A stretch of 57,602 nucleotides of DNA from Eubacteriales bacterium (GCA_045534025.1 JAZSIW010000062.1:1-57602), one strand, 5' to 3'; positions 1-57,602 are shown, counted from the first letter of the stretch. Notes: a model not told the origin generated them from the sequence alone. Numbers and translations are program-made.

Positions 1-69
1 TTCAATTTTCAATGTCCGCTCCGCTCTCGGCTCTCCCTCTTCCCGGGCGCTCCCTCAAGCGGCTCAGTT

Positions 70-98
70 AGTATAACACCCTTTTTCCCTTTTGTCAA
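70..98 (-). promoter_or_regulatory. sigma-70-type promoter firing leftward out of the window
   Basis: The minus strand reads TTGACA (98-93), a 17-nt spacer, then TATACT (75-70). The downstream transcript is cut by the window edge. Confidence 0.5.
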
Positions 99-341
99 TA
101 CCTTTTTTGAATTTTTTTGTCATTTATTTGTTTTTGTGCAACACTGCCTCCGGTGTACATTTTCTTGTTCCGTCTATGGGCATTTTGCACAACGCAAATG
201 TGCTTTTTGCGTGCAACTACTTGAATCGCATGATTGATTATCCTTATTTTTCCAAACATATAAAGCAGGCATACGCACATAATATTGTCGAGGCAAAAAA
301 GCCTTGTTTAATATGATTTGTAGTATTTAAGGAGAATAACA

Positions 342-527
342 ATGAAAAAGACTTTAGTACCTTCCGCAAGAGAAGCTATGAACAAGTTTAAGATGGAAGC
401 TGCAAGCGAAGTAGGCGTTAACCTTAAGCAGGGTTACAACGGCGACCTTACCGCAAAGCAGGCCGGTAGCGTTGGCGGTCAGATGGTTAAGAAGATGATC
501 GAAAACGCCGAAAATTCCATGAAATAA
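342..527 (+). CDS. small acid-soluble spore protein, alpha/beta type
   Basis: 61-aa ORF with the two conserved SASP blocks (KFKMEAASEVGV and GDLTAKQAGSVGGQMVKKMIE). AAGGAG lies 7 nt upstream of the ATG and a hairpin terminator follows. Confidence 0.9.
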   Translation: MKKTLVPSAREAMNKFKMEAASEVGVNLKQGYNGDLTAKQAGSVGGQMVKKMIENAENSMK

Positions 528-560
528 GTTTTAGGCCAATTTTAAGCGCATAAAACAAAT

Positions 561-590
561 TAGGGAGGGTTTAGATGCCCTCCCTATTTA
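561..590. terminator. bidirectional rho-independent terminator between convergent genes
   Basis: TAGGGAGGG (561-569), an 8-nt loop, then CCCTCCCTA (578-586) followed by TTTA. It sits between the SASP stop and the stop of the minus-strand lipoprotein gene. Confidence 0.7.
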
Positions 591-908
591 TCATTGCACG
601 AAAACAAAAGTATAAATCGTTCCGCCGTCGGTTTTGATACTAACTACATTGTCCTCAAAAGTAAATTGGCCTTCTAAAACAACAGCATAATCCGAACGCC
701 GACTTATCGTTGTGTGCCCATCATGATCAACTTCAGTTATAAGCAAATAATCCACACCGTCCTTAGTATAAGACGCATAATTATTTCCAAAATCCCAGGT
801 CATGTCAAGCTCTTCGCAATAATACCTCCCCTCTTCGGGACAAACCACCGCCGAACACGCCGTCAAAACCAAAGAAAAGAATAATGCTAATATGCTTATA
901 ATTTTCAT
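591..908 (-). CDS. small lipoprotein, unknown function
   Basis: The N-terminus MKIISILALFFSLVLTAC is a signal peptide plus lipobox. GGAGGG lies 5 nt upstream, and the gene starts 15 nt after the corA-like stop, so it is probably co-transcribed. Confidence 0.6.
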   Translation of the reverse strand: MKIISILALFFSLVLTACSAVVCPEEGRYYCEELDMTWDFGNNYASYTKDGVDYLLITEVDHDGHTTISRRSDYAVVLEGQFTFEDNVVSIKTDGGTIYTFVFVQ

Positions 909-923
909 TAAATCCCTCCATTG

Positions 924-1856
924 TTATAGCCATTTCTTGAAAATTGCAAAAACCGTTGCAAAAGCAGTCAATACAACCGCAACACCAACTACAATCCAAA
1001 AGCCTACGGCATCATGCTCAAATGGCACAGGGGTATTTGCGCCCCATAAAGCAAAAACAATTTGCGGCACGGTAAGAATAATGGTTATTGCCGCCAAAAG
1101 CTTCATAACAGAATTCATATTATTTGATATTACGCCGGAATAAGCGTCCATTGTCCGAGTTAAAATATCTCGATATATGGCGCACATTTCAATCGCCTGT
1201 CTGTTTTCGACTATAACGTCTTCCAAAAGCTCAGCGTCTTCGGGGTAATCGCTTATAAATTTTGTTCTGAGCAACTTCTCCAACACAGCCTCGTCCCCTT
1301 TTAAACCCGTGGAAAAATAAACAAGGCCTTTTTCGATTTTCAAGATTCTGAGAAGTTCTTTATTTCCTGCATTTTTGTTAAGAGCTTTTTCTGCAAAAGT
1401 CCCCTCTTTTTCTGCCTGTCGCAAATAATACAAAAACAAAGTAGCATTTTGATACAGCATGTTTAATACAAACCTTCTATGCTTTTTGGTGCTTGCATTC
1501 TTTACCGCACCGGCAATGACAGAATCGCACAAAGCGGTATTTTTCAAACTTACAGTCACGACCCCTATAGGAGTAAGAAATATACCTAAGGGCAAAGTAT
1601 AATAATCGTTGCCGTTTTCGTTACCTAAACATACAGGCGTGTCTACAATTATAAGTGTACAGTCTCCTTCTGCATCTATACGGCTTCGTTCTTCTTCGTC
1701 CAATGCCGCACGCAAAAACTGTTCAGGAATCGAAAAAGCGCTTTTTAAATAGTTTTGTTCTTCTTCCGTGGGGGCGCTGGCACACACCCAACACCCGGGT
1801 TCAAACTTCATTTTTTCAACAATACAGCCCGAACTTGATAATAAATAACGAATCAT
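924..1856 (-). CDS. CorA-family (2-TM-GxN) divalent cation transporter with a GAN filter variant
   Basis: CorA-like architecture: a cytoplasmic domain, two C-terminal TM helices and a KKWL C-terminus. The loop reads LWGANTPVPFE where CorA has YGMNF. I moved the start to ATG 1856 (MIRYLL) because GGAGG lies 8 nt upstream; the track start at 1889 is a GTG without an RBS. Confidence 0.8.
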   Translation of the reverse strand: MIRYLLSSSGCIVEKMKFEPGCWVCASAPTEEEQNYLKSAFSIPEQFLRAALDEEERSRIDAEGDCTLIIVDTPVCLGNENGNDYYTLPLGIFLTPIGVVTVSLKNTALCDSVIAGAVKNASTKKHRRFVLNMLYQNATLFLYYLRQAEKEGTFAEKALNKNAGNKELLRILKIEKGLVYFSTGLKGDEAVLEKLLRTKFISDYPEDAELLEDVIVENRQAIEMCAIYRDILTRTMDAYSGVISNNMNSVMKLLAAITIILTVPQIVFALWGANTPVPFEHDAVGFWIVVGVAVVLTAFATVFAIFKKWL

Positions 1857-2012
1857 AAATAAAACCTCCAAGTAAATGTGCACAAACACATCACCTGCGA
1901 GGCAAATAATCAGCTTTTCAACGCAGGCAACATGTATTTTAAAAGTTCATAACATAATCGCGGACTGCCACTATCCATTGCCTGCACCTCCAGTTTAATT
2001 GTTGTTACTGTT

Positions 2013-2041
2013 ATTATACACAAAAAAGCTATACGTGTCAA
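2013..2041 (-). promoter_or_regulatory. consensus sigma-70 promoter for the corA-like operon
   Basis: The minus strand reads TTGACA (2041-2036), a 17-nt spacer, then TATAAT (2018-2013). It is followed by a leader of ~150 nt before the start codon. Confidence 0.7.
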
Positions 2042-2054
2042 CAATAATAAAATT

Positions 2055-2083
2055 TAAAGCGCCTGCATTGCGCAAGCGCTTTA
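2055..2083 (-). terminator. rho-independent terminator after groEL
   Basis: Minus strand: TAAAGCGC, a 13-nt loop, GCGCTTTA, then AATTTTATT. It begins 10 nt after the groEL stop. Confidence 0.6.
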
Positions 2084-2092
2084 ATATCCGGT

Positions 2093-4057
<1,965 letters not shown>

Positions 4058-4070
4058 TTACCAGGAAATT

Positions 4071-4099
4071 ATTCTAACATAATTTGCCATAATATTCAA
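4071..4099 (-). promoter_or_regulatory. candidate sigma-70 promoter of groES-groEL
   Basis: The minus strand reads TTGAAT (4099-4094), a 17-nt spacer, then TAGAAT (4076-4071). The leader is ~37 nt with no inverted repeat. Confidence 0.5.
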
Positions 4100-4148
4100 T
4101 AGCTTTTACAAAAAACATTCAGACAGCAAAGGACAAACATTGACAAAA

Positions 4149-5273
4149 CTACTTGTTGTTTTTAAAAAATTGATAAAAAGTGCAAGGTATCATTCCGTTA
4201 TACAATTTGCGGGCTTTATCTGAACAGCGTCCAAAACAACGCTCAAACATGTCGTTGCAAGTCAAAACATAAATTTGCCACAGAGGCACTTCTTTACTGA
4301 ATGCTTTACCCATATCCCTATACAAAAGCTCAGCTTCTTTTCTATCGCTCATACGCTCACCGTAAGGCGGATTAGTTACAATTGTACCGCGAGCACCTTT
4401 AACGGGAGATTTAAACTTACGCACATCGGCAACATCAAACTTTACAACATCTTCCACACCTGCACGCTTAGCGTTTTGAACAGAAATATCTATACATTTT
4501 TTATCTATGTCATAACCAAAAATGCCGCCATCCCAAGTTTTTTGTAACGCTTTTGCTTCATCCTTCGCTCTACTCCACACAGAAGTGTCAAAAAAACTTA
4601 GACTTTCCCCCGCAAACCTTCTTTTTATTCCCGGCGCAGTGTTGGTAGCCAATAACGCCGCCTCGATTGCAATAGTTCCGCTACCGCACAAAGGGTCAAC
4701 TGTAAGTACGTTTTCCCTTGGACGAGAAAGCTTAACAAGTGCTGCAGCCAAAGTTTCCCGCAGAGGAGCATCGTTTGCTTCAAGACGATATCCTCTTTTA
4801 TGCAAACCCGGACCTGATGTATCAATCATTATTGCAGCCTTATCTTTGAAAATGAAAAATTCAATTTGTACTTTATTGCCATTTTCAGGAAACACACTTA
4901 AACCGTAGCTTTTTTTAAGTTTTTCAACAACAGCCTTTTTTATTATTTTTTGACAATCGGGAACCGAAAACAACTTAGATTTTATAGCGTGACCTTTTAC
5001 AGGAAACGCACCATCTTTAGGTATGTATTCCTGCCAAGGCAACGCCTTCACACCCTCAAAAAGCCCCTCAAAATCATAGGCATAAAACTCGCCAATCAAG
5101 ACAAAAAGACGTTCGGCATATCTAAAAAACACGTTGCATCTTGCAACAGCTTCGGGAGGGGCTTCAAAAACAACTCTGCCGTCTATGGTTTCCAGCCTTT
5201 TATAACCGAGCGCATCGATATCTTCCGCCACAAATTTTTCCATACCAAAAAGACAACTTGCTACAAATAACAT
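4149..5273 (-). CDS. THUMP-domain class I SAM-dependent RNA methyltransferase (RlmL/YpsC-like)
   Basis: 374 aa with SAM motif I (DPLCGSGTIAIEA), catalytic motif IV (TNPPYGER) and an N-terminal THUMP-like region. Confidence 0.85.
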   Translation of the reverse strand: MLFVASCLFGMEKFVAEDIDALGYKRLETIDGRVVFEAPPEAVARCNVFFRYAERLFVLIGEFYAYDFEGLFEGVKALPWQEYIPKDGAFPVKGHAIKSKLFSVPDCQKIIKKAVVEKLKKSYGLSVFPENGNKVQIEFFIFKDKAAIMIDTSGPGLHKRGYRLEANDAPLRETLAAALVKLSRPRENVLTVDPLCGSGTIAIEAALLATNTAPGIKRRFAGESLSFFDTSVWSRAKDEAKALQKTWDGGIFGYDIDKKCIDISVQNAKRAGVEDVVKFDVADVRKFKSPVKGARGTIVTNPPYGERMSDRKEAELLYRDMGKAFSKEVPLWQIYVLTCNDMFERCFGRCSDKARKLYNGMIPCTFYQFFKNNK

Positions 5274-5343
5274 ATTTACTCCTAAATTCAGTTTAAAACA
5301 TAATAACTTTTATATATTAACACAAAATAAACTTTTGCATAAA

Positions 5344-5369
5344 GGTGCCGAGCAACATTGCCCGGCACC
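5344..5369 (-). terminator. hairpin terminator after hpf
   Basis: Minus strand: GGTGCCG, a 12-nt loop, CGGCACC, then TTTATGC. The U-tract is weak. Confidence 0.5.
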
Positions 5370-5394
5370 AAACAATATATATCAACATTAAAAA

Positions 5395-5916
5395 TTAATC
5401 AACAGGCTCTATAACGCCGTAACTTTCACCTTTGCGTTTATACACTACATTCAGCGCGCCCGTGTCGTAATTCCTGAAAACATAAAATTCATGAGACAGC
5501 AAATTCATCTGCATAATTGCCTCTTCTACAGACATCGGCGAAATTTCAAACTGCTTAACTTTTGATATCTTAAGTTCTTCCTCAACATCACCGTCGGCGA
5601 GATCTGCAAACGTATCTTTTGCAAAGTGCATTTTCTTTTCAAGGCGCGTGCGATTTTTTCTTATCTGCCTTTCAAGAATATCTTCAACACGGTCAATTGC
5701 ATTATAAACCTCTTTGTCTGTTTCCTCAGAACGGAAGATGGCACCGTTTTGTCTTATGGTTACCTCCACACGAACCTTATTTCCCTCTTCCTTCAACGAC
5801 ACTTTAGCTTCGGTTTCCTTCGGGAAGAATTTGTCAAGCTTGTCCAACTTCTTTTGAAGTCTCTCTTTAACATCATCAGTAAGCTCGTACTTTCTGGTAA
5901 GGATAGTTAACTTCAT
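5395..5916 (-). CDS. hpf: ribosome hibernation promoting factor, long form
   Basis: 173 aa. The N-terminal S30AE/RaiA fold (MKLTILTRKYELTDDVKERLQKKL) plus a C-terminal dimerisation domain (PMSVEEAIMQMNLLSHEFYVFRN) is typical of long HPF. Confidence 0.93.
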   Translation of the reverse strand: MKLTILTRKYELTDDVKERLQKKLDKLDKFFPKETEAKVSLKEEGNKVRVEVTIRQNGAIFRSEETDKEVYNAIDRVEDILERQIRKNRTRLEKKMHFAKDTFADLADGDVEEELKISKVKQFEISPMSVEEAIMQMNLLSHEFYVFRNYDTGALNVVYKRKGESYGVIEPVD

Positions 5917-6004
5917 GCCTTACATCGTGTGCTACCATGTATCAATCGGTAGCAACACACTCCCTTCTCAAAGTATTGTCAGAAGTGTTAACTTCTGTTA
6001 ACAC

Positions 6005-6033
6005 ATGATAACATATTAGTGTAAAAATGTCAA
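6005..6033 (-). promoter_or_regulatory. candidate sigma-70 promoter of hpf
   Basis: The minus strand reads TTGACA (6033-6028), a 17-nt spacer, then TATCAT (6010-6005). Confidence 0.55.
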
Positions 6034-6070
6034 CACATTTTTGCAATCCGCAACACAAATTGTGCACATT

Positions 6071-6904
6071 TCACAAAACTGTACTTGCGTGACGGGTAGC
6101 ATGACAAGATACGTTAACCGCTACAGGCAGACCGGCTATATGTGTAGGGGCTGTTTCAACGCCTACCCATAAACAAGTAGTCTTGCCGCCAAAGCCTTGT
6201 GGGCCTATATTTAGCTTATTAATCTCCGAAAGAATTTTTGCCTCAAGTTCGCCGTTTTTCTTATCCGACTTTCCCACGGTATGCGTCAAAGCTTTTTTTG
6301 CCAAAAAAGCACAATAATCAAAACTGCCGCCTATGCCAACACCTAAAATTATAGGCGGACACGGATTAGCATCCGCACCTTTTACAACATCGCAAACAAA
6401 TTCAATAATATCATCAACGCTTGCAGTAGGGTTAAACATTTTTATCTTACTCATATTCTCACTGCCAAATCCCTTTGGCATAGCCGTTATCTTAATCTTG
6501 TTACCTTTAACAAGCTTCGTGTATATTATCGCAGGTGTGTTGGTATCGGTATTTACACGTGTTAATGGGTCAGCTACAGAAAGTCTGAGTTTTCCGTCTA
6601 AATACGCTTTTTTAACACCGTTATTAATCGCCCTTTCATAATCTCCGACAATATGAACATCCTGCCCCATCTCAACAAATACAAAAGCCATCCCCGTATC
6701 CTGACATATAGGCACTCCTGTTGTTTTTGCCGCTTCTGCGTTGGCGCAAAGATTGCGCATAACGTCAGCAGCACGCGCATCTTCTTCAACCTTTACAGCA
6801 CGTTTCATTGCCGTGTATACATCATAAGGCAGCACAACAGCCGCTTGTTTAAACAAACGACAAACTTCGTTTTCGATAACTTTAGCATTAACTTCTCTAA
6901 TCAC
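6071..6904 (-). CDS. class I (Fe-S) fumarate/tartrate hydro-lyase, alpha subunit
   Basis: Matches the Fe-S hydro-lyase alpha region (ICQDTGMAFVFVEMGQDV, PCPPIILGVGIGGSFD). I moved the start to GTG 6904 (VIREVNAKVIE), which has GGGAGGG 4 nt upstream and fits the usual MREI N-terminus. The track start is TTG 6922. Confidence 0.85.
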   Translation of the reverse strand: MIREVNAKVIENEVCRLFKQAAVVLPYDVYTAMKRAVKVEEDARAADVMRNLCANAEAAKTTGVPICQDTGMAFVFVEMGQDVHIVGDYERAINNGVKKAYLDGKLRLSVADPLTRVNTDTNTPAIIYTKLVKGNKIKITAMPKGFGSENMSKIKMFNPTASVDDIIEFVCDVVKGADANPCPPIILGVGIGGSFDYCAFLAKKALTHTVGKSDKKNGELEAKILSEINKLNIGPQGFGGKTTCLWVGVETAPTHIAGLPVAVNVSCHATRHASTVL

Positions 6905-6927
6905 ATGACCCTCCCACAACAAAACAA

Positions 6928-6949
6928 AAGCAGCGGTTTCCCGCCGCTT
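6928..6949 (-). terminator. hairpin terminator after divIC
   Basis: Minus strand: AAGCGGCGG, loop GAAA, CCGCTGCTT, then TTGTTTTGTTG. The U-rich tail runs straight into the RBS of the fumarate hydratase gene. Confidence 0.6.
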
Positions 6950-6959
6950 ATATTAAAAA

Positions 6960-7235
6960 CTAATCCGCAAAATCATTATAAAAAATAATTTCGTTGCTAA
7001 AGTGATAATTAAGTTCTCTTGCGCGGCGTTCATAATAATCGTCATCTTTTTCTTGAGAAAGGATTATATTATATTCCGCAATATCATCTTCTAAAGCAAT
7101 TATTTGCTCGTCTTGCTGTTTCAAAGTATCGCTCAATGCGTTCATATTAATTTGCAAGTTAATAATCGCAATTAAAAACACAACTATTAAGCAATAAACC
7201 GTTATACGAACTATTGAGTTCCTGTTTTTAACCAT
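6960..7235 (-). CDS. divIC: septum formation initiator family protein (DivIC/FtsB)
   Basis: 91 aa with one N-terminal TM helix followed by a coiled coil (LSDTLKQQDEQIIALEDDIAEYN). It sits after yabQ, as in Bacillus. Confidence 0.7.
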   Translation of the reverse strand: MVKNRNSIVRITVYCLIVVFLIAIINLQINMNALSDTLKQQDEQIIALEDDIAEYNIILSQEKDDDYYERRARELNYHFSNEIIFYNDFAD

Positions 7236-7255
7236 AATACTTTACCACACAAAAT

Positions 7256-7681
7256 CTAATTTATAACGCCGCCACTCTTTGATATCCTGAAACGCGTGTA
7301 ACGAGATGCACGCATACGGCTCATTCGGCTTTTTACACAACGGCAAAACGAAGACACATAGGGACTTATAAAAGCCTTTACTATCTTTACCAACGGCACC
7401 GTCAGCATCCCCAACGAAAACCTGTAAATAAAGAAGCCGAACAGTGTGCCCAATGCAAGAAAAAGCCGTACAACACCAAGACTTACATTAAAACAAAAAA
7501 CCGTAAAAGCCATTGATGCCAGCACGCAAAAAAACACGTCATCAAAAAACAAACGCACCCGACCGGCGATAAAAACGGCACGTACAATGCGAAAAACATC
7601 ATACAAGGCGCCTACCACAAGCCCGCAAAGCATAGCGCACAAAAAAGCACCGCTTCGCTGTTCTTCAACAAAAAGCCACAT
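7256..7681 (-). CDS. yabQ: spore cortex biosynthesis protein YabQ
   Basis: 141-aa polytopic membrane protein with a YabQ-like N-terminus (GALYDVFRIVR). It lies immediately downstream of yabP. Confidence 0.75.
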   Translation of the reverse strand: MWLFVEEQRSGAFLCAMLCGLVVGALYDVFRIVRAVFIAGRVRLFFDDVFFCVLASMAFTVFCFNVSLGVVRLFLALGTLFGFFIYRFSLGMLTVPLVKIVKAFISPYVSSFCRCVKSRMSRMRASRYTRFRISKSGGVIN

Positions 7682-7684
7682 AGT

Positions 7685-7954
7685 TTAACCAAACCACTTA
7701 GAAAACAAACCACGCTTTGGCTGTTCTTCGGTATAGATGATCGCATCAATCCTGCCGGAAATATTTACCTCTCCGTTTTCAAGAGACAACTTTACTATCG
7801 AAAGACCTTGCCCCCCTACAGTTAACACAACACCTTGACAATCCAAACTTACAAGCTCATCATCAAAGCTTATGACTTCGTTTATCCCGGTAAGTGCAAG
7901 AAAGGAACGCCCTGTAAGCATTGCCGATGAATTGCTCTTTGCGTCTGACATCAA
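7685..7954 (-). CDS. yabP: sporulation protein YabP
   Basis: 89 aa. The pattern LTGINEVISFDDELVSLDCQGVVLTVGGQGLSIVKLSLENGEVNISGRIDAI matches the YabP family. Confidence 0.85.
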   Translation of the reverse strand: MMSDAKSNSSAMLTGRSFLALTGINEVISFDDELVSLDCQGVVLTVGGQGLSIVKLSLENGEVNISGRIDAIIYTEEQPKRGLFSKWFG

Positions 7955-8008
7955 AACACACCCTTAATAATTAATATATAACAGTGTATTCACAATGCCA
8001 ACAGTTTA

Positions 8009-8248
8009 TTACAAAACCTCGTACATAGTTGAAGCATCGTTTTTTGATACGTGCTCCGTTAACGCCAAGACCTTAAACTTCAAAGTCCTGTTTCCAAAAG
8101 CCACTTCTACTATATCGCCAATCTTCAGAATACGAGAGGCCTTTGCTGCTGCACCGTTGACCGTAACATAAGAATTGTCACAAGCTTCATTCGCAACAGT
8201 ACGTCGCTTAATAATACGTGACACCTTCAAAAACTTATCAAGACGCAA
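8009..8248 (-). CDS. S4-domain RNA-binding protein (YabO/Hsp15-like)
   Basis: 79 aa. MRLDKFLKVSRIIKRRTVA is a canonical S4 N-terminus, and the gene occupies the yabO position. Confidence 0.85.
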   Translation of the reverse strand: MRLDKFLKVSRIIKRRTVANEACDNSYVTVNGAAAKASRILKIGDIVEVAFGNRTLKFKVLALTEHVSKNDASTMYEVL

Positions 8249-8277
8249 AACAAAAGCCTCCCTAAAATTTCAAATGC

Positions 8278-8553
8278 TTATTTGTTAACAGAATCCTTAA
8301 AGCACTTTGCAGGAACAAATGCAGGAACCTTGGATGCGGGAACAACAAGAGTCTCACCGGTTCTGGGGTTTTTACCTGTTCTTTCTTTTCTTTCCTTTAC
8401 CTTAAATGTACCAAAGCCTGCGATCTGAACCTTATCGCCTTCGCTCAAAGCGCTCTGAAGAGATGCGAAAACACTGTTAACGGCAATCTCAGCGTCCTTC
8501 TTCTTAATGCCGGTTGCTGCAACAACGTTTTCAATAAGATTAGATTTGTTCAT
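8278..8553 (-). CDS. hup: DNA-binding protein HU
   Basis: 91 aa. MNKSNLIENVVA...GFGTFKVKERKERTGKNPRTGE is the HU/IHF signature. Confidence 0.95.
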   Translation of the reverse strand: MNKSNLIENVVAATGIKKKDAEIAVNSVFASLQSALSEGDKVQIAGFGTFKVKERKERTGKNPRTGETLVVPASKVPAFVPAKCFKDSVNK

Positions 8554-8642
8554 AATTAACTCCTTAAAAATTTTATTATTAGCCTTATTATAACATTAAA
8601 AACTCAACATTTCAATAGCTTACAACAAAAAAATAGCAAATT

Positions 8643-9476
8643 TTATACATTTTTTGTGTTTTCTTTAGCATTTTCCCACAGTTCAAGCATCTCTTTTGCA
8701 CTTTTATCTTTTAGCATGCAACCATCAGAAAGCGCCTGCTTTTCAACCAAAGCAAATCTTTTGCAGAACTTTTCGTTAGCTTTGTGTAAAGCTTCCTCCG
8801 AATCCACGCCCGAAAGTCTGGCGGTATTAACCACCGCCAAAAGCAAATCGCCCGTTTCTTCCTCGATGTGCTCAATATCACTTTTGGCCAAAGCCTCTCT
8901 AAGCTCTCTTATTTCTTCTTCTACCTTGTCAAGTGCTTCTTCCGCCGACGCAAAATCAAAGTTTTGCTTGGCAGCTTTTTGACCGATCTTATGTGCACGC
9001 ATCAAGGCCGGCAACGCTTGTGAAATATTGGCAATGCTTTCTGTAGCAGTTTTTGCGCCTTTCGTAGCCTGCTTTATACTCTCCCAATTTGACAAAACTT
9101 CCGCGGTGCCGCTAACCGCCACATCGCCGAAAACATGGGGATGACGTATAATCAACTTCTTACATATACCCGTTATAACATCAACAATATCAAATCCGCC
9201 ATTAGCATCAGAAATACTGGCATGCAATAAAGCTTGAAGCATTACATCCCCAAGTTCTTCACATAACAGCTCAGGATTGCCGGTATCTATAGCTTCCGCA
9301 GCTTCGTAGGCCTCTTCTATCATATTTTTTCGTATACTCTTATGGGTTTGCTCTCTGTCCCACGGACAACCTCTTTCGTGACGCAAAACCTCAACAAGTA
9401 AACAAAAATCATCAAAAGAAAACGTTTCTTTGGATTTAAGCGCTTCTACGGACAAGTCAAAATCAAAAGTAGCCAT
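8643..9476 (-). CDS. mazG: MazG nucleoside triphosphate pyrophosphohydrolase (tandem MazG domains)
   Basis: 277 aa with two EExxE/D metal motifs (EELGDVMLQ and EETGDLLLAV). It occupies the yabN position. Confidence 0.9.
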   Translation of the reverse strand: MATFDFDLSVEALKSKETFSFDDFCLLVEVLRHERGCPWDREQTHKSIRKNMIEEAYEAAEAIDTGNPELLCEELGDVMLQALLHASISDANGGFDIVDVITGICKKLIIRHPHVFGDVAVSGTAEVLSNWESIKQATKGAKTATESIANISQALPALMRAHKIGQKAAKQNFDFASAEEALDKVEEEIRELREALAKSDIEHIEEETGDLLLAVVNTARLSGVDSEEALHKANEKFCKRFALVEKQALSDGCMLKDKSAKEMLELWENAKENTKNV

Positions 9477-9478
9477 AT

Positions 9479-11146
9479 TTAAGCCCCCTGTTTTAAAATT
9501 CCTAATTTAATCAGCATCGATGCAATTCTATTACCCATCGGCAACAAGCGTACCTCTTTCTCAGTAATACCCTTGATTAACAATATAACAACAACATAAA
9601 CCGCCAAGCCGACTACACCCGACACACCCAAACGGAACAGATTTACTAACCTTCCGTCCCCTTGAACAAGCCTACATAATGAATATACTCCAAAGCTTGC
9701 AAAGCCCGCCGTAACAGCGGCAAAGAAAGGTTTTGCAAACAACGTTATGGGAGAAACACATTTCACCCCTACCCGCTTAAGAGATAATATATTGATTGTA
9801 AATGCAACTATGTAACATACGAGAGTACCTATGGGAGCGCCGTAAATATTAATGCTTGTTATTTTTACTAAAATTAAATCTGAAATTATAAGACACACGG
9901 CACCAACGCATACCGATATCATAGGTAAGTACGCCTTCCCTATTGCTTGAAGCAATGCGTTTGTTGTTGACACCAACGAAATGAAAAAAATGCCTACAGC
10001 CAAAATAGATAAAGCAGTTGCCGCTAAATCCACAGGCATAACAATATTGCCACCAAGCATAACAATGGGCTCGCCCCAAGTACTGCCAAACAACACACAA
10101 ATAAGCGGTCTGGACAAAACAAATAGCAAAGCGGCACAGGGTAAAGCAATAATTCCGCTTATTCTAAGAGACGCATGGATATAATCATCGACTTCTTTTT
10201 GCTTTTTTGCCGCCAATGCGCCCGAAATCGCGGGAAGAATACTGATTGCGATAGGAAAAACAAAAGTTGAGGGCAAAAGATCTGCAAGTTTTGTCGAAAG
10301 CCCCGTATAAGCACCGTACATTTCGTTGGCAATAAATTCCGAAAAGCCTGAACTTATCAGCGCTTTTTTTACTATAATTGTATCCGCGAAATGCGACATG
10401 TACAAAGCTGAACTTGTTATTGTAACCGGCAAAGCTACAATGGCAAGTTTTTTAATTATAACACTGTTGCTGTCACAGCCATAGTCTGTAAGAGGGGTAT
10501 AAATCTTTTTGGAAAATCGGCTGTATATTATTAAATATATCATGCCAAAAAACACGCCTACAGTTATACCAAGCACTGCAAAAGCAGCTTGAACCGCCGG
10601 TGAATGACCTTGATGATGAGACCAATATGCCATTCCCAAACCTATTGTTAACTTAAAAAACGCCTCAATAAATTGAGAAACTGCCGTTGGCACCATATTC
10701 CTTAGCCCTTGCAAATAACCCCTTATGGCAGAAACTACGCAGATAAAGAACAAGGTAGGTGCAATAACTCGCATTGCATTGATGCTGTTATAATGGGTAG
10801 TCCACAGAGCAATTTTATCTGCAAAGATAAACATTGCAAAAGCAAAAACAAAACCTATAACACCAAACAGCCACATGCAAATTTTATATATTTGCTTGGC
10901 CTCGTTTGCTCTGCCGCGTTTTGCCGATGCCGCGACCAATCTCGATGTAGCAACGGGCAACCCGGCTGTTGAAACCATATATAACATTGCATACACGGAA
11001 TATGCCGCATTAAATACGGCGATTTCCCCCTGCAAAAGATTACTTAAAGGGATGCTGAAAAGCACCCCTATTATTTTCACGGCAAAATTGGATATCGATA
11101 TTATCGAAGCTTCCACTAAAAAGCTTTTATCTGTTCTTTCTCCCAT
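9479..11146 (-). CDS. MOP-superfamily flippase, SpoVB/YabM-like
   Basis: 555 aa with ~14 TM helices and the polysaccharide biosynthesis (MurJ/SpoVB) family pattern. Synteny matches yabM-yabN. Confidence 0.75.
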   Translation of the reverse strand: MGERTDKSFLVEASIISISNFAVKIIGVLFSIPLSNLLQGEIAVFNAAYSVYAMLYMVSTAGLPVATSRLVAASAKRGRANEAKQIYKICMWLFGVIGFVFAFAMFIFADKIALWTTHYNSINAMRVIAPTLFFICVVSAIRGYLQGLRNMVPTAVSQFIEAFFKLTIGLGMAYWSHHQGHSPAVQAAFAVLGITVGVFFGMIYLIIYSRFSKKIYTPLTDYGCDSNSVIIKKLAIVALPVTITSSALYMSHFADTIIVKKALISSGFSEFIANEMYGAYTGLSTKLADLLPSTFVFPIAISILPAISGALAAKKQKEVDDYIHASLRISGIIALPCAALLFVLSRPLICVLFGSTWGEPIVMLGGNIVMPVDLAATALSILAVGIFFISLVSTTNALLQAIGKAYLPMISVCVGAVCLIISDLILVKITSINIYGAPIGTLVCYIVAFTINILSLKRVGVKCVSPITLFAKPFFAAVTAGFASFGVYSLCRLVQGDGRLVNLFRLGVSGVVGLAVYVVVILLIKGITEKEVRLLPMGNRIASMLIKLGILKQGA

Positions 11147-12025
11147 TTATCCTATCCTTTTGGTTAAAAACTCCCTCATAAAAGACGTATCGGAAACCAT
11201 TTCCTTGGAAAACGAAGGCAAGGGCTCTATCATTGCAATAAGCTTATCGGCAATAGCTTTTGAAGCGCTGTTTACAGGCACTTCGGCAAGCATACGCAAA
11301 GCATCGTCTCTCATTACATAGCGTTCGTATGCGATATAAGTGTTAATAACAACGTCAGCGTTATCTTTAAAGGGAAAGATATACTTACGTGTCCCTTCTT
11401 CTACATTATCCCACATATCAATAGTTTCTTCTGCGCTCGCACTGCGTTTATAGTAATCTCTTACTATACGCCTAAGTAAACGCGGCTCGTCATATTCGTC
11501 CGTTTCGGTATGCAAATAAACCTTAAAGGTCTTTTCGGCGGGAATATAACCGCCGCAAATCTCAGGGTTTAAAGCGTGCAAGCCTTCGACAATACACAAC
11601 TCATCGTCTTCAAGGCTCATCGGTTCAAGCACTTCGTTCCTCCGTCTCTTTTTGAAGTCAAACTTAGGCATATAAGCCGTTCGTCCTTCACAAAGGGCAG
11701 AGAAACACTCATGCAAATACTCTAAATCAAGACTTTCGGGGCATTCAAAATCAGGAGTCCCGTCAGCGTTATATTTTATTACATCCTCGGGATTTCTGTA
11801 AAAGTCGTCAAGGGATATAAGCTCCGTCTTTCTGCCATGCTCTGCAAGATAGTGAGCCAAGCGCTCCGTCGTAGGAGTTTTTCCTGCGCAAGAACCACCT
11901 GTTACAAAAATCATCTTAACGGTTGGCTTTTGCAAAATCTGTTTTGCTGCGTCAAGCACAGCATCTTCATAATACGCTTCATCCTCTGCAAATGCTTTTT
12001 GCATATCAAAGAAATACTTATCCAT
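11147..12025 (-). CDS. uridine kinase/phosphoribulokinase-family P-loop kinase
   Basis: Walker A motif VTGGSCAGKT and an LDDFY motif. I moved the start to ATG 12025 (MDKYF) because GGTGG lies 5 nt upstream. ATGGATAA overlaps the hemZ-like stop. Confidence 0.7.
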   Translation of the reverse strand: MDKYFFDMQKAFAEDEAYYEDAVLDAAKQILQKPTVKMIFVTGGSCAGKTPTTERLAHYLAEHGRKTELISLDDFYRNPEDVIKYNADGTPDFECPESLDLEYLHECFSALCEGRTAYMPKFDFKKRRRNEVLEPMSLEDDELCIVEGLHALNPEICGGYIPAEKTFKVYLHTETDEYDEPRLLRRIVRDYYKRSASAEETIDMWDNVEEGTRKYIFPFKDNADVVINTYIAYERYVMRDDALRMLAEVPVNSASKAIADKLIAMIEPLPSFSKEMVSDTSFMREFLTKRIG

Positions 12026-13505
12026 TATTACCACCATTAAAAAAACTGTATATCTTATCCTCGCCTATACCGTGAGGGGCGGCAAGGTATTCAAACGGAT
12101 ATTTAGGGAATGCTATACGCTCTATTTTACCGCCGTCGGGCGCAACAAGCTTTGTTATGGCAGAGGCGCCGCAAGCAAAGACCGTATTAGTTTCCTCCAT
12201 CATCAAAACATTATAATCACACTCGGTACCGGGTATTGCATACCCTACATTTTCCGCGTTACCAACGGTATTTTTTTGCCTGTAAAGATAGTAAGGTTTC
12301 AGACCTGCTTTTTCTAAACGTTTATAGCTATGAGATACACATTTGCGTGCATTCGTCCCGTCTGCATCGTAGACCTCGCTCTCGTCAAAACGCATAGGTG
12401 CCGCATTCTTCACGGAAAGAGTGTGGACGGTTATATTGTTAAACCCAAGACCGATAAGGTCCTCAAGGCTTTTATAAAAGCCTTCAAAATCATCACCGGG
12501 TAAGCCGGCTATAAGGTCACCGTTTACGGATTTAAAACCAACAGAAAGTGCAGCCTCTGCAGCGTCAAAAAACTGTTTTGAACTGTGTGCCCTGCCAATC
12601 CTCTTTAAAACGTCATCTCTTGTAGTTTGAGGATTAACGCTTACTCTATCAACACCGTAGCTCTTTACAAGCGCAAGTTTGGAAGCGTTTGTGGTATCAG
12701 GTCTGCCCGATTCAAAAGTAAACTCATTGAGCCTTGAAAGGTCAAACTTTTCGGTAACCCTGTCCAAAATGCGACCTATTTGGGCTTCGTTTAAAACAGA
12801 AGGTGTGCCACCGCCTATATAAATTGAGCGGAGGTTGAATCCGGTATTTTTAATAGCCTCTGCAGTTCTTATTAAATCCTCGTCAAGTCTGTCAAGATAA
12901 TCGGGTATAGTTTTGAAAAGCTTATCATTGCTGTAGGACACAAAGGAACAGTATTCACACCTTGTAGGGCAAAACGGCACTGCAATATAAAGGCAGCAGT
13001 CTTTATATCCGTATGTCTTAAGCATCTTAGCTTCTGTGTTCGCTATATCAAGGCTAAGACGGGTTTTTTCTTCCGCCACTTTATAATCCTTGGTAAACAA
13101 ACTGTACACGGTATGCTCATCATAACCCTTGTCGAGATAATATCTGGCACGTTTAACAGGTCGTAACCCTGTCAAATACCCCCAAGGAGGCAAAAATCCA
13201 AAAAGCTTGCTTCCTGCTTCTAAATATGCAACTCCGACTGCCGCCTGAGCGGTAAAAGCACCGTCGACAGGAATAGTAAAATCCTCATTAGACAACACAG
13301 AAGCTCCTTCGGCGCACTTATGTCCGGCAAAAAGCTTGACTTTAGCACATATCTTGCCGTCAACCTCCGAAAGAGAAAAATACGCCTTATTATCCGCCTC
13401 TGTGATGCCTGGTGGAAACTTTTCCCCCGGAAAATACAGCATACACAAAGTTTGAAAATGGTAATCGTTTAAATAATTTGTTTTATTATCAATGTTTAAA
13501 ACCAT
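12018..13505 (-). CDS. HemZ-like radical SAM protein (coproporphyrinogen dehydrogenase family)
   Basis: 495 aa. The radical SAM cluster motif CPTRCEYCSF follows a long N-terminal extension, as in HemZ. Confidence 0.8.
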   Translation of the reverse strand: MVLNIDNKTNYLNDYHFQTLCMLYFPGEKFPPGITEADNKAYFSLSEVDGKICAKVKLFAGHKCAEGASVLSNEDFTIPVDGAFTAQAAVGVAYLEAGSKLFGFLPPWGYLTGLRPVKRARYYLDKGYDEHTVYSLFTKDYKVAEEKTRLSLDIANTEAKMLKTYGYKDCCLYIAVPFCPTRCEYCSFVSYSNDKLFKTIPDYLDRLDEDLIRTAEAIKNTGFNLRSIYIGGGTPSVLNEAQIGRILDRVTEKFDLSRLNEFTFESGRPDTTNASKLALVKSYGVDRVSVNPQTTRDDVLKRIGRAHSSKQFFDAAEAALSVGFKSVNGDLIAGLPGDDFEGFYKSLEDLIGLGFNNITVHTLSVKNAAPMRFDESEVYDADGTNARKCVSHSYKRLEKAGLKPYYLYRQKNTVGNAENVGYAIPGTECDYNVLMMEETNTVFACGASAITKLVAPDGGKIERIAFPKYPFEYLAAPHGIGEDKIYSFFNGGNNG

Positions 13506-13507
13506 AA

Positions 13508-13951
13508 TTATAATTCGTCCGTATCAACTATAACGGTAACAGGGCCGTTATTAACAACCTCCACACGCATATCACCGCCAAAAACACCGCCTTTGCATTC
13601 AACTGTATCATTTAACAGTTTAAGCACATACTCGTATAAAGGTTCAGCAACCGCCCCGCTTGCAGATTTCATAAAATCAGGTCTGTAACCATGCCTGACA
13701 CTTCCGTACAACGTGAAATTGGAAACAAGTAAGATTTTCCCTCCCACATCGGAAACAGAACGACACATTTTATCATTTTCGTCAGAAAAAATTCTTATAC
13801 CCGCAACCTTACGGACTAGCTTTTTTGCAGTTTCCTCGGTATCCTCTTTACTTATACCAAGAAACACCAAAAGCCCTTCATCGATGGACGAAATCAAACT
13901 CCCGCCCACCGAAACAGATGCAGAAAATACCCTTTGAACAACAGCTCTCAT
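13508..13951 (-). CDS. dtd: D-aminoacyl-tRNA deacylase
   Basis: 147 aa. MRAVVQRV...SNFTLYG...GPVT is the Dtd signature, and the gene follows relA as in many Firmicutes. Confidence 0.95.
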   Translation of the reverse strand: MRAVVQRVFSASVSVGGSLISSIDEGLLVFLGISKEDTEETAKKLVRKVAGIRIFSDENDKMCRSVSDVGGKILLVSNFTLYGSVRHGYRPDFMKSASGAVAEPLYEYVLKLLNDTVECKGGVFGGDMRVEVVNNGPVTVIVDTDEL

Positions 13952-16152
13952 TAGCCACCTCTTACAACATCAGTTACATTTTTCAATCGCTTTAAACCCG
14001 ACATAATAGAACGCAAATGTTCTATATTGCTGCACTTCAAAGAAGCTTCGACTGTGCAGGTATCACCTTTTCTGAAAATAGAAATTGTGCTTACTGAAAC
14101 GTTCATATCGGTAAGCGCCAAGGTAATGTCTGCAAGCAAAGTTTTGTTAAAAATGGCAAAAATGGTTATGAGAGCATCATAATTGCCAATATGCTTCTCG
14201 GGTGAGATTGCACGATCGTTCCAAGACGCAACAATCCACCTATCTGCCTGCAAAGGATCATTCATACCCGCAACAGCGTTCGGACAATCAAATTTGTGTA
14301 TCGAAACTCCGTGCCCTTTTGTTATGAAGCCAATAATTGTATCGCCCGGTATAGGGCTGCAACACTTTGCGTATTTAACTTCGCAATTTTCAACACTGTC
14401 TATAATTACACTTTGAGAATCGGAATAAAGCTTTGACGCTCTTTGCAGTTGAGGCTGTTTCGTTACATCCTGGCCTGCATCGGGATTAATAACACGTTCA
14501 AATTCATCCCTAAGCTTCATCGCTATTTTCGAAATTGTAAGACCGCCATAGCCTATGTTGTTGTATAGGTCATCGGCATCGTTAAGGCCAATTCTTGTTG
14601 CGATATTTCCAACAATTTCTGTCTTCTGCGAATCCGAAAAAGCTTTTCCGTAACGCTTAAGTTCGCGGTCTATTTCCATCTTGCCAAGGGCAATATTTTC
14701 GCTTCGTTTTTCCTTTTTGTAATATTGGCGTATCTTGTTACGAGCTTCGCTTGTCCTTACTATTTTAAGCCAATCTCTGCTTGGGCCTTTAGAAACCGTC
14801 GAGGTAAGCACTTCTACGATTTGACCCGTTTGCAATTTGCAATCTATCGGAACAATATTGCCGTTGATTTTTGCACCAACCATTTTGTTGCCAACAGCAG
14901 AATGTATTGCATACGCAAAGTCTATTGGCGTGCTGTCGCAAGGCAAGTTTACAACATCACCTTTAGGGGTGAATACAAAAATTTCATCCTCGAACAAATC
15001 GATCTTTAAAGGGCCGATAAGCTCATCCGGATCATTCAACCCCCTATCAGATTCAAGCAAAGTCCTTATCCAATAAAGCTTTTCATCAATATCTTTCTTG
15101 GCCTGTTCACCAATTTTATACTTCCAATGAGCAGCAAGGCCATATTCCGCAACCGTATGCATATCCCATGTTCTTATTTGCACCTCGAATGGTATGCCTT
15201 CATGACCCATAACCGTGGTATGCAAAGACCTGTACATATTGGGCTTAGGGTTAGAAATATAATCCTTAAATCTGTTTGGAATACTTTTAAACTGCTCGTG
15301 TATTGTACCAAGCGCAGCATAACAGTCCAACTCATTGTCAACGATTATTCGCATCGCATAAAAATCATATATTTCATCAAAGGTTTTCCCTTGATTAAAC
15401 ATTTTTTTATAGATACTGAAAATTGATTTTACACGCCCCTCAAGGTGATATTTTATATTATATGCCGCAAGGTTTTCTTCAACCATCAGTCTGGCACGAT
15501 CAAGAAACCCTTTGTTCTCGCCATATCGTCTTTCTATATCACTCTTAACTTCCTCATAGCCAACAGGGTCAAGGTATTTCAAGGATAAATTTTCAAGTTC
15601 GTGCTTGATTTTTTGTATCCCCAAGCGATGGGCAAGGGGGGCATAGATATGCATTGTTTCCAACGCAATCGATCTTTGCTTTTCCTCACTTTTAAAATCA
15701 AGCGTACGCATATTGTGCAAACGATCCGCAAGCTTCACAAATATTACACGAAGGTCTTTCGACATGGCAAGGAACATTTTTCTTAGATTTTCAACATTCT
15801 CTTTTTCCTTGTCGTCAAAGGTAATGTGTATAAGCTTGGTGATCCCATCAACAATGTCAGCTACATCGCTGCCGAAAGTCTTTTTTATCTTTAACAAGAT
15901 ATTATCCATCTTGTCAGAACAATCTTCAACGGTGTCGTGTAACAAAGCGGCACATACAGAATCCGTATCAAGCTGAAGCTCTACAACAACTTCTGCAACA
16001 GACAGAGGATGGGTTATATAAGGGTCTCCGGATCGGCGCACCTGTCCCTTATGCAACTCGTCCGCAAAATTGTACGCCATCTTTATTTTCTCCGAGTCTA
16101 AATACGCCTTATCTTTTATTAAATCAAGTAATTCTTCAATTGTGCGTAACAA
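13951..16152 (-). CDS. relA: bifunctional (p)ppGpp synthetase/hydrolase
   Basis: 733 aa with the HD hydrolase (HPLSVA...LHDTVED), synthetase (YRSLHTTV), TGS and ACT regions all visible. Confidence 0.95.
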   Translation of the reverse strand: MLRTIEELLDLIKDKAYLDSEKIKMAYNFADELHKGQVRRSGDPYITHPLSVAEVVVELQLDTDSVCAALLHDTVEDCSDKMDNILLKIKKTFGSDVADIVDGITKLIHITFDDKEKENVENLRKMFLAMSKDLRVIFVKLADRLHNMRTLDFKSEEKQRSIALETMHIYAPLAHRLGIQKIKHELENLSLKYLDPVGYEEVKSDIERRYGENKGFLDRARLMVEENLAAYNIKYHLEGRVKSIFSIYKKMFNQGKTFDEIYDFYAMRIIVDNELDCYAALGTIHEQFKSIPNRFKDYISNPKPNMYRSLHTTVMGHEGIPFEVQIRTWDMHTVAEYGLAAHWKYKIGEQAKKDIDEKLYWIRTLLESDRGLNDPDELIGPLKIDLFEDEIFVFTPKGDVVNLPCDSTPIDFAYAIHSAVGNKMVGAKINGNIVPIDCKLQTGQIVEVLTSTVSKGPSRDWLKIVRTSEARNKIRQYYKKEKRSENIALGKMEIDRELKRYGKAFSDSQKTEIVGNIATRIGLNDADDLYNNIGYGGLTISKIAMKLRDEFERVINPDAGQDVTKQPQLQRASKLYSDSQSVIIDSVENCEVKYAKCCSPIPGDTIIGFITKGHGVSIHKFDCPNAVAGMNDPLQADRWIVASWNDRAISPEKHIGNYDALITIFAIFNKTLLADITLALTDMNVSVSTISIFRKGDTCTVEASLKCSNIEHLRSIMSGLKRLKNVTDVVRGG

Positions 16153-16174
16153 CTTTGCTCACCTCCGAAATTTG

Positions 16175-18274
16175 TTAATAAAACTTGTGGTTATTTTTAA
16201 TCTGTATTAAAAGCGGCGACCTATCCAAATTAATTTTCTCCTTAAAAGGCAACAGATAAACTTCTGCCATTTTTCCGCTATCCAAAAGCTCGTATTCAGC
16301 AAGATTGCATTCCTTTAAAACATCAAATATTATAAGCAACGAACAAAGGCTAACGCCTCCGCAATCGCTTGCGTCTTTCATTTTTCTTTGTATGTAACTG
16401 AAAGAAAGCTTCTTCTTTTTTTCACCAAGCTCCATCTTCAAAAATCTAAAAACAGACCTAAACTGCGAAAGGGTGGGTAAAGAATCAGCGGGGAGCTCGA
16501 CCTTGTTATTGGGATCAATCGCAGAAGCGTAATATGCTAATTGTGTTTTATTTTCGGCCTCTGCAGCAAAACTATACCTCATATTTTTCACGTACAGCTT
16601 TGCTTCGCTCACTCCTCTGAATTCATTTACTTCTAACGTAAACAACAAATCACAACGATCGCCGACTCTATAAGGAAATTCGCTGAACTTCATGTTGAAA
16701 TAAATAGCAGTTAATTTAGTAGGAGCATCTTTACATTCCAATAAAAGCTTAACATGCTTGCCTGACGCCAACGCCGTAATTTCAGATATGCACGCATCTC
16801 TCAAAAGCAACAACGGTACAGGATTTTGTAATCCAAAAGGTTCAAGCTTACATAGTTCGTACGCCTGTTTTAACGTAAGCTCTGAAGCAGAAACACAACT
16901 GTCGGCTTCTATCACCGCAGCTTCTTTTGCGTCTTTGACCTTTTTAAAAGCATATTCATTAATCCGTGTACAAAACGCCTCTAAATTCTCACGTCGTATT
17001 GTAAGCCCCGCTGCTAATTCATGTCCACCGTATTCTTCCAAAAGCTCGTGGCAGTGTTTCAATGCATCCAACATAGAAAAGCCTTTTATGCTTCTACCGC
17101 TCCCTTTTCCGACTTCTCCGTCAAAACTGAACAGTATGGATGGTTGTGAGCTTTTTTCGGTAATTCTTGATGCAACAACACCGATCACGCCTTGATGCCA
17201 ACCGTCCGAACTTAAAACATAAACATTGTCGCCTTTGCGTTCTTCCAATTGATGTTGCACTTCTTCGTATATCTTTTGCTCTGTGTTCTGGCGTTCTTTA
17301 TTTATTGCACATAATTCTTCTGCCAATCTCTCAGCTGCTTCTTGGCTATCGACAAGCAAAAGCTCTACTGCGCTTTTGGCGTTTTTAATACGTCCTGCAG
17401 CGTTAATTCTTGGAGCAATAGTAAAACCAATATTAACGGAATTAACTTTTTTGTTTTCGCTGTTTTTAAGATTACACTGCTCCATCAAAGCCTTTAGGCC
17501 AAGATTTTTTGTGTTTTGTAACTTGTTGATACCAATAGCTGTAATATATCTGTTTTCATCCACAATCGGCATGACATCGGCTATGGTACCGATGGCAATT
17601 ATGTCGCCAAACCTTTCTATGACGGCATCCGTATTTCCTTCCAAAGCCGAAAGCAACTTATAAACAACGCCAACCCCTGCCAAATGTTTGAATGGGTAAT
17701 TGCAATCCGGCCTGTGCGGGTCAACAACCGCACAAGCGTTCGGCAACACTTCGCGACAGCTGTGATGATCTGTTATTACCATATCAATGCCTAAAGAATT
17801 GGCATATTCCGTCTCTTCGACTGCGGTAATACCCGTATCGACCGTGATAATCAAATCTGTTTTCCCGGACAAGGCAGAAATCGCTTTTTTATTAAGACCA
17901 TACCCGTCTTCCAGCCTCCCCGGAATAAAATAATCACAAGGAACTCCGCGCTCGGTTAAATATATATATAAAATAGTTGTGGCGGTAACACCGTCCACAT
18001 CATAGTCACCGTATATGCAAACACGTTCCTTGTTTTTTATTGCATTTTTAATACGAGCAACCGCCTTATCCATGTCTTTTAGCAAAAACGGGTCATATCT
18101 GCACCCCAAATTGCAATTGATAAACGCCTTCGCACTACTACAGTTATCTTGACCCCTTGTGCAAAGCAAGCGTGCCGTAAGCGGCAAAAGCCCAAGCTGC
18201 TCTGTCAAAGCTTTGGCTTTTTCTGCATCAAAAGGTTTAACTCTCCATTGTTTATCCACAAATATATCATCCAA
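16175..18274 (-). CDS. recJ: single-stranded-DNA-specific exonuclease RecJ
   Basis: 699 aa with DHH motifs (YGDYDVDG, DTGIT, ITDHH) and DHHA1 (GGHELAAG). TTG start. Confidence 0.93.
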   Translation of the reverse strand: MDDIFVDKQWRVKPFDAEKAKALTEQLGLLPLTARLLCTRGQDNCSSAKAFINCNLGCRYDPFLLKDMDKAVARIKNAIKNKERVCIYGDYDVDGVTATTILYIYLTERGVPCDYFIPGRLEDGYGLNKKAISALSGKTDLIITVDTGITAVEETEYANSLGIDMVITDHHSCREVLPNACAVVDPHRPDCNYPFKHLAGVGVVYKLLSALEGNTDAVIERFGDIIAIGTIADVMPIVDENRYITAIGINKLQNTKNLGLKALMEQCNLKNSENKKVNSVNIGFTIAPRINAAGRIKNAKSAVELLLVDSQEAAERLAEELCAINKERQNTEQKIYEEVQHQLEERKGDNVYVLSSDGWHQGVIGVVASRITEKSSQPSILFSFDGEVGKGSGRSIKGFSMLDALKHCHELLEEYGGHELAAGLTIRRENLEAFCTRINEYAFKKVKDAKEAAVIEADSCVSASELTLKQAYELCKLEPFGLQNPVPLLLLRDACISEITALASGKHVKLLLECKDAPTKLTAIYFNMKFSEFPYRVGDRCDLLFTLEVNEFRGVSEAKLYVKNMRYSFAAEAENKTQLAYYASAIDPNNKVELPADSLPTLSQFRSVFRFLKMELGEKKKKLSFSYIQRKMKDASDCGGVSLCSLLIIFDVLKECNLAEYELLDSGKMAEVYLLPFKEKINLDRSPLLIQIKNNHKFY

Positions 18275-18277
18275 TCG

Positions 18278-18679
18278 TCAATACTTTTTTATAATTTTAT
18301 AATCGTTGCCTGCAATTATTCTTTTACCAAGAGTTAAATACAAAACTGCAAAACTTATGACCGCAACACCAATAGAAACAAGCGCCAAGACTGCTGCGCT
18401 GACAACATCCCAAAGAAAAGCGCAACACACACCTGCTAATACAGGAGGAACCATAAAAACCAAAAAGCAAATCAGCAGTATCCTAAAGGCAGAACTTTCA
18501 ACCCAAACAACATCCCCGATTTGGGCCGAAATTGAATTCTCCACCGTTATGTTGTGACTTACCTTTTTGTGACAAGAAGCACAGCTTGCACTGCACCCCG
18601 CACACGCAGATTGTTGAACAACAGAAACGATAGCATGCTCTCTTTCAATGGCAACGATAACACCTTCGGCTCTCATCAC
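18278..18679 (-). CDS. RseC/MucC-family membrane protein with an N-terminal Cys cluster
   Basis: 133 aa with an SACAGCSASCASC motif followed by two TM helices. The ATGA start overlaps the cdaR stop. Confidence 0.7.
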   Translation of the reverse strand: MMRAEGVIVAIEREHAIVSVVQQSACAGCSASCASCHKKVSHNITVENSISAQIGDVVWVESSAFRILLICFLVFMVPPVLAGVCCAFLWDVVSAAVLALVSIGVAVISFAVLYLTLGKRIIAGNDYKIIKKY

Positions 18680-20055
18680 TGTCCCTCATTATTATGTGCA
18701 TTCAAGCTTTCATCGGCACTTTCGTCCGAATTTTCGCCGGAACTTTCCTCTACAGGATCATAAGTTATCTCCAACGAAACATATATTTCATCAGGAGTAA
18801 AGACGTCACTAACCAAAGAGTCCGGACTTTCCAATACAACATCTGTAAGTGTAAAGGTTTCACCGGGGTCATAGGACGCGTTGTAGGAATCTAAAACTGT
18901 ATTTAGATCCACTTCCAAAACCAGTTTCTGTAAAGTAAGCTTATTTACGCTTTCGCGAAGACCTATGAATGTAACCTGTGTCATATCGCCGTATACATCG
19001 TCATTGACCCGTATGCCTGTAACATTAACAATATAATCCTTAGAGTTAATGAAACTTATATCATCTTTGTTTACGTCCAGTTCTTTATATGATATCAAAG
19101 TATGTCTTATTGATACTTCAACTTCATCTGTTTCGTTTGCATATTCTACATTAACATATTTGGACAAATCGGGCAATTCTACTTTACATACGTAATCAGA
19201 ACCTAAAATATCCCGTTCGTCTATTTCTAATTCCACGTTGTTTTTTGATTCCAAAGTCTTCAAAGGACCAACAATAGTTACTGTAGAGGGGTTGCAATGA
19301 ATTTCAGCACCGGAAGTTTCCACATTGTATATTCCGCCGATAAACTTAACGTCTACATCAAGTTCTTTTCTTGTAAAGACGTCTATATATACTTTTGCTT
19401 CGGTTTGATCCAAGTCCAAATAGGTTTGGGGAATAACATTACCGTCAGCATCTTTTAATACTATTTTACCCATTACGTAACAGTCGCCTTCAATTTTGCC
19501 CGCATCCTCACACACCTCTGCTGTAGCAATGCTGTTGACAAGGCTTGCAGAACCCGTTATTTTAACAGAACCGGGAACACAACTTGTTTCGATAAAGTTA
19601 GGTTGGGATATAGAATGCTTTATATCTGCTTTAATAGACACATCCCTGATCACCGATTCTACCAAAACAACTGAAATTTTTGGTATGTCTCTATTGTTAA
19701 CAACTGTTACACCTTTGGGTAGTTTTTCAAACTGCACTTCAAACGCCCTGTTTGTTTCTTCTTTAATACCGGAAAGATCTATAAAAGCGTGTAAGTCTTT
19801 GGCGCTCATTCCCTCAACATCTGCTTTTCTTCCGCTAACCTTAACAGTTATATAATTATTAAGGCCCGATTCTACAGATAAGTTTTCGTTGGAAGGCAAA
19901 ATCAAATCAACTTTTACGTTCTTAATCTCCTCTTCTGTAATTCTGTCGTAATCGGCAACATAAAACCACAAAGTTAAAGAACAAGCAAAAGCAATTAAGA
20001 TATATCCCATTGTAGACCAACTACGCATCTTTATCCTCCTTACTGTGTCTGCCAA
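18676..20055 (-). CDS. cdaR: YbbR-domain protein, diadenylate cyclase regulator CdaR
   Basis: 459 aa with one N-terminal TM helix, repeated YbbR-like beta domains and an acidic tail. It overlaps the cdaA end. An alternative start is at 20028. Confidence 0.85.
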   Translation of the reverse strand: MADTVRRIKMRSWSTMGYILIAFACSLTLWFYVADYDRITEEEIKNVKVDLILPSNENLSVESGLNNYITVKVSGRKADVEGMSAKDLHAFIDLSGIKEETNRAFEVQFEKLPKGVTVVNNRDIPKISVVLVESVIRDVSIKADIKHSISQPNFIETSCVPGSVKITGSASLVNSIATAEVCEDAGKIEGDCYVMGKIVLKDADGNVIPQTYLDLDQTEAKVYIDVFTRKELDVDVKFIGGIYNVETSGAEIHCNPSTVTIVGPLKTLESKNNVELEIDERDILGSDYVCKVELPDLSKYVNVEYANETDEVEVSIRHTLISYKELDVNKDDISFINSKDYIVNVTGIRVNDDVYGDMTQVTFIGLRESVNKLTLQKLVLEVDLNTVLDSYNASYDPGETFTLTDVVLESPDSLVSDVFTPDEIYVSLEITYDPVEESSGENSDESADESLNAHNNEGQ

Positions 20056-20881
20056 ACTTAGGACCGTTATCCGTTAACAGCAAATCCAACAGTAATTTTT
20101 CAAGAGCCGCACCGGAAAGTCCGCGCTCCAAATTACCATCCCTTGCCACGGAAATTATACCCGTTTCTTCAGAAACTATAATAACAACCGCATCACTTAC
20201 TTCTGTAATACCTATTGCTGCTCTATGCCTTGTTCCAAGCTCTTTCATAATATCAGGGTCTTGAGACAAAGGTAAAAAGCACCCCGCTGCATATAAACGA
20301 TTATTTCTTATAAGCATGGCGCCATCATGCAAAGGCGCTTTGTTATAAAAAATGTTACCTATCAACATAGAGCTGATATCGGCATCAATAACAGTGCCGC
20401 TTTTTATTACATCACCAAGCTTGGTCTCACACTCTATAACCATAAGCGCGCCTGTTTTCGTCGCAGACAAATTTTCTGTGGCCTTTCTGATCTCCTGTAT
20501 TCCGACAACAACTTCTTTCATCCCCGCACCGGAAAACATGCCCTTAATATTCTTGATGGAACCTGTGCCAACTTTTTCAAGCGCACTTCTAAACTCCGGC
20601 TGAAACAGTATAATAAGCGCAACCAATCCCGCCTGAGTAATGGATTGCAACAGGAAAGAAAGGGCGCGAAGCTCCAATGCATTACTTATAAGCAAGAGGA
20701 TAAAAAAGAGAATAACACCGACAACAAGCTTTCCTGCACGTCTGTCTCTTAAAAACTTAAATGCTAAATAAATAATAGCGGTAACCAGTAAAATATCAAC
20801 TATATCGTTTATAGGTGAAAACTCAACCGATGTTATCGTTTCGATTACTTCTTCCCATATCGTTTTAAGCCTAGACACCAT
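20021..20881 (-). CDS. cdaA: diadenylate cyclase CdaA
   Basis: 286 aa with three N-terminal TM helices and a DAC domain carrying LHDGAMLI and GTRHRAAIG. Confidence 0.93.
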   Translation of the reverse strand: MVSRLKTIWEEVIETITSVEFSPINDIVDILLVTAIIYLAFKFLRDRRAGKLVVGVILFFILLLISNALELRALSFLLQSITQAGLVALIILFQPEFRSALEKVGTGSIKNIKGMFSGAGMKEVVVGIQEIRKATENLSATKTGALMVIECETKLGDVIKSGTVIDADISSMLIGNIFYNKAPLHDGAMLIRNNRLYAAGCFLPLSQDPDIMKELGTRHRAAIGITEVSDAVVIIVSEETGIISVARDGNLERGLSGAALEKLLLDLLLTDNGPKFGRHSKEDKDA

Positions 20882-20908
20882 ATCCCTCCTATATCATACT
20901 TCGCAAAT

Positions 20909-20938
20909 ATTTTAGCACTGCTAATCAGAAATTGTCAA
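20909..20938 (-). promoter_or_regulatory. candidate promoter of cdaA with an embedded 13-bp palindrome
   Basis: The minus strand reads TTGACA (20938-20933), an 18-nt spacer, then TAAAAT (20914-20909). The perfect palindrome TTAGCA-G-TGCTAA (20912-20924) spans the spacer/-10 junction. Confidence 0.5.
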
Positions 20939-21564
20939 GCGTTATCACCGATGAACGCAACACTATCAAGATTTTTAATTTTATCAAGAAGATTTGTCGT
21001 TGCCAAAGCCCGATGGCTTATAGAATTTTTCTCAGCACTATTCATCTCGGCAAAAGTCTTATCCATCGGTTTATAATAAAATACCGGGTCGTATCCAAAA
21101 CCGTTGTCGCCTGAAGGCGCGTACAGAATGGACCCTGCGCAAACTCCCTCTGCAAAAACGGCTTGTCCACTCGGGAAATACGCGCACATAACAGAGACGA
21201 AACGAGCTGTTCTTTGGTTTTCTGAAGCGTCCTTCATTTCAAAAAGGAGTTTAGATATAAGTTCCGTGGAAGATGCTCCTTCACCGGCATAACGTGCAGA
21301 ATACACCCCCGGAGCACCGTTCAAATAATCAACCTCTAAACCGCTGTCATCAGCAACGGCGCACAAGCCTGTAAAATCCGAAACAGCCTTTGCCTTTATC
21401 AATGCATTACCTTGAAATGTATCAGCGTTTTCTTCTATTTCTTCAGAAAACCCCACGTCAGCCAGGGAAAGAATGCGATATTCACTTCCCTGCTCACAAG
21501 AAAAAATACGTTTAAATTCCGCAAGCTTATTTTTATTGTTTGTTGCAATAACTATTGTTTTCAT
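20935..21564 (-). CDS. rdgB: XTP/dITP diphosphatase (RdgB/HAM1 family)
   Basis: 209 aa. IVIATNNKNKLAEF...GFGYDPVF is the family signature. Confidence 0.93.
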   Translation of the reverse strand: MKTIVIATNNKNKLAEFKRIFSCEQGSEYRILSLADVGFSEEIEENADTFQGNALIKAKAVSDFTGLCAVADDSGLEVDYLNGAPGVYSARYAGEGASSTELISKLLFEMKDASENQRTARFVSVMCAYFPSGQAVFAEGVCAGSILYAPSGDNGFGYDPVFYYKPMDKTFAEMNSAEKNSISHRALATTNLLDKIKNLDSVAFIGDNA

Positions 21565-22469
21565 TATTCAAACATTGCCCTTACAAAATCATCACCGTTA
21601 AACGGCTGTAAATCCTCGGCGCCTTCTCCAACACCGATGTACTTAACAGGTATACCAAGCTCCTTTTTGATTGCCAAAACAATGCCACCCTTAGCGGTAC
21701 CGTCAAGCTTAGTAAGAACAATACCCGTAATATTTGCAACTTTAGCAAACTCTTTCGCCTGTATCAAAGCATTCTGTCCCGTAACTGCGTCGAGCACCAA
21801 CAAAGTTTCTTTTGAACAGCCGGAAAGTTCTCTCTCGATAACACGGTTTATTTTTGCAAGTTCGTCAATCAAATTCTTTTTATTATGAAGCCTACCCGCT
21901 GTATCCACAATCAAAACGTCCGCAGCCTGCTTCTTTGCAGCATTTATAGCATCGTATACAACCGCCGCAGGATCAGCACCCTCGTTTTGCTTAATTATAG
22001 ATACATTATCACGCTGTGCCCATACTTCCAACTGTTCGATTGCAGCAGCTCTGAAAGTATCCGCTGCGGCAAGCACAACTTTCTTGCCCTTTTTTTTCAA
22101 ATCCAAAGCTATCTTGCCTATAGAAGTGGTTTTACCCACACCGTTAACGCCGATCACCAAAATAACAGAAGGGCTGGTAGTAAGATTTAATTCGCCGCCG
22201 TCTCCAACGGTTTCTGCAAGGATTTTTAAAAGCAATTCCTTTGCTTCCGTAGCAGACTTAATCTTATTTGCCTTTATCTCTTCCCTTAGGCGCTGGGTTA
22301 CAAAATCCGCAGTAGGTACACCCAAATCCGCAGTTATAAGCACATCCGTAAGATCATCGTAAAAATCATCATCTATCTTGTCGTAAGACGAAAACAACGT
22401 GTCTATCTTGCCCATAATGGCATTTTTTGTTTTTTTCAAACCACTCTTTAACTTATCAAAAAAGCCCAT
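21564..22469 (-). CDS. ftsY: signal recognition particle receptor FtsY
   Basis: 301 aa with an NG domain (GVNGVGKTTSIGK, DTAGR, TKLDG). Confidence 0.95.
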   Translation of the reverse strand: MGFFDKLKSGLKKTKNAIMGKIDTLFSSYDKIDDDFYDDLTDVLITADLGVPTADFVTQRLREEIKANKIKSATEAKELLLKILAETVGDGGELNLTTSPSVILVIGVNGVGKTTSIGKIALDLKKKGKKVVLAAADTFRAAAIEQLEVWAQRDNVSIIKQNEGADPAAVVYDAINAAKKQAADVLIVDTAGRLHNKKNLIDELAKINRVIERELSGCSKETLLVLDAVTGQNALIQAKEFAKVANITGIVLTKLDGTAKGGIVLAIKKELGIPVKYIGVGEGAEDLQPFNGDDFVRAMFE

Positions 22470-22479
22470 TTTCTACTCC

Positions 22480-25400
22480 TTATTTATATTCAATATTTTG
22501 TTCCAATGCTCTTATATCAAGCTTAATATAATCAGAAACACCTTTTTCTTTCATGGTGATTCCGTAAACAACATCTGCATTTTCCATAGTACCTCTACGA
22601 TGGGTTATCATAATAAATTGTGTTGCTTCACTATGATTTTTTATATAAGTTGCAAGTCGGGCAACGTTAACCTCGTCAAGGGCAGATTCTATTTCGTCAA
22701 AAATGCAGAAAGGTGCAGGATTTATTCTTTGCAACGCCAAGTACAGGGCTACCGCAGCAAAGCTTTGTTCACCGCCGGAAAGAAGGTTTATATTCTTTAT
22801 GCTTTTTCCCGGGGGTCTTAAAATAATATCAATGCCGCAAGTTAAAGGATTATCCTCATCCTCCAGCACGCATTTAGCTGAACCTCCGCCAAATAATTCT
22901 GAAAACACCTCGCCGAAAGCGGTATTAATTTGTACAAAAGTTTGCTTAAATGCACTTCTCATGTTACTTTCAAGCTTTTCAATAGCGTTGTCTAAACTGC
23001 GACGTGTTTTATTAAGGTCGTCTGTTTGCGCCGTATAAAAATCATATCTCTCCTTGGTTTCCTTGTATTCTTCAACGGCGTTAACGTTGATGTTACCCAT
23101 AGCACGTATTTGATTTTTCAGGCTATTCAACCTTGAAGGCGCCTTTTTCATATTTTCCTCGGGCAACCTGAACTGAACTGCCGTAGAATATGTAAGCTCG
23201 TACTCGTCCCACAACTTGGCGGATACCTCCTCATACTCGCCCGTAAGCAAGCTACGTCTAGATTCCAAAGTTGTATGATAACGGAAAGCCTCTTCCTTAT
23301 CTGCCTGCGCTTCTTTTAATTTTTGGCGTAATTCGTTGGCTTTTTTTTCGTTATCCTCTCTGCCGGAAATCAGGTTTTCTATAACCTTTTGTAGCGCGCT
23401 TTTTTCTTCATCATAGTTTTTTTCTTCCTGCTCTATCAAAGCAATATCAGCATTTGCTTTTTGTATTTGCGCTTCGGCATTTTGGGACGAAAGCCCACAT
23501 TCTTTTATCCTAACGGATATGTTCCTGCAACGTTCTGAAATAGAATGACGCTTTTCCTTAAGACGAAGCAAAGCGTTTTCCTTTTCCATCACTTGCAAAC
23601 GCATTTTATTAAGCTCGTCACCAAATGATGTTGCTTCCCTTTCTGCAAACTCGGCCTCTTTTACCGCAACTGCAAGCTGTTCGGAAAACTTTTGCGCCTC
23701 GCTTTCCGCAACAGAGAGCTCTGCCTGTTTAGCTTCCGCTTCAGCAGTCAGCAAAAGAAGTTCTTTAGTGATTCCGTCGCTACTGTCACTAAAATGTTTG
23801 TAACGACGTTTTTCTTCCTCAAGGCGCATGCTTTCAACACTTACAGAATTAGAAAAACTGTCACGTTTGCTCTTTGCTACCGTAACCTTGACTGCCAAAC
23901 TTTCGCAAGCAGAAACAAAATCGTCACGTTTTTCCTGACACGCTTCCTGCTTTTCCAAAGCCGATTTATATTCATTTTCCTTGGTTGCAATGATATTGCC
24001 CAAGCGTTCAATATCGATGCTTCTTGTAAGTATGCCAACACGCTTTGCAGATGAACCACCTGTAAAGCTACCGCCTTGATGTATGACTTGACCATCCAAA
24101 GTTACAATACGCAATCTATATCCGCAAGCTCTGGCTATAACCGCCGCGCTGTCTATGTCAGAAGCTACTATGGTTTCACCCAAAAGCTTAGTAAATATAT
24201 CTTTATATTTGGTATCGTATTGGCAAAGGTCACAACCTATACCGATATACCCATCCAAATGATACAAATTGCTAACATCAGCTTTAAGGCCCTTAACAGT
24301 GCTTATAGGTAAAAAGCTTGCTCTACCGCCACCGGTTTCCTTAAGATACCTAATGCACGCTTTTGCATCTTCTTCGTCATCCACAATAATATACTGCACC
24401 GCTGTCGCCAAAGCAGTTTCCAATGCAACAACATATTTTTCATCCGTATTAAGTACAGAGGAAACAGTACCATGCAATACAGCGTTTTTATGCTTACAAA
24501 GGATTTTTCCTTCTTTTGCCGCATTAATTACATTCTTTACACTGTCTGAATACCCCTCAAGCAAGGCTTCCATGCGCATAAGATTTTCTTTCTGCTGTTT
24601 TAAAGAAGCAATATTAAGCGCAAGCTCGTTGTTAACATTCTTTATTTCCGCTAGCTCTTTGTCTGCAACTTCAACGTCTGCTGTCGCATTTTTATATGCC
24701 TCTTCAGCATCAATAAGCACAGACTTTGCGATGGCAAGTTCGGTTTTCAGTTTTTCAAACTTTTCGGAAATTTGTGCTATTCTGCTTTCAAAGCCGCTAA
24801 TTTCCTCAGCGCTACTGGCAGCATTGCGTTTTGCGTTTTCAAGATTAGCTTTTACTTCTGCAAACGCAGTAGAAACCTTGGTTCTTCTCTCTAAAGCGTT
24901 GGTATATGCTCTTTGTAAATCGTTGCGTGCCACGGTTTTCTGAGTGTAAGCGGTACGCTTTCCGCTATAACTTGCCTCAAACTCTGCAAAGGTAGTTTTT
25001 ATCTCCTCAAGGGCAGTTTCGGCTTTCAAACATGCATCCTCTGCCGCACCTATGCTATCCTCCAAACGCTGCTTTTCTGCTATAGAGTTTTCTTTTTCTT
25101 TTTTACTGTCGCTTATCAATTTTTCAAAATGGGCAATATCGTTAATCTTAAGCGCTTTCTTACCGTCAGCTGCACTTAGTTTTAAACCAATTTCACTTAT
25201 TTGTCTTTCTGTCTCCGATATTTTTTTGCCTATCTCATTGCCATGGATATAAAGGCTGTCTGCACCGGATTCAATACTGTTAATCTTTTCATCGGCGGCA
25301 ACCAAAGCTTGCGCCGCACCGGCAATAAGCTCCTCGCTACGGTTAAGCTCTTCTCTCACCTTGTCGATTTTATCAAGCCAAAGGCTTATTTCAAGCTCCT

Positions 25401-26055
25401 TCTTCTCTTCGCTTAAAGCAAGGAATTTTTTTGCGTTTTCCGCTTCTTTTTCCAAGGGACCAAGACGGGAACCTATCTCGCCCACCAAATCCGCAATACG
25501 CAGAAGATTAGCCTCCGTTGCCGCAAGCTTTCTTTCTGCCTCTATTTTTTTGTACCTGAATTTAGAAATACCTGCTGCTTCTTCAAAAATACTTCTGCGT
25601 TCATCCCCTTTTTGGGAAAGCACCTCAGCGATTTTACCCTGTCCAATCACAGAGTAGCCTTCTCTGCCTATACCTGTATCATAAAAAGCTTCGTACACGT
25701 CCTTAAGTCTTACCTGTTTTTTGTTAAGGTAATATTCACTCTCACCGCTACGGTAGTACTTTCTTGTAACAACGGTTTCTTCATCGCTACCGTCTTCGGA
25801 ATCCAAGTACAAAGACACATAAGTATAATTCGCAGGGGTGCGTTTATCAGAACCGGAGAATATAACATCCTCCATCTTACTACCTCTAAGACTTTTCATC
25901 GACATTTCGCCAAGCACCCAACGCACCGCATCGGATATGTTGGATTTACCGCTACCGTTAGGACCGATAACAGCAGTTATGCCTTTGTCAAAATTTATTC
26001 GGGTCTTGTCGGGGAATGATTTAAACCCCTGCATTTCCAAACCTATTAACTTCAA
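22480..26055 (-). CDS. smc: chromosome segregation protein SMC
   Basis: 1191 aa with an N-terminal Walker A (GPNGSGKSN), long coiled coils, a hinge, the C-terminal LSGGE signature and a Walker B (FCIFDEIESALD). Confidence 0.97.
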   Translation of the reverse strand: MKLIGLEMQGFKSFPDKTRINFDKGITAVIGPNGSGKSNISDAVRWVLGEMSMKSLRGSKMEDVIFSGSDKRTPANYTYVSLYLDSEDGSDEETVVTRKYYRSGESEYYLNKKQVRLKDVYEAFYDTGIGREGYSVIGQGKIAEVLSQKGDERRSIFEEAAGISKFRYKKIEAERKLAATEANLLRIADLVGEIGSRLGPLEKEAENAKKFLALSEEKKELEISLWLDKIDKVREELNRSEELIAGAAQALVAADEKINSIESGADSLYIHGNEIGKKISETERQISEIGLKLSAADGKKALKINDIAHFEKLISDSKKEKENSIAEKQRLEDSIGAAEDACLKAETALEEIKTTFAEFEASYSGKRTAYTQKTVARNDLQRAYTNALERRTKVSTAFAEVKANLENAKRNAASSAEEISGFESRIAQISEKFEKLKTELAIAKSVLIDAEEAYKNATADVEVADKELAEIKNVNNELALNIASLKQQKENLMRMEALLEGYSDSVKNVINAAKEGKILCKHKNAVLHGTVSSVLNTDEKYVVALETALATAVQYIIVDDEEDAKACIRYLKETGGGRASFLPISTVKGLKADVSNLYHLDGYIGIGCDLCQYDTKYKDIFTKLLGETIVASDIDSAAVIARACGYRLRIVTLDGQVIHQGGSFTGGSSAKRVGILTRSIDIERLGNIIATKENEYKSALEKQEACQEKRDDFVSACESLAVKVTVAKSKRDSFSNSVSVESMRLEEEKRRYKHFSDSSDGITKELLLLTAEAEAKQAELSVAESEAQKFSEQLAVAVKEAEFAEREATSFGDELNKMRLQVMEKENALLRLKEKRHSISERCRNISVRIKECGLSSQNAEAQIQKANADIALIEQEEKNYDEEKSALQKVIENLISGREDNEKKANELRQKLKEAQADKEEAFRYHTTLESRRSLLTGEYEEVSAKLWDEYELTYSTAVQFRLPEENMKKAPSRLNSLKNQIRAMGNINVNAVEEYKETKERYDFYTAQTDDLNKTRRSLDNAIEKLESNMRSAFKQTFVQINTAFGEVFSELFGGGSAKCVLEDEDNPLTCGIDIILRPPGKSIKNINLLSGGEQSFAAVALYLALQRINPAPFCIFDEIESALDEVNVARLATYIKNHSEATQFIMITHRRGTMENADVVYGITMKEKGVSDYIKLDIRALEQNIEYK

Positions 26056-26059
26056 AATA

Positions 26060-27082
26060 TCATTCCTCTGCTTCTATCATTACTTTTAGCTCGGCATTCT
26101 TTCCGTTTTTTAATACTTTTATCGCTTTAAAGCCATACAAGTCCTTTAACCTTTTTTTGTTCCTACCATTTAAGCCGGATGCAACAGATACCTTATTATC
26201 TGCAACATAGACACACAAAGTCTTGCCCGCTGTTGGCTGTGTTCCGATTTCTATGCAAATATGTTCAAACAATTCTTCGCCGTAAACAAGCTCTCCAATT
26301 GCGGGATGGTTTGCGCCAAAGGGTGCATTTTTTAGTTCTTCGGATGCGTGCAATCCTATTCTTAAGATATCAACACCCGCTTTTCTAAAAATCTTCAGAC
26401 AGCTAAGCGTCCTTTTAACAGCATCATCCAGAGACAGAGGTGCATAGTCACCGTTTAAGCATTGCTCATATAGCTTTGTACCCTCAAAAACCACCGTGGG
26501 ATATATTCGGACAGCACTTGCACCCATAGAAACAATATCCTTCGCTGTGATAATTTCGCTCTCAGGCGTAGAACCCGGCAACCCCACCATCATTTGTCCG
26601 ACAAATTCAAACCCGGCATCCACAATAAGCTTTGCGTTTTTAAAACATATTTCTCTGTCGTGACCTCTTGCTGTTGCTTCAAGAACAATAGGATCGGTAC
26701 TTTGTAAACCAAGTTCTATATGTGTAACGCCATATCTTTTAAGTGTTGATAGAATCTCTTTATTTATGTAGTCGGGACGTGTTGACAACCTGATACCCGA
26801 AATTTTTCCGTCTTTTACGTATTCCCACGCTGTTTCCAAAAGCACCAGCATTCGCTCACGCTCTATGCCCGTAAAACTGCCGCCAAAAAAGGCGATTTGT
26901 GCTTCTGCTCCATTAAGATAAATCAAAGAATCGTCGACGACTTGTTTTAACCGTTTAGCTTCTTCAGCCATCTCATCCACGGGCAAACAGAAGCCGGTAA
27001 TCTTTGTTTGGGAGCAAAAAGTGCAATTGTTTTTACAACCACAATGGGGTATAAAAAACGGAATGTTTTTGTGTTTTGTCAT
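26060..27082 (-). CDS. ELP3-like radical SAM protein without an acetyltransferase domain
   Basis: 340 aa. CKNNCTFC is a CX3CX2C motif near the N-terminus. It occupies the conserved slot between rnc and smc. Confidence 0.8.
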   Translation of the reverse strand: MTKHKNIPFFIPHCGCKNNCTFCSQTKITGFCLPVDEMAEEAKRLKQVVDDSLIYLNGAEAQIAFFGGSFTGIERERMLVLLETAWEYVKDGKISGIRLSTRPDYINKEILSTLKRYGVTHIELGLQSTDPIVLEATARGHDREICFKNAKLIVDAGFEFVGQMMVGLPGSTPESEIITAKDIVSMGASAVRIYPTVVFEGTKLYEQCLNGDYAPLSLDDAVKRTLSCLKIFRKAGVDILRIGLHASEELKNAPFGANHPAIGELVYGEELFEHICIEIGTQPTAGKTLCVYVADNKVSVASGLNGRNKKRLKDLYGFKAIKVLKNGKNAELKVMIEAEE

Positions 27083-27085
27083 AGT

Positions 27086-27802
27086 TTATTCTTCGCCAAA
27101 AAAACCAAGTGCCATTTTTGCAGCTTGCTGCTCAGCTTCACGCTTAGTTCTTCCCCAACCTTCTCCAAGCATATTGCTGTTTAGATAAACAGCCGTTTTA
27201 AACACACGGTCATGAGGTGGACCCACTTCTTCTACAAGCTTATACTCCAAAACCTCCTCCGGGGTTTGTTGTACAAGTTTTTGCAATCTGGATTTATAGT
27301 CTGTGTCCCAACCTTTTGCAGCTTTGTCTATTATAGGGATAATTTTAGGCAACAAAAACTCCCTTGCTTTTTCAAGTCCGCCATCCAGATATACGGAAGC
27401 CAAAAGAGCCTCGAAAGCATCGGCAAGTATGCTTTTACGAAGCCTTCCTCTCGTAGCAGACTCCCCATGACCGAAAAGCATATACTCTCCAAGCTTTAAA
27501 TCGGTTGCAAGTAAATATAAGGAATCTTCACACACCGAAGCCGCGCGCGTCTTTGTAAGCTCTCCCTCGTTAAGCTCAGCGTAACTGTTGAATATGTAAT
27601 CACTTACCAAAACCGACAGTACACTATCCCCCAAAAACTCCAACCTTTCGTTATCCTGCAAACGTTGTTTCCCGTGTTTAGTTTCGTTACAATACGAAGA
27701 GTGCGTCATTGCGGTACGTAAAAGTTCTATATTTTTGTAAGTGTATCCTATATCGGCTTGCAAGCCCTCTATGGGCAATGGTCCGTTATTCTTCTGTTCC
27801 AT
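27086..27802 (-). CDS. rnc: ribonuclease III
   Basis: 238 aa with the catalytic signature ERLEFLGDSVL and a C-terminal dsRBD. Confidence 0.95.
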   Translation of the reverse strand: MEQKNNGPLPIEGLQADIGYTYKNIELLRTAMTHSSYCNETKHGKQRLQDNERLEFLGDSVLSVLVSDYIFNSYAELNEGELTKTRAASVCEDSLYLLATDLKLGEYMLFGHGESATRGRLRKSILADAFEALLASVYLDGGLEKAREFLLPKIIPIIDKAAKGWDTDYKSRLQKLVQQTPEEVLEYKLVEEVGPPHDRVFKTAVYLNSNMLGEGWGRTKREAEQQAAKMALGFFGEE

Positions 27803-28781
27803 TCCCGTTTATTCTCCCAAATCTTGTTTCAAATTCTTTAATAATGCCACTTTCGGTGTATGCCTTTGCCAAACGTATTGCATTATATATCCCTAAGGAG
27901 TCGGAGTTGCCATGAGCTTTGATGACCGGTTTGGCAACACCTAAAATAGGCGCACCGCCTGTTTGCCGTGAATCCATTTTTTTTCTAAGTTTTTTAATAT
28001 TGTTTTTGCAAGGCAAATAAGCAAGCTTTGTAAAAATATTTTGTTTAAAAATGCTTCTGATGGTTTCCGACATAAACTTGCCCATACCCTCAATAAGCTT
28101 AAGCGCAATATTACCCGTAAATCCGTCGCAAACAAGTACGTCGCAACAATCAAAGGGCAACTCACGGGACTCTACGTTGCCGATAAAGTTTAGCTCTGTA
28201 TCCTTCAAAATTGCATAAGCTTCTTTGGTAACAGGCAAGCCTTTGGTTTCCTCGGTGCCATTTGAAAGCAAAGCAACCCGTGGATTATCAACACCTAAAA
28301 CCTTTTCTGCATATAAAGCACCCATATACGCAAACTGACACAAATTTTCAGCCAATACATCTATGTTTGCACCTGCATCTACCATAATGAAAGGCTTATC
28401 CAAGGGCACGACCGTACCTATAGCGGCACGTCGAATCCCTTTTACCCTCCTAAGACGAATGGAAGCTGCGGAAAGCAACGCACCGGTATTTCCCGGGCTT
28501 ACGAGCGCATCTGCTTCTCCTGTTTTTACAAGCTTAACGCCCACGGCTAAAGAAGAGTCTTCTTTTTCTTTTATGGCGGACAAAGGGTCGTCCTCCATTG
28601 TAACAACCTGTGTAGATGTTACAATATGAATGCCGTTTCCTTTGTTTTCGTATCGGGAAACAACCTCGTTGTCGCCGATCAATACAATGTTTATGCCAAA
28701 GTCATTAGCAGCGTTCAATGCACCTTTTACTATTTCTTCAGGCGCATTGTCTCCACTCATTACATCAACAGCAATTATCAT
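27786..28781 (-). CDS. plsX: phosphate acyltransferase PlsX
   Basis: 331 aa. MIIAVDVMSGDNAPEEIVKG...HGNS is the PlsX family pattern. It overlaps topA by 4 nt and rnc by 17 nt. Confidence 0.95.
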   Translation of the reverse strand: MIIAVDVMSGDNAPEEIVKGALNAANDFGINIVLIGDNEVVSRYENKGNGIHIVTSTQVVTMEDDPLSAIKEKEDSSLAVGVKLVKTGEADALVSPGNTGALLSAASIRLRRVKGIRRAAIGTVVPLDKPFIMVDAGANIDVLAENLCQFAYMGALYAEKVLGVDNPRVALLSNGTEETKGLPVTKEAYAILKDTELNFIGNVESRELPFDCCDVLVCDGFTGNIALKLIEGMGKFMSETIRSIFKQNIFTKLAYLPCKNNIKKLRKKMDSRQTGGAPILGVAKPVIKAHGNSDSLGIYNAIRLAKAYTESGIIKEFETRFGRINGNGTEE

Positions 28782-30994
28782 TTACTTTCGCTCCATCCGC
28801 ATTTTGCGTAGCACTCATATTGCTCTTTGTTCTTCTTTTTCAAAATCAAACCGCCGCAAGAGGGGCATTTTCTTTCCTGCGGAACATCCCAGCTTGAAAA
28901 ATCGCATTTGGGATAATCTTCACAGGAATAAAAAGTCTTTTTACTTTTTGTTTGCTTTACAACTAACATCTTACCGCATTTAGGACAAGCTACGCCTATG
29001 TCCTTACGATAGGTCATTGTGCTTTTGCAAGTAGGATAATCTTCACACGCAAAGAAAGAGCCGTACATTCCCTTGCGCAAATACATAGGCTTGCCACATT
29101 TCGGACATTTATGCTCCGAAGGAAGCTTTGATACTTCCGGTGCTGCATCCAAAGGCTTTGTATTTTTACATGTGGGATAATTGGGACAGCCTGCAAATTT
29201 ACCAAACTTACCAACACGTTCCACCATTTTACAGCCGCACTTCTCGCAAATTATGTCTGTTTCTGTAGGCGCGATTGCAATCTTTCCCTCAGACAAAGTT
29301 TCTTCGGCAGCGCTAAGCTGTTTTGCGAATTCCACATAAAAGTCCTTTAACACATCAACATAAGGCAAGTCTCCGCTACATATTTTTTCCAAATCATCTT
29401 CCATCTCGGCCGTATAATTATAGTCAATTATGGATGGAAAACTTTCAAGCAAAAGTTTTGTGGTAACCTCACCTATTTCAGTGGGGACAAGCACCTTACC
29501 GTTGCGCTTAACATATCCGCGACTTGTTATTGTCGTAATTGTAGGTAAAAAGGTAGAAGGTCTGCCAATCCCTTTTTCTTCAAGCACTTTTGTGAGAGTA
29601 CCCTCCGTATATCTCGGTGGCGGCTGTGTGAAATGCTGTTCCGAAAGCATTTTTTCAAGCTTTAACAATTGTCCTTCGCTAAGTGCGGGCAAAGCGGAGG
29701 CAGAAAGCCCGTCTTCGTTATCGCTTTCCTCAGTTCTATCGTCATAAACAGACATATACCCTGCAAAACGCACAACATAACCGCCGGCTCTGAATATGTG
29801 TTGATCACACCCGATATCGCAAACAACGGTATCGAATTCTGCGGCACGCATTTGGCTGGCGATAAACCTTTCCCAAACAAGCTTGTAAAGCTTATACTGA
29901 TCGTTGCTGAGCTTACCTTTAACAGTGTCCGGTGTCAAAGAAGGATCCGTGGGGCGTATTGCTTCATGTGCATCCTGAGAATTCTTCTTAGACTTAAAGA
30001 TATTAGGTGTAGAAGGATAGTATTTTTCGCCGTATTTGTTAACAATAAACTCCTTGGCTGCTTGGGTTGCATCCTCTGATATTCTCAGCGAGTCGGTTCT
30101 CATATAAGTAATAAGACCGCGCATTCCGGCTTCACCCAAATTGACACCTTCATACAGTTCTTGTGCAACCATCATTGTGCGCTTAGATTGAAAATTAAGG
30201 CGTCTGTTTGCTTCTTGCTGCAAAGTGGAAGTAGTGAACGGAGGCATAGGTTTTCTGCGTTTGAGGGCCTTTTTTACGTTTTCTACAACAAAATCCTTAC
30301 CTTGGCAATCCAAAACAACGGCATTTGCCGCTTCCTCGTTGTTCAGTTCTTTCTTGCCGCTTCTATCACCGTAATATTTTGCAACAAGTGTGTCATCTTC
30401 ACCTACCAACTTTGCAGAAACGGTCCAATACTCCTTGGGGACAAAATCCTTTATTTCTTGCTCTCTTTCCACAACTAAGCGCGTCGCAACAGATTGCACA
30501 CGACCTGCCGAAAGACCGCTTTTCAGTTTTTTCCATAAAAACGGGCTTATTTTATAACCGACAAGACGGTCAAGAATTCTGCGCGCCTGTTGGGCATCAA
30601 CCAATTTCATGTCTATGTCTCTGGGGGCAGAAACAGCTTCTTTTAATGCCTTTTTTGTCACCTCATTAAAGGTTATGCGCTTAATTTTCTTTCCGTCGTT
30701 ACCTAAAACCGTCGACAGATGCCAAGCTATAGCTTCGCCTTCGCGGTCGGGGTCCGTTGCAAGATATATTCTGTCTGCGCCTTTTGCTTCTTTTTTAAGC
30801 TCTTTTATAAGATCTCCTTTGCCACGGATATTTATATAGTCGGGGGCAAAATTATTTTCCACATCCACGCCAAGCTTACTTTTCGGCAAATCTCTTACAT
30901 GTCCCTTACAAGCCGTAACCTTATATCCCTTACCCAAATAACTTTTTATCGTGGGTACTTTATAAGGGGATTCTACTATAATAAGTGTGTTCAT
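28778..30994 (-). CDS. topA: DNA topoisomerase I
   Basis: 738 aa with a TOPRIM domain (LIIVESP, DPDREGE), the active-site region ITYMRTDS and four C-terminal CxxC zinc ribbons. Confidence 0.96.
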   Translation of the reverse strand: MNTLIIVESPYKVPTIKSYLGKGYKVTACKGHVRDLPKSKLGVDVENNFAPDYINIRGKGDLIKELKKEAKGADRIYLATDPDREGEAIAWHLSTVLGNDGKKIKRITFNEVTKKALKEAVSAPRDIDMKLVDAQQARRILDRLVGYKISPFLWKKLKSGLSAGRVQSVATRLVVEREQEIKDFVPKEYWTVSAKLVGEDDTLVAKYYGDRSGKKELNNEEAANAVVLDCQGKDFVVENVKKALKRRKPMPPFTTSTLQQEANRRLNFQSKRTMMVAQELYEGVNLGEAGMRGLITYMRTDSLRISEDATQAAKEFIVNKYGEKYYPSTPNIFKSKKNSQDAHEAIRPTDPSLTPDTVKGKLSNDQYKLYKLVWERFIASQMRAAEFDTVVCDIGCDQHIFRAGGYVVRFAGYMSVYDDRTEESDNEDGLSASALPALSEGQLLKLEKMLSEQHFTQPPPRYTEGTLTKVLEEKGIGRPSTFLPTITTITSRGYVKRNGKVLVPTEIGEVTTKLLLESFPSIIDYNYTAEMEDDLEKICSGDLPYVDVLKDFYVEFAKQLSAAEETLSEGKIAIAPTETDIICEKCGCKMVERVGKFGKFAGCPNYPTCKNTKPLDAAPEVSKLPSEHKCPKCGKPMYLRKGMYGSFFACEDYPTCKSTMTYRKDIGVACPKCGKMLVVKQTKSKKTFYSCEDYPKCDFSSWDVPQERKCPSCGGLILKKKNKEQYECYAKCGWSESK

Positions 30995-32215
30995 CTATGT
31001 CTCCTTAATCTGGTTTTTTTGTATTATTGCCGCAGGAACTTCATCTCCCGGTACTGCGTCATAAAGCCCGCCGGGCATTCTTGCGGCATATCCGTCAAGC
31101 TCAAGCTCAGTAGCGGCGCGCATAAGCTCTTTTAAGCTATATTTTGCATTTTCTGCAGCCACTTGTGTAAGTGACACCGGACCGTACTCATCCAAATAAT
31201 CCAAAAGAAAGTTATAAATATGCTCTTTCCTGACCCTTGTTGAAATGCGAGTTCCATCATCCTCGGGCTTTTCAGGATTCAAAAGAGCAGGTAACGGCAA
31301 ATCAGGTGGAACCGAGTTAGGTAATAGAACCTCATATTCCTCAAGTATATCCGAAACAGACATAATCATGCGTGCGCCACCTCTTACCAACGCCGCCGTA
31401 CCTGCATTTTCTTTTGTTAAAGGCATAGGAGGAACACAAACCATCTTCCCTTGTCGTTTTGCCAAGGATGCCGTTATCAAAGCACCGCTTTTGTCGGGAG
31501 CTTCAACAACCACAACAAAATCCGAAAGACCGGCAATTATCCTGTTGCGCCTGGGAAAAGAGGTCTTATATGTAGGACATCCCGGCCAATACTCGCTTAT
31601 TACAACACCGTATTTGTACACCTTATTAAAAAGCGATGCGTTTTCCTTTGGATATATCGTATCTATCGAATTTCCTATTACACCGACGGTAACTCCCCCA
31701 TTATTTAGGGCTGCGCGTTGACAAGTTCCATCTATCCCTTTGGCAAGCCCGCTGATAACTATAACGCCACAGCTTGCAATGCCGCCCGCAAGATACTCCG
31801 CTGTTTTTTTACCATAGTCTGACATACCTCTTGTGCCAACCATTCCTGCGCACAAAGTCTTATCAAAATCAGGGAATCTGCCCTTAAAGAACAACAAAAG
31901 CGGAGGGTCTTTTATTTTTTTCAGTTTCTGCGGATATAAAGTGTCTTCTATAGAGTACAATCTGATATCCATAGCCATTGTTTTTTTATAAAGCTCAAAC
32001 GCCGCTTCAAGCCGCTTGTCAAACAACCTGCGCATTGCTTCATCCGGAATGTTAAGATCGTGTGTGTCGTAATCGTCAGAATCGTATAAAGTGTAAATAT
32101 CCTTATACCGACTGTATAACTTGTAAGCGAAAGCTGCATCGGGTCCGCAGGCGCAAACGTACCATATAAATTTTAGTCTGCCGTCCAGTTCTCTATCAGG
32201 TAAGCCTTTAAGCAT
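30995..32215 (-). CDS. dprA: DNA-processing protein DprA
   Basis: 406 aa with a Rossmann core (GLAKGIDG...SEYWPG...FPRRNRIIAGLS). The dprA-topA adjacency is typical. Confidence 0.9.
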   Translation of the reverse strand: MLKGLPDRELDGRLKFIWYVCACGPDAAFAYKLYSRYKDIYTLYDSDDYDTHDLNIPDEAMRRLFDKRLEAAFELYKKTMAMDIRLYSIEDTLYPQKLKKIKDPPLLLFFKGRFPDFDKTLCAGMVGTRGMSDYGKKTAEYLAGGIASCGVIVISGLAKGIDGTCQRAALNNGGVTVGVIGNSIDTIYPKENASLFNKVYKYGVVISEYWPGCPTYKTSFPRRNRIIAGLSDFVVVVEAPDKSGALITASLAKRQGKMVCVPPMPLTKENAGTAALVRGGARMIMSVSDILEEYEVLLPNSVPPDLPLPALLNPEKPEDDGTRISTRVRKEHIYNFLLDYLDEYGPVSLTQVAAENAKYSLKELMRAATELELDGYAARMPGGLYDAVPGDEVPAAIIQKNQIKET

Positions 32216-33014
32216 CTTTAAAACCTCTCACAAGTTCCCACATCAAAACGGAAGCGGCGATAGAAGCATTTAAGCTTTCAACGCCTGCTACCATAGGGAT
32301 AGTTACACATCCATTGCAGCATTCTGCCAATTCTTCTGTAATACCATTGCCTTCATTTCCGACGATAATACAGTCTTTTTTTCCAAGCTCAGCATTGCGT
32401 ATATCAACAGCCGCTTTTGACGGCATGGCTGCGTAAACTCGCCTGCCATCGTTTTGCAATTTTTTTACGGTATTCATTAAGTCGTCGCTTATACATATAT
32501 TGGCACGGAAAATAGTTCCCATGGAAGCGCGCAAAGTTTTTGTGTTATATAAATCGGCGCAATCCGAAGACAAAATCACATTGCTGATGCCGAGTGCGCA
32601 CGCCGTACGTATAATCGTGCCCAAGTTACCCGCATCTCTGACAGACTCCAACATTATCGCCGCACCGTTAGCAATTTTATCGGTTTGTCTATTAATCGGG
32701 CAGACCGCAAGTATCCCTTGCGGAGCTTGTTCCGAAGAAATATATAAGTATAAGTCTTTAGGAACAATACACACATCGCATTTGCCCGACAGGCTTATTA
32801 AATCATGATATTTTACCTCCGCTTCTTCGGTGACAAAGAGGCGTGTCGGTGTAAATCCGCTGCTTAAGTACTCACCCAAAAGTTTGTGTCCTTCAATTAC
32901 AAACAAGCCAAATTCAAATCTATATTTTTTGTCCGCAAGTTTACGAACAGTTTTAATCTTTTCGTTACTTTTAGAACTGATGTATTCTCTCATAAAATCC
33001 GCCGTCCACAACAT
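32208..33014 (-). CDS. TrmH/SpoU-family RNA 2'-O-methyltransferase
   Basis: 268 aa with SPOUT motifs (DAGNLGTIIRTA, VGNEGNGI, ESLNASIAA). An alternative start is at 32993. Confidence 0.85.
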   Translation of the reverse strand: MLWTADFMREYISSKSNEKIKTVRKLADKKYRFEFGLFVIEGHKLLGEYLSSGFTPTRLFVTEEAEVKYHDLISLSGKCDVCIVPKDLYLYISSEQAPQGILAVCPINRQTDKIANGAAIMLESVRDAGNLGTIIRTACALGISNVILSSDCADLYNTKTLRASMGTIFRANICISDDLMNTVKKLQNDGRRVYAAMPSKAAVDIRNAELGKKDCIIVGNEGNGITEELAECCNGCVTIPMVAGVESLNASIAASVLMWELVRGFKDA

Positions 33015-33055
33015 ATTGGCGCTAATAAAAAAAGCACCATTATACCTATTATAGT

Positions 33056-33084
33056 ATAATAGTACTTTTTTGTTCCGTTGTCAA
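33056..33084 (-). promoter_or_regulatory. candidate sigma-70 promoter upstream of the TrmH-family gene
   Basis: The minus strand reads TTGACA (33084-33079), a 17-nt spacer, then TATTAT (33061-33056). Confidence 0.45.
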
Positions 33085-33086
33085 TA

Positions 33087-33938
33087 TTATTTTTCACCAA
33101 GCACAACTCTGTCAATCCCGCCAAGGTCTTTAAACACCGCAACAGAATAACCCATAACCGAGAGCATTTGTGCAACAGCATTCGCCTGCCCTATACCGAC
33201 TTCGAAAAGAATTCTGTGCGAGGGCTTCATAATCAAATCAGCATTTGCGATAATATATCTGTAATACTTAAGGCCGTTTTCACCGCCGTCAAGTGCGGTT
33301 TCCGGCTCATATTGCACTTGCACATCAAGAGTTGCTATATCCGCAGTAGGAATATACGGGGGATTACAAACTAAAAGGTCATATCCCTCACCCCATTCCT
33401 CATACAGCATATGTAAATCGTCGGGGTCAAGTACATCGGCACGCTTAACTTTAATATTAGAATATTTTTCCAAATTAGCTTCGGTAAAAGGCAAAGCTTT
33501 AAGGGAAAGCTCTGCCGCTGTGCCTTTAACCCCCTCAACATTTTCTGCTATTGCCATCGAAACGCAACCACTACCTGCACAAAGCTCTATAAAGCTACCG
33601 CCTTTTCTAAGCAATCCGATTGCCGCCTTAGCAAGAATTTCGGTATCGGCACGCGGGATAAAACACCCAGGCCCCACCTTTACCTCAAGCCCATAAAACC
33701 AACAGCTACCCAAAATATACTGCACCGGCATGCCAACGCTGAGCATATTAACAGCATCCGCTAAATGATACGGCAGGTCACTTGGCGCTTCGTCGTCCAA
33801 TTTGGCAAGCATATTTCCCCTATTTGTACCAAGGTAATGAGAAATTAGTATATCTGTGATAACATCGGATTCATCGTTACCAATACTATTCAAAATATCG
33901 AGGGTTTCTTCACGACAGTCACGTATTGTCATTATCAT
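33087..33938 (-). CDS. prmC: release factor glutamine N5-methyltransferase PrmC
   Basis: 283 aa with SAM motif ELCAGSGCVS and catalytic CNPPYIP. Confidence 0.9.
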   Translation of the reverse strand: MIMTIRDCREETLDILNSIGNDESDVITDILISHYLGTNRGNMLAKLDDEAPSDLPYHLADAVNMLSVGMPVQYILGSCWFYGLEVKVGPGCFIPRADTEILAKAAIGLLRKGGSFIELCAGSGCVSMAIAENVEGVKGTAAELSLKALPFTEANLEKYSNIKVKRADVLDPDDLHMLYEEWGEGYDLLVCNPPYIPTADIATLDVQVQYEPETALDGGENGLKYYRYIIANADLIMKPSHRILFEVGIGQANAVAQMLSVMGYSVAVFKDLGGIDRVVLGEK

Positions 33939-34962
33939 TCACCTTGTCGTCTTTAATCTTGCCGTGAATGTCGTAACCTTCTTCAAAAGGAGGTTCAAAA
34001 CCAGGAAACTCTTCAATCAAAGCGGTTTTTAACGACGTAATGGCAACTTCTATCATATCGTCGTCAGGCTCTCTGGTAGTAATTCTTTGCATCCACAAAC
34101 CGGGTGCGGAAAGTATACGAGTAAACGCATTGTCATGCTTTCCTGCAAACATTATAAATTCAAAGCTTATGCCAACAAGCAAAGGCATCAAAACAATGCT
34201 GCATACCAATCTTTGCCACGTAGCACTAAAAGTAACAAAAGAATACAGCGTTGCTGTAAAAACAATGGAAATGATAAGAACAACGAAAATAAACGAAGTG
34301 CCGCAACGGGGATGATAACGACTTTGCTTTCTAACGTTTTCCACAGTAAGCTCTTCACCTTTTTCGTAACAAAAGATGCTTTTATGTTCAGCACCGTGAT
34401 ACATATATGTGCGCTTGATATCTTTCATTAAAGACGTAAGCAAAATATAGAGCACGAAAATAATTATCCTTAGAATGCCCTGTGGAATACTTCTGAAAGG
34501 ATCCTCAAACGGAATCAGTTCTTGAAGATAATTGGTAACTAAAATAGGCAGGTACATAAACAAACCTACAGCCAAGCCTACGCCTATTATTATTGCAAAA
34601 AATGAAAGCACAGACATCAGCATCTTTGAGGATTGCTTTTGCTTTTCGGTAGCGTTTTCTTCCTCAAGACCAAGCATCTCCGTAGACTCCGTCAATGTAG
34701 AAAATGATAAAGCCATCATTTCAACGAAATTAACTGCACCTCTTAAAATGGGTATATTCAACCATTTATGCTTTTGTCTGATGCCGACATAATCTTTTGC
34801 GTGCACGTTAATCTTTTTGTTATCATACCTGCGCACAGCCAAAGCAACACGCGTTTTGGACTTCATCATTACACCTTCCAAAACCGCCTGACCGCCCACC
34901 GTACCTAAACGAGGATTTGCCGCAGCTTTTTTGCATTTTTGTGCCAAAGAAAAACCTCCCAT
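33919..34962 (-). CDS. DUF1385-domain membrane protein (PrmC-associated)
   Basis: A GGQAVLEGVMM motif near the N-terminus, multiple TM helices and the usual pairing with prmC. The start is uncertain. The track start, TTG 35043, adds an implausible hydrophobic extension that overlaps the divergent promoter. ATG 34962 is given here; TTG 34947 has GGGAGG 7 nt upstream and may be the true start. Confidence 0.75.
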   Translation of the reverse strand: MGGFSLAQKCKKAAANPRLGTVGGQAVLEGVMMKSKTRVALAVRRYDNKKINVHAKDYVGIRQKHKWLNIPILRGAVNFVEMMALSFSTLTESTEMLGLEEENATEKQKQSSKMLMSVLSFFAIIIGVGLAVGLFMYLPILVTNYLQELIPFEDPFRSIPQGILRIIIFVLYILLTSLMKDIKRTYMYHGAEHKSIFCYEKGEELTVENVRKQSRYHPRCGTSFIFVVLIISIVFTATLYSFVTFSATWQRLVCSIVLMPLLVGISFEFIMFAGKHDNAFTRILSAPGLWMQRITTREPDDDMIEVAITSLKTALIEEFPGFEPPFEEGYDIHGKIKDDKVNDNDNT

Positions 34963-34972
34963 CAACAAACAC

Positions 34973-35001
34973 TTGCAAAAATGCAAGTAATAATATATAA
35001 T
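34973..35001 (+). promoter_or_regulatory. sigma-70 promoter of the RNHCP operon
   Basis: TTGCAA (34973-34978), a 17-nt spacer, then TATAAT (34996-35001). Coordinates are anchored on the codons of the overlapping track ORF. The -35 lies inside the palindrome TTGCA-AAAA-TGCAA. Confidence 0.6.
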
Positions 35002-35065
35002 ATATTTACACTTTATTATAAACCCTATCTTAACAAAAATCAACCGTTTTTTTATAGGTGAAAAA

Positions 35066-35407
35066 ATGACAAAACTATTTACAAAAAACGACAGCGGATT
35101 TGTTTGTAAAGCTTGCGGTAAAGAAGTCTTACCTCTTGGCTATTCATCTCGCAATCATTGCCCACACTGCCTTGCTTCCTTGCACGTGGATGTCAATCCC
35201 GGAGACCGAGCTTGTGAATGTGAAGGTATCATGTACCCTATAGGGGTAGAACCCAACGCAAGGCAAGAATACGTCATAACCCATAAATGCTCTGTTTGCG
35301 GTAAAGTAGGCAGAAACAAGTCTGCCGAAGATGACAGCAAGGCACTTTTAATAAGCTACACAAATCCGTTTAATATACCAAAATTTAAAAAGGAGTTCAA
35401 ACGGTGA
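35066..35407 (+). CDS. RNHCP-domain zinc-ribbon protein
   Basis: 113 aa. FVCKACGKEV...SSRNHCPHCLASLHVD...GDRACECEGIM...HKCSVCG...NKSAEDD matches the RNHCP domain layout, with four CxxC-type pairs. Confidence 0.85.
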   Translation: MTKLFTKNDSGFVCKACGKEVLPLGYSSRNHCPHCLASLHVDVNPGDRACECEGIMYPIGVEPNARQEYVITHKCSVCGKVGRNKSAEDDSKALLISYTNPFNIPKFKKEFKR

Positions 35408-36423
35408 AGATAAAATTTAACAAAGAGTTATTTAACAACACAAATTTTACAATAATATTTTCAGCAATCGTTGCAACCGCAACTGCATATTTATCATTGC
35501 CAAGCTCAGGTATCGTGAGCACTTTCCCTTTAGCATTTATTTTTTCGATGATAGCTGTTTGGTTTGTGAAAGACTATTTGTACGTACACGCAGCATTCTT
35601 TTTAATCACATATCTATTTGCATTTTTTAACGGTACCCCTATTGGGTTTGAAAACGTGCTTGGAGGATACGCACTCAGAGTTGCGTTGAAAGCAACATTA
35701 ATGTCTTTTCTCGGTAGATTGGTTGTTGTTTTCATAAAGGATAAGGGAAAAATAGTAAACAAAAAGTGGTTATCGGTTTCCGCCGTAACGCTTCTGACGT
35801 TTGTTGCAATATTAATTTCTTTTTATGAAAGCGGCACTCCTTGGGGATATAACGAAGCCAAGCGCAACATAAACAATGTTTTAGAACAACGCTTCGACAC
35901 AGAAGGTGTAAAGCTTTCTAAAGTTTATTGTGCACCGGGTGAAAAGGGATATTTTTGCGATGCAAGCATAAAGGGAAACGACAAGGTAGCCCATATAAGA
36001 TACAGCGATGAAACAATAAGCGAAAATATTACAGAACTGTACACCGATAAAATCACAGCAAGCTCGGTTACAAAAATGACAGAAGCGCTTAGACAAACCT
36101 TTATCGACGACAGTTTTGAGGTTAAATGTGAATATATCGGTTCTTATAAAACAAAGCTTTCTCTCAAGAATCCCGAAACAGTAAGCGAATACTTGGTTTT
36201 TACCATAAATATTTACAGCGAAGAAACGGCCAAATCTTTTAATGCAGAGGCAAAACGATATTTTAAAGCAGTAAGCGAGTCCGGCGTGCCATGTCAAAGC
36301 CTCATCGTAAACGGTGGTATACGCAGAAAAATGTTCTACACGGCGCAAGGAAATCCGTACATACCTGACTCCTTTACATTTAAATCATACAACAACGCAA
36401 TAATGCCAAACAGCATACAATAG
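35404..36423 (+). CDS. polytopic membrane protein with a C-terminal soluble domain, unknown function
   Basis: 339 aa. The GTG start overlaps the RNHCP stop (GTGA), and AAGGAG lies 7 nt upstream. It has four or five N-terminal TM helices followed by ~190 aa of soluble sequence. I recognise no family. Confidence 0.6.
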   Translation: MKIKFNKELFNNTNFTIIFSAIVATATAYLSLPSSGIVSTFPLAFIFSMIAVWFVKDYLYVHAAFFLITYLFAFFNGTPIGFENVLGGYALRVALKATLMSFLGRLVVVFIKDKGKIVNKKWLSVSAVTLLTFVAILISFYESGTPWGYNEAKRNINNVLEQRFDTEGVKLSKVYCAPGEKGYFCDASIKGNDKVAHIRYSDETISENITELYTDKITASSVTKMTEALRQTFIDDSFEVKCEYIGSYKTKLSLKNPETVSEYLVFTINIYSEETAKSFNAEAKRYFKAVSESGVPCQSLIVNGGIRRKMFYTAQGNPYIPDSFTFKSYNNAIMPNSIQ

Positions 36424-36511
36424 CAACAGCGCCACATGAATCCTGTCGGATTCACATGGGAGCTACGAAAACAAGCAGTGGGCGGTTTTACCCGTCCACT
36501 GCTTTTATGAA

Positions 36512-36541
36512 AATGGGAGGGCCAACGCCCTCCCATTTTTT
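36512..36541. terminator. bidirectional rho-independent terminator
   Basis: AATGGGAGGGC, loop CAAC, GCCCTCCCATT, flanked by A-runs upstream and T-runs downstream. It lies between convergent genes. Confidence 0.8.
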
Positions 36542-38429
36542 ATCTGTCATTCAAATCGTATACACCTTGGAATACATATACAACACCAAAACCGCCGCGA
36601 TCGCTTCTTAACCACTTACTTTCGAAGTAAGAAACGGTGTAATTTGTACGTACAATATTACTTTCAGATACGTTGGGATCATTTACTATAAAGTATTCAA
36701 CGCCATTGATTACAGTATAACCAACAACAAGCACCAAGTGACCCGAAGAGGTCAAAGAAGTTGTACAGCCAATCACGCAGCCCTGTGACAAAGCATACTT
36801 AATCATATCGGTATTATAGAAGTCAAGGAACGCATAGTAACCCTTTTCGCCTGCATATGCAGTAGCAAAAGCCCAGTTACCGTAAGCACCCCAATCGTTG
36901 TCGTACATGGCCTTGGCAGCTGTAAGAGAAGTAACCGTAGTACCCAAATATTCAAGCGCCATCGCAGTGGTCGTAGGACTGCAAATAATGTTGCCGATAG
37001 AACCGTTTGCAGAAGCCAACTGTGAACGCATGGGAACATTGTTCAAATAAGATGTGGGCAACGCAGATTTGTTAACGCTTTGTTGAAGCGCCATCTGAGG
37101 TGTTGCTAAGCTAAAGTTTTCAACTATCGGAACACCATTATTATATTTGGTCAATGTCAACCTAACGCGAACATTACCCGTTGTTGTATAGTTGCTGTTA
37201 ACGGTAAGTATATCCACATCAATAGAACCGTAAGTTGTTGAAGGTGAGGCGCTGCCGGAAACACCGGAGGATGTAGACCAAGTACCCCAACTTAAATAAG
37301 AAGACCATGCACCGGTTGTAAGCTCATAGGACACAGCCAGGCTGAGTTTACCATTATTGGTAACAGCATTCCAAGAAGCAAGCATCATCTTAAAGGACCC
37401 GATATTGATAATGTCCGTTGTAAAAGTACCGGAGGTGCTGCCGGAAGCAAGGGTAAGCTTGCCGTTGGAAACAACGGTACCGCTATGTGTACCCGTTACT
37501 TCAGTAAAGCGGAAGGTCTGTGCATGATAACGCAAATCGCTTTCGGGAACAACTATTTCTTCCGGCTCTGTTTTGTTAAGCTGAGTTACAACGGGAGTTA
37601 TGTAGCTGATTCTATGCGCAATAAACTTCCTCATTGTAAGCAGATCCGCAGTGTTAACAACAGTATCACCGTTAAGATCGTGTATAACACTTGTGGTATC
37701 GATAGTCTTTTTGGTAAGCCCCTTCAAAAAAATCGCATAATCCGTAGTGGTAACTGTAGCGTTGCTATCCAAATCCCCGATAACAAGAAGGGTATATGCT
37801 GCACTTGTGGCACTTTGAATAGTAAAACCATTGCCTAAATAACTGTCGTCCGCTACCGTGTTGCCGTCAGTATCCTTAACAACAAGCTCGTTTGTTGCTT
37901 CACAAAAATGCGTCTTTAGATCCCCGGCTTTGCTGTATACTCCTATACCGCTTACGGTCTTTTCGGCATGATCAATCACCAAATCAGAGTCAGAATCAAG
38001 CGTCAAACCGAAAGAAGAACTTACACGAACATAACCGGAGTTACAAGAACCGTTCGAAAGGTTAATGTTGTACAAACTTAACGTATCGCCTATACCTATC
38101 TTGCTGGCATTTTCATACTGCGCGTGCGACATGTGAGAAACCAACAAAATATGTTTATCTTTTACAGTCACATTCTTTGCGCCTGTAGGATAAATCGCTT
38201 CAACTTTGTAAACATTATAAGAAACATAAACTGCATCAATCGCAACCCAATACTGAGCATCAAATGTACCGGTTGTCCAAATATACGTGCCGCTTGTAGA
38301 CTTTGAGCCGTTGATAGAGTCAATGCATACCGTCAAGGCTCCCGCTGATGTTTCAACGGCCGGTATCAAACTGACGGCAAAGCACACAACAAGCAACATC
38401 GCCAAGCTTTTTACTAAATGCGTTTTCAC
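36540..38429 (-). CDS. secreted protein with an internal dockerin and a C-terminal C39-like (papain-fold) peptidase domain
   Basis: Signal peptide; a duplicated dockerin-type calcium-binding segment (GDLDSNATVTTTDYAIFLKGL and HDLNGDTVVNTADLLTMRKFI); a C-terminal Peptidase_C39_2-like pattern (NVPMRSQ...NIICSPTTTAMALEYLG...SSGHLVLVVGY...NDP). I moved the start to GTG 38429, which has GGAGG 7 nt upstream. The track start, GTG 38435, is only 1 nt from the RBS. Confidence 0.7.
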   Translation of the reverse strand: MKTHLVKSLAMLLVVCFAVSLIPAVETSAGALTVCIDSINGSKSTSGTYIWTTGTFDAQYWVAIDAVYVSYNVYKVEAIYPTGAKNVTVKDKHILLVSHMSHAQYENASKIGIGDTLSLYNINLSNGSCNSGYVRVSSSFGLTLDSDSDLVIDHAEKTVSGIGVYSKAGDLKTHFCEATNELVVKDTDGNTVADDSYLGNGFTIQSATSAAYTLLVIGDLDSNATVTTTDYAIFLKGLTKKTIDTTSVIHDLNGDTVVNTADLLTMRKFIAHRISYITPVVTQLNKTEPEEIVVPESDLRYHAQTFRFTEVTGTHSGTVVSNGKLTLASGSTSGTFTTDIINIGSFKMMLASWNAVTNNGKLSLAVSYELTTGAWSSYLSWGTWSTSSGVSGSASPSTTYGSIDVDILTVNSNYTTTGNVRVRLTLTKYNNGVPIVENFSLATPQMALQQSVNKSALPTSYLNNVPMRSQLASANGSIGNIICSPTTTAMALEYLGTTVTSLTAAKAMYDNDWGAYGNWAFATAYAGEKGYYAFLDFYNTDMIKYALSQGCVIGCTTSLTSSGHLVLVVGYTVINGVEYFIVNDPNVSESNIVRTNYTVSYFESKWLRSDRGGFGVVYVFQGVYDLNDR

Positions 38430-38464
38430 AAACACACCTCCAATTTTAATTTTACTTTAATAAT

Positions 38465-38492
38465 TTTATAACATTAGCATCGCATTTGTCAA
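38465..38492 (-). promoter_or_regulatory. candidate promoter of the dockerin/C39-like gene
   Basis: The minus strand reads TTGACA (38492-38487), a 16-nt spacer, then TATAAA (38470-38465). Confidence 0.35.
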
Positions 38493-38646
38493 TGGCAAGG
38501 CTTAAAATTCGTTATATTATACATTTCCAAATGGTATTTTATGGTCAAAAAGCACAACAGCTGCGATGATTTTTCAAGTTGATGTTCTATTTTATTCAAA
38601 GTTATGCATAGATATTAACAAAGTATTTTCGGAGGTTGCATTGTTT

Positions 38647-40122
38647 ATGGATAACAACATTTACAAAGATATTGCAGAACGCACCGGAGGCGATATTTAT
38701 ATCGGAGTGGTCGGACCTGTTCGCACAGGAAAATCCACGTTTATTAAACAAGCAATGGAGCACCTTGTTCTACCCAACATCACAAACACTTCTTTAGCGA
38801 CACGAGCACGGGATGAAATGCCCCAATCTGCGTCGGGAAGGACGGTAATGACGACCGAGCCAAAATTCATCCCCGAGGAAGCCGTTAGCGTTAACATAGA
38901 TGGCGAGGTTAATTTTAAAATTAAAATGGTTGATTGTGTTGGATATTTGGTTAACGGTGCATTGGGGCATACCGAAGACGGAGAGCCACGAATGGTTATG
39001 ACCCCTTGGTCTAAAGAAAGCATCCCTTTTGAGCAAGCGGCAGAAACAGGAACTTATAAAGTCATTACCCAACATGCTACTATCGGTGTGATGATAACTA
39101 CTGACGGAACTATAAGTGAAATCCCCAGAGAAAACTACATAGAAGCAGAAAAGCGCGTTGCCAAGGAATTAAACGAAATCGGAAAACCGTTTGTTATAGT
39201 TTTAAACTCTGCATATCCGGAAAGCGAAGAAGCTAAACGTCTTTGCCAAGAGCTTGAAACAAACTATAATAGTCCGGTACTGTCTATGAATTGCCTGAAG
39301 CTCGGAGAAACTGAAATAAAAAAAATACTTTCTGCGGTTCTATACCGATTCCCCGTAAAAGAATTAAAACTTTATACGCCTGCGTGGACAGAAGTTTTAG
39401 ATTCAGAGCATCCGCTAAAAAAGCAAATCCGTTCTTATATCAGGTCAGCAGCTACAAACATTAATACCATCGGCGAAGTAAAACAAGCATTTGCCGCACA
39501 AGAAGGCACAGGCAGCGCTCTCTTTGCCAATTTACAATCACTCGATTTAGGTGACGGTAGCGGAAAAATTGAAATTGTAATACCTAACAACGTATTCTAT
39601 AAAATCCTGTCGGAAGCCGGAAAACGCGAAATAAACGACGAACGCAGTCTTATAAAGGTGGTTAAAGAGTTTTCCGAAGTAAAGGAAAAATATGACAAAA
39701 TCAAAGATGCTCTTGATTCAGTAAACGAAACGGGGTACGGCATTGTAACTCCCGCTAAAGAAGACCTTACTTTGGAGGAACCCGAAATTGTGAAACAGCC
39801 CGGCGGTTACGGCGTAAAGCTGAAAGCTTCAGCACCCTCCATACACATGATAAAAGCTAACATAAAAACGGAAGTTAATCCCATTGTCGGAAGCGAAACA
39901 CAATCCGAGGAGTTGGTAAAATTTATGCTTAAGGAATTTGAGGAGGACCCCGCAAAACTTTGGGAAACAAATATGTTCGGAAAAACTTTATACGAACTTA
40001 TAGAAGAAGGCCTAAACACAAAACTTGAACACATGCCCGAAGACGCACAAGCAAAGCTTTCCCAGACGCTACAAAGAATAATTAACGAAGGTAGCGGCGG
40101 CTTGATATGCATTTTGCTATAA
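38647..40122 (+). CDS. spoIVA: stage IV sporulation protein A (spore coat morphogenetic ATPase)
   Basis: MDNNIYKDIAERTGGDIYIGVVGPVRTGKSTFIK is the canonical SpoIVA N-terminus with its Walker A motif. I moved the start to ATG 38647, which has GGAGG 9 nt upstream. Confidence 0.95.
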   Translation: MDNNIYKDIAERTGGDIYIGVVGPVRTGKSTFIKQAMEHLVLPNITNTSLATRARDEMPQSASGRTVMTTEPKFIPEEAVSVNIDGEVNFKIKMVDCVGYLVNGALGHTEDGEPRMVMTPWSKESIPFEQAAETGTYKVITQHATIGVMITTDGTISEIPRENYIEAEKRVAKELNEIGKPFVIVLNSAYPESEEAKRLCQELETNYNSPVLSMNCLKLGETEIKKILSAVLYRFPVKELKLYTPAWTEVLDSEHPLKKQIRSYIRSAATNINTIGEVKQAFAAQEGTGSALFANLQSLDLGDGSGKIEIVIPNNVFYKILSEAGKREINDERSLIKVVKEFSEVKEKYDKIKDALDSVNETGYGIVTPAKEDLTLEEPEIVKQPGGYGVKLKASAPSIHMIKANIKTEVNPIVGSETQSEELVKFMLKEFEEDPAKLWETNMFGKTLYELIEEGLNTKLEHMPEDAQAKLSQTLQRIINEGSGGLICILL

Positions 40123-40126
40123 GCCT

Positions 40127-40378
40127 ATGACTGTAAAGTTTTGCAAACTTAAAGAAAAGGAAGTAATAAACCTTTGTAACGGCAAACGTTTAGGATATGT
40201 CAGCGACGCAGAGCTCGATATAAACACCGGCAGAATCACACGGATAATTGTACCTAAAAATGCAAAGTGTTTTTCTTTCGGCAATGAAAGAAACAATATT
40301 ATAATACCATGGCAAAACATCGAAAGGATAGGCGATGACGCTATTCTCGTGCGCATATCCGAGATTATACAAACTTAA
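40127..40378 (+). CDS. YlmC/YmxH-family sporulation protein (PRC-barrel)
   Basis: 83 aa. KLKEKEVINLCNGKRLGYVSDAELDINTGRITRIIVP is the family pattern. Confidence 0.85.
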   Translation: MTVKFCKLKEKEVINLCNGKRLGYVSDAELDINTGRITRIIVPKNAKCFSFGNERNNIIIPWQNIERIGDDAILVRISEIIQT

Positions 40379-40386
40379 TTTAAAAG

Positions 40387-40431
40387 CTTGCCTTAGATGC
40401 TGTTTTATCGCATTTAAGGCAAGTTTTTTTA
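40387..40431 (+). terminator. rho-independent terminator after spoIVA-ylmC
   Basis: CTTGCCTTAGATGC, an 8-nt loop, GCATTTAAGGCAAG (one G-U pair), then TTTTTTT. Confidence 0.85.
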
Positions 40432-40526
40432 TTTTTTGTTCTTTTAATGAACAATTAAGGCAACCTTAATACTCTTATGCTATTTTGACAAATAGGTACA
40501 AAAAATAAACGAGCAAGGAGGCAAAG

Positions 40527-41246
40527 ATGGCTTATCAATCTGTTTTCAAACGGTACGAAATTAAATTTTTGTTGACACAGCAACAAAAAGATTTAATTGT
40601 TAAGGCAATGTCTCCATATATGCGTTTAGATCAATACGGCAAAACAACCATACGTAACATTTATTACGACACCGACAGTTACCTACTTATACGACGTTCA
40701 ATAGAAAAGCCTGTATTTAAAGAGAAGCTTCGAATCCGTAGCTATAAAAGAGTAAACAGTGATGAAAATGTTTTTGTGGAACTAAAAAAGAAGTATAAAG
40801 GTGTTGTGTACAAAAGACGCTTGGCTTTACCTGAAAAAAACGCCGTACAATGGATAAAAAACGGTGTATATCCATTGGAACAATGCCAGATTTCCAATGA
40901 GATAGACTTCTTTATACAGCATTACAAAAGTTTAAAACCGTCCGTATTTTTATCATACGAGCGTGAAGCCTTTTACGACGTTTCGGGAAGTGATTTTAGG
41001 GTAACTTTTGATGATAACATAATTAGCAGAAAAGAAGAGCTTTCTTTATGTAGTGACGTCTGGGGAGCCCCCTTGTTAAACGAAAATTGTGTTTTAATGG
41101 AGATAAAAACAGCAGGCGGTATACCGCTTTGGATGACACACATGCTTACGGAAATGAAGATATTTAAAACCTCGTTTTCTAAATACGGCAACGTATATAT
41201 AAATACTATACTGAGAGAACAGAAAGGGATTTTTTTGTATGCTTAA
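40527..41246 (+). CDS. VTC-domain (polyphosphate polymerase-like, triphosphate-tunnel fold) protein
   Basis: 239 aa and soluble. It carries an alternating charged beta-strand signature (KRYEIKF, RNIYYD, KLRIRSY, FVELKKK, YKRR, YEREAF, RVTFD, MEIK). AAGGAGG lies 5 nt upstream. Confidence 0.85.
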   Translation: MAYQSVFKRYEIKFLLTQQQKDLIVKAMSPYMRLDQYGKTTIRNIYYDTDSYLLIRRSIEKPVFKEKLRIRSYKRVNSDENVFVELKKKYKGVVYKRRLALPEKNAVQWIKNGVYPLEQCQISNEIDFFIQHYKSLKPSVFLSYEREAFYDVSGSDFRVTFDDNIISRKEELSLCSDVWGAPLLNENCVLMEIKTAGGIPLWMTHMLTEMKIFKTSFSKYGNVYINTILREQKGIFLYA

Positions 41247-41934
41247 TAAATATCTTGGCAGCGTATTGGAAATTGAAGGTACATATGCAATTGACATTAA
41301 AGTTTTTTTAACTTGCATTGCTGTGTCACTTCTAAGCGGTTTGATTATAGCCTTTGGGTATATGTTTAAAAATAAATACACAAGCAGCTTTGTTATTACC
41401 CTTGCCCTGCTTCCGGCAATGGTATGCGTAGTAATAATGACCGTAAACGGCAATGTAGGTATGGGCGTGGCTGTTGCAGGCGCTTTTGGACTGGTACGCT
41501 TTCGCTCCGTTCCCGGTAGTGCAAGAGAAATCGCAATTATTTTTCTCGCTATGGCAACAGGGCTTATCTCAGGAACAGGTTACCTGGGATATGCTTTACT
41601 GTTTTCAGTCATGATGACTGCCGTTTATATCCTGTATACCATTATAGGAAATCGTCCCGGAAAAAGAGATGCTTTATACAAAACTTTGTCAATTACCGTT
41701 CCGGAAGATCTTAACTACAGCGAAGCTTTTAAAGATCTTTTATCCGAATATACAAAAAGCCACGAACTCGTCAAAGTAAAAACTACCAACATGGGAAGCC
41801 TTTATAAACTTACATACAACATCGTTTTAAAAAAATGTGACAGCGAAAAGGAGTTTATCGATAAATTGCGTTGTCGCAACGGCAATCTTGAAATTAGCAT
41901 TTACAGACAAGAAAGTTCGGGCACAGAACTCTAA
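41239..41934 (+). CDS. DUF4956-type membrane protein
   Basis: 231 aa with four or five TM helices, a GLVRFRSVPGSAREIAIIFLAMATGL segment typical of DUF4956 and a ~90-aa soluble tail. It overlaps the VTC gene by 8 nt. Confidence 0.75.
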   Translation: MLNKYLGSVLEIEGTYAIDIKVFLTCIAVSLLSGLIIAFGYMFKNKYTSSFVITLALLPAMVCVVIMTVNGNVGMGVAVAGAFGLVRFRSVPGSAREIAIIFLAMATGLISGTGYLGYALLFSVMMTAVYILYTIIGNRPGKRDALYKTLSITVPEDLNYSEAFKDLLSEYTKSHELVKVKTTNMGSLYKLTYNIVLKKCDSEKEFIDKLRCRNGNLEISIYRQESSGTEL

Positions 41935-41961
41935 TGCCTAAATATAAATTATGGAGATATT

Positions 41962-44778
41962 ATGGTAAAAAAAACAATAGCAATAATCAAAAAATTACTT
42001 TCAAAAAACAAACGCTTATTTATCGTTATTTTTGCAGGTGTTGTTTTGTCGTTGATAGGCATCGTGTTTCTGCTTTTTTATGTTTTCAGTGGTTCTGATT
42101 CCATCGATAACACGCAACTTACCCAAGAAAGCGCGGTTTTAAACGTTGAAAGTTCGTCTGAGGACGGAGTTGAGTACACATCCGCAGACTCCGGTATAGA
42201 TGAATCGAGTGACCAAATTGAAAGCACGACAGACAGCGAAGAAAAAAATGACGAAAGTTGCTCTGTGGAACAGAACAAAGAGTCGCAAGATGTCACCGAA
42301 GACAGTATAACAGATTCATCCACTTCAGAAACTGAAGACGGCGGTAAAATAGACTCGTCAACTTCCGAGGCTGACGATAACAGCACGGTAGACTCGTCTG
42401 TTCCCGAGGACGATGACAGTAGCATCATAGACTCCTCTGCTCCCGAGGCCGATAACAGCAGCACCGTAGACTCCTCTGCTCCCGAAGCCGATGATAACAG
42501 CACCGTAGATTCGTCTGCTCCCGAGGCCGATGACAATAGCACCGTAGATTCGTCTGCTCCCGAAGCCGATGATAACAGCACCGTAGACTCCTCTGCTCCC
42601 GAAGCCGACGACAGCAGCACGGTAGACTCCTCTGCTCCCGAGACCGACGACAGCGGCACCGTAGATTCGTATGCTCCCGAGGCCGATGACAGCAGCACCG
42701 TAGATCCGTCTGCTCCCGAAGCCGACGACAGCAGCACGGTAGACTCCTCTGCTCCCGAGGCCGATGACAGCGGCACCGTAGATTCGTCTGCTTCCGAGGC
42801 CGATGACAACAGCACCGTAGATTCGTCTGCTCCCGAGGCCGATGACAGCAGCACCGTAGACTCGTCTGCTTCCGAGGTTGATGATTCTTCATCAAGTGAT
42901 ACAATCGATATTCCCGTTTCTACAGATGCAATGTTTACCAACCGAGACTTGAAAAATACCTACAACGCAAGTGATTCAATAACCATCACACTTGAAGGTG
43001 ACTCCATATATTGCAATTTCCCGCAATATGTTTCAATCAACGACAACACCGCTACTATTAAAGACGAAGGCGTATATATTGTAAAAGGCACGCTGAACAA
43101 CGGCATGATAAAAGTTGAAGCAGAACTCTCGGACAAAGTTCAAATCGTATTAAACAATGCAACAATATCTTCAAGCACTTCTGCCCCCATATATATAAAA
43201 CAGGCTGATAAAGTTTTTATTACGTTAAATGACGGCACATCCAATACGTTAATTACAGGAAGCAAATTTGTTGCAATAGACGAAAACAATATAGATGCTG
43301 CGATATTCTCTAAAGACGACTTAACCCTTAACGGTGCAGGAAATTTAACAATACAATCACCGGCAGGGCACGGTATAATATCTAAAGACGATTTGGTTGT
43401 AACCGGTGGCACGTACACGGTTATTTCAAGCGGTCACGCTTTTGCAGGAAAAAACAGTTTGCGCATTGGTGGAGGCACTTTTGTTATAAGAACAAACAAA
43501 GACGGTTTCCATGCAGAGGACCTAGACAACACCGTTTCCGGCTTTTTATACACGGCAAACGTCAACGGCACAATTACCGCTAACATAAACGCAGGAGGAG
43601 ATGCAATAAGCAGCCAAAGTTATTTAACAATGAACGGCGGTAGATTTGAAGGCACAAGCGGCGGTGGCAGTAGCATCGTTCCTGACGAAACATTAAGCGC
43701 TAAGGGCATCAAATGCGATGGCACAATTACAATAAACACAGGTACAACAATAAATTTCGATACTGCCGACGACGGTATCCACACAAGCGGAAATATTGTT
43801 GTAAACGGAGGGAATATAACCTTAACCTCAGGATATGACTGTTTCCAAGCCGACGGTACTCTAACAGTCAACGGAGGAACATTAACATTAACCGCAGGCG
43901 GCGGTTCTTCTGCATACCACAACTCCTCAGCAAGTGCCAAAGGGCTTAAGTCCACAGGGGCCCTAACCATAATTGACGGCAACATAACCATCGATAGTGC
44001 AGACGACGGTATACACTCCGGCTCGGACATTAATATATCCGGCGGTGTATTTAATATTTCAACCGGCGACGACGCTATGCATTCTGACACAAATTTGAAT
44101 GTAACAGGCGGCACTGTCAACATAGCAAAAAGCTATGAGGGGCTTGAATCCACACATATAGTCATTGACGGCGGCGAAATTATCTTAAAATCCAGCGACG
44201 ACGGTCTAAATGCCGCCGGGGGCGTCGATTCAAGCGGAACGTCAACAGGAAATACTACGGGGTTGCAGGGCAGGCCCGGCAAACCAGGCAGACCCGGCGA
44301 TAACTTTTCCGCAAGCAACGGCTCCATAAAAATCAGCGGCGGCACAATTATAATAAACGCTTCCGGTGACGGCATAGATGCTAACGGAAATATAGAAGTT
44401 TCAGGAGGTAACATTGCTGTTTCAGGCCCAACAAGCGGCGGAAACGGCAGTTTAGATTACGACGGAACGGCTACAATAAGCGGCGGTGTTTTGGTTGCAA
44501 TAGGCTCGAGACAAATGGCAATGAACTTTAGTTCTGCAACCAATCAAGGTTGCGCGCTATTTACCTTTTCTGCTACACAAACCGCAAATACTCCGATTAA
44601 ATTAATCGATAGCAACGGCAATATACTATTCTCATGGATTGCTGACAAAACATACTCTTCCGTTGTAATCAGTTGCCCCGATTTTACGGTTGGAGATTCT
44701 TTTTCGTTAACCGCCGGCTCATTTTCATCGGGAGTATTCACACTAAGCGGTAGCGGCCTTTATAAGAAAAACGGATAA
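41962..44778 (+). CDS. membrane-anchored surface protein: acidic tandem repeats plus a Cthe_2159-like parallel beta-helix (carbohydrate-binding-domain family)
   Basis: 938 aa. An N-terminal signal-anchor helix is followed by 15 acidic 13-aa repeats. After them come ~600 aa of repeated GG-x-hydrophobic-x-hydrophobic...DDG(I/L)(H/N) turns characteristic of the Cthe_2159 beta-helix family, including a GRPGKPGRPG insert. Confidence 0.75.
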   Translation: MVKKTIAIIKKLLSKNKRLFIVIFAGVVLSLIGIVFLLFYVFSGSDSIDNTQLTQESAVLNVESSSEDGVEYTSADSGIDESSDQIESTTDSEEKNDESCSVEQNKESQDVTEDSITDSSTSETEDGGKIDSSTSEADDNSTVDSSVPEDDDSSIIDSSAPEADNSSTVDSSAPEADDNSTVDSSAPEADDNSTVDSSAPEADDNSTVDSSAPEADDSSTVDSSAPETDDSGTVDSYAPEADDSSTVDPSAPEADDSSTVDSSAPEADDSGTVDSSASEADDNSTVDSSAPEADDSSTVDSSASEVDDSSSSDTIDIPVSTDAMFTNRDLKNTYNASDSITITLEGDSIYCNFPQYVSINDNTATIKDEGVYIVKGTLNNGMIKVEAELSDKVQIVLNNATISSSTSAPIYIKQADKVFITLNDGTSNTLITGSKFVAIDENNIDAAIFSKDDLTLNGAGNLTIQSPAGHGIISKDDLVVTGGTYTVISSGHAFAGKNSLRIGGGTFVIRTNKDGFHAEDLDNTVSGFLYTANVNGTITANINAGGDAISSQSYLTMNGGRFEGTSGGGSSIVPDETLSAKGIKCDGTITINTGTTINFDTADDGIHTSGNIVVNGGNITLTSGYDCFQADGTLTVNGGTLTLTAGGGSSAYHNSSASAKGLKSTGALTIIDGNITIDSADDGIHSGSDINISGGVFNISTGDDAMHSDTNLNVTGGTVNIAKSYEGLESTHIVIDGGEIILKSSDDGLNAAGGVDSSGTSTGNTTGLQGRPGKPGRPGDNFSASNGSIKISGGTIIINASGDGIDANGNIEVSGGNIAVSGPTSGGNGSLDYDGTATISGGVLVAIGSRQMAMNFSSATNQGCALFTFSATQTANTPIKLIDSNGNILFSWIADKTYSSVVISCPDFTVGDSFSLTAGSFSSGVFTLSGSGLYKKNG
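42313..42897 (+). repeat. 15 x 39-nt in-frame tandem repeat (consensus DSSAPEADD(N/S)STV)
   Basis: Head-to-tail 39-nt units read directly from the sequence. The repeat phase matches codons 118-312 of the 41962 ORF. The first and last units are degenerate. Confidence 0.95.
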
Positions 44779-44819
44779 AAAACAGCTGAAGGCGTTTTTC
44801 AAGGCCTTCAGCTGTTTTT
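44778..44819. terminator. bidirectional rho-independent terminator
   Basis: AAAAACAGCTGAAGGC, a 10-nt loop, GCCTTCAGCTGTTTTT. The stem is perfect, with an A-run and a T-run, and lies between convergent genes. Confidence 0.9.
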
Positions 44820-44861
44820 GCTATGTTACCCATCAAGCCGACGGATTTTTTTGGGGGATTT

Positions 44862-45677
44862 TTATATATCCAAATAGTCTTTTCTGTAATTAACACTGAA
44901 GGTTTCAGCAAGAGCTTTAAGTTCTTCATCTTTAATTGTGTTTATTACCGGCAAATGTGCGGTAAGCATATACAGTTGTGCCGCTTTTTCTACAGTTTCT
45001 ATTAACCCAAAAGCCTCATCCAAGCTATTTCCGGTACCGTAAATTCCGTGGATGCCCCAAATTACAAGGCGGTGGTTTAGCATTTGCTTGGCAGTCGCTT
45101 CGCCGATTTCGTTTGTTCCGCAAACCATCCAAGGCAACACCCCTATCCCGTCCGGAAACACTATTATACACTCACTGCAAGTTTGCCATAAAGAACGGGT
45201 AAAAGCCCTTTCTTCCAACACGTGTACCCTATTCATTGCCAATGTATATGTGGGGTGACTGTGAATAACTACCTTATGCGCTTTGTCAACCGACAGTCTC
45301 ACCTTATGGCTTTTAAGATGTGCGGGAAGTTCGCTTGTAAATTTACCTCCGTCTTTAAATCCCCAAAGCAACTCTGCGTTATTGCCATCATCTGAAATTC
45401 TTATAATGCCAAGATTTAATTCCGGATCATCTTTTATGTTTTTGAAATACTTTCCCGTACCGGTAACAATAAATATCTTGCCCGCAAGCTCTATCCCGTC
45501 AAAGCCCAAAGGAATTTCCCTTATTACAGAATCAAGGTTCAAATATTCACTCACTTCAGCTTCATCCAACAAACAGCTTATGTTACCACCGTTTCGTTCA
45601 TCCCAACCCAAACGGTACATATTAGCAGCAGTATCTGCCATTTCGATTACAAAAGGGGCTTTGAAAATATCCATCAT
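44862..45677 (-). CDS. rhaD: rhamnulose-1-phosphate aldolase
   Basis: 271 aa. It aligns by eye with E. coli RhaD (GWDERNGGN, TSELPAH, VVFPDGIGVLPWMVCGTNEIGEATA). Confidence 0.9.
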   Translation of the reverse strand: MMDIFKAPFVIEMADTAANMYRLGWDERNGGNISCLLDEAEVSEYLNLDSVIREIPLGFDGIELAGKIFIVTGTGKYFKNIKDDPELNLGIIRISDDGNNAELLWGFKDGGKFTSELPAHLKSHKVRLSVDKAHKVVIHSHPTYTLAMNRVHVLEERAFTRSLWQTCSECIIVFPDGIGVLPWMVCGTNEIGEATAKQMLNHRLVIWGIHGIYGTGNSLDEAFGLIETVEKAAQLYMLTAHLPVINTIKDEELKALAETFSVNYRKDYLDI

Positions 45678-46909
45678 TCTCTATTCACCAATACTTCTTT
45701 CTCATATTTTTTTATAGAGCTTAAATAATCCGTTTCTACCTCTGCCCTATTCAAAAATTCCTGCCATACATCGCCAAACGGGGCAGTCTTAAGTTCTTCG
45801 TTTAAAACCATAAGCTCCGTCATGTTATTGTTATCTTGCAACTTTTTCATTCGTTCGCAAGGGGTTAACAAAGCATACAGCAAAGCCTTTTGCAAACTTC
45901 TTACGCCCGTTACCCATGCAGAGATCCGATTTATTGAAGCGTCGAAATAATCAGTAGCCAAAAACACACGGTCAGTTGCATTGCACTTAACTACTTCGGC
46001 GGCGATGGCTTTCGTTTCATCATCAAACAACACAACATGGTCAGAATCCCACCTAACAGCCCTTGTAACATGCAAAGCGATTTTTTCGTTAAACAAAAGC
46101 AAGGAAGAAATTTTATCTGCAACCGATTCTGTAGGATGATAATGGCCGTTATCCATAAGCGGCGTTATTCCCTTATAGTTTGCATAAGAAAGGCAAAACT
46201 CTGCAGAACCCACTGTATAGCTTTCAACGCCTATACCAAACACCTTAGACTCTAAGGTTATGTAAACCTTTTCTTTATCATACTCTGTTGATAATATATC
46301 GTCTAAGGAAGCCTTAAATCTTGCTCTTGGTCCGTAACGGTCAGCAGGTATATCCTTATATCCATCCGGTATCCAAATATTCATAATGCAAGGCATGCCC
46401 GTTTCTTCTGCAAAATATTGAGATATTTTAAGACAAGCTATCCCGTGATTGACCCAATATTTTCTTACTTGCTCATCGGGAGAAGAAAGGGTAAGACCGT
46501 CTTTTACCATAGGGTGGGAAAAAAACGTAGGGTTAAAATCAATGCCAACTCCATGTTTTTTTGCAAAATCAACCCATTTTTTAAAATGTACAGGCCTTAA
46601 TTCATCCCTTCCTACTGCTCCATCTGTTATAGCATAGCAAGCGTGTAAATTAAGTTTCTTCTTCCCGGGTATTAACTTAAACGCTGTTTCTATATCCATC
46701 ATAAGCTCATCGGGCGTACGAGCTTTTCCTACATAGTTACCCGTTGCCTGTATTCCACCGGACAAAGCTTCGCTGCTGTCGAAACCGCAAACATCATCTC
46801 CTTGCCAACAATGGATAGAAATGCTTATATTGTTTAAAGCCTTCAAGGCTTCTTCCGTTGAAATACCAAGCTTTTCATAAATGCATTTCGCTTCAGAATA
46901 TCTGCTCAT
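45674..46909 (-). CDS. rhaA: L-rhamnose isomerase
   Basis: RhaA family pattern (IHCWQGDDV...). I moved the start to ATG 46909 (MSRYSEAK), which has GGGAG 7 nt upstream. The track start is TTG 46927. Confidence 0.92.
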   Translation of the reverse strand: MSRYSEAKCIYEKLGISTEEALKALNNISISIHCWQGDDVCGFDSSEALSGGIQATGNYVGKARTPDELMMDIETAFKLIPGKKKLNLHACYAITDGAVGRDELRPVHFKKWVDFAKKHGVGIDFNPTFFSHPMVKDGLTLSSPDEQVRKYWVNHGIACLKISQYFAEETGMPCIMNIWIPDGYKDIPADRYGPRARFKASLDDILSTEYDKEKVYITLESKVFGIGVESYTVGSAEFCLSYANYKGITPLMDNGHYHPTESVADKISSLLLFNEKIALHVTRAVRWDSDHVVLFDDETKAIAAEVVKCNATDRVFLATDYFDASINRISAWVTGVRSLQKALLYALLTPCERMKKLQDNNNMTELMVLNEELKTAPFGDVWQEFLNRAEVETDYLSSIKKYEKEVLVNRE

Positions 46910-46913
46910 ATAA

Positions 46914-48293
46914 TTACTCCCTGTCAATTTTTGTTATATTAAAGGATTTTCTTACAATTTTGCGTGCTTTGATCAAATCCAGCTCGGAGTTAACATACAT
47001 ACATTGGCTTATTAAGTTGCCTATAGCGGTAGCTTCCACAGGCCCTGCATAAACATCTTTACCTGTATACTTTGCGGTAAGTTTATTAAGTAAAGCATCC
47101 TTGCTTCCACCGCCTATTATATGTACGGCGTAAAAACGCCTATCCGCTATATTCTCAATTTCAGCTATTGCGCGCGCATAACAAGAAGCCAAGGAATGGT
47201 AAACAGACGACAAAACATCGCAAAGCGGCAAATTAGCGTCACCAAGAAGCTTTCTTATTGCACAAAGCATATCCGGCGGAGCCACCAAGCTATCATCATT
47301 TGGGTCAAATGCACCTTTATAATCGCTTTGCTCTGCAAACTGCATCATTTCATCATAGCTGTATTTTTTATTTATGCTTCTGCGAATTCCTTGAAAAAGC
47401 CACATTCCCATAATGTTTTTTAAAAAACGATAAGTGCCAAACACGCCACCCTCATTTGTAAGGTTTGCAGTCATTGCCTGCGTGCTTAATATAGGTTCTT
47501 TGTTTTCAGTTCCGACCAAGCTCCAAGTACCGGAGCTTATGTAAGCCCCTGACCTAAACATAGGGCATGCAGCAACAGCCGAAGCGGTATCGTGGCTTGG
47601 GCACAGTAAAACAGTCGCATTAAAACCCACGCGTTCTTTTACCGCACTATCAAATTCGCCCAAGCGATACGGAGGGTGTTCAATTGTTCCAAACAGTTTT
47701 TGCGGAAAACCCAACCGAGATATCAAATTACGATTCCAATCTCTGCTTGTTGCATCCACAAGGTTGGTTGTAGTTGCGTTTGTATATTCGTGACAAATTT
47801 TACCCGTTAATTTGTATGACAAATATTCAGGCATCATCAGCATATATTCCGCTTTCTCAAGCCTGCCTGCCAATTTGTCGCAATACAGCCTGTAAACGGT
47901 ATTAAAATTTTGATGTTGTATACCTGTGACGGCATAAAGCTCTTCTCTCGATACAATCGAAGACACCTCCGACTGTACAAAAGCCGTTTCTCCGTCACGA
48001 TAGGCATATGCAGGCAAAATTTCTACGCCATGTGAATCCAAAAGAACATAGTCAACGCCCCATGTATCTATGGCCACCGTTTCAGGAATAACGCCTATCT
48101 CTGCACACTTTGCTATTCCGTTTATAACCTGCGCAGTCAATTCTTCCAAATCCCAGACAAGCCTTTCACCAAAGCTTTTCATCCCGTTTTCAAAGCGATA
48201 TATTTCTTTGGTTGAAAGCACACCGTTATCTATATTTCCCAAAATATGTCTGCCGCCGGAAGCACCGATATCTATAGCCAGATGATAAATCAT
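46914..48293 (-). CDS. rhaB: rhamnulokinase
   Basis: FGGY-family kinase whose N-terminus LAIDIGASGGRHILG fits rhamnulokinase, in the rhaBAD context. I moved the start to ATG 48293, which has GGGAGG 6 nt upstream. Confidence 0.9.
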   Translation of the reverse strand: MIYHLAIDIGASGGRHILGNIDNGVLSTKEIYRFENGMKSFGERLVWDLEELTAQVINGIAKCAEIGVIPETVAIDTWGVDYVLLDSHGVEILPAYAYRDGETAFVQSEVSSIVSREELYAVTGIQHQNFNTVYRLYCDKLAGRLEKAEYMLMMPEYLSYKLTGKICHEYTNATTTNLVDATSRDWNRNLISRLGFPQKLFGTIEHPPYRLGEFDSAVKERVGFNATVLLCPSHDTASAVAACPMFRSGAYISSGTWSLVGTENKEPILSTQAMTANLTNEGGVFGTYRFLKNIMGMWLFQGIRRSINKKYSYDEMMQFAEQSDYKGAFDPNDDSLVAPPDMLCAIRKLLGDANLPLCDVLSSVYHSLASCYARAIAEIENIADRRFYAVHIIGGGSKDALLNKLTAKYTGKDVYAGPVEATAIGNLISQCMYVNSELDLIKARKIVRKSFNITKIDRE

Positions 48294-48373
48294 AACAAGC
48301 CTCCCATCGTACTGTATTATACAGTTATAGCATAAAAATATCAATATTTTTTCAAAAATTTTTCAAAACTTAA

Positions 48374-48438
48374 CCCCACCTTTAAATCAAGCACCAAAAG
48401 TTTATGTGCTTTTGGATAGGCATATCAAAAAGGTGGGG
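48374..48438 (-). terminator. nested hairpin after the GDSL lipoprotein gene (possible terminator)
   Basis: An outer stem CCCCACCTTT/AAAGGTGGGG (10 bp) encloses an inner stem CCAAAAG/CTTTTGG. On the minus strand a U-rich tract (UUAAGUUUUG) follows. Confidence 0.35.
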
Positions 48439-48444
48439 CTAAAA

Positions 48445-49539
48445 TTATTTAATTTCCTTTATGGCCATCAAATGCAAATTTGAAAGCTCCATGTGTCCGC
48501 GTAAATTCGGATGAGGGTCAAAATTAAAACCGAAGGGAATGAAACTTAATGTAGCGTTTACAAGCCCACCCGTGGTTTTAAAGGGTTCATACGCTTCAAC
48601 CAATGCACAATTTTTCTCTTCTGCTATCCGAATAATCTCCGCGTCAAGCGCAGATACCCAACGATCTGAAACTGCACCCATATCAAAGTTAATACCAAGA
48701 TAAGGCAAAGATAAATTAATGCCGTTATATGGACTGTAAACCGTTGTTACAACTATATCCGCTCCAGGTGCACGTCTGTTAATTTCTTCAATAATATAAA
48801 CGAGGTCAATTTTCAACTGTTCTATACCTTCGCTCATACGGGCAGAAAATTCTTCGCTCTCTACCTCTGCTTGTATCGCTTTAACAGCATCAATAAAAGC
48901 AGAGCTTTGTATTTCACTTTGACCTACCGAACCAGATGACGAAACCATGGAAGGCATATATTTTTCTACAACTTCAAGAAAATTATGCAAAAGATTGTTA
49001 GCTCCTATGCAAATTGTTATCAAATCTGCATCGTTCACGGCTTCTGCGCCTTTATCTAAGAGCTCGATAAGTCCTTGGGTAGTCATACCATCAACTGCAT
49101 AGGTGGTGTAATTTACTGTTGTGCCGTCAAGAACCGTTGTCAGCGCTTTTGTTAACAACGCAGGATAACATTCATTAACCGGATCCTTTAACCCGTATCC
49201 CCTGGCAATAGAATCGCCCAAAGCCACATAGTTTAACGTTGCCATACCATAATACTTAGACTGGGCAAATACAGAAACAGAATTGTTAAAAGAGCTTTCA
49301 CTTTCCGCATTTTCCTCTTCGGAGGTCTCGCTTTCGCTTTTTTCGGAAAAATTATCATTTATAACATTTTCTTCCCTTCCCTCATCCGACGAGTTTTGTT
49401 CAACCCTGCTTGCTTCGATTTGAGATACGGGAGAACCGTCCTCATTATTATCTTGTTTTTTACAAGAGGAAAAAACGAAACAAATACACAATAAAATCGT
49501 TATAATTTCAAAAAGACTTTTTTTCTTCAAAGCAATCAC
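48445..49539 (-). CDS. SGNH/GDSL-family hydrolase lipoprotein
   Basis: Signal peptide plus lipobox (VFSSC), an S/E-rich acidic linker, then SGNH blocks (VALGDSIARGYG, CIGANN, DPHPNLRGH). The track's GTG start overlaps the ligase stop. An alternative TTG at 49530 has GGAG 8 nt upstream. Confidence 0.8.
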   Translation of the reverse strand: MIALKKKSLFEIITILLCICFVFSSCKKQDNNEDGSPVSQIEASRVEQNSSDEGREENVINDNFSEKSESETSEEENAESESSFNNSVSVFAQSKYYGMATLNYVALGDSIARGYGLKDPVNECYPALLTKALTTVLDGTTVNYTTYAVDGMTTQGLIELLDKGAEAVNDADLITICIGANNLLHNFLEVVEKYMPSMVSSSGSVGQSEIQSSAFIDAVKAIQAEVESEEFSARMSEGIEQLKIDLVYIIEEINRRAPGADIVVTTVYSPYNGINLSLPYLGINFDMGAVSDRWVSALDAEIIRIAEEKNCALVEAYEPFKTTGGLVNATLSFIPFGFNFDPHPNLRGHMELSNLHLMAIKEIK

Positions 49540-51242
49540 TCCGCCTTTGCATCATAAGTTCTTTTTATCTTTCTGGTTGTAGTTTTTTCAAACTCTCTAT
49601 CTCTAAACACAAGTTGTTTGATAACACGATAAGAAGGTTGCTTCTTATTAAACGCTCCAATCGCCTTTTTTATCTCTTCCTCAACATCTTCTATGCCCTG
49701 ACTTGCGGCATATTCATAGCTTGGATATATTTCCGCCCCAAGGGCCTTGCCGTTAAGATCTGCCGCTTTGGCTGAATAAACTACAACTTCTGATATAAAA
49801 GGAATATCCATAAGCTGTTCTTCTATTTCTTCAGGATATATATTTTTGCCGTTTTTAAGAACTATAAGGTTCTTTTTTCTGCCGGTTATATATATAAATC
49901 CGTCTTTGTCTATCTTGCCGATATCGCCTGTATGAAAGAAACCGTCTTTAATTGCAGCCTTTGTTGCCTCAGGGTTTTTATAATAGCCAAGCATTACATT
50001 TCTGCCCTTTACTATAATTTCGCCCTCTCCATCTTCGTTAGGCTCATAAATCTTAACAACGGTATCCTTTAGCGGCAAACCTACGGAAGCAAAATTATAA
50101 TGCTCTGGTCTGTTTATGGAAATAAGCGGACCGCATTCCGTAATTCCGTAGCCGTTTATCATAACAATGCCTATGCTTTCAAAAAATTCTGTTATGTTAC
50201 TTTTTAACGGTGCGCCGCCGCAAATAAAAGATATTAGCTCTCCGCCAAAGGTTTCATGTATGTCTTTAAACAGGCTTCTTCTCTTATCTATACCGATTTT
50301 TAGCAACAAGTTGCTTATTTTTATTCCCTTTTCAAACTTTTTTGTAAGCCCTTCATCTTCAATAGTCGACTTTATACGTCTGTAAAAATTTTCAGCATAA
50401 AGCGGAACTATTTGCATTTCTGTCGGCTTATATTTTTTAAAATTGGGAAGTATTGTGCGCAAGCTTTCATTTATGCATATAGTCATACCGTGATGAAGCA
50501 TTGTGAGCAAACCGCAAGTCGCTTCATAGCAATGATTATAAGGCAGCACCGATAAAGCGCGTTCTGTAATCTTCATAAGTTCTTGGCTTTTTACAATGTT
50601 GAAGCACAACGTATCCTGTGAAAGCATAACACCCTTGCTTTTGCCGGTTGTGCCCGATGTGTAAACCAATTGCTTTAAGCCATACATATCGGGAACCGCA
50701 TCCAGAAAACGAGTGTCCCCCTCTTCAAGCAAGCGCTGACCGTGCAGAAGCAAATCATCCACGGTTTGCACACCGTCTAAAGCGGATGCCACACCGTCCA
50801 TAAGTATAAACGTTTTTATACCGGTTATGCTCTTTTTTATTTCCTCAATTTTCTTGCTTACAGAGGCGGTAAAAAAGATTGCTTCGCACTCCGAATGAAT
50901 CAATATATTGCTTATCTCTTCTACAGAAAGCTCTTTATCAACAGGCGTAACAACCGCTTCCGAAATCAACACCGTAACATAAGACAGCACCCACGGATAA
51001 CAGTTATCGCCTATGATAGAAATATGACTTTTGCCTATACCCAAGCTGTACAAAGCCGTACCCAAACAATCCACTTGATTTTTGAATTCACCGTATTTTA
51101 CGGAACAATCATTTCCGTCTTTGCGATATCTAAAAGCATCCTTTTCCGAAAAAAGGCTTGCAGACGAATCTACTAACATACGTATACTTTCGCAAGGGCG
51201 CACCTCATAGTAAGGATAGTTCTTTTTTCTGTTTTTATACAT
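49536..51242 (-). CDS. long-chain acyl-CoA (or acyl-ACP) synthetase, AMP-binding family
   Basis: 568 aa with AMP-binding motif YTSGTTGKSKGV, TGDIGKIDKDGFIYITGRKK and the FAA1-type architecture. Confidence 0.88.
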   Translation of the reverse strand: MYKNRKKNYPYYEVRPCESIRMLVDSSASLFSEKDAFRYRKDGNDCSVKYGEFKNQVDCLGTALYSLGIGKSHISIIGDNCYPWVLSYVTVLISEAVVTPVDKELSVEEISNILIHSECEAIFFTASVSKKIEEIKKSITGIKTFILMDGVASALDGVQTVDDLLLHGQRLLEEGDTRFLDAVPDMYGLKQLVYTSGTTGKSKGVMLSQDTLCFNIVKSQELMKITERALSVLPYNHCYEATCGLLTMLHHGMTICINESLRTILPNFKKYKPTEMQIVPLYAENFYRRIKSTIEDEGLTKKFEKGIKISNLLLKIGIDKRRSLFKDIHETFGGELISFICGGAPLKSNITEFFESIGIVMINGYGITECGPLISINRPEHYNFASVGLPLKDTVVKIYEPNEDGEGEIIVKGRNVMLGYYKNPEATKAAIKDGFFHTGDIGKIDKDGFIYITGRKKNLIVLKNGKNIYPEEIEEQLMDIPFISEVVVYSAKAADLNGKALGAEIYPSYEYAASQGIEDVEEEIKKAIGAFNKKQPSYRVIKQLVFRDREFEKTTTRKIKRTYDAKAE

Positions 51243-51356
51243 GTCTTACCTCTTTTTACCCTTTTTCTTATTTAGCAAATCTTTATATATAACATATAAT
51301 TTTAATGTAAACCAAATATAAATTTCACAACAAAACAGAAAGGTGCGACTTGATTA

Positions 51357-52028
51357 ATGGCTATACCGGTAATCATTTCGAACTGCGGTGCCGTTAGCGG
51401 TGCTGCTTTTTCCGACAACTGTATATTTGCGGTAAACGGCTTTGACTGTATAGTTAAAAACGTTACCGAAGGATGTACATACAATGTGTTTAGACCTTAT
51501 CGCTTTATTTCCTCTGATCGCAACTGTCTTTTGGCAACCGACGGAGGATGCGGAAATAAGCTTTATATACTTGACAAGTGCTTAAACGAAATAGGCAATA
51601 TTTGCTTGCCTTGTGTGTATGGTCCGTTGTTGACTGCTTACATCACCTGCGATGGCAAACTGCTTTTAACTTACCGTAAAAAGCTTGTCATAGCTAACGG
51701 CGACGGAGGTATGGGAGAGGCCATTGCCGCAAACAACTGTGACAGCACAGATTTTATAGCGGCATTTCCATACTGTAACGGATTACTTATCGCCTTTAAC
51801 GACGGATACAGAGATACCATACAGTACAGAGGTTGCAACGGCAGAATAAACAACTGTATATTACCGCAATGCATAAACATAAGGAGCTTCACGCAGGCTG
51901 ACGACGGAACGGTATACGGTTTGTTTGCTAAGGGATACCCCTACCGTTATCTTATTCCCATAATAGTAGACGGCGTTTTTAACTGTGTTACAGATGAATG
52001 TTTCGGAACAAATCTTTGCTGTGGCTGA
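51357..52028 (+). CDS. cysteine-rich repeat protein, unknown function
   Basis: 223-aa ORF with no competing long ORF. It has 19 Cys, no signal peptide or TM helix, five repeat segments of ~40-45 aa and a C-terminal CCG. Only a weak RBS (AAAGGTG) lies 13 nt upstream. Confidence 0.55.
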   Translation: MAIPVIISNCGAVSGAAFSDNCIFAVNGFDCIVKNVTEGCTYNVFRPYRFISSDRNCLLATDGGCGNKLYILDKCLNEIGNICLPCVYGPLLTAYITCDGKLLLTYRKKLVIANGDGGMGEAIAANNCDSTDFIAAFPYCNGLLIAFNDGYRDTIQYRGCNGRINNCILPQCINIRSFTQADDGTVYGLFAKGYPYRYLIPIIVDGVFNCVTDECFGTNLCCG

Positions 52029-52109
52029 TAAAATTTTATTATCTAAGTTGTTGAAAATCAAGTGTGTTTGTGCTATTCTATAGAAAAAGATATTTGGAGG
52101 TGCAAAATT

Positions 52110-52661
52110 ATGTACGAAGGAACGGGCTCTGCCAACCACGCTGAGTACTCTGTACTTGTTAAACCCACTACAAAAACAAAATTAATAAAATTCGGTTTGT
52201 TTGCCGGCGCAATAACTCTTTTTATAGGTGTATTTGCAATTTTAAGTATTTTTGATATGGGACCGTTAATGTTGCCCAGCTCTGTTATGCTTATTGTTCT
52301 TGAAGTTTTCGGCATATGGTATTTCTGGAAGTATACCAGCATTGAATATGATTACCTCATAGCCACCGGCGACCTAACGGTCACTGCGGTTTACGGAGGG
52401 AGAAGCAGAAAAGATTTATTTAGCGTAAAAATTTCTACCGCGACAGTTATCGCTTCTTACGAAGGAAAACCCGCTCCGGAAGAAAGCACGGTAGATACTG
52501 TTTATAATTGCGTAAGCTCCTTTGAAGCTGCAAACATTGTGTACATAGCATTTAAAGATGGAGACGGGAAAAAATGCATAGCATACATTGAAGCTCCTCA
52601 AAAATTTATAAAGCTGTTTAAGTTTTATAACAGTACCGCTTGTAAGGTAACGATTAAATGA
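52110..52661 (+). CDS. two-TM membrane protein, unknown function
   Basis: I moved the start to ATG 52110 (MYEGTG), which has GGAGG 9 nt upstream. Two adjacent TM helices are followed by a ~100-aa soluble domain. The stop overlaps the nnr start (ATGA). Confidence 0.55.
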   Translation: MYEGTGSANHAEYSVLVKPTTKTKLIKFGLFAGAITLFIGVFAILSIFDMGPLMLPSSVMLIVLEVFGIWYFWKYTSIEYDYLIATGDLTVTAVYGGRSRKDLFSVKISTATVIASYEGKPAPEESTVDTVYNCVSSFEAANIVYIAFKDGDGKKCIAYIEAPQKFIKLFKFYNSTACKVTIK

Positions 52662-54118
52662 TAAGCAATAACGTTTATCTTGCGGAACAATTTAAAAAAA
52701 TGGATGAAACCTGCGGTATAGATACGGACGCCTTAATGCAAGCTGCTGCCCAAAGATTATTTGATGTACTAAAATCAGAAGGCAGGCACAAGGGCAAAAT
52801 ATGCGTTGTGTGCGGAAAAGGCAATAACGGCGGCGACGGATACGCTTTAGCACAGCTGTTAATGAATGCCGAATTACAGGTTACCGTATATGCCGTTGAC
52901 GTCCCTACCGCGCCATTAGCCATAAAGTATTGTAATCTTTATACCGAAAAAAACGGAAGTTTTTGTAATATCAACCGCATAGAATGCGGCGAAGTGGATA
53001 CCGTGGTCGACTGTATATTCGGTTTTTCCTTTAAGGGAGAGTTATGCGGCAAATACGCAAAGATTGCCGAAACAATAAACAAAAGCGGGGCCTTTGTAAT
53101 TTCGGCGGATCTGCCCAGCGGACTTAACGCAGACAGTGATGAAAAGCCTACCCTTGCAGTAAAAGCAGATGTATGTTGCAGTTTTACCGGATATAAATGT
53201 GCTATTGTCAGCAACCCGGCGAAGGAGCTTTGCGGTAAAGTGATTATTGCCGACATAGGAATACCGGAAGATGTTATAAACCGATTTACCCCCTACGCTT
53301 ATACCTACGGCGGTAAATTCATTGACGAATTGCCAAAGCGGAAAGAAAACAGTCATAAAGGTTGCTACGGTCCGCTTGTAGCGTTGTGCGGCAATGAAGA
53401 CATGTCCGGTGCCGCTTATTTGGCGTGCAACGCCGCATACCGTACAGGCACAGGACTTGTGAAGCTATATACCCATAAGAACGCCATTTTGCCGTTAAAA
53501 ACAATGATGCCCGAGGCTATAATAAAAGAGGCTGCAAACTATAACGATTTATTGGATGAAAAATGCAAAGCCTTTCTTATGGGGTGCGGATGCGGCAGAG
53601 AGTATGATTTTATTATAACAGAGATATTAAAACAGTCTGAAGTGACCACGATTTTAGATGCAGACGGAATAAATTGTATAGCGGGTGACATAGAATTATA
53701 CCAAGCTGTTTCCTGTCCGCTTATAATTACACCGCACCCAACTGAAATGTCGAGGCTAACGGGGATAAGTTCCGAGGAAATAAACGCATCCAGAATAAAA
53801 CACGCCAAAGAGTTTGCCAAAACTTACGGATTTGTCACGGTTTTGAAGGGAAACGCCACAGTAGTTGCCGCACCCGACGGACGGCTGTATATCAACCGCA
53901 CGGGCAACAGCGGTTTGGCAAAAGGCGGTAGCGGTGATGTATTGGCTGGAATAATTGCATCCCTATGCACCCAAGGTGCAGAACCCTTTGTTGCTGCTGC
54001 TTTAGGCGTATATTTACACGGAGCCGCTGCCGACAACCTTTTAAATACAAAAGGTGTTTATGCGATGCTGCCATCGGAGCTGGCTGAGGAAGCAGGCAAA
54101 ATTCTATACTTTGGGTGA
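52658..54118 (+). CDS. nnr: bifunctional NAD(P)H-hydrate repair enzyme (epimerase/ADP-dependent dehydratase)
   Basis: 486 aa with an N-terminal YjeF_N domain (CGKGNNGGDG) and a C-terminal carbohydrate-kinase-like dehydratase domain (GNSGLAKGGSGDVLAG). Confidence 0.93.
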   Translation: MISNNVYLAEQFKKMDETCGIDTDALMQAAAQRLFDVLKSEGRHKGKICVVCGKGNNGGDGYALAQLLMNAELQVTVYAVDVPTAPLAIKYCNLYTEKNGSFCNINRIECGEVDTVVDCIFGFSFKGELCGKYAKIAETINKSGAFVISADLPSGLNADSDEKPTLAVKADVCCSFTGYKCAIVSNPAKELCGKVIIADIGIPEDVINRFTPYAYTYGGKFIDELPKRKENSHKGCYGPLVALCGNEDMSGAAYLACNAAYRTGTGLVKLYTHKNAILPLKTMMPEAIIKEAANYNDLLDEKCKAFLMGCGCGREYDFIITEILKQSEVTTILDADGINCIAGDIELYQAVSCPLIITPHPTEMSRLTGISSEEINASRIKHAKEFAKTYGFVTVLKGNATVVAAPDGRLYINRTGNSGLAKGGSGDVLAGIIASLCTQGAEPFVAAALGVYLHGAAADNLLNTKGVYAMLPSELAEEAGKILYFG

Positions 54119-54600
54119 TAACATTGAAACGCTTCCTTTGTTTTATTCTGATCCTCGCTTCATTAACACTGTGCGCATGCAAAAAGCCGATAGAAAATGA
54201 AGAAAATTTTGTACGCAAAGGCGTTTATTGCGTTAATCTTGAGGGCACAGATATAGTTTTTTCCGCAGTTTTAGACGGTAAATATCAAGAATACACTTTC
54301 ACTGCACCGGAAACCGTGGCAGGGCTTAAAGTAACAAGCTATGACAGCGTTAGCTTTGAGTTGGACTATAAAGGAATAAAGCAAAACTGTTATTCTGAAG
54401 CTATTGAATGTGCTACTGATTTTTCTGCCGCAACAGAGTTTTTGGAAACAGCGGGGAGCATAGCGGGGAAAAAAATCCAAGCAGACGCCGAAGGCTTAAA
54501 AGCAGAAGGCTACATAAGCAACGGGCGCCTTTCAAGTTTAAAATTCAGCGACGTAACAGATACAAGAATTTATATAATAAAATCGGAGGCGACGGAATGA
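54115..54600 (+). CDS. lipoprotein, unknown function
   Basis: Signal peptide plus lipobox (LTLCAC). It overlaps the nnr stop and the alr start. An alternative TTG start lies at 54124. Confidence 0.6.
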   Translation: MITLKRFLCFILILASLTLCACKKPIENEENFVRKGVYCVNLEGTDIVFSAVLDGKYQEYTFTAPETVAGLKVTSYDSVSFELDYKGIKQNCYSEAIECATDFSAATEFLETAGSIAGKKIQADAEGLKAEGYISNGRLSSLKFSDVTDTRIYIIKSEATE

Positions 54601-55688
54601 ATATCCGTGCAAAAGCAGAAATCAGTTTAAATGCAATCAAACACAACGCTACAAGCATTATGTCAACCTTAAAAGATCCTTGCCAAATGCTTGCCGTAGT
54701 AAAAGCAGATGCGTACGGACACGGTGCTGTACCGGTTGCAAAGGCACTATATAGCGTTGGCGTAAAATATTTTGCCGTTGCAACTGCAGAGGAAGGCGCA
54801 GAACTAAGAGCCAACGGACTTAACGGAAAGATTTTGGTTTTAGGGAAAACCCCTGTGGAGCAACGCTCCATCCTTGCCGACAATGATTTATATCAGACTT
54901 GCGACAGTGTTGAATATGCTGCTTCTATTGTAAAAGACGGTTTACCGAAGATTCACATAAAGATAGACACAGGTATGAGCAGACTTGGTTTCTATTGCCA
55001 CGATGCAAACTTTGCGGACACCTGCGTCAATCAGATTTTGCCCTTGTATGATATACCGGGCCTTCAAGTGGAAGGCATATTTACTCACTTTGCAGTTGCG
55101 GATGAAGATGAAGTTTTTACTTACAAGCAGTTCAATGCATTTAAAGCAGTAACGGATAAACTTTGCGCTTTAGGGTTCAATACAGGGCTCAGGCATTGCT
55201 GTAACAGCGCTGCCACCATAAAGTATCCCGATATGCACTTAGATATGGTAAGACAAGGCATAGGACTTTACGGACTGGAACGTTCCGTACCTGACTTTCC
55301 GTTCACTCCTGCCATGAAGGTAGTCGCGCGTATAGCCGCAACAGGCAACCTTGAACCAGGTGACACAATAAGTTACGGCAGAACATTTAAAGCGGACAAG
55401 CCCCTGCGCCGCGCGGTAGTCTCCTTCGGTTATGCGGACGGCATGCCACGGCTGCTTTCCAACAGATACAGCGTGACAATAAACGGTAAAAAAGCCCCTA
55501 TTTTAGGCAGAGTGTGCATGGATATGTTTATGGTTGACACAAGCGACATTGAATGCCAAGAAGGCGACGAGGCAATAATTTTCGGCGAAGACGGTGAAGT
55601 CAGTCAAATGGCAGACATTATTGGTACAATTAACTATGAAATTGTTTGCGGCATAACACGAAGAGTACCAAGAATTTATGTAGACTAA
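54597..55688 (+). CDS. alr: alanine racemase
   Basis: 363 aa with the PLP-lysine motif AVVKADAYGHG and a typical Alr C-terminus (YEIVCGITRRVPRIY). GGAGG lies 7 nt upstream. Confidence 0.95.
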   Translation: MNIRAKAEISLNAIKHNATSIMSTLKDPCQMLAVVKADAYGHGAVPVAKALYSVGVKYFAVATAEEGAELRANGLNGKILVLGKTPVEQRSILADNDLYQTCDSVEYAASIVKDGLPKIHIKIDTGMSRLGFYCHDANFADTCVNQILPLYDIPGLQVEGIFTHFAVADEDEVFTYKQFNAFKAVTDKLCALGFNTGLRHCCNSAATIKYPDMHLDMVRQGIGLYGLERSVPDFPFTPAMKVVARIAATGNLEPGDTISYGRTFKADKPLRRAVVSFGYADGMPRLLSNRYSVTINGKKAPILGRVCMDMFMVDTSDIECQEGDEAIIFGEDGEVSQMADIIGTINYEIVCGITRRVPRIYVD

Positions 55689-55690
55689 CC

Positions 55691-56140
55691 ATGAAAAGAC
55701 GTACGGAAAATATTATAGGAACATCGGCGTTTTGGTTTTATTTTTTAAGCTTTACCGTTGGTTTGCCCATGAGCATATTGGGTTGCATTGTTGCACTGAT
55801 TATGCTGTTGTTGGGATACAAAGCAAAGATATATAACCGATGTATTTGCTTTACTTGCGGTAAGTACAGCGGCTTTACCTTAGGATGCTTTATCTTTGTG
55901 GGTAAGCATTGCGGTGAAAAACTTTTACAGCACGAACTGGGGCACGCCTTACAAAATTGTATGTACGGTTTGCTTATGCCCTTTATTGTCGCCCTACCCT
56001 CTTTTTTTCGTTACCACTATCGTAGATTTTGTATTCGAAGGCTGCACAAACGTTTACATGTCGCCTATGAAAACATTTGGTTTGAAGCGGAAGCCACAGC
56101 GCTGGGAAAGGATTATGCAAAACGCCTTGCGGCGCTGTAA
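55691..56140 (+). CDS. small membrane protein with an HExxH motif
   Basis: 149 aa counted from ATG 55691. It has two or three TM helices and HELGH between hydrophobic segments. No clear RBS, and I recognise no family. Confidence 0.5.
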   Translation: MKRRTENIIGTSAFWFYFLSFTVGLPMSILGCIVALIMLLLGYKAKIYNRCICFTCGKYSGFTLGCFIFVGKHCGEKLLQHELGHALQNCMYGLLMPFIVALPSFFRYHYRRFCIRRLHKRLHVAYENIWFEAEATALGKDYAKRLAAL

Positions 56141-56147
56141 AAAAATA

Positions 56148-56185
56148 GCTCCGACACATTTGTACCGTGTCGGAGCCTTTTTCTT
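56148..56185. terminator. bidirectional rho-independent terminator
   Basis: GCTCCGACAC, a 9-nt loop, GTGTCGGAGC, with an A-run upstream and CTTTTTCTTT downstream. It lies between convergent genes. Confidence 0.85.
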
Positions 56186-56198
56186 TGAGTGAGTATTG

Positions 56199-57368
56199 TT
56201 ATTTTACTATAACCTTTATAAACTTATTTTTACCCTTGCTTACAACGTATTCGCCGGGAGCATCAAAGCCCGTGTTGGGGTCTTTAATTTGAACACCGTC
56301 CAATTTTACGCCGCCGCCCTGCATAAGTCTGCGCGCTTCGCTGCCGGAAGGAGCAAGGCCGCTTTCACGAAGGATGGCTGCCACTCTCGTACCAACCTCG
56401 CAGCTGTATTCATCCATTTCATCGGGTACACCGCCGCCGGCAATGCTCTTATATCTTTCGGCAGCTGCGGCAATAGCGTCTGCACCGTGGTACATACGCA
56501 CTATTGTTTCCGCATAAAGTCTGTGCGCCGCCATAATATCGCTTTCCACCAAAGACTTATAATCTTCTTCTGCCAAATCAGAGGTAAGGCGGAAATAAGT
56601 AAGAAGCAATGTATCGGGAACTTTCATGCACTTTTCATACATTATCTCAGGCGCTTCGTCAATACCGATATAGTTATCAAGAGATTTACTCATCTTTTCA
56701 ACGCCGTCAAGACCGGGAAGCAAAGGGAAAGTAATAACCTCTTGAGGGGTTTGACCGTAGTCCTTCTGTAGCTCTCTGCCAACAAGCAGATTAAAGGTTT
56801 GGTCGTTGCCGCCGATTTCTACATCCGCATTAAGGGCAACAGAGTCATAACCTTGCATAAGCGGATAAAACATTTCGTGCATGCCTATAGGCTGGTTTGC
56901 GGCATAACGCTTTGCAAAATCATCCCTCTCAAGTATACGTGCCAAGGTGTATTTGCCTGCGAGAGACAAAACATCTTCAAAAGTCATCTTGCCAAGCCAA
57001 TCAGAATTGTAGGTAATTGTAGTCTTTTCTCTGTCAAGTATTTTACAAACCTGCTCATAATAAGATTTACTGTTGGCACGAGTCTGCTCAAACGTAAGAG
57101 GAACACGGGTCTTACTTTTACCGGAGGGGTCGCCTATCATGGCGGTAAAGTCACCGATAACAAAAACTATTTCATGTCCTAAATCCTGAAGCATTCTAAG
57201 CTTTCTGAGAGGAACGGAATGTCCCAAATGCAAATCGGGTCTACTTGGGTCTGCCCCCATCTTTATGCGAAGCTTTTTTCCGCTTTCAAGCTTTTCCAAA
57301 AGCCCCTCGGCAGAGTATACCGATATAGCATCTCTCATTATGTTGTCATAAACTTCTCTTGCTGTCAT
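56199..57368 (-). CDS. tyrS: tyrosine--tRNA ligase (short, type-2-like form with a C-terminal S4 domain)
   Basis: 389 aa with class I motifs HLGH (DLHLGHSVPL) and KMSKS, plus an S4-like C-terminus (SEARRLMQGGGVKLDG). Confidence 0.95.
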   Translation of the reverse strand: MTAREVYDNIMRDAISVYSAEGLLEKLESGKKLRIKMGADPSRPDLHLGHSVPLRKLRMLQDLGHEIVFVIGDFTAMIGDPSGKSKTRVPLTFEQTRANSKSYYEQVCKILDREKTTITYNSDWLGKMTFEDVLSLAGKYTLARILERDDFAKRYAANQPIGMHEMFYPLMQGYDSVALNADVEIGGNDQTFNLLVGRELQKDYGQTPQEVITFPLLPGLDGVEKMSKSLDNYIGIDEAPEIMYEKCMKVPDTLLLTYFRLTSDLAEEDYKSLVESDIMAAHRLYAETIVRMYHGADAIAAAAERYKSIAGGGVPDEMDEYSCEVGTRVAAILRESGLAPSGSEARRLMQGGGVKLDGVQIKDPNTGFDAPGEYVVSKGKNKFIKVIVK

Positions 57369-57384
57369 TTTGTTTACCTATCCT

Positions 57385-57602
57385 TTAATTAAATGTTATA
57401 ATATCATCAAATGAATAACGTTTATATTGCTCTTCGTCAAGGGTAAAGTTTTTATAATACGGTGCCAAAATCTCCTTATGGATTTCGTCGCAAAGAGCTT
57501 GTATAATACGATCTTCAACCAAGTTATAAACAACTTGGTTTTTCTCGCAGGCTCTTATGATGTAATAGCCTATAGGTGTGTCTACAGCAGTTATTTCCCC
57601 TA
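57385..57602 (-). CDS. 3' end of an unidentified CDS (partial, runs off the window)
   Basis: An open minus-strand frame with no stop runs from the window edge to TAA at 57385-57387 (...LAPYYKNFTLDEEQYKRYSFDDIITFN*). It ends 16 nt before tyrS. It is absent from the ORF track because its start lies outside the window. Confidence 0.4.
   Translation of the reverse strand, partial: GEITAVDTPIGYYIIRACEKNQVVYNLVEDRIIQALCDEIHKEILAPYYKNFTLDEEQYKRYSFDDIITFN

Follow-up and report, generated by a model that had tools for sequence, protein, structure and literature searches.

Which product is made by an operon that encodes a VTC-domain protein, a membrane protein of the DUF4956 family and a beta-helix protein of the cell surface, and on which side of the membrane does that product act? 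The operon, of gut Clostridia origin, occupies positions 40527–44778 of the window, that is, the whole 57,602-nt stretch of DNA analysed from an Eubacteriales bacterium (GCA_045534025.1, JAZSIW010000062.1). It consists of three co-directional genes on the plus strand: g1 (40527–41246, 239 aa), g2 (41239–41934, 231 aa) and g3 (41962–44778, 938 aa). Two strong intrinsic terminators flank them; a simple scan gave neither, and both were confirmed by folding. The first (40385–40436, plus strand) ends the upstream spoIVA/PRC-barrel unit with a 15-bp stem followed by a U-run (dG -22.3 kcal/mol, z -6.9). The second (44776–44822) has 16 contiguous pairs plus two past an internal bulge, and because it folds on both strands (dG -27.1 on the plus and -25.4 on the minus strand; z -8.1 and -6.8) with A and U runs on its flanks, it is a bidirectional terminator, common to the operon and the convergent rhamnose-catabolism genes. 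The self-contained transcription unit of the preliminary description, with its gene positions and its 8-nt overlap between g1 and g2, was thus reproduced, as were its three family assignments, for which the Pfam scores are given below.

The first gene encodes a predicted cytoplasmic Vtc4-like triphosphate-tunnel enzyme. Residues 8–222 of g1 cover positions 1–229 of the 235 in the Pfam VTC model (PF09359; E 2.2e-40, 139 bits, gathering cut-off 23), and this was the only Pfam domain found in its 239 aa, with no SPX domain. A g1 profile searched against the PDB matched Vtc4 at E 1e-10. The AlphaFold2 model (pLDDT 84, pTM 0.80) is all beta/alpha and contains no hydrophobic helix, as the protein had been described. 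In a Foldseek search of the PDB, the best 13 matches to this model were all tunnel domains of Vtc4, Vtc3 or Vtc2 (E 3e-11 to 2e-8, TM 0.61–0.68), and CYTH enzymes came next. We therefore predict for g1 a closed beta-barrel tunnel fold nearest to that of Vtc4.

Nine triphosphate and Mn2+ ligands of Vtc4 are needed for polyphosphate (polyP) synthesis (K200, R264, R266, K281, Y359, R361, E426, S457 and K458), of which K458 is the single residue lost in the catalytically dead Vtc2 and Vtc3 and marks the active subunit (bioRxiv 10.1101/2023.01.27.525886). A loss of such tunnel residues, envisaged in the preliminary description, was not seen: in the alignment, g1 has K13, R69, R71, K87, Y144, R146, E192, S218 and K219 at the respective positions, and none of the nine varies among homologues, the most distant of which share 26% identity (alignment A3). 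Over its C-terminal piece the g1/Vtc4 alignment has a weak score, but the motifs LEVK/MEIK and FSKF/FSKY agree. One position differs. Glu11 of g1, in the motif RYExK, replaces Thr198 of Vtc4 and is left over from ExExK, the motif of hydrolytic tunnel enzymes, so g1 might be a hydrolase or have other chemistry. On that account g1 would be a tunnel metalloenzyme that catalyses something else, for example as a triphosphatase, or as a hydrolase or cyclase acting on nucleotides or other phosphoanhydrides, and the operon would serve signalling or detoxification and have nothing to do with polyP. The CYTH enzymes among the structural matches fit this account, and Pfam VTC membership by itself is no proof of activity. 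We nevertheless hold it to be quite improbable, given the nine invariant polymerase residues, the Lys458 equivalent included, and the fact that CYTH structures all ranked below VTC domains, whether the search was by sequence or by fold. The conserved residues suggest that g1 likely makes polyP.

The second gene, which is translationally coupled to g1 through the 8-nt overlap, encodes a DUF4956 protein (PF16316; E 9.4e-18, 64.9 bits, gathering cut-off 30.6). Four or five transmembrane helices and a soluble tail had been expected, and the AlphaFold2 model, of moderate confidence (pLDDT 70), gives five helices (residues 20–42, 49–68, 73–88, 95–112 and 116–136) followed by a beta-alpha-beta-beta-alpha-beta tail at 147–223. 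Foldseek matches were confined to this tail and were ACT/PII-like. The loop VRFRSxPG between the third and fourth helices is invariant; according to the positive-inside rule applied to the modelled helices, this Arg loop and the ACT/PII-like domain probably face the cytoplasm.

The preliminary description had read the g1–g2 pair as a bacterial 'split VTC'. In the eukaryotic complex (yeast Vtc4; PDB 3G3Q, 7YTJ, 8I6V), an enzyme of the same tunnel fold, with the same full catalytic set including the Mn2+ ligand and Lys458, is likewise paired with a membrane protein, which in the operon is encoded alongside. However, g1 is a bare tunnel domain, without the SPX sensor, the C-terminal DUF202 three-helix domain or the Vtc1/2/3 partners. 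The eukaryotic channel is built from DUF202-type three-helix subunits (Vtc1 and the Vtc3/Vtc4 C-termini) with basic rings, whereas g2 is an unrelated five-helix protein. Neither sequence nor fold similarity to the Vtc1/Vtc4 helices was detected in g2, its profile had no PDB match, and Foldseek returned no VTC chain. Two invariant Arg residues at the cytoplasmic end of the third helix provide the only analogy to the basic rings, so the 'split VTC' is an analogy at most.

A different relationship was suggested by the architecture of g2. MgtC/SapB proteins (E. coli YhiD, Salmonella MgtC) also have five transmembrane helices and then a small alpha/beta regulatory-type domain, and their Gly-rich TM3/TM4 motifs align collinearly with those of DUF4956. 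The hhalign comparison of the two families (alignments A2 and A4) gave E 3.4e-4 over 142 columns at a probability of only 38%; its score of 27.9 exceeded all 60 shuffled, composition-matched controls (maximum 19.5). On the other hand, the VRFRSxPG loop is specific to DUF4956, and g2 had no match to Pfam MgtC at E<=10. A distant kinship of g2 with MgtC/SapB is possible. The known role of MgtC proteins is to regulate the homeostasis of phosphate, Mg2+ and ATP, not to form channels. If g2 resembled them in function, the polyP of g1 would be made on the cytoplasmic side of the membrane and used internally, as granules or as a stress or phosphate/Mg2+ buffer, with g2 as anchor and regulator whose ACT-like domain senses a metabolite, without any channel, and with g3 merely co-regulated in the same envelope or nutrient regulon. 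Eukaryotes, however, avoid free cytosolic polyP from such enzymes by coupling synthesis to translocation. Further evidence on both sides came from g3 and from the gene neighbourhoods.

The third gene encodes a surface protein whose parts agree with those first noticed: a long N-terminal hydrophobic segment serving as a transmembrane anchor (about residues 19–42), an acidic Ser/Asp/Glu linker of 270 aa with 83 Asp/Glu, and a parallel beta-helix (about 331–938). The linker is encoded by a 39-nt tandem repeat (42350–42884, plus strand; TRF: 13.7 copies, 85% matches, no indels) specifying 13-aa acidic units (DSSAPEADDNSTV), of which the protein has 15 if the degenerate ones at either end are included. 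The helix matched Pfam Cthe_2159 (PF14262) in four stretches (E 2.8e-97, 325.6 bits). Most g3 homologues are lipoproteins with a lipobox Cys, and Ser45 stands at the same position in the window. Cthe_2159 of Clostridium thermocellum (PDB 4PEU/4PHB), which g3 residues 341–572 match at E 7e-27, is a PL9-like beta-helix with affinity for cellulose and polygalacturonate. Both are acidic parallel beta-helices, but that of g3 is about twice as long and is membrane-anchored via the long repeat linker. The family has been reported to bind polygalacturonic acid, which is a linear polyanion too (bioRxiv 10.1101/401869). Since the g3 helix is acidic (pI 4.4), it could bind polyP only via bridging cations. 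Its conserved DDxxH, SYEGxE and GDGxDxNG motifs contain Asp, His and Asn residues of the kind typical of metal-binding sites, and together with the acidic pI they may point to the binding of calcium and of a polysaccharide or polyanion that is ascribed to the family.

Comparison of related loci separated an invariant core from a variable partner. Of 76 related Clostridia loci, 75 have a g2 homologue directly 3' of g1, and 42 loci retain the 8-nt overlap. The VTC–DUF4956 pair also recurs in distant Gram-positive bacteria of four lineages (Paenibacillus, Acetoanaerobium, Enterococcus and Nonomuraea). A Cthe_2159 gene is third in 67 of 73 loci, and all five g3 homologues looked up from the g3 side, chosen by the length of their contigs, lie within the same cassette. 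The cassette is widespread, and the association of the three families expected beforehand was observed. As a fixed three-gene system, the proposal stood for the VTC–DUF4956 core but not for g3: the closest relative has g1 and g2 without g3, the pair occurs alone in a few loci, and other lineages carry CotH lipoproteins (two distant lineages) or a PLD-like protein instead. The surface partner is therefore dispensable, and g3 is outside the invariant core of the cassette. The persistence of g1–g2 without g3 agrees with a purely internal use of polyP. Against it, a dedicated surface protein takes the third place in most loci, CotH lipoproteins do so in two distant lineages, and the presence of this g3 subfamily in the cassette each time it was looked up (5/5) argues for a common extracytoplasmic task; taken together, we consider internal use somewhat unlikely. 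The preliminary description had also seen a possible sporulation link in the location next to spoIVA-ylmC. The spoIVA neighbourhood was limited to the five closest, syntenic relatives (loci L001–L003, L093 and L094), so that no such link is supported. Searches of g1, g2 and the g3 helix against the PADLOC anti-phage models gave no match.

The co-occurrence of VTC, DUF4956 and CotH has already been published. A cassette of cotH, VTC ('polyphosphate polymerase') and DUF4956, with or without DUF4832, adjoins Gram-positive Pel polysaccharide operons (Whitfield et al., bioRxiv 10.1101/768473), and C. perfringens NELoc-2 has the same pair beside CotH and a chitin-synthase-like gene (PMC2879425). In the literature searched, we found neither a functional study of this cassette nor activity data for any bacterial VTC-domain protein. 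With such neighbours, the module might release no free polyP and instead alter a polymer of the envelope or a protein of the surface, by phosphorylation or otherwise: the third partner (Cthe_2159 helix, CotH kinase or PLD-like transferase) could, for instance, be given phosphoryl groups on the outside of the cell, or a polysaccharide could be decorated. The CotH lipoproteins and PLD-like protein found as third partners elsewhere, and the GT2/GtrA and phosphodiester-glycosidase genes 3' of g3 in a few loci, are consistent with such a role. The operon described here differs from those cassettes in that a Cthe_2159 beta-helix takes the place of CotH. We judge the role unlikely, because no CotH, Pel or glycosyltransferase genes were found near the operon in the window, g3 has no recognised transferase domain, and nothing points to an acceptor.

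An OmpR-type two-component system, as a pair of response regulator and histidine kinase genes, adjoins the cassette in 50 of 81 loci; such control was not mentioned in the preliminary description, and dedicated systems of this type are not described in the papers on the cotH cassettes. There is no two-component system in the window, which retains a candidate response-regulator-dependent promoter (40455–40486, plus strand). This comprises a direct repeat, TTAAG (40455–40459)-N5-CTTAAT (40465–40470), with a period of 11 nt, and, 3' of it, an extended -10 element TGCTATTTT (40478–40486), with no -35 hexamer. The motif TTAAG-N5/6-TTA[AGT][GT] was present 5' of g1 in 18 of 80 loci, against 0.7 expected from shuffles. 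The 18 include the window and the syntenic L001–L003, and all four share the TGn -10 layout. We infer that the direct-repeat box is a regulatory site for g1, and the operon is probably activated by a response regulator of the OmpR type whose gene lies elsewhere in the genome. Control of the operon thus appears to be transcriptional, perhaps with a contribution from the ACT-like domain, whereas the VTC complex is controlled by inositol pyrophosphate.

The reading that we prefer, at a probability of roughly 0.45, takes the operon for a regulated module of the envelope, in which the polyP enzyme g1 and g2 work as a two-protein machine and form the invariant core, with g3 as an exchangeable surface partner. 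Soluble g1 would most likely transfer the gamma-phosphate of ATP to a growing polyP chain inside its basic beta-barrel tunnel in the cytoplasm, with Glu192 holding Mn2+ or Mg2+. The g2 protein, made in step with g1 via the overlap, would sit in the membrane and most likely recruit g1 to it; the two likely form a physical complex. There, g2 would either act as an oligomer that conducts the nascent chain outward, which makes polyP export through it possible, or gate and regulate synthesis via its ligand-binding-type domain. An extracytoplasmic end of the pathway is suggested by the surface protein encoded third in most loci; g3 would then use divalent cations to retain the polyanion at the cell surface or to process it there, although binding or use of polyP by g3 is speculative.

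PPK1 and PPK2 are the established bacterial polyP kinases. PPK1 works through a phospho-histidine intermediate and has a PLD-like fold. The predicted product of g1, polyP from a nucleoside triphosphate, is the same as theirs, but g1 is a tunnel metalloenzyme with no homology to either. If the proposed module is true, it may represent a third bacterial route to polyP synthesis, and perhaps to its export.

Three co-directional genes on the forward strand (40527-44778) form a real and cleanly delimited operon. The first gene, g1 (40527-41246, +), encodes a 239-aa protein covering nearly the entire Pfam VTC model (PF09359, E 2.2e-40). The second, g2 (41239-41934, +), starts 8 nt within the end of g1 and encodes a 231-aa DUF4956 membrane protein (PF16316, E 9.4e-18), and the third, g3 (41962-44778, +), encodes a 938-aa protein that matches Cthe_2159 in four stretches (PF14262, E 2.8e-97). 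Folding recovered a terminator hairpin upstream (40385-40436; 15-bp stem, dG -22.3 kcal/mol, z -6.9) followed by a U-run, and another downstream (44776-44822) with 16 contiguous pairs; a simple consensus scan for terminators detected neither. The downstream stem is stable on both strands (dG -27.1 and -25.4), which points to a bidirectional terminator common to the operon and the convergent rhamnose genes. Within g3, the linker DNA is a 39-nt tandem repeat of 13.7 copies according to TRF, corresponding in the protein to 15 units of 13 aa, degenerate ends included. The ORFs, folding, TRF and Pfam matches thus bore out the preliminary description as to the gene layout, the 8-nt overlap, the flanking terminators, the repeats and the three family assignments.

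A PDB search with the single g1 sequence (phmmer) gave no match, and a profile was required. The profile of g1 homologues, which took in distant members from Paenibacillus, Enterococcus, Acetoanaerobium and Nonomuraea, matched yeast Vtc4 at E 1e-10, with the alignment starting at residue 1. According to the cryo-EM study of VTC, the triphosphate/Mn2+ residues needed for polyphosphate (polyP) synthesis are K200, R264, R266, K281, R361, K458, S457, Y359 and E426, and active Vtc4 differs from inactive Vtc2/Vtc3 in K458 alone (bioRxiv 10.1101/2023.01.27.525886). Loss of such tunnel residues would have spoken against the assignment; all nine are present in g1 (in the same order, K13, R69, R71, K87, R146, K219, S218, Y144 and E192 in the profile alignment) and are invariant among homologues in an alignment reaching down to 26% identity. 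Further basic tunnel residues of Vtc4, R196, K294, R373 and K428, correspond to R9, K96, R158 and K194 of g1. The C-terminal part of the HMM alignment is low-scoring, yet the LEVK/MEIK and FSKF/FSKY motifs are in register. The 13 best PDB matches of the AlphaFold2 model of g1 (pLDDT 84, pTM 0.80) were all VTC tunnel domains (E 3e-11 to 2e-8, TM 0.61-0.68), followed by CYTH-type enzymes.

Unlike Vtc4, g1 possesses neither an SPX domain nor a membrane domain. In addition, g1 and all its relatives carry Glu11 (RYExK) where Vtc4 carries Thr198. The residue is left over from the ExExK motif that hydrolytic tunnel enzymes possess, and its retention leaves some room for other chemistry. NCBIfam holds no model for g1 or g2, and NCBI names g1-type proteins 'polyphosphate polymerase domain-containing protein'. 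On the best-supported reading, g1 would be an active Vtc4-like polyP polymerase, located at the membrane together with g2; for evidence from sequence only, the case for its catalytic activity is strong.

The operon is a typical member of a very widespread cassette. There are at least 8,000 close homologues of g1 and at least 8,000 of g2, and the g1 profile searched against 1.84 billion representatives hit 7,523 clusters (50% identity) at E<=1e-3 and 1,237 at E<=1e-30. A scan of species-representative genomes yielded at least 592 loci, many of them from gut and rumen Clostridia. Among the best 80 of these, all Clostridia with 57-71% identity, g2 directly follows g1 in 75 of the 76 loci that could accommodate it, the 8-nt overlap is retained in 42, and a g3-type helix comes next in 67 of 73. 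From the side of g3, five of five homologues (35-80% identity, chosen only for their long contigs) lie directly 3' of VTC-DUF4956. The proposed association of three families held, almost without exception for the g1-g2 pair and in most loci for g3, which is replaced or missing elsewhere. In L093 (GCA_052835625.1, JAZMNZ010000019.1, 10001-11482), the closest relative, g1 is 76% identical and the flanking synteny is identical, but the entire g3 is missing and the g1-g2 pair is followed after 74 nt by the gene for rhamnulose-phosphate aldolase. The pair also stands alone in a few loci.

In distant lineages, the gene order is HK, RR, VTC, DUF4956, Cthe_2159 in Paenibacillus; RR, HK, VTC, DUF4956, PLD-like in Acetoanaerobium; VTC, DUF4956, RR, HK, CotH on an Enterococcus faecalis plasmid; and VTC, DUF4956, CotH in Nonomuraea (RR, response regulator; HK, histidine kinase). 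The CotH and Cthe_2159 partners of these lineages bear lipoprotein signals. The third gene of Acetoanaerobium (L083, 9492-11045) encodes a membrane-anchored, cardiolipin-synthase-like protein of the PLD family, with no beta-helix or CotH in its place. Since the pair is kept while the third gene changes or is missing, VTC and DUF4956 constitute the core, to which the third gene adds a surface partner that can be exchanged. A search for natural VTC-DUF4956 (Rosetta-stone) fusions found none. Two homologous proteins (P0292, P0318) join a truncated VTC to Cthe_2159 with DUF4956 missing, and at L019 (2647-4305) the DUF4956 transmembrane domain is in-frame with an esterase; these fusions look like deletions or assembly artefacts. 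Another homologue, P0349, has a weak receiver domain ahead of VTC, which would echo the two-component link.

Residues 341-572 of g3 match the solved structure of Cthe_2159 (4PEU/4PHB, E 7e-27). With a pI of 4.4 (homologue median 4.1), the helix is acidic. Gly, Asp, Asn and His predominate among the residues conserved in it, in the motifs DDxxH (two or three times), SYEGxE and GDGxDxNG, which look like a metal-binding or active site. A lipobox Cys occupies the position of Ser45 in at least 90% of 68 homologues, indicating that most relatives of g3 are lipoproteins. In the clade of the window, g3 is instead tethered by a hydrophobic anchor that is not cleaved, and 83 of the 270 linker residues are acidic. 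In either form, the helix is outside the membrane. Binding of cellulose and polygalacturonic acid has been reported for the Cthe_2159 family (Close et al. 2014, as cited in bioRxiv 10.1101/401869).

The AlphaFold2 model of g2 (pLDDT 70) consists of five transmembrane helices and a beta-alpha-beta-beta-alpha-beta tail (147-223). When the positive-inside rule was applied to this model, the N-terminus was placed outside, and the KNK loop, the VRFRSxPG loop, which is invariant and lies between TM3 and TM4, and the tail would lie in the cytoplasm, the side on which g1 is located. The g2 sequence profile had no match in PDB. Foldseek returned weak matches (E >= 0.013) to the tail only, namely ACT domains and PII-like proteins, and none to the transmembrane domain. 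On these grounds, we rejected g2 as a VTC channel subunit. Since g2 shares no homology with the eukaryotic channel, whatever similarity to VTC exists outside the catalytic domain would have arisen by convergence.

The architecture of g2 resembles that of MgtC/SapB. YhiD alone was not significant against the g2 profile. In hhalign, the g2 alignment matched nine MgtC-family proteins at E 3.4e-4 (probability 38%) over 142 collinear columns, and the real score of 27.9 exceeded those of all 60 column- or block-shuffled controls (maximum 19.5) and of the reversed alignment (12.2). Kinship with MgtC is thus suggestive, not established. This MgtC-like character, together with the dispensability of g3, favours a role of g2 as an anchor and regulator of g1 rather than a conduit. 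The consistent presence of a surface partner, for its part, favours an extracytoplasmic end-point of the cassette. Outward conduction of the chain by g2, as suggested in the preliminary description, and its binding by g3 are treated here as hypotheses.

Genes for an OmpR-type response regulator and a HisKA kinase adjoin the cassette in 50 of 81 loci. Upstream of g1, TTCAAT-N5-TTCAAT occurs in 22 of 80 loci (0.09 expected), 20 of which have co-oriented regulator genes immediately before g1, and TTAAG-N5/6-TTA[AGT][GT] occurs in 18 of 80 (0.7 expected). The window has no two-component genes. It has a candidate regulator box of the latter type (40455-40470) with an extended -10, TGCTATTTT (40478-40486), downstream, a layout common to the window and the syntenic loci L001-L003. 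We infer that the promoter is activator-dependent and that the regulator is encoded elsewhere. Two copies of the 9-mer TTAAGGCAA lie 41 nt apart, one within the upstream terminator's 3' arm (40414-40422) and the other as the first half of the putative box (40455-40463); the repetition could reflect a third half-site or chance.

In loci whose regulator genes immediately precede g1 in the same orientation, the g1 leader contains CCTCCTGTAC...GTACAGGAGG, a hairpin pairing the Shine-Dalgarno with an anti-SD (L028, L031, L034, L050, L071 and about 15 others; -65 to -1 from the g1 start, about 9935-10000 in L028). The -10 (TACAAT) overlaps the 5' arm of this hairpin, so that transcripts from the regulated promoter would be without the anti-SD, whereas those reading through from the regulator genes would be masked from translation. 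This leader hairpin is absent from the window. Beside the two-component genes, L005, L008, L042, L049, L056 and L073 encode a small alarmone synthetase of about 220 aa with a RelA_SpoT domain (cluster c8).

Upstream of the operon, beyond a terminator, are spoIVA and a PRC-barrel gene. Downstream, the convergent genes (44862-51242, -) encode a RhaD-like class II aldolase, the L-rhamnose isomerase RhaA (E 3e-176) and a RhaB-like kinase of the FGGY family; genes for a GDSL lipase and an AMP-binding enzyme come after them. The synteny with spoIVA and the rhamnose genes is restricted to the nearest relatives (L001-L003, L093, L094) and missing from other loci, and so it lends no support to the sporulation role envisaged earlier. 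A defence system was rejected, as there was no match to PADLOC defence-system models. A secreted 631-aa protein with dockerin type I and Peptidase_C39_2 (36540-38435, -), kept in the syntenic relatives, suggests a cellulosome-bearing host among gut or rumen Clostridia. In three to five loci (L026, L042, L059, L064), g3 is followed by genes for a GT2 glycosyltransferase whose tail is GtrA-like, a phosphodiester glycosidase of the NAGPA family and a small membrane protein, which suggests a possible connection with phosphodiester-linked wall glycopolymers.

The cassette has already been noticed in the literature, but not studied. In C. perfringens NELoc-2, VTC and a membrane protein annotated as 'tubulin/FtsZ', likely DUF4956, precede CotH (PMC2879425), and cotH, 'poly-phosphate polymerase', DUF4956 and DUF4832 accompany the pel operons of Gram-positives as accessory genes (bioRxiv 10.1101/768473). 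The remaining mentions were rows of transcriptome tables, and literature searches on bacterial VTC function found none.

Bacterial polyP is attributed to PPK1 and PPK2, and extracellular bacterial polyP has been linked to host barrier effects. With a probability of roughly one in four, VTC-DUF4956 would represent a third bacterial polyP route, not recognised before, and the first dedicated bacterial synthase-exporter, with an MgtC-like conduit feeding surface lipoproteins under two-component control. Here, a Vtc4-like polymerase would thread the chain via an MgtC-like membrane protein whose evolutionary origin is separate from that of the eukaryotic VTC channel. The extracellular polyP would go to surface lipoproteins, where Cthe_2159 helices may serve as a Ca-polyP scaffold and polyP may be the phosphoryl donor for CotH kinases in a place without ATP. 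Thousands of gut Clostridia and other Gram-positives would possess such a system, governed by two-component regulators. If g1-type enzymes are active, polyP metabolism would have to be inferred differently from genomes. Should the product arrive at the cell surface, the cassette would provide a genetic handle on extracellular bacterial polyP and a case of convergent evolution, in which polymer synthesis is coupled to translocation via a non-homologous membrane partner.
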